Shown here one piece after another: positions 1 to 64,000 of a stretch of DNA of 64,000 nucleotides. The notes below the pieces were generated by a model. The model did no database searches, was not told the DNA's origin, and saw only the letters and a program-made list of their open reading frames with translations. Source of the stretch: Podarcis pityusensis. Taxonomy: Eukaryota. Each line of letters opens with the position of its first letter. Position 1 is the stretch's first letter. The stretch is taken from NCBI GenBank assembly GCA_964106645.2, contig OZ067039.1; one strand, 5' to 3'. A program made the position numbers and the translations under genes.

Positions 1-22
1 AGGTCACAACTTTTTCTCGATA
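1..22 (-). CDS. Opsin exon 4 (start only; helix 8)
   Basis: Strong polypyrimidine acceptor tcttctccctcccttcctttcag|TAT CGA GAA AAA GTT GTG ACC = YREKVVT, completing the NKQ(F/Y)R motif. Confidence 0.8.
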
Positions 23-3000
23 CTGAAAGGAAGGGAGGGAGAAGACACAAGCAGAGCCTTAGATACTGCCACTGCAGCAGTTTTAAAACATAGTCTTGAT
101 TCAGAGCCATGAAGCTACTATATCAGTTCGCCCAACCTAGATAATAATGTGATCATGAAGAGTTCTCCAGGACTGCCCCCTCTCACAGAAGTAGAGAAGA
201 AATACCAGCATTGTTATTATTTTTATATCATCTAAATTGCATTTTATAGCATGTGACTGTATGCAGCTGAACAACTGGCTACAGTTGAGGCTACTTTAAT
301 AAAAGAAAAGCAGGCTTTTGGCAGATATTATCAGTGGGGCAGCTTTAAATCTGGTTCAATGGCAATCTTGCACCTTCTCTACTCTTTCTTAATGTTCTCA
401 CAAGCACATCTTTTAAACCGAATGCTTCATCTTGGCATTGGTCCACTTTTCTAAGGACAGAAATACAATAAACTTCCTTGAAGTTATCCTGCTTCTCGAT
501 GGCAATTTGGCTAGAATGCTACTAATCCAGCCAGGAGGTCAGATAAGCAGCGTTAAAGCAATCTCGATTAGTTTAGTGTTCCTGTGAGCCATTTTTAGCA
601 TTATTCATAAAAGGGGCATGTAAATAAACTTGATTATGATTCTGTTTTAACAGGCTGGACCATCTGAGGCCTACTAGAAATGTATTCACATTTCAAATTT
701 GCAAGTCATGCCATCAGATATTATCTCTGTTCTACAGCTTGGAAGGGGTAGTACCTCTGGTGGGGGACATATTGTTCTCCTTCTGGGGTAGTTTGCACTC
801 CAGGGAAGTCACTTTGGTGCTGCTATCCCTTGCGGGATATCTTCGGGAGAAGAAAAGGCTAAGAAGTACACACTACACAAATCCAGAGTGGAGTCCCAAA
901 GATGGTTGGATGGTGCCTTGTATGCCCTCTTTCCAGCAACTCCTGCGGCCAAGCTGGTGCCAAACGTATTGCTCTGCTTTTCTTTGGACCATGTCAGTGA
1001 GGCCCGGAGGGAGTTCTTGTCATCTGGGCAGCCCAGGACCTCCATACACACTGCTCAGACTTGCACCCTGGGGAGGTCACTGGTGTTGCTAGCGCAGCGG
1101 TTTGGCTTCATCCCTGAAGGCACACTTGGTTGTCTCTTGAGACAGACGGATACCAGCAGCAACAACAACTAGGAAACGCAGGGCGTGAGCTATTAACTGA
1201 CTTGGTGAATATAATCAGTGCCATAATCCAGAACATTTTGCCTTTAAGCCAATCACAACAAGGTCATATTATTCTTCCTAGGTAAACAACAAAGCACACA
1301 TGTTTAATTTGCAACACTGCAAGGTAGATTTACCTGCTTATTCAGACATATGTAAATGACTGGATTGTATACGGTGCCTGTTTTAGCCATATACATAGGG
1401 ATGCTCTGGATTTGGGGACCCATGATGACTTCTGGATTCACCACTCTGGTCAGGGCAAAGGCAGCATAAGGCACCCAGCTGAGAAGAAAGGCCAGGATCA
1501 TAATGACAACCGTCTTGGTCACCTGAGTCTCAGCCCGCTGAGTCGAATTGCTCTGGGCTATGCCACTTTTTGCCACCTAAGAAGAGAGAGGATGAAATGC
1601 AATGTATTACTATAAGACTGGGGGCTGGTAGCAGAAGGAACTGCTGAAATGGTCAGATGAAGATTTAGGCTACGGGGCGATTTCTTCTTTTCATCTTCTG
1701 CGTCTTAAGACTTTGTGGGCTCTTCCAGTGGCTCACAGAAATGAATACGCTGCTTTCTCTGCTTTTTGCAGCAGTTTAAATGCTTCAACTAAAACAACGG
1801 CAGCCATCCATGGATGCAAACGAGTCAAAGAGGAGGGACTCCAGAGACAACAATAAAGAATGGAAAGCGGTGGCAGCTGCTAAACAATGCCTGCGCTAAG
1901 TATTCCCAGCATGCCCTGAAATAATGTGCCTATAAATAGCTGCAAGTCATATTAGTGCAAAGGACATGCCTCCTTCAAATGCCTTAAGGTCAGACAGTTG
2001 TTACTGGAGCCTAAGTATGTATTGTCTCCCCAAGACTGAACGATCGGTTGTTGCTCTTTCTTTCTTTTTCTTTTGCCATTTCACACCCACCCACACATAC
2101 CTTTTCAAGTTAAACATAAGTTGAAACATCATGGAATTTTGCCTAGATTTCTTCAGTGTTGGTCTGATCCTAAAATCTGTGGCTCAGTGGCAGAGTTCCT
2201 GCCTTGCATGCAGAAGGCCCCTGGTTCAATCCCCAGCAGTTCCAGGTAGGGCTAAGAAAGACCCCACTTGAAATCAGTGAGTTGCTGCCATCAGTGTAGA
2301 CAATACTGAGCTAGATGATACCAATGACCTGACTCAGAGTAAAGCAGCTTCCTCTGTTCCTAATCTGATCCAGAGCTCGGATACATAAAGGGACTGCTGT
2401 GCAAGGGGATTCTGTCTCCATTCGTGTCAGTGGAAGACTCAGCTCCAGGCTCACAATTTGTGCCGGATTTACGTATAAGCTAAACAAGCAATAGCTTAGG
2501 GCTCCACTCTCTTGGGGGCCCCCAAAAAAATCAAAAGGAAAAAAGGTGTTTGCATTATTAAGTTTGTTATGAATAATAATCATTTTAAGTTAGAGCTTAA
2601 TAATTATTTCACTATTGATATGGGTAAAGGTAAAGGGACCCCTGACCATTAGGTCCAGTCGTGGCCGACTCTGGGGTTGCGGCGCTCATCTCGCTTTATT
2701 GGCCGAGGGAGCCGGCGTACAGCTTCCGGGTCATGTGGCCAGCATGACTAAGCCGCTTCTGGCGAACCAAAGCAGTGCACAGAAACACCGTTTACCTTCC
2801 CGCCAGAGCGGTACCTATTTATCTACTTGCACTTTGATGTGCTTTCAAACTGCTAGGTTGGCAGGAGCAGGGACCGAGCAACAGGAGCTCACCCCATCAC
2901 GGATATTCGAACCGCCAACCTTCTGATCGGCAAGCCCTAGGCTCCGTGGTTTAGACCACAGCGCCACCCATGTCCCTATTAATATACTATATAATATACT

Positions 3001-6000
3001 ATTAATATACTTCTTCTTAATTGTATTTCAGTATTAATATATTTCTTAATTGTATTTCAGTTCAGCAATTACTTTGATAAAATACATATTTTGTTAGGTG
3101 CAAATGGCTTTAGATACCTATTAGGTCCATAAATTACCATATAGCATATATTCAACACAAAAAACAGCGACAATTTGTTGTTGGCAAAGGACAGCTGGAC
3201 ATATAAAGGGCCCCATTACCTTCAGTAGCTTAGAGCCTCATCAAACCTAAATCCGGCCCTGCTCACAAACCTTTTGCACTCATTGAAATAGCTCTCCATT
3301 TAAATGCATGGAAAGGCTTTGCAAGGTTTTCTCTGTGTGTGTGTACTTTGAAAGGAAGAAGGCTGCCTGGAAAGGAACGCAGCCCTCAGACTGAAAAAAT
3401 GTTCCTCACCCTCCATTTAAAAACTCAGGGCTGGATTAAATTGAGCTGTCCTGCAACGGGAAGCCAGAGCAAGGTCTCCCAATACCATAATGGGACTTCC
3501 CCCACCTCCTCCCCCAAATCCACTCTGGACAGGGAGAACAAGCATAAAAGAAGGGAAGGCTAGATTGTTCCATCTGGGAAGCGGAAATGCTTATACTAAT
3601 GGAACAATCAGAAGACAACCTGTCTATGGAGCCTTCATCCCGATTTGTTAGCACAAAGTTTTTGGGGTGTTAGACAGCACCAGCTACTTACTGAGCCTTC
3701 ATCCCCATTTACTTGCAGGAGGTTAGATGGTATTACGTCAAACAAAAGTCATCCCACTCTTTGCAGTGCATTTTCCCATTGCTTGCCTTATTGCAACCAG
3801 TTTTGGGAGGGAGTGGGTTTGTTGGGCCAGAGCTCCAAATCAACTTTAATTGCGCAACTCGAATTTGCCAGTATGTGACCGAACCTCACTTGAAAGTAGC
3901 AAGGGCCTGCAAGCGTCCTGAGTATGGTACAAAGCAGAAATTCTCTTGTTTTCTTCTAGGCCTCAGGCTACCCAACTGTAGAAATCAGTTGCAAGAACCC
4001 TTTTGGAACATGCATTCCAGACTCTTAGCAGAACTAGTGAATGATTTCCTCTGCTATGTGGAAGCAGGGTGGGTGACTCACCTGTTTGAGGACGACTCAC
4101 CTGTTTGAGGACGTAAATGAGCTTGCCGTAGGACCAGAGGATAAGGGCCAAAGGAAGCAGGAAGCACCACACGAAGAGAGACAAGTGGTAACTGCGGCTG
4201 TTCCAGTCTTCTCTGTGCCAGGCCAGAGCGCAGTTTGAGGCAATGCCTTCCACATCGTAGCTACTCCAACCAAAAAGCGGTGGCAGAGTCCACATGATAC
4301 ACCAGAGCCAGGTAAACAGGAGCGCCAGGAGGGCATGTTTCTTCCCAAACTGGATGCCTTTGAATGGCCTGCAAACCACCAGGTACCTCTCCACAGCACA
4401 CACCACAACAGACCAAAGGGCCACCAGCCCTACAGCGGGAAGAGGAAGGATTAATGCATGCTTGTTCTCAGGGGGGAAAGCTTCTCCAGAACCCTGGCTA
4501 GGATGCTGCCATAATGGTGGCAAAAGAGGAAAGTGGCTGCAGGATGCCTTGCCAACCCTTTTCCCAGCACATTCCCTCACTGGCCGTGTAAGCATCCACT
4601 CAGGTCACATCCACACAGGCTGCTGCAGAGGGAGGGGGCAGCCAGGTACACTTGCCCCCAGTCTCAGAGAGCTAAGCAGGCTAGGGGGGCCTTGCCAGGG
4701 GCCTTCCAGACTCTCAGCCCATGCCTTAGACAAGCTCTGCACAGGCCTGCATCCATGCCATACGTTTAAAGCACATGGCTTGCCCCCAAAGAATCCTGGG
4801 AACAGTAGTTTACCCCTCAGAGAGCTACAGTTTCCAGAACCCTTGACAAACTACAGTTCTCATATTGGGAAGCCACATGCTTTCAGTGGACTTTGTGTGT
4901 GTGGTGTGGGTGTGACCCTGTATAGGAAATTAATGTTTATTTAGGTCAGGTTCTTGCCTCACTGGACTCAGGAAAATTAAGTGTAAGAGGTAATGACTTT
5001 TTCCAAGGCCCTCCTGACTGCTCCACGGGGACCCTTTACTATTATTCTTCTTCTTGTCATTCGTATAGAACTTTCAGGGTTCAAATCACTTCACAAGTAC
5101 TATTTCACTAATATTTCACTTCCTTATAAGGCAGGCTGAGGGGGAAATACCAAGAAAGGGCCTTCCACCACCCTCAGAAGTTGGGGGGGTGTCCTGGGGG
5201 AGGGCATTCTTTGTGGCAACCCCTAAATTGTGGGATTCACTTCCCACAGAGGTGTATCTGGTACCTATACAATACAGCTTTCAGCAAATGCTGAAGATGC
5301 ATTTCTTTACTCCGGCCTTTGACACCTGAGATACATGTTTTCAGGATCCACCCTGTTCCTGCGATTGCACTTTGTTTTAACTGTTTTTAATACCCATCCT
5401 CTGCTGGTTAAGGGCAGGTAATAAAAAACAATAATAGAACTACTACTGATGGTGGTGGTGATGCAGACAAAGGGCCTAGACTGAGGCCGAGAAACAAGTT
5501 GCTTGCTCAAAACCACCTAATAAGCTCACCATGGAGATGAAATGTGGACCCAGCAGTCCGCATGTACCCTATTTTACAGTGGACAGTCCTTTATGCAAAG
5601 GCATCCTCTGTTCAAAGGGCTGTCCAGGACAAGTCCAGTTTAAAGAGACCTTGAAGTTGACCATCAACAGTTAGTCCCCGGACAGCCAAATGAGCAATCA
5701 CACAGGTCACCTGATCAAAGTCGACCCCAATACAGTAAGATGTAATCCTATAAAGTATTGTAATTATTTCTAAATTAGCATATATGCAACTTTTATGCAA
5801 ATCTGTGCTCTCTGTTCTCTTTTCTTGTTGAAACATTTGCTGTTTCTTGGTGATGCTTAAGAAGCAACCCTAACCATACTAAGTATCATGCTTCATAAAC
5901 CTGAATGAGAAAACCACATTAGGTGGTCTTTTCTGGAGTGTCTGTAATGGTTGTAAAGCTAGCAACAGGGATGTGCCTTGGTCTTTCAAATGTCAGCAGC

Positions 6001-7403
6001 GCCCTGTGTAAGGCCAAAATTCACACCTCTCACACCTCTCGCCTTCTATTCTGCATGTGCGCTACGTCATAGTGTGACACCCTGCAGCACAAACACACAC
6101 AGCTCAGCATCCAGTGCAGGGAAACCTGTCATGCTGCCCTAAATCTGCCTCTGCTAGCAGCTTGTCCAGAATGAGAAGAAGGTGTCAAATTCTAGGCCTC
6201 CCCACAAGAGAAACCACAGGAGTTTGAAGAATATGTGGGTGGGTGGGTGGTTTGCTTGCTTGGTTGCTGTTGAATGATCGCTGGGCCTGGGGTTTCCCAC
6301 CCAGTTGGTGGGACTCCCTCCTGTTTTCCATCTCACACCACAGCAAGAGGACATTTTACTTCTGAGCTAGCATTCATCCACATACTAGCAGGCATGTCCA
6401 GGAGGTGGCTGCAGAAAGGAAGGAGATGGGTGCTGTGAGCTTCCCACCTTTTCATCTATGTGATAACTAACTTAAAACTCTCCAGGCAACCATCCAAATT
6501 TTCACTCCAGTGGTAGATGAAGCTTATATATTGAATTCCTTGAAGATTCACAAATATGATTCAGATGTGGGTTTCCAGTTCAGATGCCTTCCCTTAATAT
6601 ATATGTAGTTCAGGTACTGAGTTACATTTTCACTAGACTGTAGTGTCTAGAGCTTAACAAAATGTTTACTTACATACTGAGAATTCCTCAAATTCCACTT
6701 ATATACTGAAAATTCCTCAAATTGGAAATTGGGAAGGTCAACATTAATATATTTTTTTAATCATCTGAAACGTCAAATTGGAACAAGCCCCAAACTGATT
6801 GTCACCATCAATTTATTCAAGGAAAAAACCCCAAGCAATTATTATCTCCATTCTGACTTAATATTTGTTTCTTCGCTATAGTTGTGCTCACATTATCCTA
6901 TGTCTGACAGTGATTCCCCACAGATTTCTATCTGCGTATGCAACATGGGTTGTATAAATGCATGTATAGACTACTATGTATGCAGCAGAACTTCCATTAG
7001 CAATGACACACATAAATCTAGATAGGTGGGTAGGTGGGAATCACTTACCAAACAGAGCAACGGAAAAGCCCTGGAAGATGCAGAAATACTTGTTTTCAAA
7101 GTAATACCCATGCAGATTAGCATCCGTCGTGGGGCAGAGTCCAATCACTAGACTGCCCATGTCTGCAACCGACAAGTTCACCACAGCGTAATTAATAGGA
7201 ACCCTGAGAAATTTGTGCTTGATGGTTAGTAGAATGATGGTTCCGTTGAACCAAATACCCAGAAGCATGCCAAGGATCATAAGCACCCCAAGACCAAACT
7301 TGTATTTCTTTTCCCTGGCCTGATCCAAGCAGGTGATGGCGTTACACGTCACATTGGGTCCAAGGGATGTTGAAGCATTGGAGGAAAACAGAGAATGATT
7401 CAT
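1..7403 (-). CDS. Non-visual ciliary opsin with Gln113 (parapinopsin/parietopsin-like; probable lepidopsin / QB-opsin); 4 exons, 3' end outside window. join complement(<1..22,1334..1576,4101..4429,7049..7403)
   Basis: Spliced ORF of 316 visible codons with 7-TM opsin hallmarks: LRVPINY...NLSVAD, C110-IF-Q113-GF, ERY, PPLFGWSSYDVE181G..C187, WVPY, MAK296TGTVYNPVIY, NKQ|YR. All introns are GT-AG and phase-compatible (1,0,0). Confidence 0.95.
1334..1576 (-). CDS. Opsin exon 3 (ICL3, TM6, TM7 with retinal-binding Lys)
   Basis: Acceptor ttcttag|GTG, VAKSGIAQ...PMYMAKTGTVYNPVIYICLNKQ, donor CAG|gtaaat; 243 nt; Lys codon at 1382-1384. Confidence 0.95.
2178..2362 (+). mobile_element. tRNA-derived SINE (Squam3-like)
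   Basis: A box (tggctcagtgg) and B box (ggttcaatcc) head, body ending cagcttcctctgttccta; related degraded copies near 14620-14835 and 39345-39520. Confidence 0.7.
2458..3261. mobile_element. Non-autonomous hAT-type element with nested Sauria SINE
   Basis: Inverted ends gccggattta / taaatccggccctg; 8-bp flanks ctcacaat (2450-2457) and ctcacaaa (3262-3269). Confidence 0.65.
2623..2976 (-). mobile_element. Sauria SINE
   Basis: Reverse complement of the GGGAC..GGTGGCGCTGTGG head and ACCTTTACC tail; near-identical to the copy at 8795-9151. Confidence 0.9.
4075..4112. repeat. Perfect 19-bp tandem duplication covering the opsin exon-2 donor
   Basis: gactcacctgtttgaggac twice (4075-4093, 4094-4112). 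Confidence 0.97.
4101..4429 (-). CDS. Opsin exon 2 (TM3 to TM5)
   Basis: Acceptor ctgtag|GG, LVALWSVVVCAVERY...YGKLIYVLKQ, donor CAG|gtgagt; 329 nt. Confidence 0.95.
7049..7403 (-). CDS. Opsin exon 1 (N-terminus, TM1 to TM3)
   Basis: MNHSLFSSNAS...YFCIFQGFSVALFG; donor G|gtaagt at 7048. Start ATG chosen by opsin length and N-glycosylation sequons (NHS, NAS, NVT); upstream in-frame ATGs exist. Confidence 0.92.
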
Positions 7404-8794
7404 CTTTCCATTTTGTTTGCAAGAAGTGATCCCTGTTGATCCCTGTGCAAAGGATAATTCTCCTATTATGTCTCTCACAAAAGACACTCTCTGAAAGATG
7501 CAATAATACATTATCCCTTTTGGGTTTGAATCCATTCTTGTTTTTACGCATGGGGAATGGATATATAGCATGTTTGAAAGCCCTGGGCCCAAACTATTAG
7601 AAAAACACATCTCTTGGAAACCACTGAATTGTGTATCTGTTGTGCCTCTCTGCAGTGTAGCACTAATCTTTAGTGCTTGTTGTCATTTCAGGTCTAGATA
7701 AATGATAAATAATTGTGAGTTGCTTTGAAGCCCATGAGAATGGTGGTTATGCAGTCTGCTCTAGGTCTGGGAAATGGGTAGGAGAACCTATTTATGTCTG
7801 TCATCTTTTTCTCCAGAATACCAGCTCTTGCTTTGAAAGAACATAAACCTCTTGTTAATATGCTATGCTTTGGAAATGATGGTGACAGACAAACAACCCT
7901 GAAATATAGATGTTAAGATCATATGTAACTAAACACAAATATATGACACTCTGGATAGTAGCAGTGCTGGGAAGTATGAACTGAGTCTTTCATCTCCACT
8001 CTGCCACCAGAGTCCCATTCACAGGAATGGCACTGGGGGGGGTGTCATTGGGCACTTGCCCCTGAAGCAGGCCCATTGCCATTCTCTGCAGCCCCCTGCT
8101 GCTCCAACCCCTTGCCATTGCTGCCTGCTCACCTGCCCTCTGAGCATGCAATAAATGACAAGGGTGAGGCGATGGAGCAGCAACTCCCTCTGGGCAATTG
8201 TGCAGATTGTAGCCGGAAGAAGAGTGGGCAGGAGGAGGACATGGCAGAGGAGGACAATCCCACCAAGGACCCCTTGGCTCAGGGGCTCCTCAAAACCTAA
8301 GAGTTGAAACAACCCATGGATCAGTATCTTTTAAGCATCTGAAGAAATGCTCTCTGCTTTTAATAAATAGAGGTCTTCCGGTGTTACATTTCTGAAAGTG
8401 TGTTAATAGCCAGCTTGGGTGCAGAAGCTAATAGCAGGTGAAAAATTGGGCATCCTAAGAATCTCAGATCATGCAGTCCATTTCACCAGGCTGCAGAACA
8501 GAAGGCAAAGCAGGGAAGGTGGCCTATCCAGCCAGCTCTGCTGAGAAACCAGCTGCCTTTGATGGATAGTCAATTGTCACTTAGCAGCAGCCTTTCATTC
8601 ACTCTGACTGAACACTTCCATCCCAGCTGCTCGTTATTAGACCTATAACTTTGGTGCTTGAGATTGCTTCCCCCCGCCCCCATCTTCCTTCCTCATCCCT
8701 TATTCCTGTTGCTACATGCCTTTTAGATTGTAATCTTGAGAGCAGGAATTGTCTGGTGTGTGTGTTTTTTAATTGATCAGTAAGCTGCACTGGG

Positions 8795-9151
8795 GGGACG
8801 CGGGTGGTGCTGTGGGTTAAACCACAGAGCCTAGGACTTGCCGATCAGAAGGTTGGCAGTTCGAATACCTGCCACGCAATGGGGTGAGCTCCTGTTCCTC
8901 AGTCCCTGCTCCTGCCAACCTAGCAGTTCGAAAGCACGTCAAAGTACAAGTAGATAAATAGGTACCGCTCCGGTGGGAAGGTAAACGGCATTTCCATGTG
9001 CTGCTCTGGTTTGCCAGAAGCGGCTTAGTCATGCTGGCCACATGACCCGGAAGCTGTACACCAGCTCCCTCGGCCAATAAAGCGAGATGAGCGCCGCAAC
9101 CCCAGAGTCGGCCACGACTAGACCTAATGGTCAGGGGTTCCTTTACCTTTT
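8795..9151 (+). mobile_element. Sauria SINE
   Basis: gggacgcgggtgg...cctttaccttt; target-site duplication taagctgcactggg / taagctgcattggg. Confidence 0.92.
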
Positions 9152-9548
9152 TAAGCTGCATTGGGAGCATTTTTTTTTTACAGGGTGATAGTGGCGATGA
9201 TGATGATACACCTTTAAGCAGTGTACATACATCAATTATCAATAGATAAAATCAGCAAATATTAAAAACAAATACTGTATGCATATGACTAAATCTTGCG
9301 CTTGACAAGCATCTAAAGGAGTATAGTGAGGATGGCTACCTAATGTTTTTGGCTGAAGAGCTGGGTAAAAATTCTTGAAATAAAGAACAGACTTTGACAA
9401 AAATATGTTCAGAGAATACAGTACACAACATGTTTGATAAGGACACTCCAGTATAAACCCAAACCTGAAATGTTGATAAGCATCCCTAGCACCTTTTGGC
9501 AGTGAAAGTCTTCTGCAAAACCACCAACAAGTTTAGTTTTAAAATAAT

Positions 9549-9579
9549 TTTATTAGCATTTCAAAAAGAAATTTTTATT
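9549..9579 (-). terminator. Candidate TNNC1 polyadenylation signals (two AATAAA)
   Basis: tttatt at 9549-9554 and 9574-9579 on the plus strand, about 350-380 nt after the stop codon. Confidence 0.6.
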
Positions 9580-9932
9580 TCTGTACACACTGTACTTTTA
9601 CATTCCGCTTGACACTGGTGGAGGATGAGCTGTAGCTCCACTGTTAAATCAGAGTTTGTAGTGAATTATTAAATGTCTCAATAGTCATTTAAGCCTCATT
9701 TTTCATTGTCACCTGCACAACCCATTCATACATTAAAGGGCACATTATAATCATGGAAAGCAATAACAAGTAAACAGGACCACAACCTGACTCAATAAAT
9801 ATTCCATCTGAGGCACTTAAGATATGGGTCACACTTTCCTGATGTTCACCATCTTCAGTACATGACATCATGCAAGTAGTAAGGAAAACAGAACTGGAGG
9901 TGTCCGAGGCTGCTTTTCCAGAGATCTCATGC

Positions 9933-18742
<8,810 letters not shown>

Positions 18743-18838
18743 GGTTTGTTACTGTTGGCCCGGTGCTGGATGGAGATGACAAACTGTACAGAGACAAAAT
18801 TAAGGTCTCTGCCAGCTCTCTGTCCCTTGAAGCTCTGC

Positions 18839-18845
18839 TTATATA
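18839..18845 (-). promoter_or_regulatory. TNNC1 TATA box
   Basis: TATATAA on the minus strand about 100 nt upstream of the ATG. Confidence 0.6.
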
Positions 18846-19958
18846 GTAGGCTGTCAGCCCTAAATGTGTCAGCCAGGGACTGCTGATCGCTACACAGCCC
18901 GGCATATAAAGCCATCCTATCCATTCTAAGCAAGACTCTTCACCTTGTCTCAATGGGAAGCATGCAAAGTTTGTTACAGCTGACATTTCTAAAACATGAT
19001 CCTAATTCCACTGATGCTTACTTTGTTTGTTTTATACTTCAGAACTAAAGTGCAACCTGATCTTTGCTACACTTATGCTTCTTTCAGGGATCAGATGGCA
19101 CACGTACGGAATGATGGTTCCACATTTTGGGGGTGCTTTAGTTTTCCGCGCTCAAATTCATCCATATGACTTACTGACAGCAAAACCAGTGCTTTGTATA
19201 CTATGCACAGCTGATTTTCTACCAACAGAACATGAGTATCCTATTGAAAGACCTGTCCTTTCCAAAGGAAGCCTTTTCCAGATTCCACACGTGTTATCAC
19301 AATGTCAGGGGCAAGAACATGAGCCTATGGTGGTCTAGCTGTACACTCTGTGACAATTGAGAAACAATTCAAATATAAACCTTTCACATGCAGGTTTATG
19401 GCACAGTCCTTCACTCCACCCAATGGAACCACTTCTGTTTCCTTTTTAAGTAGTGAAGGAGAGTCTTCCATCTGAATAACTGTACCACACAATAGTCCAA
19501 ATGTTTGAACTGACTCTTACCAAATTCTCTGCAAGCATCTGTGGGGTAATCTGGTTAAATTTTTAACTCATGTCGACCCTTGGCAAAACAATTTGTTCCA
19601 TCATTCACTTAGCTTGTTTAGGGACATGCATTGGTATTGAGGTTATACATATGCTAGAGTGAACAATCTCTCTCTCTCCACTGATTCAGAGCTCCCCCCT
19701 CTGTCCAACTGTGTTTGCACACAGGTAGGTAGAGCTGGCAAGAAACTAATTCATCTGTAAATGGAAACTTATGTGAAGAATTTGCAAGTTGGCTTTACTT
19801 TGAATGAGTAGAGGTACGTAAGAATGGCACTACAATAGTCAGGATCACTTAACATGGATTTATTTCCTATATTTATTTGTTCAGTCATATTGTGTTTTAC
19901 CCCCACATCAGCCAACAATGCTCATGAAGCAGCTAACATAAGATCAATAAGACTAATA

Positions 19959-20173
19959 CAGTGGTACCTTGGGTTACAAACACTTTGGGTTACAGACTCC
20001 GCTAACCCGGAAGTAGTACCTCGGGTTAAGAACTTTGCCCCAGGATGAGAACAGAAATCGTGCGGCGGCAGCAGGAGGCCCCATTAGCTAAAGTGGTACC
20101 TCAGGTTAAGAACAGTTTCAGGTTAAGAACGGACTTCCAGAACAAATTAAGTTCGTAACCAGAGGTACCACTG
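19959..20173. mobile_element. Tc1/mariner (Tigger-like) MITE, opposite orientation
   Basis: Same terminal inverted repeats, TA flanks. Confidence 0.9.
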
Positions 20174-22031
20174 TATATAATTATAACAAATGTTAAATAT
20201 CCTCCTGGTCAAAGGGAGAGGTTTTTCTCCATTCTTCCAATGCTAAGAGTTGGCATTCTAAATTCTTCATCCTCTGCACTTGTATTCTCAGGTAATGGAT
20301 GGCTCTGGGGCACCCTATCATTAAGCAGTGTGATGTGGCCAGGAGGTGGCCAGGAAAATAGCTGTGAGGTGGTGGAGAACCGAGCTGCCCTGTGCCCTCT
20401 AAATTAGCTTGCTGCCTTCAGGCACAGTGGAGAATCCTGCTCCAGCCCTGGTGTTTGCTTGCCAGTCTGGTGGGTTTCTGAACATGGAATGTGGGTAGGG
20501 AAGGGACCATTTTGTCCTTCGCCACTTATAGCAAACTGTCTTAGGCTGGTACTGGCTGGCTCTACTTGATGAATGAGCCAAAAAGGTGAACAGGCTCTGG
20601 TTCACACTGCTGCAAAGCTTGTTCTTGTAGCTCAGTGCATTCAGAAGTAAAATAATAAAGCATTTTTCAGGAGCTATAAGCAAAACAACAGACACTATTA
20701 ATACAGTAATTCTTAAAGAGGTTACATAAATTATTAGAGATCTAAATCCTACCATAAAGGTTAACGTAGACAAGTCCAAAAATAATCCTTAAAACGCATG
20801 CCCCAGACAGTTGTCATAAATTACATTTAAAAAAATTTAAAGTCATGTTCAGAAAAGAAAGACAAAACTTGCTTGGGACTCATACAGTAGCTAGGGAAAA
20901 AAATTGAGTGCAGAACTTAAAAGCTCTTATTCTGTTTTTGGTAATGTCTCCCTGGAGCCACAGGAGTTTAAAAAAAATAGGCATTTTGAAGAGCAAGACA
21001 GACTGTGGTTAAGAGGCAGAGAAAAATAGTTGGTTAATGAGCCAGCTGAGAGCTAGTGAGGACAGAAAGATTGCCACATCCTTTGGGCCTTGCTGGATAG
21101 TTGCTCCGGTGAGGGAGAAGGAAGGGCAAGTTTTCTATTAGCGTTTCAGCTGATTATTTATTAGCTTAACATTCCATGAGGATTCTTCCATCTAAATCTC
21201 TTTTGTTTACCTTTGAATTTTGTAAGTGATAGCAAAGGATAACAGGATGACAAAGATTTACGTCCATGGGTGTACTCATGAGGTGAAGCAATTTGTTGCA
21301 TAAACAGTATTTGCCTGGACATATCTACGTTGCATAATGGAGGTTCTTTCCGTGCCTCTCCAGGTAAAAATGGAGCCTCCTTCACAGGTGCAGGCTACCA
21401 TTATAACAGCAAAAGCCAGATTGTAGGGGTGATTTGCAACATAACGAGGCAGTCTGTGTTGTCTGGGTTAACTTGTAGTAATAGATGCGGGTGGCTCAGT
21501 AGCACAGGCCAAGGACTCACTAGTCGAGAGTGGGGGATTCTGTGGCTGGCGGAGCAACCGGCTTCTTATGTCAGCACCGTATCCGAACTGCAACACCTTC
21601 TTTCCAAAAGAAACTCAGGGGTGAAGCTGCAAGTCAACAGACTAGTTCCAAAGCAGATGGGAACAAGCAACAGATGGGGCACCGTTGCTAGAAAAATGCA
21701 GGGAATACTCGGGCCACACTGCACTCCGTTACCTCTCCTCTGAGGAGCTGCCTCTTTTTTTTTTTTAGGGGTCGAAAGTAACCCGGAAGCTCCGTCCTCC
21801 AGCTGAAGGAGCTGCGGCTCTACTTCTTTCGAAAGTCCATGTTTCTTCCTTCCCCCCCCCTCCCGCGCTTTAGCCCCGCCCCCTACGCCCGGGGCTTCCT
21901 CGACCCTTCCGCAGGCTGCGAATGACAGTTGTCGCGCGGCGGCGTCTCTCGAGGCCTCCTCCTCCTCGCCCCGCCCCCGCCGGAGCCAGCCGAGTTAGGG
22001 AGGCGGGCAGGCGGGCGGAGTGAAGCCGAAC

Positions 22032-22157
22032 ATGGCGGCTGTGACGGCGGCGGGTGCTGCGCTGGCAGCGGCCCGTGGGGAGGGGGCAGCGCAGCAGCAG
22101 CAGCGGCCGCCACAACAACAGCAGCAGCAGCAGCAGCGGCCGGCAGAGCTCGCCTGA
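22032..22157 (+). other. Putative upstream ORF (41 aa, Ala-rich/polyQ) in NISCH 5' region
   Basis: AACATGG strong Kozak context; [41 protein letters not shown]; stops about 105 nt before the NISCH ATG. Confidence 0.45.
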
Positions 22158-22261
22158 GGAGAGCGGCCGAGTGAGCGCAGCTTCTCCGCCCCAGCGGCGC
22201 CTACCCTCCCCGCGTCCCTCGCGCCCTGCCCTGCCCTCTTCTTGCCTGAAGAGCGGCCGAG

Positions 22262-22348
22262 ATGGAGGTGGTCGGGGCCGGGGAGGAGGGCGAGGAGCCC
22301 CCGAAAGAGGTCCGGATCCTTGGCTCGGAGCTGGTGGAGACCTACACG
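22262..22348 (+). CDS. NISCH: NISCH exon 1
   Basis: [29 protein letters not shown]|gtgagg. Confidence 0.92.
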
Positions 22349-25300
22349 GTGAGGCGGCGGCGGCGGCGGCAGGAGGGGCGAGGAAGGGGAGGCGAGGTCA
22401 GGGCGGTGGTGGGTTTCTTTTTCTCAAAGGGAAGGGTTCAAGTCTTTCCCTGGGTCCCTCATCCCTCTCTCGGGGAAAAGGACGGGAATCTCCTGATCAT
22501 GGTATACGTACACACGCACTGTGTATCTATATCGTGGGAAGGGGGAATAACGATGCGGGGATAAATGGGGAGCGGGTTGGAGAAAACCTGCTAAAGAGAC
22601 GCTTTCTTGGTGCATCCAGATCCGATATTGCCCTGTTGGGAAACGATTGCAGGCTTCATCGGGTCTGTGTTATGGTTGTGCGCTTCCGAGTTACACAGAA
22701 CTCTTCCTTGGGCGGGAACACTTAACTCCGAAAGCAAAGAAATAAAATGCATGTGAGAGAGCAAAGGTGGTGTTGGGGCGGGGGAGAACACTCCAGCCAT
22801 GAACCATCTTCCCCAGAGTCTCATCTTTCTAGCATTTGTAGAACCAGAGAAAGGAGGCAAAATGTTCTTATAGGTTCTTTTTTGTGAGAAATTAGCCCTC
22901 TCTTCCGCTTTTTAGTGTTTTACATCCCCGCCCCCCAAAAAATCCTTTGGCACCCATGTGAGGGAGGCCATAGATGTTGTTGTCTCTCTTCAGGTTGAGG
23001 CTTAAAATACTTGCCTTCGAAATGGGTATGCCAAATCAAAAACCAAGTTCTGGTATGAGCTTCATTTTATTCTGCCCTCTCACTTCATGGTAAACAGATA
23101 CAAAGCATCCTTTAGAAACTGGCCCAAACACATGACCTAACATATAATACATTTGGTATGTTGTTTTTTAAAAAAATATGCAGAAGGGATGTGGCAATGG
23201 GCAAGGGGACATTTTTCCAGTCTGGATCAAATTCAGTGTATGATAATCTTACGCAACTGTTAAAACTATGAAATGCTTCTCTTTCTGAATGGTGGGGTTA
23301 GAGGAGAAGAAGATGCTTTGATTTGCATTACACTAGTTGTAGTAATGTTCTTATCAATACCAATAAACTTTTTATACAGAGTTGTCTGTATGGACAAGTA
23401 CATTACAGTTACCTTGCAGCTTTAGAAGCCAACCCAGAATCTTACCATTGAAACATCTCAAACTACTTGGTTACATAAATGAAAATGGGTGTGCCTCCTA
23501 GTTTTGTTTTAGCTAAGCCATTCTCTTAGATGAAGTCTTGAGCCATTCTCATCAATGAATTTTGTAGTGTGAAAACAGATTTCTAAACCTGTTTATGCCT
23601 ATTTTAATAGTATGAAGGGGTGAGAATACTTGGCACCACATTGGTTTAAAAGTGATATATATGTCCCATATGCAGGCCTTGTCGATTGCATTTTTAATAC
23701 GTAAAGTGTAAAAAAATCAGGGTATAATGGAAATGATTTACATAATGTGAGATACCTGGCAGAGATAGAACTGCAGTGTGAGAGTTTTGAAAATATTTTC
23801 CCCCTTGAGTACACGGGCTAGCTAAAATAAGAGAGAAAGGGGAGAAAGCAGTCTAGATAAAGTACTTTCAAAATGTAATTCTTTTGATCTGTGTGCAGAG
23901 CAGATAATGATATTATAGTGACTAATCCAGCCAAAATTAGGCAAACAGTCCCCCTCACAGTGCTAATTTTGGCTTGCGCCTTGTTTGTTAGTGAATACTT
24001 TTATTTGCTGGTTCTACCCAATGTAAAACGAAGAGAGACTGGTAGGTCGCCTACCACAGCAACCTCATGATAATAATAAGAAAACCATAGACAGGAAATA
24101 GGTTTGCTGATGAAGTAGACTGTAGTCCAAAAGAGCATATGCCGTAATAAATTGGTTAGCCTTTCAAGATTCCTTTTGGGTTTTGTTGTTGTTGTTGCTG
24201 CTGCTGCTATAGACTTGAACGCCTGCCCCTCTAAAAATTTCACTCTGATAATTCTCCCTCTAAAAAATTAGTAACTGTGTGGCAGCTCTCCACTTTTGTA
24301 AGATACAGTGGTACCTCTGGTTGCGGACGGGATCCGTTCCAGAGCCCCATTCGCAACCTGAGCAGAACGCAACCCGCGTGTGCGCAGGTCGCGATTTGCT
24401 GCTTCTGCGCATGCGTGTGACGTCATTTTTGAGCGTCTGCGCATACGCGAGCAGCAAAACGCCGAAGTAATCCTTTCTGGTACTTCCGTGTCGCCGTGGG
24501 ATGCAACCTGAAAAAGCTCAACCTGAAGCAAACGCAACATAAGGTATGACTGTAATGGACTTGCAGTGTCCCAGGTAACTTATGATGATGGGAAAGGTAC
24601 TAGACTTGGCTTTGGGAAACTTGCAGCGTTTTTATTTGTGAGAGCGACCAATGAATATCCTTACACAACTATATAAGTAAGCAAAGTAAGCTATACTTTT
24701 CCCTGCTTAAGAGTCAGCAGTGTCTGGCAGCCATTACATCAATCCCTACCCTCTCTCAGATCTACTTTCATCCCTAGTAACACAGTTCAGTAAGGGTGCA
24801 GCCCCATGGCCCCTTGTCAGATCTACTTCTTTGATATTCAAGAAGTCAGCTCCTCCAACTGCAGTGGCTTAGTGTGGTTTGCCAGTGCCCAGGGCAAGGC
24901 AAGTATTGAGCCCCCTAACCTGTAGGAAGAAGCAATCATATATCACAGTCAAGGAAAAGTTTGAGGAGCCCACCATGCGAGAGTCTGCTTTTCAGGGACT
25001 GGGACCATCTGGAACCAACCACTGACATCTCAGTTCACGGTGAGCACAGAGTAACCCTTCTGATGGGATGGGAGCACTCCGATGGTGCAAACCTTTGCCA
25101 TCATTGGCTTGCACTCTGCACAACCTCTGTGGCTCCTTCCCTTTTGCGCACCTTTCTCTACGCTTGGAGAAAAAGGTGGCGGTGGATTTGGTTTCGAAGA
25201 ACAGTGCGTGGCAACAGAGTGCCGCGCTGTCGGGGCTGTTGTTGAGTGGGCACATGACCCTCCCTGCTGCAGGGCAGGCTGAAATGGGTGGGAGCATCTC

Positions 25301-28300
25301 TGCTGAGGGTCAGGGCAATGGGCAGAGGAAGCCAGCGGTGGGCAGGACAGAGTTGTTGGCCATCGCAGTGCCTCCATGCAGTGCTGCTGCTGCTGCCAGA
25401 TGGAGCAGTGCAGGATATATGTGCACACCTCCTCAGGTTGGGGCATTGCCACTGCCTCAAGTCTCGCCGTCCATCCACCTGTCTCACCATCAGGAGACGC
25501 CACACAGCTGAGGAATACAAGGGCCTCTCCTATCCTAGCTCCTGTTTGGTGTCCTGCTCAGGTGAAGCAGGCAGGTGGGACAGGGAGTGCCTTTGGTCAG
25601 GGCAGCAGCTGCAACCGCAGCCTAAGAGGGAAGGAGTATTTTGCATGTGCTCAGAAGCACATCCCTATAAATTTTTGAACCCAGGGCAATCGCCCTGGTG
25701 CCCCTCCACCCTGCTACACCACTGTCCAACACCGTGGGCCAAAAAAAGGGCAGTTCCAAAAGTCTTCCTGGTCCCTTGACATTCCTCCCTATGGGAAGTC
25801 AGGGACACATTCTCCATGCTTTGGTGCAATTGGGGATAGCCAAAACCCCATTTATATTATGCAAATATATGTTCCCATCAGCCTACTTGGCAATACACAT
25901 TCTCACCATTTATTGAACAACTCACTAGTATCTCTTCATAGGAATTAGGTTGCACTCATTAAAAATGTATTTTTAAGTTATGTTATATGGGGGGGACTTA
26001 ATAAAATTAAGAATTCTTAAACAGCTGAAGGTAAGCACATTTGAGTTGCACTTATTTCAGATGAAGTGATTCCCCCTCCCCAACTTTTACTGGATTGTGC
26101 CCACGGTTCTGCATGTATTTTTTCTTTGTTTCTCAGAATTATGAACAGCAAGAAGCCCTTAGGAGACTTTCCCACCCTTATCTCCCCACGACAGCTTCCT
26201 GCACCCCTGGAAAAGCTGCTCCTGAAGGTGTGGGAGGCTGCCTGAAATCAAAGGGAGATACAATGCCTTAGTAAGGGGGACAAAGTAATTCCCCCTGCGG
26301 CCCCTGTGTCCTGCCCCATCCTATTCTGGAGAGTTCCTTCATCCTCAGGAGCGGTTTTTGGTGGGCTCCAGACGAGACAGTGCAAAGATTCCCTTTTCCA
26401 AGCTTCCTTTTAAGAGCCAATCTGAAATGAAAATATGCAATTGTTTTTTTATGAGATATTTTGTATATACTCTACCTTGTATTTAGTGCCCCTAATGAAA
26501 ACTGCAAGCTCAAAACACATAGCTTACCTATCAACTTGGGTAATAACATTGCCCTTTGTAACTGCAGATCTTTCGATTATTACTAGATAATACAAAGCAA
26601 TAGCTAGATAAGTGACATTGATGATGAAGTGTACAGGCTTTGAAGCTTCATTTACAAAAGGATTGTGCTGTGAGAAATGTAAAAACAACCCTGTCTTCTC
26701 TTGTGCGTAAATACATGCTGATTATTGTGATTCTAGAGACACAGTCCAGAAAAGTGTGCACAGAGAAAAACTGAGTGCACAGCCTGAGCTTCCTTTGAAG
26801 TATTTGCTGCAGCAGCTCCTACTGCCATGGTTCAATTTGCAAAACAGCTTGCTGCCTCAACAGCCAGAGCTGCTGCAGTGAGAACTTCAAAGAAACCTCC
26901 TGCTGTGTGCATGGTTCCCCCTCCTCCAAATGCACATGGAGCCTCTGTAGATTGCAGCCACTATCGTAGCTAGGTTGCTCCATATTATTTCATTTGTATT
27001 GTTCCATAGAAATAAGCAGTGAAAATAATTGATTTCAGGTAGTGGAGTCTCATTCTAGAAATAGGCATGTATTCATCAACCTTCAGAATACAAGAGTACA
27101 CACTCTTTTCTATTCTCTATATCAGTGAAGTATTTTAAACAGTATTTATTAATCTAATCTAATTTAACGTTAAGTCCCCTACATGTTTCCTTAGACATAA
27201 GTCTGTGTTGAGTGAGGCATGCTTCTAGATAAAGATGCATTGGATTCCAGCCTAAGAGTATAAAGGTAACCACCTAACTAATGCCAAGACCAACAGATTT
27301 CTGACAGTGATGTGGTTAAAATGCCATTAATGATGTCTCATGCCAGTTAAATTATTTGCATGCGTTGGCAGGAAAAAAATATTTGTACTTTGGACTGAGT
27401 TTTTTAAAATGGGGAATACTGTAGATATATCAAACAGTATCCTGTTACTTTTCTAACTTTTGCTTTTAAAGCTCCCTTGTTTTATGATAAAATGTTTGAG
27501 TCCTGAGCATTATTATTATTATTATTATTTTCTGATATACACCTTAATGACTTTTACTAAGCGTTTTAGTTAGTGTGATCAGAGGAAGATAATTTGAATT
27601 ACATTCAGACTTTGCACGAGTGGACGTCTACTCATGCAACAGGGTTTTACGCTGCAGCCTTGTGTGCCTGTGACAGCTGAAAATTGCTGAAAATCAGGTA
27701 GCTTCTTTTAGTAATAGAATTATGTTATCAACATAGTACATCATAATGGTATGTTAATCTGCCCCCGCCATCAATTTCCTATATCAATATTAAAATAGGA
27801 CAAGCTGTGTATGAGATAGAGACAACCCTGAATATATGCTTAGTTCTGCATGAGATTTGAAAATGAAGCAATTTTAAAGCACTCTTGTAGTGCCTTGTTT
27901 GTAACATGCAGTATTAAAAATACTAATGTAGAGGAAATGCTAATCATAGATCTGGTTATCATTTCAGAATTAGTGATTCACAATCTTCTTCCTTAGTTGC
28001 TAATGCAGGGACTAATGCATGATTATATGATTATACTATAATTGAAATGAAGCATACAGGCTGCATTCAAACAATCATATCTTGACTGCTTAAGCCGTAC
28101 TATGACCAAACCTGATGAACTTAAATGCAGCTCCTTTGCCTTGCCTTCCTGTGAACAAAGCAGGAAGTGTCCACTTAACTATACCTTCCCATAACATACA
28201 ACTTGAGAAATGATAATTAATGACTTCTCAACAAGCCAGAATGTTAAGCTGCTTTAAATATCATGCTCCTAGAAAAACACCCGGTATTGTTTGTTCTAAT

Positions 28301-31300
28301 AGAGATCATCCATATAAATTTTGGGAAAGAGAGATGTGATGAGAGAGAAAGTATTGCTCAAAAACTCTGTATGTTAGGTCACAGAATACAAAGCCTAAAA
28401 TCCTACTTCATTAAAATACTGAATAAGTAATTATCAGTAACCTTTATTATTAATACAGTACTTAGTAGTAGAACAACCCTCCAAATTTTGTATCATCCTA
28501 GAGACAAAAGAGGATTGGGGGTGCCTTATCTTAAATTATATTATATTATGATGCTTTCAACTTGCACAAATAATGCATATTATTACTGATTTGCTGGAGA
28601 TCTTGTGGCTTCAAATGGAATTATTCTGCACCACCCCTTCAGTTAATGCTCTGCCTTTTAAAAAATCCTTATTGAGTGTGTATTGGGAAAATACACAATC
28701 TCTTTTTTCAATTGACTTTTAGGGTATGGAAGAGATGGTTTCACACTTAGCTCCATCTACATCCCCTTTATTTCCTATATTGGACCACCCAGCTGTCTGC
28801 CTTACAGACAAATATGTTCAATATATCTGAATTCTAAAGGTATCCAATATTTACAGTTATTAATAAGGCCGGCTATGGGTTCCTCCCCAGGATCTTAGCA
28901 TATCTTGGGAGGATGACCTTAAATGTCAGATTCATGAACATAAATGGGATCAAATATGGGTAAATGCTCCATTAAAAACTATAACTTCTAGGATTCAAGA
29001 ATCCACTCTAAAAACAATACTTAGATGGTATTGGACTCTAGTGTGCCTTTCCAAAATCAATGCAAATCCCTCTCCACTATGCTGGCAATGCTGTAATACT
29101 GTGTGAAGTTTTATATGTTTTTTGGATAAACGTTTTTATCATTATCTCTCAAATCTAAGCTCAGTCACTAACACCAGATACAGTCTTGGGCTTGTTTTCG
29201 ATAGAAAGCAATACAGATCCCAGAGTATCTCATGACACTTCCTAGTGGCTGAAGAATGTCAATAGGCTGTCACTGGGCAAATACTTTGGGTGCAAGAAGG
29301 GCTTTGAGGAGAGGGAGGTCTGCTTGTCACTGTTACCTCTGTTCAGTTATTTCTGTCTGCTCCTCTTGCCTTACTTGTCCTTTCAGTATTATGCCCAGCT
29401 TATCAGGGAGCATAGCATAAATGTGATGGAAGCATTGCGATTCATAACTGTGCTGGTTTCTTGTTGGCAAATCACAATGGCTTGCTTGATATAGGATATC
29501 ATTTTTGCTGAAGGAAGATGTGTGTGTGTTCTTCAAATTAAACCAGTAACTGGTACCTGAATATTGCTGGTAATGGGCCTCTGCTTTGTGTGTCAGTATG
29601 CTGTACTTGCACGGGTTTAGGTATTCTTGGGATGTGCAGAAGCTCAGAACCTAACTGGCAGCCTTTATTTAATGTTACACAAACACTGGAGGGATTTTGT
29701 ATCTCTGAATGTGTAAACATTGGCCATCTTAGGTTCCTTTATCAGCTAAGAGTTGTATTTTATTTAGGTGTACATCATTCAAGTGAGCATTGGCAACCAT
29801 CAGTGGGTGGTCAAACATCGATACAGTGACTTCCATGAACTTCATGAAAAGGTAAATATCCTCATATTTAAAATGTTTGTTGTAATGACTCTGTTACTGT
29901 TTTATTAACATTGATTTATTACTCTTCTTCTAACCCGGTGTCTCAATACATTTTATATATAAAATAATTAAAAGCGGTGAAAACACAGAAACAAAAGATA
30001 TCCCACATTGCGATTCTCTTTAAAAAGAAAGGAAAGCCATATGGGAGACCACACCATGAGAGGGAGGGAGTTCCCCTCTCCCCCAGCATATGGCTTTGTG
30101 ACAGAATGCTAGAGTTGGAAGGGACCATGAAGGTCATCTACTTGAACTCCCAGCAATGCAAGAATCTTGCACCCGATTTTTGTTGATGAAAATTTCACAT
30201 AGAAAGAGCTAAAACCTCCCTCCTTGCTATTCGGGAGTCAGAATCCAGACCCCTACACACACACACAATTGAGTGAGAGCTGTTGCTGAAAAGAGAAGAG
30301 AAGAGAAAAGAGAAAAGAAAAGAAAAGAAAAGAAAAGAGAGTACTAATCATAGGATTCAAGGCATTGTTAACATTTAATGGGCCAGTAAGCTGTTATCTA
30401 CCCACACATGAGCAAATTCTATCGAACACAGTAGGGCTTACTTATGAGTAGAAATGTATGGGATTGCACTGAGAGCAAATTATATTAGGTAAAATCTGCT
30501 TGGTTTTTTTAGCCATTGCCTATGGAAAATAACGATCTGCTTATGAAAATCCAAGTTCATTTGTTTACATGGTCATAGTAGGAACCTGGTCATTACTTAA
30601 TTTCTGGTACCTGCTAGTTTCCTATTCTTAGTGGTGTTTGAGCCTTGTGAGTGGTAATATGTCATCATTTGGTTCCTGAGCTCATTAATGAAGAACATTT
30701 GCTGACTTTAAAGTTCAGAATTGTTGAACCATAATGTAGACTATAACCTCTCCCCCACCCCCCCAAAGAGAAAGGCATTCACTTCATTATGTTAAAAATT
30801 AGGTTGGAGTGGAACTCTGCTCATGCAGTGAAGCTTTTCTGACTTGCCCTCCTCTCCCCAAAGACCATCCCTGAAGATCAGCAGATCTTCTGGTATAGCA
30901 TAGGATCGGATGCAGCAGGACAGGAAATTGGGTGAATTCAGCAAAGCAGTCTTACCCAAATGAAGTGCTATTTCACAACTGCAAGGTATCTCTGGACCCA
31001 AGCCAATGTTATTCATTTCATCAATATTAAGAACCTGCTCTCCTGGCACTATCTCGGTTATTCCGCAAGACCTTTAAGGAAGTTTGTCTGTTTGTTTGTC
31101 TGTTTGATTTGCATTGTTGCTGTTTGTATTGTACAAATCTTTTTTGAGACCTTAGTCCCGACCCCCGTCCCTGTCCCCCGATTTTTAAAAATTGGTTTGG
31201 AAGGCATGCAAAGCAGTATGTAAAAGCTTTTAAAAAAGATCTCACTTTATATTACCCTGAGTTTTCAAAAACTATATTGGTAATTACTGACAAAATAAAT

Positions 31301-34300
31301 ATTTTATTTCAGTTTGGCCCTAATTTTTAGTGTAAGCAGTAAATACTAATTTCTGAAAACTCTGATTCATTTAGGAACAATCTTAACTCTTTGTCTTACA
31401 GCTTGTTTCAGAAAAGAGAATAGATAAGAATCTGTTACCACCTAAGAAGATTATTGGCAAGAATTCCAAAAGTTTGGTAGAAAAAAGACAAAAAGAATTG
31501 GAAGTCTATCTACAAACTCTCCTTCTTACGTTTCCCTTGGCTGCACCCAAAGTGTTGTCCCAGTTCTTACATTTTCACTTATACGTAAGTTGCATTCTGC
31601 CATTCTTCACTATGGTTTATTGTCAAATATTCTGAGTTCAGTTCTTATTTTAAATTTCTTATCTTAAATGGCATGGGGCTGATGAGAATTGTAGTCCACT
31701 ATGTTGACAACTTGTCTTCTCAGAAATATGCCTTGAAATGACCAGTGTGAATTTAGGGTGTTTGTGCCTTTCATCTATTGCTTTTCATAGCTTGAGTTTC
31801 AGAAAACCTTTCAGCACACTTTCTCTTCTGTATTTGTAGTCACCCTTTTTAAAAAATCTTGCAGCACAAGAATTTGTTGGTCTTTTTTCAAACCCTTTTA
31901 CATATTATTTGAACTGTGACCAGAGTATGTCCCATTGAAGACTAAGGCACAGGTGCTAAATGATTACGTTTCATTGCCATTTATATATTAGATGCATATT
32001 TTGATGTTTAATGATTTCATACAGCATTTTCTGATTATGCATTTATAGTTCCTTCTTGCTGAATTTTCTCAATTGCATTTAGCTCCAAATATTGACTGAT
32101 TATCAGGATAATGTCACAGGGAAACAAATGTCATTCCTTACGTATTTCCCTTTCTTTTCTTCTTCGCGGATTTCTTCTTTAAAAGTAATCTTCCTATTTT
32201 GAAATAGCTTCCTCTCTCAAGTTGTTCATTGATACACACCATCTGCATCTGATACAGCAGTTTTAATTATTGTACCATTGAGGAAATGAAGTGGATGTAA
32301 CTTGTGCAATTAGAACTGCAGTAAAAGGAAATAGATTCTTCCCTGTCTTGTGGATCTTTTTCCCAGCAGTAGCTTAGTTCATTAAAAAGAATTTTTTTTA
32401 AAAAAAGAAAAATGGACACACAGCCTTCATCTCCACTGGGGAATAATTTCAGACACTTTTTCTTCCTTATTGGCTGAGCAGCTAGTGAGTTGAACTAATG
32501 TCTTCTGCAGAGTGCTGTGATGTACTGGGTATATAAGGGATAAAATAGCCTCTCACTTAATTGACTTAATTTCCTGAGTACAGCCAGCACTGAACATCAC
32601 TCAGTGTTTGGATTATTTTAATTCTGTATTATTTTTTAAGATATATTGAATCTTGTTTTATGTTTTTTTAAAAAATGTTCAAGCAGAAGTTTGTGATTTT
32701 TTCTTCCATTTGCTTGTTCTTTATAGGAAATCATTGGGATCACAGCTGCATTGGCTGAAGAACTCTTTCACAAAGGTATTTTTTATTTATTTTTTATTTT
32801 GTATGACCACCCAGTAACATATATTCACTGGATCACTCACAAAATAGAATATGGTATTAAAAATACAAAGCAGCAAGAGCAGCATAAATAAATGTTCATT
32901 TTTGGCATGCATACAATAAAAATCTAATCATAAAATTGAAAAGCCCAGATTATAAAAACACATGTTATTTTAAAGGCTTGAGTGAATAAATAATCTTTCA
33001 TTGATGCTGAAAAAAACTGTAATTCCTCTAAACACAATATAATTCTTGGCATGTGTGCTGTTTCTCTATAGCTAATTTAGGGACATACCTGGGAGTGAAT
33101 CTATTGAAATCACTGTGGCTGTCATCGGAACTGACACATATAGAACTGTGCTCTTAGATTTGAAGCTAGCCAAAGCAGATGTGCATGTTTGTATGTAACA
33201 TGCCATCAAGCACATATAATAACTGTCTTCCTCAGTAACTTTATGTGTGTTAGGTGATTCTTTTTCTACAGTGGTGTGTCACATCACATCTTATATTGGT
33301 TGGCAGAGGTGGGGCTCTTGCCAAAAGTAAGGGGTGTACAGCAAAATCCAGTGTTGCTTTAGCAGACTTGCACTTGCTCAATGAGACTTCACCTTCCTCT
33401 CCTCTTCCCTGCAGCCCCAAGATAACCCTCAGAATCTGCTCCTGGGGGACCCTGGACAGCTTTAAACACAGCTAAAATAAAATAAATTAGATGTTTTAAA
33501 AAGCTTTTTCAACTTTGTCTAAGTGCTTACATATGCAGTGGGTGCTTAGTACTATTATGATATATAGCTTGGTACTATTATGATATATAGAAATCCCGGT
33601 TAAACTTTGCAAATTCTGGTCAGAAATGGAAAAAGACTTAGAAGATTGCAATCATCTATAAGGCAAATTGTAGCATTTATGTTTTATTGTTCTCCCAGTA
33701 ATATTGGTGAATGCTTGCCAAATCTCTTATTTTTGTTTCTCAGGAGAGCAGTTACTTATGGCTGGTGAGGTCTTTAATATCAGACCCTTGCAGTTATATG
33801 CTATTACTCAACAACTTCGTTGGGGAAAGCCAACATGTGCAAATGGAGATGCCAAAACTGATCTTGGTCACATTCTGGATTTCACGTGTAGACTCAAATA
33901 TTTAAAGGTAAATGTGTTCTTTTCCATTTTTTAATTTTGAAATAAATTCTACATGCTGATAATTGTAATAAGCAAAGATTGAATAATGTCCTGAAGATTG
34001 TTCCAAAACATCACACATCATCTTTCTACTCATTCTTCTGTAATACAGTATTTTAATTTGGATAGTATTGCTATGTTCCATATTATGTTAAGCCATTCTG
34101 AAAATGGTGGAGTGATATTTCCCCCCTCGTTTGCTTCTTTACAAGTATTGCTAGTTGTAAGGAGAAGAATTACCATTTCCAAGTCAACATCAATAATGGA
34201 TTCCTTTAAATAACCCAATAGTAACAGCTTTGGTTCTAATGGTAATATATATCATTTCCCTGTCTAGGCTCCAGATTGTAATCCAAACAATCTGGATTAT

Positions 34301-37300
34301 AGGACAGTCCCAAAATATATTTAGAAAGTCTGCCCATGCTGCTTTATATGTCCCAACAATTTATTCATGCTGACAGACAAATCTGGCTCAATCTATATGG
34401 TGTCAAATTCCATCGGTTCTGAGTTTTAAAATACTTTTCTTTTAAGTGTGTTGATAGTACATTTATTATTTCTTTCATAAAATTTATATACTGCTTGGTT
34501 GTAAAAACAAACCTCAAAGTAGTTTACAAAAAAGTATATTAAAAAAATCAAACTTGATAGTTCCTTAATACAAATCCATTGCCATTTCTTAATGTCCAAT
34601 TCTTGATCTGCATATCTTGCCCATTATTTCCTTGTAAAAGTACATGATAGATCTCTTAAACTCTAGTATCAAAATGCATAGTATTCCTGTCTGGCTGTTG
34701 ATAAGTGCCTCACTGCAGTTACCTTCCCTTGATTCACTATATTTCCTGTGCAGGGACAGGACCACCTGGGCGTATTTAAATATTGGTGGTCTTGCCATGA
34801 CTTGGGACGCGGGTGGCGCTGTGGGTAAAACCTCAGCACCTAGGACTTGCCGATCGCATGGCCGGCGGTTCGAATCCCCGCGGCGGGGTGCGCTCCCGTC
34901 GTTCGGTCCCAGCACCTGCCAACCTAGCAGTTCGAAAGCACCCCCGGGTGCAAGTAGATAAATAGGGACCGCTTACCAGCGGGAAGGTAAACGGCGTTCC
35001 GTGTGCTGCGCTGGCTCGCCAGATGCAGCTTGTCATGCTGGCCACATGACCCGGAAGTGTCTGCGGACAGCGCTGGCTCCCGGCCTATAGAGTGAGATGA
35101 GCGCACAACCCTAGAGTCTGGCAAGACTGGCCCGTACGGGCAGGGGTACCTTTACCTTTACCTGCCATGACTTATGCAACTGCTTCAGATGATATTATAT
35201 TTTGCCCATTCATTAAATGTTTAATTGTGTGCAAACCAAATATATTTGGTTTCACTGTCACTTTGATATATTTGCCCAGTTTTTCTCTTGGTATCTGCAG
35301 GTAAATATGTTCTAATAGAAACATTTTATCACCAGGAATGAAGAGTCCTCAAAGAAAAATATATGAAGATCCAATATATTTTGAGTGATTGTATTGGCCA
35401 GCACAGGATATTGTTTTAGCTACTCCTTAAAAATATTGAGTCTGTTTGCCCATGAAGAAGAGTCTTTTAACTCAAACACCATATGGTACAAAATATAAGC
35501 ACAAGGTGGCAGTGTTGTTTTAGCTGCATATGTGTGCTGCATCTTTAGATGGTTGTCACGTGATATTACATTGAATATAGGTCCTGGGAGCAGTAAAATT
35601 CGCCTTTTTATTTTTGCCAGTAAACACTTGTGGATTATTCATCATAATTTGTACTTAATTTAGCAATATCTTAATTTTTGTCTTTAGATAACAGGCACAA
35701 GTGGACCTTTGGGAACCAGTAACATTCAGGAACATCTTTTGCCTTTTGACCTATCAATATTTAAATCTCTTCATCAGATACAGGTATAGTTGAAAAAGAG
35801 TTTGGTGAAGCCAAGGACCAAAACTGGGCCTTTGTGCATGCAATATATGTCTGAGTTTTTTGGTCCCAGCTTTGAAATATTGCAAAACCTTCATTAATTG
35901 TCCTGAAAACTGATAGAGTTGCTTACTTGAATATTAACCTGGAGATGGCCTACTCACTCTCAGTGCTATGGAGCCCATAAGCCTCTTTAATTTTCAGAAG
36001 GCCAGACAGCAGCTGGAGTGCAGGGAGCACAAGTCACATAGTGAATATCCAACCAAACATGTTGTTGAAAGGCAAATAAAATCTAATTTTGCTTTCTCCA
36101 TTGCAGCATTTGAGATGTCATCTAGCAAAGTTGTTCCAAGTGATAAAGAGCTTATTGAGATCAGGCTTAGAAGTGAAGTGGAACTTTTGACCACCTGCAC
36201 TTAGAGAAAAAAGTTGCCCATATCTGCTTGTACTCTGATGCTGCATTTGAAGCAGTGTGTGGCACGGTGTCCAGTGCGTGGTCTGTTTAGGTTAATTGGG
36301 ATCATTTTCAGTCCTTGTTGGCTGAGATGTTTTCATCACAGACCCAGCTATTTACACAAACACCTGGACTATATTAACTGCATTTCAGTGCTTTATCCGC
36401 TTAGGTTGATGTTTGCTGTTGAATATTGGATTTTGTAGTATTGGGTTATAATTTTTATGGAGTAATGCGATTTTTATTGTTTATATGTTGTGGTGCTGAT
36501 TTTATCCCAACATGGTAGATTGGTACTGGGTGTGCTAGAACTAAAGGAGTAGCTGTAGTAGTACAGTAATAAAAAATGGAATTTTGCTTTTCTCTGATGA
36601 TCTTCATTTTGCTTTATATACCCTTTTTGATAAAAAACAAACAGATAAATCACTGTGGCGCAAAAGTTATTAAAGGGCTGACCTCCTCAAAGCACACTTT
36701 GGCTACACTGAGTGTTCAGTTCTCAGCAACATCAATGATGGTAAGACTGAAACATTAACCATTTGCAATTACATTGTGGCAGTTGTTTACAGCTTTTGAC
36801 TGTTCACAAAGTAACAAAGTTATATTCAGAATTTGAATGCATGAATGTAAGCATGTTTTTGTGAGATGTCTTATTGAGATGGTTTTACAGCTCAGCCCTA
36901 AGCATTTATACTTGTAACCTCACCAAAATCAGTGTGATGCAGTGTGACTGCATACAGTACTCTGGGTGAAATATCTTGCAACTCAGGCTTTTAAAATGTA
37001 GGCTTAATTTATCTCTGCATATAATAATTCTTGAGGGGAGATGGTTTACAAGGCTAAAACTTCTTTGGGGGAGGGAGAAAAGTCGAAATAAAAAGAATTT
37101 CATTCAACGTTCTCTGTGTTTTGAACAGGAGGTCCTAGTTCCTGAGGCCTATGAATTTGACCAGTGGGAGCCAGAGGGTGCACCTTCCAGTTGTCCCGTG
37201 ACCGCAGTTATTCCAACATGGAGAACTTTAACAACCTTAGATATGAGTCACAACAGCATAGCTCGAATTGATGAATCTGTGGTAAGACCATATTTTTAAA

Positions 37301-40300
37301 AATGTTTTAAAATTTTAAAAGAAAGTGAGTGATATATGTGTTTTACTTATTGATGCTAGCATATTGTGAAATGATCGAGGCTTTTGAACATTGTCAGGGT
37401 TGCCCAAAAGCCTTGGTCATTTCATAGAATGCTATAAAATGATCAAGGCTTCTGAACACCTTTGCCAAAGATCATGCCTAATTGTATTTTCCCCGTTGAA
37501 CTGCAGAGAGCTATACTATATTGCAAATTGCTTTTGAAATTTCCCTTACTTTCAAAAGAGGTGTGCCTTGTGGCCTTCGAGCTCTGCTTGAGAAATTGAA
37601 CTCCTAAATTCCTTTGGGAACATAGCACTAATCATGTCGTTGTTCTGATTCCAAACAGTGTTCAGTATTCACACTGAAAGGTCACTCTTCCTTTGTTTTA
37701 GAAACTTATGCCGAAGATAGAATTTCTTGATTTAAGCCACAACGATGTACCACTAGTGGAAAACTTACAGGTTAGCTTTGACATCTTTGGTAATATTATA
37801 GTGTGTATTTTTGTTTAGTTCCTTAAATGTTTGCTTATGATTTGATATTGAACCTGCTTGATTACCTTTCTCTTGGTAAGTCTGTCTTCAGTGCAATTTT
37901 GGAAGTGAGCATTGCAATTGTATGCATGTCTGCTCAGAAATAAGGCCCATTAAGTTAATTGTATAGAATTACCGCTTTAATTGCTGTGTATGAATAGCAA
38001 CTTTATAAAGCCTCGGGGTGTCAATTTATGGCACAAATGCTATTAAATTAACATGTAATCTGCTTGTTTTCTGTTGTAGCATCTGTACAACCTCATTCAT
38101 CTGGATCTATCCTACAATAAACTTGCAACACTAGAAGGTATTCATACCAAAATTGGGAATATCAAAACACTGAACTTAGCAGGGAATCATCTGGAAAGAC
38201 TTAATGGCCTCAACAAACTCTATTCTTTAGTCAACCTGGATCTTAGCAACAACAAAGTGGACCAGGTATTATGCAGCACAATCATATACATGTTTACTCA
38301 GAAGTCTTACTGAGTGAAAAAAGTAGTGTTAAACAATATGTGTAACTATTTTGGGGGTCTAGAAATCAGCATGGTCTCATACTGCAAATCGTGCAATCTG
38401 ATTCCTGTTCATCTCCATGGAATCCTGAGCATCTTTATTTCCCCTTTCTAAATAAGAGAGCAAATTTCTAACCTTATTGTGTAGCTTCCGTCTACTAAAA
38501 AGCTCAGCTTATATCTCTCTGCAATGGCAATTTCTCCACTCATTTGTGGACCGCATGATGTCAAATAGACAAGCCGTTGTTTGTGTCCTGTATCTTTCAA
38601 ACATTTGTATTATGTAATAAAATAAAATAAGGAAAATTTATGGGAGGGATGTTACTATCCCCAATAATCAACTATTTTCTGGGATTTTGAATGAAACTAC
38701 CCAAATTAGCTTTTGTGTGCACAGTATGTTTAATTTTAATTTTACTTCAGTTGTATTGTTTCACTTTATTTATTTCTTTATTATTGTATGTTATTGAAAT
38801 GTATGCCCTTCCTTCCTTCCTTTTGTAAAAAGCTCATTTTGTTTGGATGGAATCTTCAGTCCTGTTTCCACCCATTCCTCCAGTCTCCCTAGCCCCTCAT
38901 AGTCAAAAATCTGCACGCTTTTGGTGCAGAACCAGCAAATATCTTCTGATTTATTATTGTCACCGAATAGGATTTTTAATAAACTGTTTTAGAGTTACAA
39001 TCTGCAGCCTATCACTATAAAGAGAGCAATCAGAAAATAATATATGGAAGAATTTATTTTTTATTCCTGTGCTTTTCAGATTGATGAAATAAAGAATATA
39101 GGCGGTCTTCCATGCTTGGAAAAAGTTGTCTTATCCAACAATCCTTTGAGTATTATTCCCGATTACAGGACCAAAGTGCTAGCTCAGTTTGGGGACAGAG
39201 CCTCAGAGGTAAATGTTCTCATACTTAACATTTGATGGGATTTTCTTTTGTATAATACAGTGTGAAAGCAGCACATTTTTTTGAGAAGCAGTGTGACATA
39301 TGATAAAATTTCTTGATAAAACGAGTAGGACCCACAACAACATGAAAATTTAGTGATAGAGCCCAAGCTTTTCATGAAAAAGGTCCTAAATTCAATCCCC
39401 AGTATCTCCAATTAACTATACTATCAAGTAGCAGTGGTAGGAGAGACCTGTGTGAGAGACTTTAAAAAGGTGCTACCACTCAGGATTGACAGTACTGGGC
39501 TAGCTATTCCAGTGTTTAAAATATGCTTTGCCAATTTTAACTACTGGTAGTTCATATGATAAGCAGGAATCTTAAGTTGAGATGTCTGTCTATATGTACT
39601 TGAGTTCTAAAGGCTTTGTTTTAACTTTTGCATTGATTTAATATTGTCTGGGTAAGCTAATGGGATTCAAATTGCTTTATTGTAGAAGATTTATTATGAT
39701 TGGTCCCTTGGTTTTTCAGGTCTGTTTGGATTATACTGTGACCACTGAAAAAGAACTTGACACTGTGGAAGTGTTGAAGGCTATTCAAAAAGCAAAAGAT
39801 GCAAAATGCAGAATGAACAACTCTGATAAAAAGGTGAGAGATGGATGGATAATGAAACCTGTTCAATAGGATGCTTTTAAACTTTTTTTAGGAAGGAGGC
39901 AAGATGATGTATCAAATTATGTGGAAGTGGTGGCCTGTTTGAAGACATTTCTTTGTGCACTATACTGAAATTTCCATTTAGACAATATCTTCTCCCTCAC
40001 TTCGCTGACATTCCTTGATAGTGTTTGGACATAATGCAAAATCATGGTTTAGAGTTATGAGAATGACTCCCTGAGGGCTTGCATATTTCCTGCCCCACTG
40101 GCACAGCTATGAGGAGATGAGAAACTTTCGTAGAATGTGATCAGCATGCAATATTGCAACTTATAGCACAACTAGATTATAGTGGGGCTGCCCAGAATCT
40201 GATCCAGAATATGCCACTGGTGCAGAATGCCATAGCAGGTTTGCTGCATGCTATTCCTAGAAGGATGAATCATAGAACACAAGTTCTCTGGGAGCTTCAC

Positions 40301-43300
40301 TTGCGCCTATTGGCTACCATGTTGCTTACATTGGTGTATAAAGCTTTGACTGGCTTGGGAGCGACACACATGAAGGAGTGCCCCTGTGATCTATACAGAT
40401 GAAGGTGGTTAGGAAATGAAATACAAATAAAGAATAATAAAAATATTGAACAATGGGTATTAAACATATTTCAGTTGGATGTAAATCTCTAGGGATCTAC
40501 ATGTAAAGTACTAGGTTTTTTATTTAGCTGCTTAGTGGTAAATATTATTTTAAACCCTAAGAAGTATTGATCCTCCATGTGCAGCAGGCTGTGGTCTTGA
40601 TTATATTACTACTCTCTACTGGGAGAGAGTACCACATCAAACTACTCTCTACTGGGAAAAAATTGTGATATTGCAAGGTCGTCGTTGTCATTCTCTTCCC
40701 CCCTGCCTCCTGATTTTCCACGTCCCTCCACGCAACCACAACTGGTCTGCTTGTTTTGGCTGGGCTGTTGCTTATTAATATACAGTAACCATAAAACAAC
40801 AATATACAAAATGAATCTGCAGGTACAACTATAAAATCATCCAGAACTCCACAGCTTCAGCAAGTTAGAATTCCTATGGATTGTACTGTTAGCACACATG
40901 GATACGTTTTTTTTGTTCCTCGAGGTTGTCAAAATGTTTTGTGTTTTTTGGGAGTTGTGAAACTGCACATGCTTAGAGTATTGGTTGCTTCTTCTTCTTT
41001 TTTTTTTTTTTTCATATTTGTATCTTGCTTTTCATCCCGGGAACTCATGGTTGTGTACATTCCCCTCCCAACCCTTTCTATCTTTGCAATAGCCCTGCGA
41101 GGTAAGATAGGCTAAGTTTATATATGTACACACATAAGCAGCAGTTATTTTCATGTTGTGTGTATGCAGGGGGCCCAATCCACATTCAGTATTCCATACA
41201 CAGGGAATCTTGTTGGCATCCCTGAATTTCACTAGGTCTGCTTTGAGTATGAGTAACGTTGGATATTGCCCATAGGAAGAAACAGTTACTGATGGGTTTC
41301 TTCTCACTCTTGGCTTTTACTTTTGAGTTTCTTGGGAAAACATTCCTAACATTTTCTTTCTGGTACTAAAGTTAATTGGTCCATTGAAAGGTGGATAATT
41401 TGCTTGTTCATACACTGGACTTTTTAAATTGATCTTAAGTGCTGTTAATGCAGTATTGCCAACATCCAGTATTATGGCGAAGAAGCTGTGTTTTAAAATT
41501 ATCTAATTTATCACAGCCCTACTGCTTGCTAACAAATCTGTCTTTGTTTTCATTCGAGATAGGGATGCTTTGTAGCCTTTGTTCCCAGCCCTTCCTTTTT
41601 TCTTTCTCAGATCCCCGAAGATCCCAAGCTTTCTGCTGCCAGTTCAAAATCAAACTGTTCTTCTCTTTCTGTACATCCTCCCTCTCCTTCTCTGCCTCGT
41701 CCTGTCAGCTCCAGTCAAGGTAATCATGTATGTATCATGCTGCATGGCCAGGCCTTTTGGTTCTGCCTTTCTAGGCTGCATTGATATACATGAATTTCTT
41801 TACAGGGAAATGGGGTTTGGCAACATCAGTGGAAGCACAAAGGCAAATGATCAAATACTTCTGTACCCATGGTTGGAGGCAGTATTGCTTCTGAATACCA
41901 GTCACTGGAAGCCACAGGGAGAAGAGTGCTCTTGTGCTCAGGTCATGCTTGCTGATTTCTCACAGACATCTGGGTGCTCACTGTGAGAACAGAATGCTGG
42001 ACTAGATAGGCCATTGGCCTGATCCACCAGGCTCTTTTGTATGTTCTCATCAGCCCATAACTCTCCACTGGTGGTGAAAGGGACGCAGGTGCCGCTGTGG
42101 TCTAAACCACTGAGCCTCTTGGGCTTGCTGATGAGAAGGTCGGCAGTTCAAATCCCTGTGATGGGCTGAGCTCCCGTTGCTCTGTCCCAGCTCCTGCCAA
42201 CCTAGAAGTTTGAAAGCATGCCGGTGCAAGTAAATAAATAGGTACCGCTGCAGCAGGAAGGTAAACGGTGTTTCCGTGCGCTCTTGTTTCCATCACAGTG
42301 TCCCGTTGTGCCAGAAGTGGTTTAATCATGTTGGCCACATGACCCGGAAAGCTGTTTGTGGACAAACGCTGGCTCCCTCGGCCTGAAAAGCGAGATGAGC
42401 ACCACAACCCCATAGTCGCCTTTGACTGCACTTAAATGTCCAGGCGTCCTTTACATTTACCTTACCTTTACCTTACTTGTGCTGAGAATACTACATAAGC
42501 AGTAAATGAGGCATATGCTTCAATTTATTTATATAGGTTATTGCAAGCAAATAAAATATAAAGTAGAAAACATTTTACCACATTTCTTCAAACACTAAGA
42601 AAATTGCGGTAGGAATTTGGAAATATCCAAATGTTGTATGTGCAAGTCGTTGCAATATCTTTCCTTGTTTTCTATCTTCTATCAGTACAAGGCATTTCCT
42701 CCAAAATTATGTGCATTTGGGTTTTTTTTTAATGTTGCTAGTTTTCACAGGTTCTTTTTCAAATATCAATGTAGCCAAAATTCAAAGTCATGGACATATA
42801 TATATGGAACAGGTCATATCTCAGTGACCTGCCTCAGCTCTGCACGCAGGAGGTCCCTGGCATCTCTAGCTGGAGCTGGGAGAGATCTCTTCGTGAAAAC
42901 TGGAGGCCCTGTTTGTAACAGTCTTTCGGGTTGAAACTTCCAAGGATGGACATGTGTTCTGCCATTTTATTTTCTGAAACAACTGCTGGTGTTTTTGTGA
43001 CACCATCTGTTTCCATAAAGTATTAATCATATCAAGTGTTACAGGAAATCCAAGATTTAAATATTTTTTACAGGAAACAGAAAAGCACAAATATTTCTTC
43101 AGCTTCCTTAACTACTATCAGAATTCAGTAGATTGTTTTTGTTTTTTCCCCCATAATGAACAGGTAGACTGTAGGGGTCTTCTGTTGAAGAAATTATTAA
43201 TGTGTGAAGTTACACATTAATAATTTTAAGGGGTTTGCAAACTTAATTTTTTGGTTGCAAATTAATAGGAAATACAAAAGAAATTCTGAAACTAATTACA

Positions 43301-46300
43301 TGACACTTCTAGACTGCCATCCGAAGCACATTTACTAGAGAAGCAGTCTTCAGCGGGACTTGCTTCTGAGTAAACTTGCTTAGGATTATTCTGTTAAAAC
43401 AAGAGTAAGCTACCGCATCCCACTGTAATAATTTGTTCTCACTTCTGAGCAAACACAGAATTGGGCTGTTAGCCTTATTTCATACCATAACCAAGGATCA
43501 TTTCACATGAATGTATGGCTACGATTACTATAAAAACATTGACAGCTAAAAATATTTCCATTTGTCTTCTGATTTTAACAATTATTGTTCTCTTGAGTGC
43601 TTGAGGTTATATATAGAAGAGAGCTGCAAAGAAATATATATAATACCCAGTCCAGTTAGCCTTGTTCAGTACATTAATTACTTCCCTGAGCGCACTCTCC
43701 ACTCACAGTCCTCCTGGGAGTCCAGCTGGCCAGTCATGGGACAGTTGCGGGGGGGGGGGGGGCAGTGATGGAAAACTCCAAACATGGGCTCACATATGCA
43801 ATAGGGAAAAGGATGAATGCAATGGACAAATGGATGCCTCCCTAATTTTCATCTGAATGACACAAAATTATTTAAATGACTTCAAATCTGAAACAATCTG
43901 AACTGCAGTCCAAGCCTTTCACACATTTCAGCAGCCCAGTTATTTCGTTGGAAACTCAGCTCCATTGAGATCATTTGCTTCCGTCAAGCATAAATGCAGC
44001 AGCCTGGGTGGGAAGTAATAAGATTCCAAGCTTCTGATGAACCTGTGTATTCAGTAATTATTGTTAAATTATCAGTATGTCAAATAGGTATGTTAGTTGA
44101 TGGATGTGCATTTCTCTTAAGTAATCTCAAGCACAGGATGACATTGTATAAATGTATGCTTGAAATACAATGCATTTTCTTTCTCAGAGCATGTGAAAGT
44201 TAATACTATTTAGTATATTTCAAATCACATTTGCTTGTTTTTACATCAGTGGTGTTCAAGAACTGTTTTTTTTATCTGTTCTAGAAATAACTTTTAGAAA
44301 AACAGTCCTAGCCAGCAGTTTCTCATCAAGTAGTTCGACTCCTACAAGCCATACAGTTACTCAAAGATGCTCTGAAACACCCGGCCTGGGAAGCAGAAAT
44401 CAGGTAATGGCTCATTTTCTGAGATAGTTTTTGTCATAAACCAGCAAAGTCTGTAGCCCACTCAAACCTGAATGCCATGTCTGAGAAAAGTGGAGTAAGA
44501 TTTCAGCAAGATGGCTGACTGGAAACATATTTCAAATAGCTGTCCATATGTTAGATAATCTTTNNNNNNNNNNNNNNNNNNNNNNNNNNNNNNNNNNNNN
44601 NNNNNNNNNNNNNNNNNNNNNNNNNNNNNNNNNNNNNNNNNNNNNNNNNNNNNNNNNNNNNNNNNNNNNNNNNNNNNNNNNNNNNNNNNNNNNNNNNGAA
44701 ACTATACCATGGCTACTTTAAAAAAGCAAACATTTTTTTCTTTTCCTGAGGTTTGCTTGTAAACTTCTGATACAAGGAAATCTGATGTATTCACTGAATG
44801 TCTTCTACCTATAGCAAGGGTGGGGAACTATATCTGCTTGGTGGGCCGGAACCTATCTTCTCTCAACTTCCCTCATAGGCACAGTTAAGTAGGTAGCCAA
44901 TGCACCCAGTTGTCAGTATCCTGGCATCACAATGACTGCAGGTTCCTATGTGGATGATCAGCTAATCATCAGGACTTGCAAAGAGCTACCTGTTGATTTG
45001 CCATGTTGCACTAAAGAACAACAAAGCCTATACATGCCATTCTGCTTTAAAGGGGGAAAGCACCATTCAGAGCAATCACTAGCTACTCCAGATAGCCAAG
45101 TGATGCTTATTAAAGTCATTTTAAAGTTAAACAGGTTATCTAGGGTTGCCATATTTCAAGAAGTGAAAATCCGGACACAAACAAATTGACATTAAAAAAA
45201 AATAATGCCAAAGAACTTGACACATTCCCTTTTCGGTGGCGGGGGGACAACACAAAAAACCATTGAAATCCCAGTAATGTCTGGGATAATCAGAACGTAT
45301 GGCAACCATATTATAGCCCACAGTTCAGCTAGTTATTGAGCCATATTAACCTTTTGAACTATGTTAAGGTTGTTATGTGACTAGGCCCACCTTTTACTAG
45401 ATTATCGTGTCTCCTTTTGTATGTTTGTTTCTTCACTTTAATATTTTTTCCTGCTCTTAAAGCAGTCAATGATTCAGGCTTACAATCTTAAAAACACAAA
45501 AAGAAAAGTGATTGGAAGGGAGGAGCAAAGAGACCCCACTTCTTAGTTACAAAGTTCTTGTAAGTGTTCTTTCCAGCAAGCACTGGCAAAGCAAGATCCC
45601 TGCAGCTGCATGCAATGCATGGGGACCGACTGATCTTCCTCTTGTCCATTACTCTCTACTTGGGAGTCAGTAGGAGCAGCCTCCCAGCGGCCCTTAGTCC
45701 CCTGGCCGATGGCAAACGCAAGAATGTACTGCCCTTCAGTTGTGCAGTACCAGGGGCAAACTTGACAGATGCATCAGAGTGTGACTTATTTATTCTGATT
45801 CCCTTCTCTTTCAAGGTACCTGCTTCTCAGTTGGACTCTTCCAACAAATATGAAAATGCCCATCACATGTGGTGAGAGTGATGTTTCATTTTGATTTCCA
45901 CTTCTACCTCTTGAACATTTGCATGCATTCAAAACTTGTAGCTGCTAGAGATCACTGTAAAGAGAGGAGAAATAAAGTTGTGAAGACTTAAGGGGGTTCA
46001 TCTGCCTGGGAGCTCCCTGTACTTCCTGTTTAAAGCAGAAGTGTGAAACAGGAAGTACAGGAAGCAGCTCCACAAAATGCAGATGGGGCAAGTTGAGGTC
46101 AGGATGGACTCTGTACACACTCGAAATGGTTTGTAAGGACCAGCTGAATGAATGCATACCTGCATAAGTTCAGCAACCGTCTACTTTTATCTCAAATGCC
46201 ATTGCCTCATTACATATAATAATAATTATCAATAATAATACATGTATTTTAAATATTTTAGTAATGAAGAGACACCAGAGTGAGACTTGGAAATAGGATG

Positions 46301-49300
46301 ATTATTTTTGAACTTGGATTAATATAGTTTTCTATTTTTTAATAAAGCTTGGGCCATTCAAAAGAAGAACCTGATGCCTTGCCCGACTCTCTTAATACTG
46401 TCATCCTGCCTTTCACCTGTATGTCGTACACTGCCACAAATCAGGATTTTGTGCAACATCTCTCTGCTTTGATAGCAGATGCTGTGGAAAGTGCACCCTC
46501 TTTCTCAGTGGAAACTCAAAATACAGGGAACCTTTTGAGTGATTCCAGAGTTGCAGATACTGAAGATGGCTATTTTGAAATGGGGCTTCATGAAGGGGAC
46601 AATGTATTTGAGTTCATCCCTACATCAGATATTGTGCAAATAGCTTCTGACAGCACAAAAACAGAGCCGGATGACATAGTCAAAGTTCTCTGGAGCTTTT
46701 GTATTCAGGTTCATAAAGGACTCAAGCAGTTTGCTTCCTGTTTGGTTTTGACCAATAGTGTGGTAGCTGTATTTGAAATCCCTCAAGATCCCAAAGGAAA
46801 CTGCCAGAATATTCTTTCTGCCTTGAAATTAGCACTGTGCTTTCCATATTCTGACCTTACAGAATTTGGCTTTTTAATACCAGAAATATGTTTGACACTC
46901 AAGGTAAATAATGGCGATACCTGCTTGTTTGTTGTTTCGGACTCTCAGAATCTGCAAGATTTCTATTCCTGTTTACATATGTCTCGCTCTCAGAGCTGTA
47001 CGCCTGCTTTAACAAGTTCTGTACTGTACTGTGGCAAAGCAAGTTTGCAAGAATTTGTCTACCAGCTTATGGGATTTTATCACATTTCATCTGAAAACAC
47101 AGAGATAAAGGGTTGTTTCCCTGCCTACCTTTTCTGCCGTAATAAAGCTGATGCTCAGAAAGTCTTGTGTCAGCTAGAATCTGCCAGTGATGGCAAAACT
47201 TCCTCTAAACACGTTGGTTGTTCTGCACTTTATTCAACATTTCATAAATCTGCCGAAGAGGGCCACTGCATGTTCCATCCCTGTTGGATATTTCTAACAC
47301 CCCAACACCTACACATCGTTCAAGTTGACTTTAATGTACTGCCAGGTAAATACATAGACTCTGAGAACGCAAGGAGCATATTCAAGCTGAGCAGGATTCC
47401 ACTAGCTTCTGTTCTCTTGCACCCTGCCAGCCATTCTATTCAGCAAGAAGGTTCGTTTTCAGATGGCCATGTGCTTGAATTGCTCGTTGGCTACAGATTT
47501 GTCACAGCTGTATTTGTCCTACCTCATGAAAAATTCCGTTTTCTAAGAATCTACGGTCTTCTGAGGACACTTTTACAAGACATCAAAACTATAATTATTT
47601 TCAAAGCAGAATCTGTAAGAAACCCTCTCTGGGACTCCAAGAAACATGGCCAAACTGCAAGGTGAGGAAAACTGTTTTGAATGTCACTCATCGCAGCGTG
47701 GCTATAATACTAGCCATCTCCAAAAATTTAGCCATATATGTGTGTTTAAAATTGCAGTATGGGAGGATGGGAACAAACCTGTAGGCCCCAGCTTTCTGGC
47801 ATATTTTTGTTTTTCAGCTGCATCCCCTTCTGCATGCCAGGGTCTGGACTTCTGCTGCTCTTCTACTACTCGTGCAGGTTCTCTGTATGATTTAGACTCC
47901 TGGAAGATGAAGCTTCTATCTAAATCACACAGGGAGCCTACTCTGGTATGGCAGGCTCCCCAGTTCAGAACTTAGCCCTAAAATGCATAGCGGGCTGCAG
48001 AGCTAATTGACAGAAATGTGATGGAGGGGACTGGGCCAACAAGTTGGTCACCTTCCTCCCTGTTGTGTCATTGTAATCACATACTGAAAAAGAGCTAGTG
48101 AGAACTTCTTGTCTGTGAAGAAGGCTTGCCGTGAACTGAGCAATGAGTATTCTATAAATTGCCAGTTTGATGACCTCTCTCTCTTGTGGTTTACAAAATG
48201 CTGCACAATATTACAGAGGAGGTGTACATCTTGGGAAGAGTTCAATAAGTAAAACAGTTAAGATGCGCCAGGGTGTTAAAACTGCACAATTAATGTATGG
48301 TCAGTCGTATAAAAGTGCAGGAGGCAAAGGGATGGGTTTAAGGGTAAGCTTGTGATTTGTTTAGTCTTTAAGCAACTGCATCACACTGTTGGCTCCTGTT
48401 CAGCTGTGATCAACTAAGACACCTAGGACCCTTTAACATAAACTTTTCAGCTTGGATTAAGGGTCATGATCCTGAGATCTAGATAGGAAGTATTTTAAGC
48501 AGAGGCGGGACAGTCGTCTTTCAGTGAGTCTGTAGTTGCATCCTGCACTAAGCAGGAAATTGGACTAGTTGACCACCAAGGTTCCTTTCAAATCTGAGTC
48601 TGTAAGTTTGAATGAAATTGTGTTTCATTCATTTGTGTTTGCCTCTGACAGTGTATATTCATCTCTCTTTGTTCCCAGCTTATGCAAGCCACATTTGCCA
48701 TTCTCATCTTTGTATCCATCTGAATTTCTGGTGCAGAAAATTACTGAAGAGAACCAAATACCTGTGCACCTTCCAGTCTCTTCATCTCTTCAGTATGTGG
48801 CTGGGCTAAAGGGAAAATCCATTATGGAATTTTTCCACAGCAGCATTGCTGAGGTATTGTACAATACACAGGGAAGGGACATTCCTGATGGTAGAGGTTA
48901 CAGAAGTCTAGGCATGTTATTCTGCTGCAAAAAAGCTAAATTGTCCTCTAGCACCTTGAAAACTAACTGGTTTATGGTGGCATGAATTTTCATGCGCAAT
49001 ATATGTTCAAGATACATTTTGTCTTACATAATAGTTTTTTCTGTGGAGGGAGAAAATGATAATAGAAATAGGGCTGATGACTTCTGATTTTACTATCATT
49101 AATATTATAATGTCATATGGCAATAGATGGGATTTTGTATTGCTCTAAAATCAAATAGACCAGACAACAGCAAGGACAATAAATTTATCATATTTACAAG
49201 TTGCATTTTAAAGAACGTAACTCCCACAACTCTCAACAGTTGTGAATATTCTGTTGTTGTTGATGATGATGATGATGGTGATGATTTGACCATTTGGGTT

Positions 49301-52300
49301 CACTCATCACAGCAGCATCAAAATTGTTATTCCACTTCCACCAATAGTGAGAGCTAAACTTTGGTACAGTATATGTATTAACTAATGGGCATTTAAAAGT
49401 CTGAAAATGGGAACACTCTTAGGTCCAATGGTAAAAACTCTGGATGTTAAAGAGTATTTCATAATACTGATGGATGCAAACCAAAACCACAAACAGTAGG
49501 AAAATGTGGATCCACGGGAATTCTTGCTCCACATGTTTAATCATTCCTCAGTATGTTATATCAATAGGGGAGATTTCCAGTGGCAAACAGGCATTCCAAC
49601 TCTATGATTGCATGAATTTCTTCCCGAACTGAAGCTATACTCTCCAGCAATTGAATATGAACATTTAGTAAAGTGGGTTAGAAAGGACTCGCATTTTATA
49701 ACTATTGACAATGAAACTGCATCCAGACACTTAAAATAGTTGATTAATTGCGTTGTCAATATTTTAGGTGGAAAACGAAGAGCTGAGGCATCTCATGTGG
49801 TCATCTGTTCTGTTTTATAAAGCTCCTGATATGGAAGCAACAGCTTGTGTTCTGCTCTCAACTAAAGCTATTTACTTCTTGTTAGACGATTCCGTGAGTC
49901 ATTCTAACGAACGCCACTTCGGTAAGGCAGAATATATAATCCCTGGCTTCTAATAATGTTTTCAAGGAGAAGTGATTTTAGATTGGAGCAACTTCCATAT
50001 TCTTGACATTCATTGTATGATGAACCATTTTGACTAATGAATTAGAATGGGTGGTATCCTTTGGAAGGATCCCGCTCCCCCAGAATAAGCTCTGTGTGTG
50101 CCATGATTTTCTACGAGTGCAAAAAAATGGCATTGGGGTTAGAAGATACAAAAAGGAGATTCATTACCTTTTTTCAATGTTGAATAATTATTTAAGGCCA
50201 CTCTTGGAACAGAACTGCATGCCATGAGGCAAGGAGGTTTGGGAACACTGTGTTTTTCTTGTAATTCTAATGCGGGGGGGGGGGTAAGGAGGCATTTGCA
50301 AAAGAGAACTGGCAGGTGGAAATATAGTTCTTAAGTTTGCTGAGCTGTGAATTCTCCCCATAACCCTTCCCACAAGACTGTATTCAGCTATCTCCCCACC
50401 ACCACCACCACCAGCAGCTAGCTGCAAGGGCAAAATATAATTGGGGAGTGGTCTACAGAGGAGAGCAGGGAGGTTGCTGCTTGTTTATTTTCCTTTACAA
50501 ATGCTATTACAGTGGTACCTCGGGTTAAGTACTTAATTCTGGAGGTCTGTTCTTAACCTGAAACTGTTCTTAACCTGAAGCACCACTTTAGCTAATGGGG
50601 CCTCCAGCTGCCGCCGCGCCGCTGCTGTGCGATTTCTGTTCTCATCCTGAAGCAAAGTTCTTAACCCGAGGTACTATTTCTGGGTTAGCAGAGTATGTAA
50701 CCTGAAGCGTCTGTAACCTGAGGTACCACTGTACTCCTATTACCTCAGCAAACATGGGTAGGGAACCCATTTTTGCTAGGGCAGTACAAAGTTCCACCTT
50801 TAGTAGGGGGTTAGTTCTATTTTTTCTTAAAAAAAAAAAAAAAAGTTGCACTGACTAGTGAACCTTCTCTTCTGAGATCTTAAAACGACCTTCACATTTC
50901 TTCTCATAAAATTACCAAACTTCTTAAATACTATCCAATAATCAATTTAACAGATTTTTGGAGCAATGGACAATTGGACTATGAATTCAGTTCTTTCCAT
51001 CTGTCTTACTGCTTGGTCCTAAAATTAAATGATCTCCACTCAGTGAACATTGGACTTTTTGATCAGTATTTTCGACTTGCTGGTAAGTAAATTTATTTTC
51101 CATTTCCCTTTCTCTCTTCTCCTTCTGTTCCCCTCCCACCATCAAACTCATAAGTTCCTGAAAAGTACTAGTGCACTGATAGTGCCTGTAAGTCCAGTTT
51201 ATCATAACCATTCAGTCTTGCACACTGTAGTTCCAGTTTATCATAACCATTTGGTCTTATATACTCAGTTAATGATATTTATCTATAGCCTGCCTGGCGT
51301 TAGTTTAGCATTGGCATAGCTAAAGTTCTGCACATTTTCAAACACTGGTGCATCTTACTGAAAATGTCTAGTTTTAGTAGAGACATCTTGCCGGTAAAAG
51401 TATGATTTTCAAAGAATTGTTGCCGTATTGCCTGTACAGTGGGGCAGTGCTCATCAGAGGTTTGGTATTGAGTGTTTAGGAAGGAAACAGACAAACCCTG
51501 CTAATAAAAACCTAAGATTTGGCCCAGTGGACATATAGCCTCTGTTAAACAGAAAGAAAGAAAGAAACCTACACAAAATGTTGCAAAATTGTAATAGCAC
51601 TTGAAGCACATTTGATTCTGTCTTGTTTTCAGGGCGTTCAGCTGAACATATATTAACTTGTCTAACCAGAGACAGTTACAGCACTCATGCTTTTATTCAA
51701 CACCTTATGGCAGTGCTCTCACTACTGGCAAGGACACCATCCCCAGAGCCAGTGGACAAAGACTTCTACTCTGAATTTGGAAAGAAAAATACAGGTAAAT
51801 TTTTATGGAAACGTTTTACTTAATAGGACCTATAAATATATTTTGCCATACTGTTCTAGAGTATGCAATATACATTAGATGTGTTAAGATCCTTCTTTTT
51901 AAGGAAAATGCAGTGCGTTTAGCACATTATTTGGCCAATAATGGAAATTGTAATTTGAGACCAAGGAGGAGACCACCCTTTATCAGTAAATGTCATCTAT
52001 CTTTATTAAAAATGTATGTAAAAGGAGGCAAACACCTGCAGCTTTTGTTAGAATTTTAGGCTCAGGCTTCAATCCATTCACAGTTACTAGGGAGTAAGTC
52101 CCTTTGAACTCAGTGGTGCTGGTTTCCAAGTATACACATATAGGCTGTAGTCCTGAATATGAAGCGTGGCAAATGTGGAACAATTCCCACAGACAGGCCC
52201 ATTCTAAGCTTTCAATCTTCTGTGAAGCCATTACATTTGGTAGCTAGTGTATTCTGACATGTCTAGGCAGGTTCACTTCAGGCCCGCTTTTCCTTACCTA

Positions 52301-54812
52301 GAGAGATCTGGCAGCTTGTACTTTCCCAAGTTCTTGCATGCAGTTGTACCCTTCCTTTTCCTGAGAGTAGCCTGAGTGCAGTGGCCTTGGAGAAGAAAGA
52401 GCTGTTGGATGCTCCTCAGTAAGTATGGGGTGACTTCAGATTGACACAAATCGTTTAGCCAGGGGATTGAACTCTTGGCATGCCTACTTTGACAAAGCTT
52501 TCCTTCTTTTCGCAATACAGTTTTAATCTGTCCCTAATTTGACTTGGAAATCCAGACAATTGCAGCATGAAAATCTGAATTTTGAAAATCCAGTGTGAAT
52601 AGTATTCAAACTATTTAGCTCTTCACTGTAAAATCCGGTTCAGAACTCAACCTCCTGCCACATCTTAAGCCATTTGTCCTGTTGGTTACATCATCCCTGT
52701 CTTATAGTAAATCAGAATTCAGCTGGGAATCCTTTGGGCAATGCAGTCAGTGACGCTGAAATCAGTATGGAAGTTCAGCCTAAACAGATGTATTCATTAA
52801 GCACTGATTGTCAATCTTTTCCTTTACCTGAATGAAAATAGAGTTAAAAAGAACAGATACGGGTGTGTTAATGTTAAACTACAAAAGGGCATTCCACCCA
52901 TCAGTACATCATGTACATAAAATTACCTCTAATGTGAGTCACTGAGAGAATGGGGGGGGGGGGGGGTTTAGCAAAATATAAGCTCATGGTGAAGAACATT
53001 TCTAGCAATCCTGTTCTAAGGATTTAGGAAAATAAATTGTGATTGGGTAGAGTCTGGCGGGTTAGAAAAGGGAAGATGCAAAAGCAGATGGAAATGAATA
53101 GCCTTAATTGTCTGAGTTTTCTTTTTCTTTTTGCTGATCTAAACACTGTACCCATTTAGATTTTCCTCTTTCTCCGTCCCTGCCATGCAAAAAGCCCAAC
53201 TTATTACATATACAAAATTAACAGGATGGAAGGATTCCAGTCTTCTGACGCAGTACTTTTCTATGTGCAAGAAGCTTTCCCCCACCTGCTGGCTGAAGTA
53301 GTACAATCCCGTGACTCCTGCACCATGTGATTTCTTTGCATGTGTAGAGAGGGTATGAATAGTGTTTCTGGCAATGCTAAACAAGTATAGAACTTAACTG
53401 AAAAGCACAAAAAATACTGGGGTAGAGGGGAGCATCTGGGATTATGCTGACAACTGTATTTTTAGCACTCTTCCGCACCCCCTCCTGAGTAAATTCCAAG
53501 AATGAAAGAGGAAGTTGAAAAGTTAGGCCAACAAAAATGTTTACCATCAGCAGTTAACTTCTTTTAAAAAGTGTTATATATAATTTATTGATACTTAGCA
53601 TGAGCTTAGTTTGTCTGACTAGGCCTGGGAAAATTGTAAATCAGATCCCCACTCAGCCATGAAGCTCACACTGGGTGGCCTTCGACCAGTTGCTACCTTT
53701 CAGTCTGACCTCACAGACTTGCTGTGAGGGTACAGTGAGCAAGGGAATAACCATGTATACTACCCTAAGCATCTTGGAGAAAGGGGCAGGGACTAAACTG
53801 CAATCTTAAAAGGCATGTAATTTAGTATGTTCAAAGTGCTTCCCATACATTATTTCAATGTTCCTTAAAATAGTACTGGCCTGCTTGATGTGATTACCAT
53901 CATATTACATGTGGGGGACTGAGGCTGAGAGGGAATGACTTGCCTAAGACATCTAATGAATGCATGGCAGAGGTGAGATTTGAATCAGTGACTTCTAGTT
54001 CACTGGTGCCTATTTTAATATTTACCAGAGTATCCACATCACTCCAAGTTTCAGTTTGAAAGCCTGTTGTTAATATTACAGATAAAAACATTCTGTGTGA
54101 CTTTTAGCCTAACTTTTTAGTTGCTTCCTTGGTAGAATTATTTTAATAAGTGCAGACTATAAATTGTGTATTTCTGCTTACAGGGAAAATGGAGAATTAT
54201 GAACTGATTCATTCTAGTAGAGTGAAGTTCATATATCCCAATGAAGAAGAAATTGGGGACCTTGCCTTTCTAGTAGCAGAGAAGATGAACTGTGTGATTA
54301 ACTTCCAGTCTCTGAATATACTTCTCTATGTGCTAGCGTTTCAAGTGAATGCTACAGAAGGGACTGCTCAATCCAACAGCTCACTTCAACCTAAAACGCT
54401 GATCTTAACCAGCTCGGATATGTTTCTTTTCAATGAGGATTACATCAGTTATCCACTTCCTGAATTTGCTAAAGAACCGCCAAAGAAAGACAAGTATCAA
54501 CTTGCAGATGGAAGAAGGATCCGGGATTTAGACAGAGTGCTCATGGGATATCAGACGTATCCGCAGGCGCTCACGTTTGTTTTTGATGACATTCAGAATC
54601 AAGATCTCATGCAGAACCTGACCCTTGATCACTTTGACAATGTTCTCAGTTTTCCTAAAGGGCAGGTCACCCAGGAAGGCAGCAGCAGTCGAGAGGTCCT
54701 GTGGTGTGTCTTTATCCCAAGTCCAGAAAGCCGCGAGAAACTAATATCTCTCCTTGCTAGGCAGTGGGAGATCTTATGTGGTCGAGAGCTACCTTTGGAG
54801 CTCACTGGGTAG
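22262..54812 (+). CDS. NISCH: Nischarin (PX domain, leucine-rich repeats, C-terminal region); 21 exons, 4257 nt, 1418 aa
   Basis: All 21 exons are AG/GT bounded and phase-consistent; recognisable motifs [38 protein letters not shown], LRRs, [49 protein letters not shown]. Confidence 0.97.
24306..24552. mobile_element. Tc1/mariner MITE with a different internal sequence
   Basis: TA-cagtggtacctc...aggtatgactg-TA; internal tgcgcatgcg palindromes. Confidence 0.8.
28600..29280 (+). mobile_element. Degraded L1/Tx1-type LINE ORF2 3' fragment (approximate bounds)
   Basis: 28906-29106 reads WEDDL...WDQIW...[27 protein letters not shown], resembling the Cys-rich C-terminal domain of L1-clade ORF2. 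Confidence 0.65.
29768..29851 (+). CDS. NISCH: NISCH exon 2 (PX)
   Basis: [28 protein letters not shown]. Confidence 0.96.
30290..30340. repeat. (GAAGA/GAAAA)n microsatellite
   Basis: Read directly from sequence. Confidence 0.9.
31402..31584 (+). CDS. NISCH: NISCH exon 3 (PX)
   Basis: [22 protein letters not shown]...FLHFHLY. Confidence 0.96.
32727..32775 (+). CDS. NISCH: NISCH exon 4
   Basis: [16 protein letters not shown](G). Confidence 0.94.
33744..33907 (+). CDS. NISCH: NISCH exon 5
   Basis: [10 protein letters not shown]...[16 protein letters not shown]. Confidence 0.96.
34804..35162 (+). mobile_element. Sauria SINE (CpG-rich, young, different subfamily)
   Basis: gggacgcgggtggcgctgtggg...acctttacctttacc; perfect target-site duplication tgccatgactt. 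Confidence 0.92.
35688..35783 (+). CDS. NISCH: NISCH exon 6
   Basis: [32 protein letters not shown]. Confidence 0.95.
36645..36740 (+). CDS. NISCH: NISCH exon 7
   Basis: [32 protein letters not shown]. Confidence 0.92.
37129..37281 (+). CDS. NISCH: NISCH exon 8
   Basis: [17 protein letters not shown]...[15 protein letters not shown]. Confidence 0.96.
37702..37770 (+). CDS. NISCH: NISCH exon 9 (LRR)
   Basis: [23 protein letters not shown]. Confidence 0.95.
38080..38265 (+). CDS. NISCH: NISCH exon 10 (LRR)
   Basis: [15 protein letters not shown]...[13 protein letters not shown]. Confidence 0.96.
39080..39208 (+). CDS. NISCH: NISCH exon 11
   Basis: [43 protein letters not shown]. Confidence 0.96.
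39720..39833 (+). CDS. NISCH: NISCH exon 12
   Basis: [26 protein letters not shown]...DKK. Confidence 0.96.
40150..40400 (+). mobile_element. Degraded L2 LINE fragment
   Basis: LDY..G....LVQNA.A.L...H.T.VL.ELH.. pattern typical of the L2 ORF2 C-terminus. Confidence 0.6.
41611..41719 (+). CDS. NISCH: NISCH exon 13
   Basis: [36 protein letters not shown]; strong acceptor. Confidence 0.9.
42080..42476 (+). mobile_element. Sauria SINE
   Basis: Same head and body, (cctta)n tail. Confidence 0.88.
44285..44403 (+). CDS. NISCH: NISCH exon 14
   Basis: (E)[30 protein letters not shown]...RNQ; phase 1 to 0 fits neighbours. Confidence 0.8.
44564..44697. other. Assembly gap (134 N) in NISCH intron 14
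   Basis: Run of N. Confidence 1.
45141..45310. mobile_element. hAT-like MITE
   Basis: tagggttgccata...tatggcaaccata inverted ends. Confidence 0.6.
45816..45871 (+). CDS. NISCH: NISCH exon 15
   Basis: [18 protein letters not shown](C); needed to bridge phase 0 to 2; poorly conserved. Confidence 0.7.
46348..47661 (+). CDS. NISCH: NISCH exon 16 (large, 1314 nt)
   Basis: 438-aa ORF with [16 protein letters not shown] and [25 protein letters not shown]; donor AG|gtgagg. Confidence 0.96.
48679..48853 (+). CDS. NISCH: NISCH exon 17
   Basis: [28 protein letters not shown]...FHSSIAE. Confidence 0.93.
49768..49921 (+). CDS. NISCH: NISCH exon 18
   Basis: [17 protein letters not shown]...[13 protein letters not shown]. 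Confidence 0.96.
50510..50731. mobile_element. Tc1/mariner (Tigger-like) MITE
   Basis: Same family as 15611-15852. Confidence 0.9.
50954..51082 (+). CDS. NISCH: NISCH exon 19
   Basis: (D)[10 protein letters not shown]...[21 protein letters not shown](G). Confidence 0.94.
51633..51794 (+). CDS. NISCH: NISCH exon 20
   Basis: [18 protein letters not shown]...[20 protein letters not shown]. Confidence 0.96.
54184..54812 (+). CDS. NISCH: NISCH exon 21 (last coding)
   Basis: [15 protein letters not shown]...[13 protein letters not shown]. Confidence 0.97.
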
Positions 54813-55578
54813 TTTTATTTTTTTCAAATATTTTAGTTACTGCAGAGCTGATAGAGGTCAGGCCGAAGACTATGATGACTTAAAGCACAGCATTGATTGA
54901 ATTAAGCAGGGATTGGCACTCTCTTCACAGAAACATATTACATTGAAGTTTCCTGTGTGTTGCTGTTATAATTCCTTGTGCAGTGAAGAGGTTTTAATAG
55001 TACAACCAATCTGCTAAAACATTAAAACTGGAATTTTCTAAACTATATTTTTATGTAACAGTACACATTCAGATTCCTTATTAAGCATCCCAGGCAACTG
55101 TATGGAACAAAAGGAGTCAATACTTGGCATACTTTCATTAGGACTGTTATGTTTCCACTGTGGTTTTTGTACATATATATCAGTCTTGCTATTCTATACA
55201 AGATATGTAAATAATGGTAACTAAAAATGCTTGAGCTATGTCAAAGTGCAATGTTCTTTGTTCAAGATGTATTTTATTGCCTATGCTGCTAACAATTATT
55301 TAATAATCCTTATAATTTTTACATTTCATTCTTTTATGATGTGTCAAATTTAATTTTGTTTGCTAATCATGAACATGATGGAAGAATTCACCTATAACTG
55401 AAAGTTACTGTTACATCCGATGGACACTTTTAAACAGTTGAGAAAAGTTATCAATTTCAGTTCACTAATGCAGACAAAGGTTGGCCAGGATTGACAATAA
55501 TTGCCCTGTTGCCAACAAATCAAAGGATACTTGTCATTCAGAGCACTGTGTTTTTCTGTTGCCAAGTTTCTCAATACA

Positions 55579-55818
55579 AATAAACCAAAATTTGTGTTTC
55601 TGACTTTCCATGATTTTGCTCACAGTGCAGGTCAGTTGTGCATTTATCTTTCTAATGAGCCTTTAGCCCTGTGTAGGAAGCCTCAAAGGCAAAGGAAATT
55701 TTCTGAAGAGACCATCATAGCAAATAATCCAAGTCATGGGCAGTTCCTTCCAGGGGAAGCTTTCATAAAAGGGACTGAGCCTATATGATTATTTTGTCTA
55801 TGTGGCATACTCAATAAA
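55579..55818 (+). terminator. Candidate NISCH polyadenylation signals
   Basis: AATAAA at 55579-55584 and 55813-55818 after an AU-rich 3' UTR. Confidence 0.5.
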
Positions 55819-56010
55819 AACCCATTGCAAAATGCTTGGACTTCACCAATTTGCATTCTTTCAAGATCAGAATGATTCCTTTGGTATCCACTTTTCTCTT
55901 GCATAATCTGGCAGATATACTAATTATGCCAAACATTATTAGGAGCATATTTCATAATGGGAAATAAAAGAAGGGAAATATTCCCTCAAGTGAAATGATA
56001 GTTCTGTATA

Positions 56011-56226
56011 CAGTGGTACCTCGGGTTAAGAACTTAATTTGTTCTGGAGGTCCGTTCTTTACCTGAAACTGTTCTTAACCTAAAGCACCACTTTAGCTAA
56101 TGGGGCCTCGCGCTGCTGCCACACGATTTCTGTTCTCATCCTGAACCAAGGTACCTTAACCCGAGGTACTATTTCTGAGTTAGCGGAGTCTGTAACCTGA
56201 AGCATCTGTAACCCAAGGTACCACTG
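56011..56226. mobile_element. Tc1/mariner (Tigger-like) MITE
   Basis: Same family as 15611-15852. Confidence 0.9.
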
Positions 56227-59200
56227 TAGTTGAAATGGGCAACATTAGGGACAACTAACTGCTTAAGTGTTCATTAAGCTCTCTTTTATTTTGTGTGGAA
56301 AGGAATGTAGAACTTTTCCAAAAGTAGATATTGAAATGATGCTTACAAAAAGAATGGTTGATACCCTGTTGTAGCGACCTTGCACAATGGCCATTCCACT
56401 ACCATCATTCTTAGGATAGTGCAACAGCTAAATACAAGTGTCTTGCAATTCTGAACGGTTGTGCAACACATGGCACAACTGCTGTTATGATTATACTCTG
56501 ATAATTAAGCTTGCACACTACCACGTGTGCAATGTCAGTTCTCTAAAAGTTCTTGTGCTAACATCATTTTGGATCTCCCATGATATATTTAAATAGAATT
56601 TGGGAATGGGGGGAACTCTTCCACTCTAGATAGCAGGAAACTGGCCAATTGTTTCTAGCACACTTGAATTCTAGGGGATGAAGTATTTCTAGCTCAGATG
56701 CAAGTTATCATAGAATTCCTTCTTTTATATACCATGATCACAAATCTCCAGATGAGGTTAGCAGCTCTTCGGCCCACAAAGAATAGAATGATTTCCACGA
56801 CAGAATTAAACATCTTTAGTTCCACAAGTGCAGCCTTTGGGTGGCCCTGAATGAGTTTACTGGAACTTGGGAACAATGGAGTACAGGGTATCAGTGAATA
56901 CTGTCCATGTTATGCCAAGCCACTTGCCAGTACTGTATAGTGTTAGTACTTTCAGTGCTTTTCAACTACTTGAAAGGATCACTTCTCCCTACAACACTTG
57001 GTAATAAGTTAAAAGAATGGAGAGCTGGACTTGTCTCTCAAGCACAAATCATACCCTTTTAGAGGTTTGCTGTCCTAGATGAGTTCTGACTCTACTGGCT
57101 CAAGAGCTCAAAGTCACATGCAGTTGTTCACACAATAACCTTCCTCACAAGGTTCTGTTTTTCACTAATGAAGCTGAGCTATAATTTAGTTGGTTTATTC
57201 TTAATTATATCCTTTTCTCTCTCCCTGCCTCAGATAACTTATGCAGTCAGACTATTATGAACTGAATAGAAATGTTTCCTCAAATTTAAAATACGGGATT
57301 TTAACAATTTTTCTCAGCTGACCTTAGGAATTTGTAGACCTCAGAAAATCACACAGGATAATGTACATTTTATGGTATACCTTAAGTCTTGGCAGTCTTT
57401 AATTTTTGTCAAGACTATATAAACACAAGGTTTCAATTGCAGGAAACTGCCAAAGCTAATTGGAGATTGCAAATGCTTCACAAAATAATGGTTTTCTAGC
57501 CCAGCACTTTCTCCAAGTACTTGAAAAATGAAACTGCTTTTGTGTATGAAGGAGGGAGAGGACCAAGATCCAACAACTACACACACACAGGGAGAGGGGG
57601 ATAAACAATGCCTGAAGCCAGAGCTTTGCTTTCTGTTTCTACACCACCACTGCTGAAGAGAAAAGCCACTAACATTGAACCAACGGCTTGTCTTGGGCTG
57701 TGGAAATACTGTGGTGGTGGCAGTATCAAACAACATTCCAGCTATGTGTGCAAAGTTGACTCTCTCCTCTGTTGCGTTTCCTGCATATCTCAATCCATTC
57801 CTGTCAACCCCCTGCTCTGCTGTGCAAAGAATGACAAGATACTGCCATTTGTCATAAATATTAAAGGACATTATTTAAATTCAGGGATCACACTAGAAGA
57901 TTCACTACAACAAATATGGCTTTATCGGTTGACATACTGCCCTATGCAAGTTTGTGTATATGTGAAACTGGGGTGGGAATGTGTGGTCCAGATGTTATCT
58001 CCTTCCTTCTATCAGCCCCATCCAGCATGGTCAGGGATGATGAAAGTTGCGGAGGGCCATAGGTTTCCATCCATGCTGTTGAATTGCATTAAGTATTAAA
58101 TAGGCTGTTGAAGTGAATATACTAACATATAAAATGAAGGCTGAAATCTAAAGCAGTGGCAAGGAACTTGTGACCTCTCAGATGTTGGTTTTCCAACTCT
58201 GGTCATCTCTGACCATTGACCATGCTGGTTGGGGTTGATGGGAGTTGGACTCCATTATCTGGAGGGCCACAGGTATACAACTAATGATCTAACACTAATG
58301 GTCCCAGAGCATGGTTGAAATGTACATGATGATGCTTGGAAACTAGTCCAAGTCTGGTCAGTGCCCAAATGGTAGATCTTTCGAGAACTCTAGGCATGTA
58401 CCATACCTAGAGATCCATGCTGGACAAAAGGTGGGGAACCAATTAAATACATTTAAAAAACCTATTTGCTTTTCTTTTGTAGACTCCCAGTATTCCATAA
58501 ACTACTTCTAAAAGTCATTCACAGAGGAACTACTGTTCAGTTAACACATCTGTAGCCCCCTTGGGTGTTCAGAACTAGCTGTGAGGCTTTTTGGACCCTG
58601 GTCATTATGTTCATGAGGTGTACATTCTAACTGTATAATTTAATAACATAATCCAGCCATTTTGCTTTGTAATTGTTCTCTCCAATGTTATAATTGTGAT
58701 GGGATATGAATATTCTATGTAGAAATCAACTAAAAAGAGGTTCAGATATATTAGGGAAGTTGAATGTGGGGGGAGCCTGTATGTGTGGTGTCTTTGGCAG
58801 CAAGGTCCATTTCAAAATTGGCCCAAGATAACATATATTTTATCACTCCATATATTTGGGGAAAACACTATAGGGATTAATCTTGCTGTCACTAACATGT
58901 CTAAGAAATAGTTGAGGCATTTTAGAGAGAAACTATCTTAATAAGAGTTTTGTGAAGATGATCCCACACATTTTTAAAATACCCCCCCCCAATATTTCTC
59001 AAATATGGCATGTAGTTTCTTTATTTTTTGAACAGTGGAAGCCTATTAAATGGCAGTAAAAACACAAAAACCCTGAAACAATTTGATCATACTATATTAA
59101 TTTCCCATCTGAATCAAGATCCAATCTAGTTCAGCCTTCAGCTTTACTTCACAAGAATATGATTAGCATACTCCTTTCCATACCGCTGAAAACGAAGGAT

Positions 59201-59526
59201 TTCCTTCCTTCTGTTTTGAACTGATATGTGAGAGGAAATACATAGACGTTTCTGTTTTGAGCAAACTTTTTCCCCCTCAGGATCATTTTTGCACCTCTGC
59301 TTTCTCCCCACTTTAAAATATCTGCTGACTGACAATTCATGCTCAGTCAAAGCAATGCTGCTTTTGTATACTTTGGAATAAGAGACTCGCAGCATGCAAA
59401 AGCTTTTTCTCTGTTTACGTTTAACTTCTGGTTTTCTTGGATCTGAGTCTTAGTAGGCGGTGTTATCTTGAAGAAACAGCATCTTCCACATCTCCCTTTA
59501 AGCACTGGGGTCTTTTCAATCGAGGC

Positions 59527-59607
59527 ATGGCCATGAAAACTTCTGGCTTCTTCTTTTTATTCTATGCAGCATGCTTGATTTCTACAGCTGAAGAGAAAAG
59601 CCAGCAG
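59527..59607 (+). CDS. STAB1: STAB1 exon 1 (signal peptide)
   Basis: MAMKTSGFFFLFYAACLISTAEEKSQQ|gtaagt; alternative ATG at 59533. Confidence 0.8.
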
Positions 59608-62600
59608 GTAAGTTTGCTGCTGCAGCAGCCTTGGGTATTAGAAGGTGCTATTATATAGGCACTTACGTACTTGGAAGCAAGCGCCGTTGAACTCCCTGGG
59701 ATCAGCCTGCAGTGAAATAGACAACAGCATGCCTAGTATATTGCTGTGAAGTTTTATATTTGAAACCATTAAATCACCTCTGTAATAAGGCTTTGTGGCT
59801 GTGGCCAATTACTCAGTTTAAAAAGTGCCTGGCCCAGGTTAAGTTGGCTCTTAAAATAAGTTGGTTATTTTTAATTTGTATTAATCACAGCCACAGATAG
59901 AAACAGTCTTCTCTGTGACAGTGCTTGCTTTCTCACACAGGTGAGAATGCCTCTTCTAAGACGGTAAATGCTTTCCTTAAAAACTATATTAAATTTGCAT
60001 GTGCACTTCTGACTATGTAATTTATTACAGCGTGATAGATGGTAGATTAAGATTTATTTAACTTGGTGTCAACTGCTTGAGTGTTTGTGTGTGTCTGCAT
60101 TCTTGTGTATGAAAAAATAGTTTGATAAGTAGGGTTAGATCCAGACTAGCCATGAGCACGGTTAAGTTCATGGGATGCTCCCAGGGATGGAAGGGAGGAG
60201 AAGGCAATTTTTGCAGATTGCTCCCCATGCCTACCTGCAGCCTCCTAAAAGCTGCTCTAGATGGTTGAGGAGCTCTCTGTAACCATATGGGAGATGGCAT
60301 GAATGGGGATTTGCAAGGGGAATTGATGGAAACTGTCTACACAAATGCACCTCGTCTTCTAGCAGGACCCTGTTAGGTCGGAGTCCCTTCCACAAACACG
60401 AGGAGCCCATCGATTCATGGAAGGGACTTCTGGATGCAATTGAGGGGCACATAGATATGAGTGAGAGACATATTCAGGAAGGCATTTGCCTCAGCACCGA
60501 TAGTGGAGAGAAAAATAAATTGAGTACGTAGAACAAGAAGAATCAGAATTGATCATGATTTGGTCTTTTCTATAAATATGAAAAACTAATCAAGGACCTT
60601 TGCATGCTTATGTGTATGCAGAATAGACTTTAGCTTGTCCATTGTGAAGTGAAAACCTCATAAACTTCCATTTATTTTTTTCATATCACACACTTCTGGA
60701 AATTGATTTTATACATGCAACTCAAAATAAATCATAGCTCATTCAAAAAATTAAAAAGAATCACCACATGAGGTGGCTGATAATTATAACAAATCAATAG
60801 CTCCATCCTCTCTATATCCCTGAACAATAATCATCCCAAGAACTGAAGCTGCCGTGCTACGGATCAGCAAACGATGAGAGAAAGAGAAGGCCAGCCATTT
60901 CCAGTGAATCAAAAGAAGCGGCTTCCTCGTGTACACCAACATTTCAATCTGTGGGATTTTGTAAATAACAATATTCAGTCCTGAGACTTCTCTCGCAATC
61001 TGAATATTGGGTTTTAAGTTCATGAGGGTAGATAGGCACGTCATTGAATTTTGGTGAATATTGTGAAGAGGTATTGCCGTCCGTTTATATCAGCCAATGC
61101 TGAGGTATTACCTGAAGTTATGAATCAATGACATATCGTGTATTTCTGAAGTAGGCTACTGCCAGAATCAGAAAACTTAATAAGGTGAACAGTTTAGTCT
61201 CCCTGGCTGGTATGTGTATTTTGCTTAGGCGTACATACTTCCTTTGATTTCACTTGAATTGTACACTTGCACATATCTGCAGTGTATTGTACAAAAAAAA
61301 GAAAGAATATGAAGGTTTGCCTGGACTTTGCACTTGTTGAAAAGTGAGGTATAATATTCTGGCTGGTCACTGTAGGAAACAGATGGCTGAGCTAGATAGA
61401 AAACTGAACTGCTTGGTCATCACAAGTAAGATGGTTTGCATGTGCTAAAGGACTGCGTTCCTTAGCACAGTTACATTTTGTCACGAAGGAGAGCCCCTGG
61501 GAATAAGCTATATGGGCAAACATGTATGAGAGACCCCTGGCATGTTTTTCTTGAAAGAAGTACCGCCATGGGAGTGGGTAATCTGGACAGGAAAAACTGC
61601 TGGCACAGGTGGGTGGGTGTCTGAAAGTTTATGCAAGAGGTAACCTGAATTTTAAATGCCACTTTGCAGGGGTGGATAATTGAAATTGGAGAAACATCAG
61701 GCAGAGAAAAGGATAAATACCATCGTTCCATCTTCAGCAGATTTCTCTGCTCCACATCCCCCCCCCCAGTGTTTTAATTGTGCTGGAGCTGTGCTGCCTG
61801 CCCCTGGACAGCACATAGTTAGCTGCGGTGTAACTATCTGTCAGTGCAAACCTGTACATGCCACTCCAAAGTAGGCCCCATGAGCTCAATGGAACTACTG
61901 ACACAAAAGTGATAACTGTATAGGATTGCAGACTGAATGAAAGCACCTGCATGCAGATAATCAGGGCCCCCTGCTATTGTCAGTGGACTTTTAATGATCT
62001 CAAGACAGAGATATAATAGCCGCTGCCTGATCACATTGACAAGCAAGCACCATATAAAGTGTCACAGTGCAGGGACAAGCAGTCTGTGTGTTCCACCACA
62101 TTTTATTTTCTGTGAAATGTTGCAGAGATAGGTAAGTGTGCCTGCATCTGTCTAACTGCTTCTGTTCACGTGTGCAAAAAAAGGGAGGAAATTGTGCCTC
62201 ATAAATGGTTCATTTGCATAGATTTTGTATGGCTCAATCAGCGTTGATCCTACAGGTCTATCAGTTGCCTCTTTTTCTAGACTGGGGATGAGAAATCTGA
62301 AAGAAAGTGCTTGAAAATCAGTTTCATCTAATGACTACCATATTGCAGTACTGTTATGCGCTTAAGAATAATGGTGAATGCTCTTCCCACTTTCCAGTTA
62401 AAGTCTAAGCGATGTGACCAGAAGTTTACATATACACGTGATACACCTTGTACCTCTTGTACTGTGGTTTCCAGACTGCCATGCCCAAAAAGGTGGACAA
62501 AACTGCTTGGAAAGGAAGGGCAGAAGAACTGCAGGTGAGGCCTTTGCTGCTGCTGCTGCTGCTTTTTTTTATTTTCAGGGTAACATGATGTCGAACCATT

Positions 62601-63828
62601 GCTTGCTGTTCCCCTGAAGCTTTTCTGCTCACTGACACAACATTTTTTTCCAAGCTCTAGTATGACAAAGAAGCATAATGCAAGGTTGGGCTATATGCAA
62701 ATAGGAGGGGAATATTTGATGCTGACTGTCTGGGTTCATTAGGGGCAGGGGACAAATTTAGATGCTGCTCCAGTGGTGTTTTTGTGTGCACCCCTTGCTT
62801 TCTACTCTGCCAGACTGCTGTCATTGCTATTTCAGGTATACACTCAAGCTAGGCGAGACTACTCTTTTGCTCCCTGGTTGTGCTCAAATATGTAAGCAGG
62901 AATTTGAGGAGAAGCGCTGCTGTCCTGGTTTTTGGGGTCCTGCTTGCTACGGTAAGGCTTTAAATTAAGTGCATTAGATTCCAAACAGTCAGGGACCCTG
63001 GAGCTTAAACCATGGTTAGGGCAGGCACCTGGCTCTGTATGCTCAAGCTTTGCAGCCCTCTTGAAACACAGAAGGGAACAGGAGTGTAAAATACTGGCCG
63101 CTGTGGTTAGACTGAAAACTCTGGATTGGTCCAACCTACTACAAAAACTGGGAGCCAGACAGACAGACCTTCTGCTCTGCCAGGTTGGCAGAACAGAGCA
63201 GGGCGGGCTGCACTTCAGGCTCCACTGCGGCCTACGTTTCTGCTCCTATCCAGACACAGCTTTAAGAACAGTTGCTCACTGCCCAGAATGGTCCTGGGTA
63301 GACCCTTGTACTTGTAGGAGTGGAGGCTTTCCCTCCATTCCAGTTCACTATGAAGAGCTTGGCCTACATTGTTTGAATAAGCTTAAGAACTCAGTTGCTT
63401 TAATAGAAGTGGGGTGCGGGCCATAGTATACCATAAGTAATAGGCTCCATAATAATGTAAATAATAGGGCTGCCATACATCCGGATGTTTCTGGGATTTC
63501 AAAGGCAGAATTGACATCCAGGGGGAATTTCTGACACACACACCCCGAATTGTCAACCGAAAAATCATGTTTTTTGGGTGTTTTTATAAAAGCTCAACAA
63601 CTTTAGGGTCTTTTGGGGGGGTGACCTGGTTTTTACTTTTTGAAATATGACAACCCTAGATAATAAAGCGGTGGGTGTCAGGAGAAACCAACACTGATTT
63701 TAGTATCTGAAACTGGTCTGCAACTGTGTTTTTGTTTTCCAGAATGCCCTGTTGGATCTGGAAATGTATGCAGCGGTCGGGGGACTTGTTTGGAAGGTTC
63801 AGCACAGAACGGAACTTGCATCTGTGAG
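59527..63828 (+). CDS. STAB1: Stabilin-1, exons 1-4 (continues beyond window). join(59527..59607,62398..62534,62836..62951,63743..63828)
   Basis: Signal-peptide exon, then Cys-rich RCD..TPCTSC..CPKRW, GC...C.....KRCCPGFWGPACYECP and EGF-like CSGRGTCLEG...NGTCICE; lies next to NISCH as in other vertebrates. Confidence 0.92.
62398..62534 (+). CDS. STAB1: STAB1 exon 2
   Basis: LKSKRCDQKFTYTRDTPCTSC...KNCR, 137 nt. Confidence 0.92.
62836..62951 (+). CDS. STAB1: STAB1 exon 3
   Basis: YTLKLGETTLLLPGCAQICKQEFEEKRCCPGFWGPACY, 116 nt. Confidence 0.93.
63465..63658. mobile_element. hAT-like MITE
   Basis: tagggctgccata...tatgacaacccta inverted ends. Confidence 0.55.
63743..63828 (+). CDS. STAB1: STAB1 exon 4
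   Basis: (E)CPVGSGNVCSGRGTCLEGSAQNGTCICE, 86 nt. Confidence 0.93.
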
Positions 63829-64000
63829 GTAAAAGCGGGGCTATTTGCAACTAGCAACGGTTGTTGCGTATTTCCTGGGGCTACGGTTGTACATCCAGTC
63901 AGGATAAACCAGAGAATGATGGTCTTCTGGGAAAAGAAGTTTGCAAGGTGAAAAACATTGCAAAGGAACAAAGCTAGGGCAACTACAAAGAAAGCAGCTT

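Follow-up and report, generated by a model that had tools for sequence, protein, structure and literature searches.

A probable lepidopsin (OPNLEP) orthologue downstream of TNNC1 in a Podarcis wall lizard

RESULTS

Genes and features at the locus

The window, by which we mean the whole 64-kb stretch of DNA analyzed here, is 99.1% identical to P. lilfordi and 93 to 96% identical to P. muralis DNA. An opsin gene, attributed below to lepidopsin (OPNLEP), runs off its first edge and shares the window with the following features.

About 18742 to 9933, minus strand: TNNC1 (slow skeletal/cardiac troponin C), six coding exons
54150 to 54809, plus strand: NISCH exon encoding the C-terminal PH domain (PF25625, E = 7.9e-61)
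2626 to 2976, plus strand: interspersed repeat of about 350 bp within opsin intron 2

The TNNC1 stop codon (9935-9933), followed by poly(A) signals at 9579 and 9554, lies about 2.5 kb upstream of the opsin ATG on the same strand, and NISCH is arranged head to head with TNNC1. The best PDB matches of the TNNC1 product were to slow skeletal/cardiac troponin C (85 bits, versus 61 bits for the fast skeletal form); a strict EF-hand regular expression gave no match in the window, and a looser one picked up TNNC1. The original prediction had placed the opsin directly downstream of TNNC1, and we confirmed that the gene lies 3' of TNNC1 on the minus strand. The published position of OPNLEP is between TNNC1 and RPL29 (PMC12043008, PMC11893379). 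The window and four lizard loci (L002 to L005) all show the TNNC1 side of this arrangement, and RPL29 was found downstream of OPNLEP in L001 and L005, with the 99.1%-identical P. lilfordi locus (L001) and Lerista as the species concerned; in the source genome, RPL29 is expected past the window edge.

Pfam searches with nine other large open frames of the 64-kb window gave no match. The repeat in intron 2 has an inverted copy upstream of the opsin (8795-9150), the two arms being 93% complementary, and it showed very high contig depth in all runs and further copies in the P. lilfordi and P. muralis loci. An assembly gap (N run) occupies 44564-44697.

Gene model and exon structure

The opsin gene lies at the coordinates originally given, on the minus strand, and its four exons were read from the DNA of the window.

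7403 to 7049, minus strand: exon 1; ATG at 7403, donor GTAAGT at 7048; N-terminus, TM1, TM2, and start of TM3, with N55, D83, C110, and Q113
4429 to 4101, minus strand: exon 2; acceptor AG at 4431-4430, donor GTGAGT at 4100; TM3 to TM5, with ERY, E181, N186, and C187
1576 to 1334, minus strand: exon 3; acceptor AG at 1578-1577, donor GTAAAT at 1333; loop 3, TM6, and TM7, with E247, W265, P267, K296, and NPVIY
22 to 1, minus strand: start of exon 4; AG at 24-23 preceded by a long pyrimidine tract; YREKVVT, the start of helix 8

Exon 1 opens with the ATG and closes on base 1 of the Gly121 codon, and all three introns are GT-AG, with mutually consistent phases of 1, 0, and 0. Alignment to bovine rhodopsin chains (PDB) identified N55, D83, C110, Q113, E134-R135-Y136, E181, N186, C187, E247, W265, P267, K296, and N302-P303-Y306. 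The predicted opsin frame with Lys296, ERY, NPVIY, and the C110/C187 pair is real. The exons are gapless and colinear with the Zootoca RefSeq model P0174 (residues 1-118, 120-228, 229-309, and 310-316). At the protein level, exon 1 is identical to lacertid orthologues at 110 to 113 of 118 residues, exon 2 to P. muralis (P0238) at 109 of 109, and exon 3 to the P. muralis and P. lilfordi orthologues at 81 of 81.

Exon 4 leaves the window after 7 codons, with about 65 codons beyond the edge. Measured against a complete protein of 376 to 385 residues, the window thus holds 316 codons (about 83% of the roughly 381 in this protein), all in an open frame with no stop in any exon. Both P. lilfordi (L001, positions 14272-14490) and P. 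muralis (L002) have an unbroken exon 4, which comprises 72 codons and a stop. The earlier description of the gene as intact stands for these 316 codons and for the splice sites, all of which are canonical; for exon 4, it reaches as far as the seven codons seen.

Two open frames that follow an AG, 1181-1100 and 1168-1050, were considered as exon 4 and rejected: they lack the helix-8 motif and match solely the mis-spliced UniRef model P0001, whereas a start at 22 fits all curated orthologues. A start at the upstream in-frame ATG at 7511 (MYYCIF..., as in the 418-amino-acid NCBI model of P. muralis) was also rejected because this ATG and its frame are not kept in P. lilfordi, Sceloporus, or Lerista.

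Conserved block upstream of the start codon

7522 to 7404, minus strand: conserved block of about 120 bp immediately before the ATG

Alignment of the window with two Podarcis sequences, Lacerta, Sceloporus, and Lerista showed that this block is conserved from skinks to iguanians, and it is a candidate for the core promoter and 5' untranslated region. Within it, the window and P. lilfordi have a 13-bp deletion in common, and a 10-bp tandem duplication at 7427-7446, 24 to 43 nucleotides before the ATG, is found in the window only.

Duplicated exon-2 donor and transcript signals

4110 to 4073, minus strand: 19-nucleotide tandem duplication of the exon-2 donor, seen in Podarcis only

The duplication creates twin donors, with the first GT at 4100-4099 and the second at 4081-4080, in identical sequence contexts from -10 to +7. 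The window, P. lilfordi, and P. muralis (where it measures 20 nucleotides) all have it, and Lacerta, Sceloporus, and Lerista lack it. Splicing from the second donor would add 19 nucleotides and lead to a stop 15 codons into exon 3.

No public run for this stretch is listed as RNA. Two contigs of run X5 have unmatched ends, one stopping exactly at the donor of exon 3 (1334) and the other three bases past that of exon 2 (4098); the three extra bases arise because exon 3 starts with GTG, as does intron 2, and the latter contig fits the first, in-frame donor. A further X5 contig extends 33 nucleotides into intron 1. The contig ends of X5 are suggestive of spliced transcript, although the run is not recorded as RNA, and the contigs of runs X1, X2, and X6, which lie within introns and across the donor, resemble unspliced material or DNA at low coverage.

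Placement among vertebrate opsins

Each OPNLEP exon was searched and placed in the tree as a separate row, and full-length relatives were sought with the P. muralis model P0001 as the query in place of single exons. The protein database held one representative per 50%-identity cluster, and among its 1.84 billion representatives, a single one had an E value of <1e-30, a P. muralis model that is 99% identical in exon 2. The exons also agree with the P. muralis OPNLEP sequence curated in the supplement of the published survey. The P. muralis OPNLEP model is 63 to 86% identical to lizard orthologues and at most 41% identical to any other opsin.

In the tree, all three exon rows fell inside the OPNLEP clade (support, 100/100) and there within the lacertids (95/92). 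The parapinopsin clade (99/99) and the parietopsin clade (100/99) were both separate from it, and the exons nested in neither; they were also placed apart from pinopsin, VA, and visual opsins. OPNLEP was sister to parapinopsin with moderate support (93/85) and a long stem of 1.66 changes per column. The parapinopsin clade spans gar, sturgeon, teleosts, frogs, tuatara, and lizards with OPNLEP outside it, and on this tree the split is therefore older than the divergence of bony vertebrates.

The sequence itself carries the marks of the subfamily: Q113, E181, K296, and the C110-C187 pair are all present, and the introns sit at the parapinopsin/parietopsin positions, with breaks after ...FG, ...(K/R)Q, and ...NKQ that agree with P. 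muralis parapinopsin and Lacerta OPNLEP. In addition, N186 is a signature of the OPNLEP clade, a small addition to its description.

Divergence and private changes

Relative to P. muralis, the exons have diverged by 1.6% and the introns by 4 to 7%, with a pN/pS of 0.26. This exon/intron difference and the low ratio place the gene under constraint, and purifying selection on it is evident at the level of sequence comparison. At positions conserved in the clade, two changes, I87L and S108Y, are private to the window, the latter two residues before C110. Exon 1 differs from that of P. lilfordi by four nonsynonymous and no synonymous changes, counts that are too small to interpret.

DISCUSSION

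We conclude, with a probability of about 0.9, that the opsin gene is the lepidopsin (OPNLEP, or Q113-bistable [QB] opsin) orthologue of a Podarcis wall lizard close to P. lilfordi. The name lepidopsin/OPNLEP is from Romero and de Souza (2025; PMC12043008), and Q113-bistable opsin is from Gyoja et al. (2025; PMC11893379). The gene is of an already known kind: these two papers published the subfamily in 2025, and the OPNLEP survey had already covered lacertids, three Podarcis species among them. The identity with lepidopsin/QB opsin that the original prediction had proposed is borne out by the clade placement, the locus 3' of TNNC1, and the combination of Q113 with E181. Further statements of that prediction hold as well: this is not a typical parapinopsin, given Q113 and a position outside the clade that contains P. 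muralis' own parapinopsin; the TM3 motif of parietopsin is absent, with CIFQGFSVALFG in Podarcis OPNLEP and CMFQGFAVNYFG in parietopsin; and the subfamily is old and distinct from both, with the clades lying apart in the tree and a separate parapinopsin in P. muralis.

That the gene is a young pseudogene or decaying copy, whether through a lesion in the remainder of exon 4, through silencing, or through mis-splicing at the twin donor, is quite unlikely. Such a reading could draw on the position of most of exon 4 past the window edge, on I87L and S108Y, which are unique to the window, on the exclusively nonsynonymous differences from P. lilfordi in exon 1, and on the indels in the conserved block before the ATG, and OPNLEP has been lost repeatedly in vertebrates (PMC12043008). 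Against it stand 316 codons free of stops and frameshifts between canonical splice sites, exons that are three to four times less diverged than the introns in the comparison with P. muralis, the pN/pS ratio, and two further Podarcis genomes in which exon 4 is intact. The twin donor could put some transcripts out of frame, but it is common to species with otherwise intact genes, and the X5 contig is consistent with the first, in-frame donor. Moreover, lacertids keep the gene and have a parietal eye (PMC12043008).

It is hardly credible that the gene is instead a lineage-specific, fast-evolving duplicate of parapinopsin or parietopsin: the NCBI label of the orthologues ("parapinopsin-like"), the moderately supported sister position with its long stem, the four-exon layout and chromosome in common with parapinopsin, and the Q113 in common with parietopsin would fit, but OPNLEP lies outside a parapinopsin clade from which, on this tree, it split before bony vertebrates diverged, and both papers (PMC12043008, PMC11893379) report that remnants of exons persist between TNNC1 and RPL29 in coelacanth, gar, bowfin, sturgeon, turtles, and alligator.

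As a lepidopsin, the product would be a seven-helix, retinal-binding G-protein-coupled receptor in which K296 forms the Schiff base. Of the two counterion positions that are known, 113 is a neutral Gln, which leaves E181 as the sole acidic residue. The sole measured member of the subfamily, the QB opsin of Anolis carolinensis, is UV sensitive (~370 nm) and bistable (PMC11893379). By analogy with this protein, which is about 65% identical to the Podarcis sequence, the pigment is expected to absorb in the UV (~370 nm) and to be bistable; UV light would turn it into a stable state absorbing visible light (~470 nm), and longer wavelengths would revert it. Both the spectral behavior and the G-protein coupling of Podarcis OPNLEP are extrapolated from Anolis in this way. 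Expression in the parietal eye or pineal is likewise presumed, here and in the literature.

It is unlikely that both exon-2 donors are used, such that part of the lepidopsin pre-mRNA is spliced 19 nucleotides out of frame and runs into the stop in exon 3. If so, a third-eye opsin would be dampened, or subject to regulated unproductive splicing, in a lineage-specific way; alternatively, the duplication would be a first step toward the loss of lepidopsin in wall lizards.

Among the vertebrate nonvisual opsins related to the visual pigments, lepidopsin/QB opsin makes up the sixth subfamily, the last to be found. It originated before the split between ray-finned and lobe-finned fishes, survives only in lizards and tuatara, and is a candidate for an optogenetic tool switchable by UV and visible light. 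The Podarcis copy is one more intact-looking lacertid lepidopsin that independently confirms the published locus structure and leaves knowledge of the family unchanged. The small additions made here are the Podarcis-only twin exon-2 donor, the N186 clade signature, and the conserved block of about 120 bp; this block, the twin donor, and the exact exon borders provide handles for finding the site of lepidopsin expression.

In comparison with known opsins, the Podarcis gene is the same as the published OPNLEP/QB opsin in its locus 3' of TNNC1, its four coding exons with equal breaks, its start (MNHSLFSSNAS), Q113, E181, and K296, and the start of helix 8 (YRE/DK). Lacertid orthologues are 97 to 100% identical to it per exon, while I87L, S108Y, and the 10-bp duplication are peculiar to the window copy. 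Parietopsin (OPNPT) resembles OPNLEP in having Q113, in retaining E181, in its four exons, and in its loss from lineages without a parietal eye, but it is green sensitive (~522 nm) and Go coupled and differs in the motif given above; in P. muralis, it lies on chromosome 10, a different chromosome from that of OPNLEP (table of the published survey). Parapinopsin (OPNPP; for example, P. muralis P0299 and lamprey and teleost PP1), the sister clade, has the three intron positions and the loop-3 motif VAKxGxAQ in common with OPNLEP, and UV-sensitive bistable photochemistry has been reported for both. It has E113 and S186 where OPNLEP has Q113 and N186, and it is about 345 amino acids long versus about 381, and the true parapinopsin of P. 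muralis (P0299) occupies a separate locus on the same chromosome as OPNLEP, 5.9 Mb away.

Identity of the opsin gene

The opsin gene at the start of the window is real, and its identification as lepidopsin (OPNLEP; Romero & de Souza 2025), also named Q113-bistable (QB) opsin (Gyoja et al. 2025), is correct. It is read on the minus strand in four exons.

Opsin exons in the window
7403-7049, minus strand: exon 1, with the ATG at 7403; its last base is the first of a Gly codon; donor GTAAGT
4429-4101, minus strand: exon 2, acceptor AG at 4431-4430; donor GTGAGT
1576-1334, minus strand: exon 3, acceptor AG at 1578-1577; donor GTAAAT
from 22, minus strand, leaving the window: start of exon 4 (YREKVVT), acceptor AG at 24-23 after a long pyrimidine tract

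In the DNA, the intron phases (1, 0, 0) are mutually consistent and no stop codon occurs in any exon within the window. The original prediction of a four-exon opsin with an open frame is borne out by the exons, the splice sites and the lack of stops, although the frame is visible for only 316 of about 381 codons, exon 4 contributing only 7 in-window codons. Exon 4 has 72 codons and is intact at the P. lilfordi (L001 14272-14490) and P. muralis (L002 18088-18306) loci. In both of these stretches, the lacertid tail carries R-V-A-P-E internally, some 28 residues ahead of the C terminus. This motif resembles the VxPx at the rhodopsin end, as though the tail had been lengthened; iguanid OPNLEP sequences likewise have RIAP or RVAP (supplement of Romero & de Souza, PMC12043008).

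Searched singly, every opsin exon matched Pfam 7tm_1. Exon-by-exon alignment to PDB rhodopsin chains, with positions confirmed by script, placed N55, D83, C110, Q113, E134-R135-Y136, E181, N186, C187, E247, W265, P267, K296 and N302-P303-Y306 in the protein. Each exon was also used singly as a query, and exon 2 gave a single match at E<1e-30 among 1.84 billion cluster representatives, the 99% identical P0001, a UniRef model of Podarcis muralis that is mis-spliced. With P0001 as the query, orthologues were recovered from Zootoca (XP_034960868.1), Lacerta agilis, P. muralis (XP_028573285), P. lilfordi (a partial model), Sceloporus, Phrynosoma, Lerista, Varanus and Anolis, most of them named "parapinopsin-like" in the databases. 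Identity to P0001 was 63-86% for the orthologues and at most 41% for all other opsins. Aligned to the Zootoca protein, the window exons are gap-free and colinear (1-118, 120-228, 229-309 and 310-316), and they agree with the curated OPNLEP sequence of P. muralis (supplement of Romero & de Souza, PMC12043008).

The IQ-TREE analysis included the three window exons as separate rows together with 7 OPNLEP proteins, 9 parapinopsins, 5 parietopsins, 5 VA opsins, 3 pinopsins, 2 rhodopsins and 4 OPN3/TMT outgroups. All three exons fell inside the OPNLEP clade (100/100) and within the lacertids (95/92). OPNLEP was sister to parapinopsin on a long stem with moderate support (93/85); parapinopsins from gar and sturgeon through lizards, including the P. 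muralis parapinopsin P0299, formed a clade of their own (99/99), as did parietopsins (100/99). In P. muralis, P0299 and OPNLEP are 5.9 Mb apart on one chromosome, and the positions of their three introns coincide. Because the exons group with OPNLEP, parapinopsin and parietopsin are separate and P0299 is a distinct P. muralis locus, the gene is not a sole copy nested within either of those families.

Genomic neighborhood

The predicted position 3' of TNNC1 holds, with TNNC1 ahead of OPNLEP on the same strand in the window, P. muralis, Lacerta, Sceloporus and Lerista. In the window, the six coding exons of TNNC1 begin at about 18742 and end with the stop at 9935-9933, and its exon 5 scored higher against slow skeletal/cardiac troponin C (85 bits) than against fast skeletal troponin C (61 bits) in the PDB. 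Its poly(A) signals are at 9579 and 9554, and the distance from the TNNC1 end to the opsin ATG is therefore about 2.1 kb. Fused TNNC1-opsin models have been deposited for Phrynocephalus forsythii (P0180, 562 amino acids) and Varanus komodoensis (P0182, 502 amino acids); since the gap is short, these most likely reflect over-merging by gene predictors. NISCH lies head-to-head with TNNC1 on the plus strand, its C-terminal PH domain at 54150-54809. In P. lilfordi and Lerista, RPL29 comes after OPNLEP and is encoded on the other strand.

An interspersed repeat of about 350 bp occurs on both sides of opsin exons 1-2, its two copies being inverted relative to each other and 93% complementary. The repeat had enormous contig depth in every run examined, and its copies are probably SINEs, given the tRNA-like element nearby.

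Repeat features
2626-2976, plus strand: repeat copy in opsin intron 2
8795-9150, minus strand: repeat copy upstream of the opsin gene
2173-2244, plus strand: tRNA-like element (Rfam tRNA, 31 bits)

Variation, start codon and splicing

Over 9.3 kb, the window and P. lilfordi chromosome OX395127.1 share 99.1% identity, except that intron 1 of the P. lilfordi gene contains a 4.9-kb insertion (L001 4166-9098) missing from the window. The database entry for the P. lilfordi protein (218 amino acids) does not include exon 1. Identity to P. muralis is 93-96%. On these figures, the source is a Podarcis near to the P. lilfordi assembly but distinct from it. Divergence from P. muralis is 1.6% in exons and 4-7% in introns, and the in-window coding differences comprise 8 synonymous and 7 nonsynonymous changes (pN/pS 0.26), as for a gene under constraint. 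Two residues are found, as assembled, in the window only: L87 (I87L; 7149-7151, minus strand), where all other OPNLEP proteins compared have I, and Y108 (S108Y; 7086-7088, minus strand), two residues ahead of C110, where all others but one have S. Neither is an obvious loss-of-function change.

About 120 bp ahead of the ATG (7404-7522, minus strand) is kept across lacertids, the iguanian Sceloporus and the skink Lerista in our alignment of this region. This block contains an AT-rich CATAATAGG element and a GAATTA/GGATTA homeobox-like site; P. lilfordi and the window have a 13-bp deletion in common, and only the window has ACAGGGATCA repeated in tandem (10-bp duplication, 7427-7446). An upstream ATG (7509-7511, minus strand), at which the 418-amino-acid NCBI model of P. 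muralis (P0238) begins, is in the opsin frame in the window and P. muralis but not in that of P. lilfordi, and Sceloporus lacks it. We rejected it as the start codon since it is not conserved; the protein thus likely starts with MNHS..., and the 37-residue N-terminal extension of the NCBI model is probably an annotation artefact.

The exon-2 donor is copied by a tandem duplication (4110-4073, minus strand), which measures 20 nt in P. muralis and 19 nt in the other two Podarcis genomes, those of the window and P. lilfordi. The orthologous loci of Lacerta agilis, Sceloporus and Lerista lack it and, by comparison with these three, the duplication is restricted to Podarcis. Were the second donor used, exon 3 would be read out of frame and a stop would be reached 15 codons into it. 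No public run recorded as RNA was found for the opsin stretch. Logan contigs of four runs were placed on 1301-7300, and three of the runs resemble low-coverage DNA or unspliced material. The fourth, from a related organism, gave a 260-nt contig with unmatched ends that matches 1334-1570 and ends exactly at the exon-3 donor, a 274-nt contig that matches 4098-4350 with 21 letters unmatched, and a further contig extending 33 nt into intron 1. Splicing at the first donor (4101) would yield a contig that matches to 4098, as observed, since exon 3 and intron 2 have the same first three letters, GTG. These contigs are not proof, but they suggest a spliced transcript using the in-frame donor.

Comparison with known opsins

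The OPNLEP family, its locus, structure and presence in lacertids were already published in 2025, and the window gene, being known, carries little weight as a discovery. What is added here is the Podarcis-limited twin exon-2 donor, the conserved stretch before the ATG, the MNHS... start and a signature at residue 186. N186 (motif IASNC; 4233-4235, minus strand) is found in 8 of 9 OPNLEP proteins; the residue is S in parapinopsin, parietopsin, pinopsin and rhodopsin and T in VA opsin, and on these sequences N186 is a signature of the OPNLEP clade. In rhodopsin, S186 is part of the E181 hydrogen-bond network, and N186 may therefore bear on the Q113/E181 counterion arrangement. Gyoja et al. (PMC11893379) do not mention position 186 in their main text, and the string "186" occurs twice in Romero & de Souza (PMC12043008). 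Both papers remark on Q113 with E181 retained. OPNLEP presence tracks that of the parietal eye (Romero & de Souza, PMC12043008), and a 2026 review (PMC13094114) still names no expression site. The expressed Anolis protein is a UV pigment of about 370 nm that UV converts to a state of about 470 nm and yellow light reverts (Gyoja et al., PMC11893379). By orthology, the photochemistry of the Podarcis opsin should be like that of Anolis, with the protein expected to switch between the same two states.

Follow-up and report, generated by a model that had tools for sequence, protein, structure and literature searches.

The 64,000-nucleotide stretch of Podarcis pityusensis DNA analysed here (hereafter the window; contig OZ067039.1 of assembly GCA_964106645.2) carries an opsin gene on its minus strand, in which a preliminary description had placed Gln at position 113, Glu at position 181 and an unusual Asn at position 186. 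Which opsin is this, and what could such an arrangement mean for its pigment? The encoded protein belongs to the non-visual opsins of vertebrates, G-protein-coupled receptors that bind retinal. The gene itself is already known: it is a lacertid member of the lepidopsin (OPNLEP) or Q113-bistable (QB) opsin orthologues, a family of UV-sensitive 'third-eye'-type light receptors of lizards and tuatara described in 2025 (Gyoja et al. 2025, PMC11893379; Romero & de Souza 2025, PMC12043008). Podarcis muralis was already covered in that work, its QB opsin being listed as XP_028573285. For the copy in the window, we establish below what the gene is, how its exons are laid out, which genes lie nearby and which key residues it encodes, and we consider it highly probable that its exons 1-3 belong to an OPNLEP/QB opsin working by an anole-like UV and bistable mechanism.

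Identification of the gene

The exons were searched singly, and a full-length orthologue, P0014 ('parapinopsin-like [Zootoca vivipara]'), was used for the whole-protein search. The nearest sequences came from Podarcis muralis and Zootoca vivipara. Identity to P0014 was 95.8% in exon 1, 99% in exon 2 (a single residue difference over the whole exon) and 97.5% in exon 3, and the aligned parts of P0014 are those of the Zootoca-OPNLEP entry in Table S5 of PMC12043008. Identity this high to a named orthologue (96%, 99% and 97.5% by exon) shows that the residue pattern is not a chance one. With exon 2, the best match was the Podarcis muralis protein (99%), followed by Varanus (79%) and Anolis (74%), other opsins dropping to 38%. 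In a quick tree built on 109 columns, exon 2 fell within a 13-row lizard OPNLEP clade with an SH-aLRT support of 99, the parapinopsins being the sister group, as published. The automatic names given by NCBI label the family 'parapinopsin-like'.

The gene neighbourhood points to the same family. TNNC1 was found upstream of the opsin gene on the same strand, and NISCH beyond TNNC1 (Table 1). In the published maps, OPNLEP is flanked by TNNC1 on one side and RPL29 on the other, NISCH and STAB1 following past TNNC1 (Fig. 4 of PMC11893379; PMC12043008). The order in the window thus agrees with the published synteny on the TNNC1/NISCH side, the RPL29 side falling outside the window.

Table 1. Features of the opsin locus in the window, with residues in bovine rhodopsin numbering
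Feature	Position	Strand	Remarks
Exon 1	7049..7403	-	ATG at 7403; N-terminus, TM1 to start of TM3; phase-1 donor G/GTAAGT; Pfam 7tm_1
Asp96 codon	7122..7124	-	acidic in OPNLEP (Asp; Glu in tuatara), missing from parietopsin
Cys110 codon	7080..7082	-	disulfide partner of Cys187
Gln113 codon CAG	7071..7073	-	motif C-I-F-Q-G-F; site of the vertebrate visual-opsin counterion
Exon 2	4101..4429	-	TM3, TM4, extracellular loop 2, TM5; acceptor AG 4431-4430; donor CAG/GTGAGT after 4101
E-R-Y motif	4391-4383	-	exon 2
Glu181 codon	4248..4250	-	ancestral counterion position; residue-by-residue alignment to bovine rhodopsin
Asn186 codon	4233..4235	-	Ser or Thr in other sampled vertebrate opsins
Cys187 codon	4230..4232	-	alignment to bovine rhodopsin
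19-bp tandem duplication, perfect	4075..4113		period 19, 2.1 copies, 100% match; copies the exon 2 splice donor
Exon 3	1334..1576	-	TM6-TM7, Lys296; acceptor AG before 1576; donor CAG/GTAAAT after 1334
Lys296 codon, retinal attachment site	1382..1384	-	exon 3 alignment
N-P-V-I-Y motif	1366-1352	-	exon 3
TNNC1, three exons	14321-14172, 13629-13513, 12418-12278	-	94-100% identical in tblastn to P0017 and P0018 (troponin C part)
NISCH, last part, C-terminal PH domain	54150..54812	+	PF25625, E=7.9e-61

Exon structure and splice sites

OPNLEP genes have four coding exons and three introns (PMC11893379, PMC12043008). The match of exon 1 spans residues 1-119 of P0014 and that of exon 3 residues 229-309. 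No stop or frameshift was found in exons 1-3, whose splice sites are canonical GT/AG. Introns 1 and 2 and the donor of intron 3 are at the positions published for parapinopsin and parietopsin, and loop 2 is free of introns. Intron 2 contains inserted high-copy repeats, which lengthen the gene. Using full-length P0014 and P0016 in tblastn, we detected no convincing exon 4 (about 72 codons) in the 1333 bases below position 1334. Weak look-alikes spotted by eye between 1263 and 812 were unsupported by tblastn, and in the UniProt P. muralis model P0001 the 'C-terminus', which corresponds to 1214-1092 of the window, is an intron read-through. According to Table S1, the locus spans about 6.4 kb in P. 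muralis and about 8.0 kb in Lacerta agilis. Only 7.4 kb is available here, less than the L. agilis span, so exon 4 is probably to be found a little past the window edge.

Two features distinguish the copy in the window from other lepidopsins, neither of them a difference in kind: four exon 1 substitutions absent from the other lacertids of Table S5, and the 19-bp duplication of the exon 2 donor. The upstream copy of the donor keeps the reading frame, and from the downstream copy exon 3 is read for 14 codons up to a stop, so that some transcripts could be diverted into a frameshifted product. An independent run under the same organism label (X4, records 21 and 24) reproduced positions 3266-4812 and 6129-7150, the duplicated donor included, with zero differences. 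The duplication was also seen in a related species (X17, record 4) and is therefore old and tolerated. Two runs guessed to be RNA (X17 and X19) cover introns as well as exons and thus behave as DNA. In an RNA-seq run of a related species (X24; tissue unspecified, about 12% of the run read), depth on the exons was zero.

Numbering and key residues

Bovine rhodopsin numbering was assigned by HMMER alignment, exon by exon. Residues 38-116 of exon 1 pair with residues 40-118 of bovine rhodopsin (1f88) over equal lengths, and the native Gln111 therefore corresponds to position 113. Exon 2 aligned with bovine rhodopsin over residues 123-232 (E=2e-27), gap-free from 123 through Cys187, so that in loop 2 W-S-S-Y-D-V-E-G-I-A-S-N-C is paired with W-S-R-Y-I-P-E-G-M-Q-C-S-C. 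Residues 8-81 of exon 3 pair with bovine 239-312 (offset 231). With the minus strand, the real exon frames and this numbering, the positions first given for Gln113, Glu181 and Asn186 are all borne out. The opsin hallmarks are present as well: Lys296, the Cys110-Cys187 pair, E-R-Y and N-P-x-x-Y.

Gln113 combined with a retained Glu181 characterises OPNLEP, and the window's gene carries both. Gln113 occurs in 35/35 OPNLEP sequences of Table S5, from tuatara to skinks, and in every aligned OPNLEP row covering the site. The likeness to lepidopsin/QB opsin extends to Asn186, Cys110/Cys187, Lys296, the intron positions, the upstream TNNC1 and the clade.

Predicted pigment mechanism

The preliminary description had also proposed an ancestral-type, probably bistable pigment, relying on Glu181 or having a UV-absorbing unprotonated Schiff base. 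This proposal gains support from the green anole orthologue, published in 2025: when expressed, its QB opsin has a dark state at about 370 nm, which UV converts into a form at about 470 nm and yellow light converts back (PMC11893379). A UV-sensitive, bistable spectrum is thus most likely also for the window's protein, by analogy with this measured orthologue, to which exon 2 is 74% identical. In the dark, with position 113 occupied by neutral Gln, Lys296 would carry an unprotonated Schiff base absorbing UV at about 370 nm. UV would isomerise the retinal and yield a stable photoproduct, its Schiff base protonated and absorbing at about 470 nm, which visible light would return to the dark state; this return would constitute bistability. 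The protonated photoproduct is probably stabilised by Glu181 of extracellular loop 2, since at the known counterion positions no other acidic residue is conserved. In both 2025 papers the conserved Glu181 is regarded as the ancestral or likely counterion (PMC11893379, PMC12043008). Expression in the parietal eye or pineal is something that we only infer.

Alternative readings

Two related families had to be weighed against lepidopsin. A parietopsin (OPNPT) orthologue would be green-sensitive, with Glu181 as the dark-state counterion, and parietopsins do share with the window's gene Gln113, the conserved Glu181, Trp191 and Lys296, as well as four exons and the link to the pineal and parietal organ. 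However, P0076, which represents the parietopsins, shares only 33% identity with P0014, all 113/113 cleanly aligned parietopsins read E-G-V-Q-T-S-C where the window's gene reads E-G-I-A-S-N-C, and they have Val94, Gln184-Thr185 and Ser186 instead of Thr94, Ala184-Ser185 and Asn186. Their pigment, absorbing in the visible at about 522 nm through a protonated Schiff base, also differs from the UV pigment of QB opsin. Moreover, exon 2 is nested in the OPNLEP clade, and in Podarcis parietopsin is on chromosome 10, whereas OPNLEP is on chromosome 2 beside TNNC1, the gene recovered in the window. Sequence comparison, tree and synteny together refute this identity, leaving it a probability close to nil. 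A parapinopsin, or a recent duplicate of one, would accord with the sister position in the tree, the four exons and the UV-sensitive (about 370 nm), bistable pigment with a visible photoproduct known from this family. Yet parapinopsins (lamprey and tetrapod form, teleost PP.a) have Glu or Asp at 113, all those sampled carrying Glu113 and Ser186 at about 38-44% identity; the OPNLEP clade is separate from them with a support of 99, and on the chromosome that carries OPNLEP, Podarcis has a parapinopsin of its own at a distance of about 6.1 Mb. We regard this identity as extremely improbable and refuted at the subfamily level, the relationship of sister families remaining.

Other readings concern the state of the gene and its counterion. 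The copy could be decaying or non-functional, for instance because exon 4 is lost or transcripts are mis-spliced at the duplicated donor: the 1333 bases that follow exon 3 yielded no exon 4 though the P. muralis locus is so short, the second, identical donor 19 bases downstream would shift the frame if used, the exons had no reads in the single RNA-seq run examined, and the lepidopsin family is prone to loss, such decay having occurred in many vertebrate lineages. Against this, exons 1-3 are intact and keep every hallmark residue, the L. agilis locus is longer than the sequence available and intron 2 is stretched by repeats, the duplicated donor is shared with a related species, and the run without exon depth came from an unspecified tissue and was read in small part. 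Decay is accordingly improbable in our judgement. The photoproduct counterion might, on the other hand, be the acidic residue at position 96, near site 94, the alternative counterion site of a jellyfish opsin, and not Glu181. Asp or Glu occurs at 96 in all OPNLEP sequences examined and is missing from parietopsins and parapinopsins. In bovine rhodopsin, however, Thr94 faces the Schiff base, and by this geometry position 96, two residues further on, should point away from the pocket. A counterion at position 94 is known in a cnidarian opsin (PMC6513861). According to PMC11893379, PMC12043008 and PMC6513861, every tested opsin without Glu113 uses Glu181. A role of residue 96 in place of Glu181 therefore appears very improbable, and a lepidopsin with Glu181 as the probable photoproduct counterion is the reading that we retain.

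Position 186

Of the 35 published OPNLEP sequences, which range from tuatara to skinks, 34 have Asn186, the exception being Phrynocephalus forsythii with Ser. Ser186 was found in 113/113 cleanly aligned parietopsins, Sceloporus and Pogona among them, and the remaining vertebrate opsins sampled have Ser or Thr. The term 'unusual' initially applied to Asn186 hence holds among vertebrate opsins but not across all opsins, as squid rhodopsin has Asn186 (PMC6513861). Neither of the 2025 lepidopsin papers (PMC11893379, PMC12043008) mentions position 186, and the piranha parietopsin preprint and the eLife G188C paper make no remark on residue 186 of parietopsin.

Comparison with invertebrate pigments suggests what this residue may do. 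Spider Rh1 (Ser186) and squid rhodopsin (native Asn186) resemble the window's opsin in lacking an acidic residue at 113, and have Glu181 as their counterion (PMC6513861), but they are distant relatives, Gq-coupled, with Tyr113 and visible-absorbing dark states. In these invertebrate pigments, residue 186 tunes the Schiff-base pKa of the dark state and not that of the photoproduct, the S186N mutation lowering the dark-state pKa of spider Rh1 from 11.0 to 9.2 (PMC6513861). Because of this effect, it is plausible that Asn186 alters the Schiff-base pKa in lepidopsin. Squid rhodopsin absorbs visible light with its Asn186 (PMC6513861). A bolder proposal is that Asn186 is a functional signature of lepidopsin/QB opsin: on the Gln113/Glu181 background shared with green-sensitive parietopsin, it would take the place of the Ser186 that there links Glu181 to the Schiff base, would lower the dark-state pKa and would so contribute to the unprotonated UV dark state, with no loss of the protonated photoproduct stabilised by Glu181. 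We hold this proposal to be tentative and rather unlikely. If it were true, N186S in lepidopsin and S186N in parietopsin would each change how far the dark state is protonated, and a shifted spectrum would be expected of the lepidopsin of Phrynocephalus forsythii, in which Ser186 occurs naturally.

Significance

Lepidopsin is one of the rare survivors of an ancient family of vertebrate opsins with a link to the parietal ('third') eye. It has been put forward as a candidate UV/visible switchable optogenetic tool (PMC13094114). The family, its Gln113/Glu181 arrangement and its function having been published in 2025, the window adds the copy of one more species. Only the family-wide Asn186 is undiscussed and could feed new work. 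Asn186 (UV) and Ser186 (green), found in two sister-like pigments with a common Gln113/Glu181 background, form a clean pair for point mutants, and this contrast lets one ask how an opsin with Glu181 only sets the Schiff-base pKa of its dark state.

Identification of the opsin gene

Three open segments carrying opsin motifs were found on the minus strand by three-frame translation, and each of these exons (1, 2 and 3) matched the Pfam family 7tm_1. The open frame around exon 2 was used as query in a word search, identity being scored over the exon only. The top match was a Podarcis muralis protein (99% identity), followed by Varanus (79%), two unnamed fragments (about 79%) and Anolis (74%); below these matches, identity falls to 38%, with VA, OPN3-like and pinopsin-like proteins. 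The Podarcis protein, used in turn as query, retrieved a full-length Zootoca vivipara protein labelled 'parapinopsin-like' (P0014, 381 aa) and a Sceloporus Q113-bistable (QB) opsin (P0016). The exons were searched singly and the orthologue P0014, whose aligned parts agree with the Zootoca lepidopsin (OPNLEP) entry of Table S5 in PMC12043008, served as a stand-in for whole-protein searches. P0014 is 95.8% and 97.5% identical to exons 1 and 3 of the window by tblastn and differs from exon 2 by a single residue (99% over 109 columns). In a quick tree calculated on the 109 columns of exon 2, the exon of the window falls inside a 13-row lizard clade (SH-aLRT 99), beside Podarcis and Zootoca, and this lizard OPNLEP clade is sister to the parapinopsins. 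The order of TNNC1 and NISCH in the window also agrees with the published one (PMC11893379). From the exon identities, the exon 2 tree and the gene order, we conclude that the gene is the lacertid lizard orthologue of OPNLEP/QB opsin.

The family was named Q113-bistable (QB) opsin by Gyoja et al. 2025 (PMC11893379) and lepidopsin, OPNLEP, by Romero and de Souza 2025 (PMC12043008). According to these papers, its members combine Gln113 with a conserved Glu181, have four coding exons placed as in parapinopsin, lie between TNNC1 and RPL29, and are confined to the tuatara and the majority of lizards that possess a parietal eye, remnants existing in other vertebrates; Podarcis muralis is among the species studied in detail. 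The present gene is an ordinary member of this family, known since 2025.

Several deposited gene models of the family are defective. In those of Phrynocephalus forsythii (P0017) and Varanus komodoensis (P0018), exons of troponin C (TNNC1) and lepidopsin, neighbours on the same strand about 5 kb apart, are fused as one protein, which is an annotation artefact. Mis-splicing or truncation also affects the UniProt models P0001, P0003-P0005 and P0007 (Podarcis, Varanus and Anolis). In the window, an assembly gap of 134 N (44564-44697) lies between TNNC1 and NISCH.

Exon structure and key residues

The splice sites of all three exons were taken from the sequence itself. Exon by exon, the best matches among solved structures were bovine rhodopsin and cone opsins, and these alignments fixed the bovine numbering. 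Residues 40-118 of the bovine rhodopsin structure 1f88 pair with exon 1 residues 38-116, the exon 2 alignment is gap-free from residue 123 to Cys187, and bovine residues 239-312 pair with exon 3 residues 8-81. The preliminary description had placed Gln113, Glu181 and Asn186 in this gene, and the exon alignments to bovine rhodopsin confirm all of its coordinates and residues.

Features of the opsin gene and its neighbourhood
Feature	Position	Strand	Remarks
TNNC1 exons	14321-14172, 13629-13513, 12418-12278	minus	strand of the opsin, upstream of it
NISCH C-terminal PH domain	54150-54812	plus	
OPNLEP exon 1	7403-7049	minus	ATG at 7403; donor G/GTAAGT, phase 1
Cys110 codon	7082-7080	minus	exon 1 alignment to 1f88
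Gln113 codon (CAG)	7073-7071	minus	exon 1 alignment to 1f88
OPNLEP exon 2	4429-4101	minus	acceptor AG 4431-4430; donor CAG/GTGAGT
E-R-Y motif	4391-4383	minus	
Glu181 codon	4250-4248	minus	exon 2 alignment
Asn186 codon	4235-4233	minus	exon 2 alignment
Cys187 codon	4232-4230	minus	exon 2 alignment
Perfect 19-bp tandem duplication	4075-4113		copies exon 2 donor, giving two identical donors
OPNLEP exon 3	1576-1334	minus	acceptor AG just before; donor CAG/GTAAAT
Lys296 codon	1384-1382	minus	exon 3 alignment
N-P-V-I-Y motif	1366-1352	minus	

Four residues of exon 1 occur in no other lacertid lepidopsin of Table S5: the Lys of R-E-K-K, the Met of I-L-G-M, the Leu of G-S-L-V, and Tyr108, which precedes Cys110. 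Exons 2 and 3 carry no such residue. Outside the family, Gln113 was also seen in alignments of two visual-opsin-like models, the Rhineura floridana 'blue-sensitive opsin-like' P0082, which has Lys at 181 besides, and the Gymnorhina tibicen 'OPSUV, partial' P0116. These may be odd or decaying visual opsins, or gene-model errors.

Gene integrity

Exons 1 to 3 are intact. A tblastn search with P0014 did not find exon 4 in the 1333 bases of the window below exon 3. The published loci span about 6.4 kb in P. muralis and about 8.0 kb in Lacerta agilis (Table S1). Since 7.4 kb of the locus is available here, against the 8.0 kb of Lacerta agilis, and intron 2 contains high-copy repeats, exon 4 is most likely to be found a little past the edge of the window. 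In all four runs, RNA-seq included, reads pile up to very high depth on two segments, 2596-3359 in intron 2 and 4697-4887 in intron 1, and show many joints and loose ends, some with tRNA-like letters. These segments are high-copy interspersed repeats inserted in the opsin introns, probably of SINE type.

If splicing used the downstream copy of the duplicated exon 2 donor, the frame would shift and a stop codon would follow 14 codons into exon 3, short of Lys296. In an independent run that bears the same organism label the duplication recurs unchanged, and a related species has it too; it is therefore real and not recent. RNA support for the gene was not obtained from one RNA run of unspecified tissue, a result of little weight.

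Light response and possible role of Asn186

The green anole orthologue, expressed with 11-cis retinal, absorbs maximally near 370 nm in the dark; on UV irradiation it passes to a form near 470 nm, from which yellow light brings it back, and these conversions can be repeated (PMC11893379). By homology with this orthologue, 74% identical over exon 2, the Schiff base in the protein of the window would most likely be unprotonated in the dark, and light would give a stable photoproduct that is protonated and absorbs visible light. With Gln at 113, Glu181 would be the obvious putative stabiliser of this photoproduct, and both papers point to it (PMC11893379, PMC12043008). The preliminary description had proposed a probably bistable pigment either relying on Glu181 or having an unprotonated, UV-absorbing Schiff base. 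The measured orthologue supports this proposal, which for the family is already published, and both sides of the alternative seem to hold, each in a different photostate.

Asn186 might take part in this behaviour. In spider Rh1, Ser186 mediates the interaction of Glu181 with the dark-state Schiff base and not with that of the photoproduct, and with the S186N mutation the pKa of the dark state falls from 11.0 to 9.2 (PMC6513861), which fits a pigment that is unprotonated before illumination and protonated afterwards. Three points speak against a decisive role: lowering the pKa by 1.8 units would not in itself deprotonate the Schiff base at neutral pH, squid rhodopsin, whose native residue is Asn186, is a visible-absorbing pigment with a pKa of about 10 (PMC6513861), and UV parapinopsins retain Ser186. 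On these comparisons, we consider a substantial contribution of Asn186 unlikely.

Asn186 across opsin families

Asn186 is the one feature of this gene that PMC11893379 and PMC12043008 do not treat. Position 186 is not discussed in either paper, the occurrences shown falling in the reference list, and 'S186', 'N186' and 'position 186' are absent from their supplements. All 35 OPNLEP sequences of Table S5 have Gln113; 34 carry the motif I-A-S-N-C (Asn186) and one carries I-A-S-S-C (Ser186). Among 217 opsins, gathered by word searches and by scanning the representatives in full with P0014 (HMMER), Asn186 adjoining Cys187 is confined to the OPNLEP clade. Ser186 was found in all sampled parapinopsins, pinopsin and rhodopsins, and Thr186 in all sampled OPN3/TMT-like opsins and in the sampled VA opsins, one of which has Ser. 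The parietopsin set, whose representative was identified by name, includes Sceloporus, Pogona, frogs, salamanders and zebrafish; Gln113, Glu181, Ser186 and Cys187 occur together in all 113 cleanly aligned sequences (120 collected). Thus, while both families have Gln113 and Glu181, they differ consistently at 186 (Asn in OPNLEP, Ser in parietopsin), and also at 94 (Thr versus Val), 96 (Asp versus non-acidic), 184-185 and 188.

The lone Ser186 sequence of Table S5 agrees with the Phrynocephalus forsythii gene model P0017. This lepidopsin has Ser186 and Pro189; at these two sites P. putjatai, of the same genus, has Asn and Leu.

Judging from the sequences compared, Asn186 is a near-invariant lepidopsin signature that sets the family apart from parietopsin, a small new point. 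The Ser186 of Phrynocephalus forsythii is a natural test of what this residue does, and the contrast at 186 between lepidopsin and parietopsin offers a cheap and well-defined test by mutagenesis.
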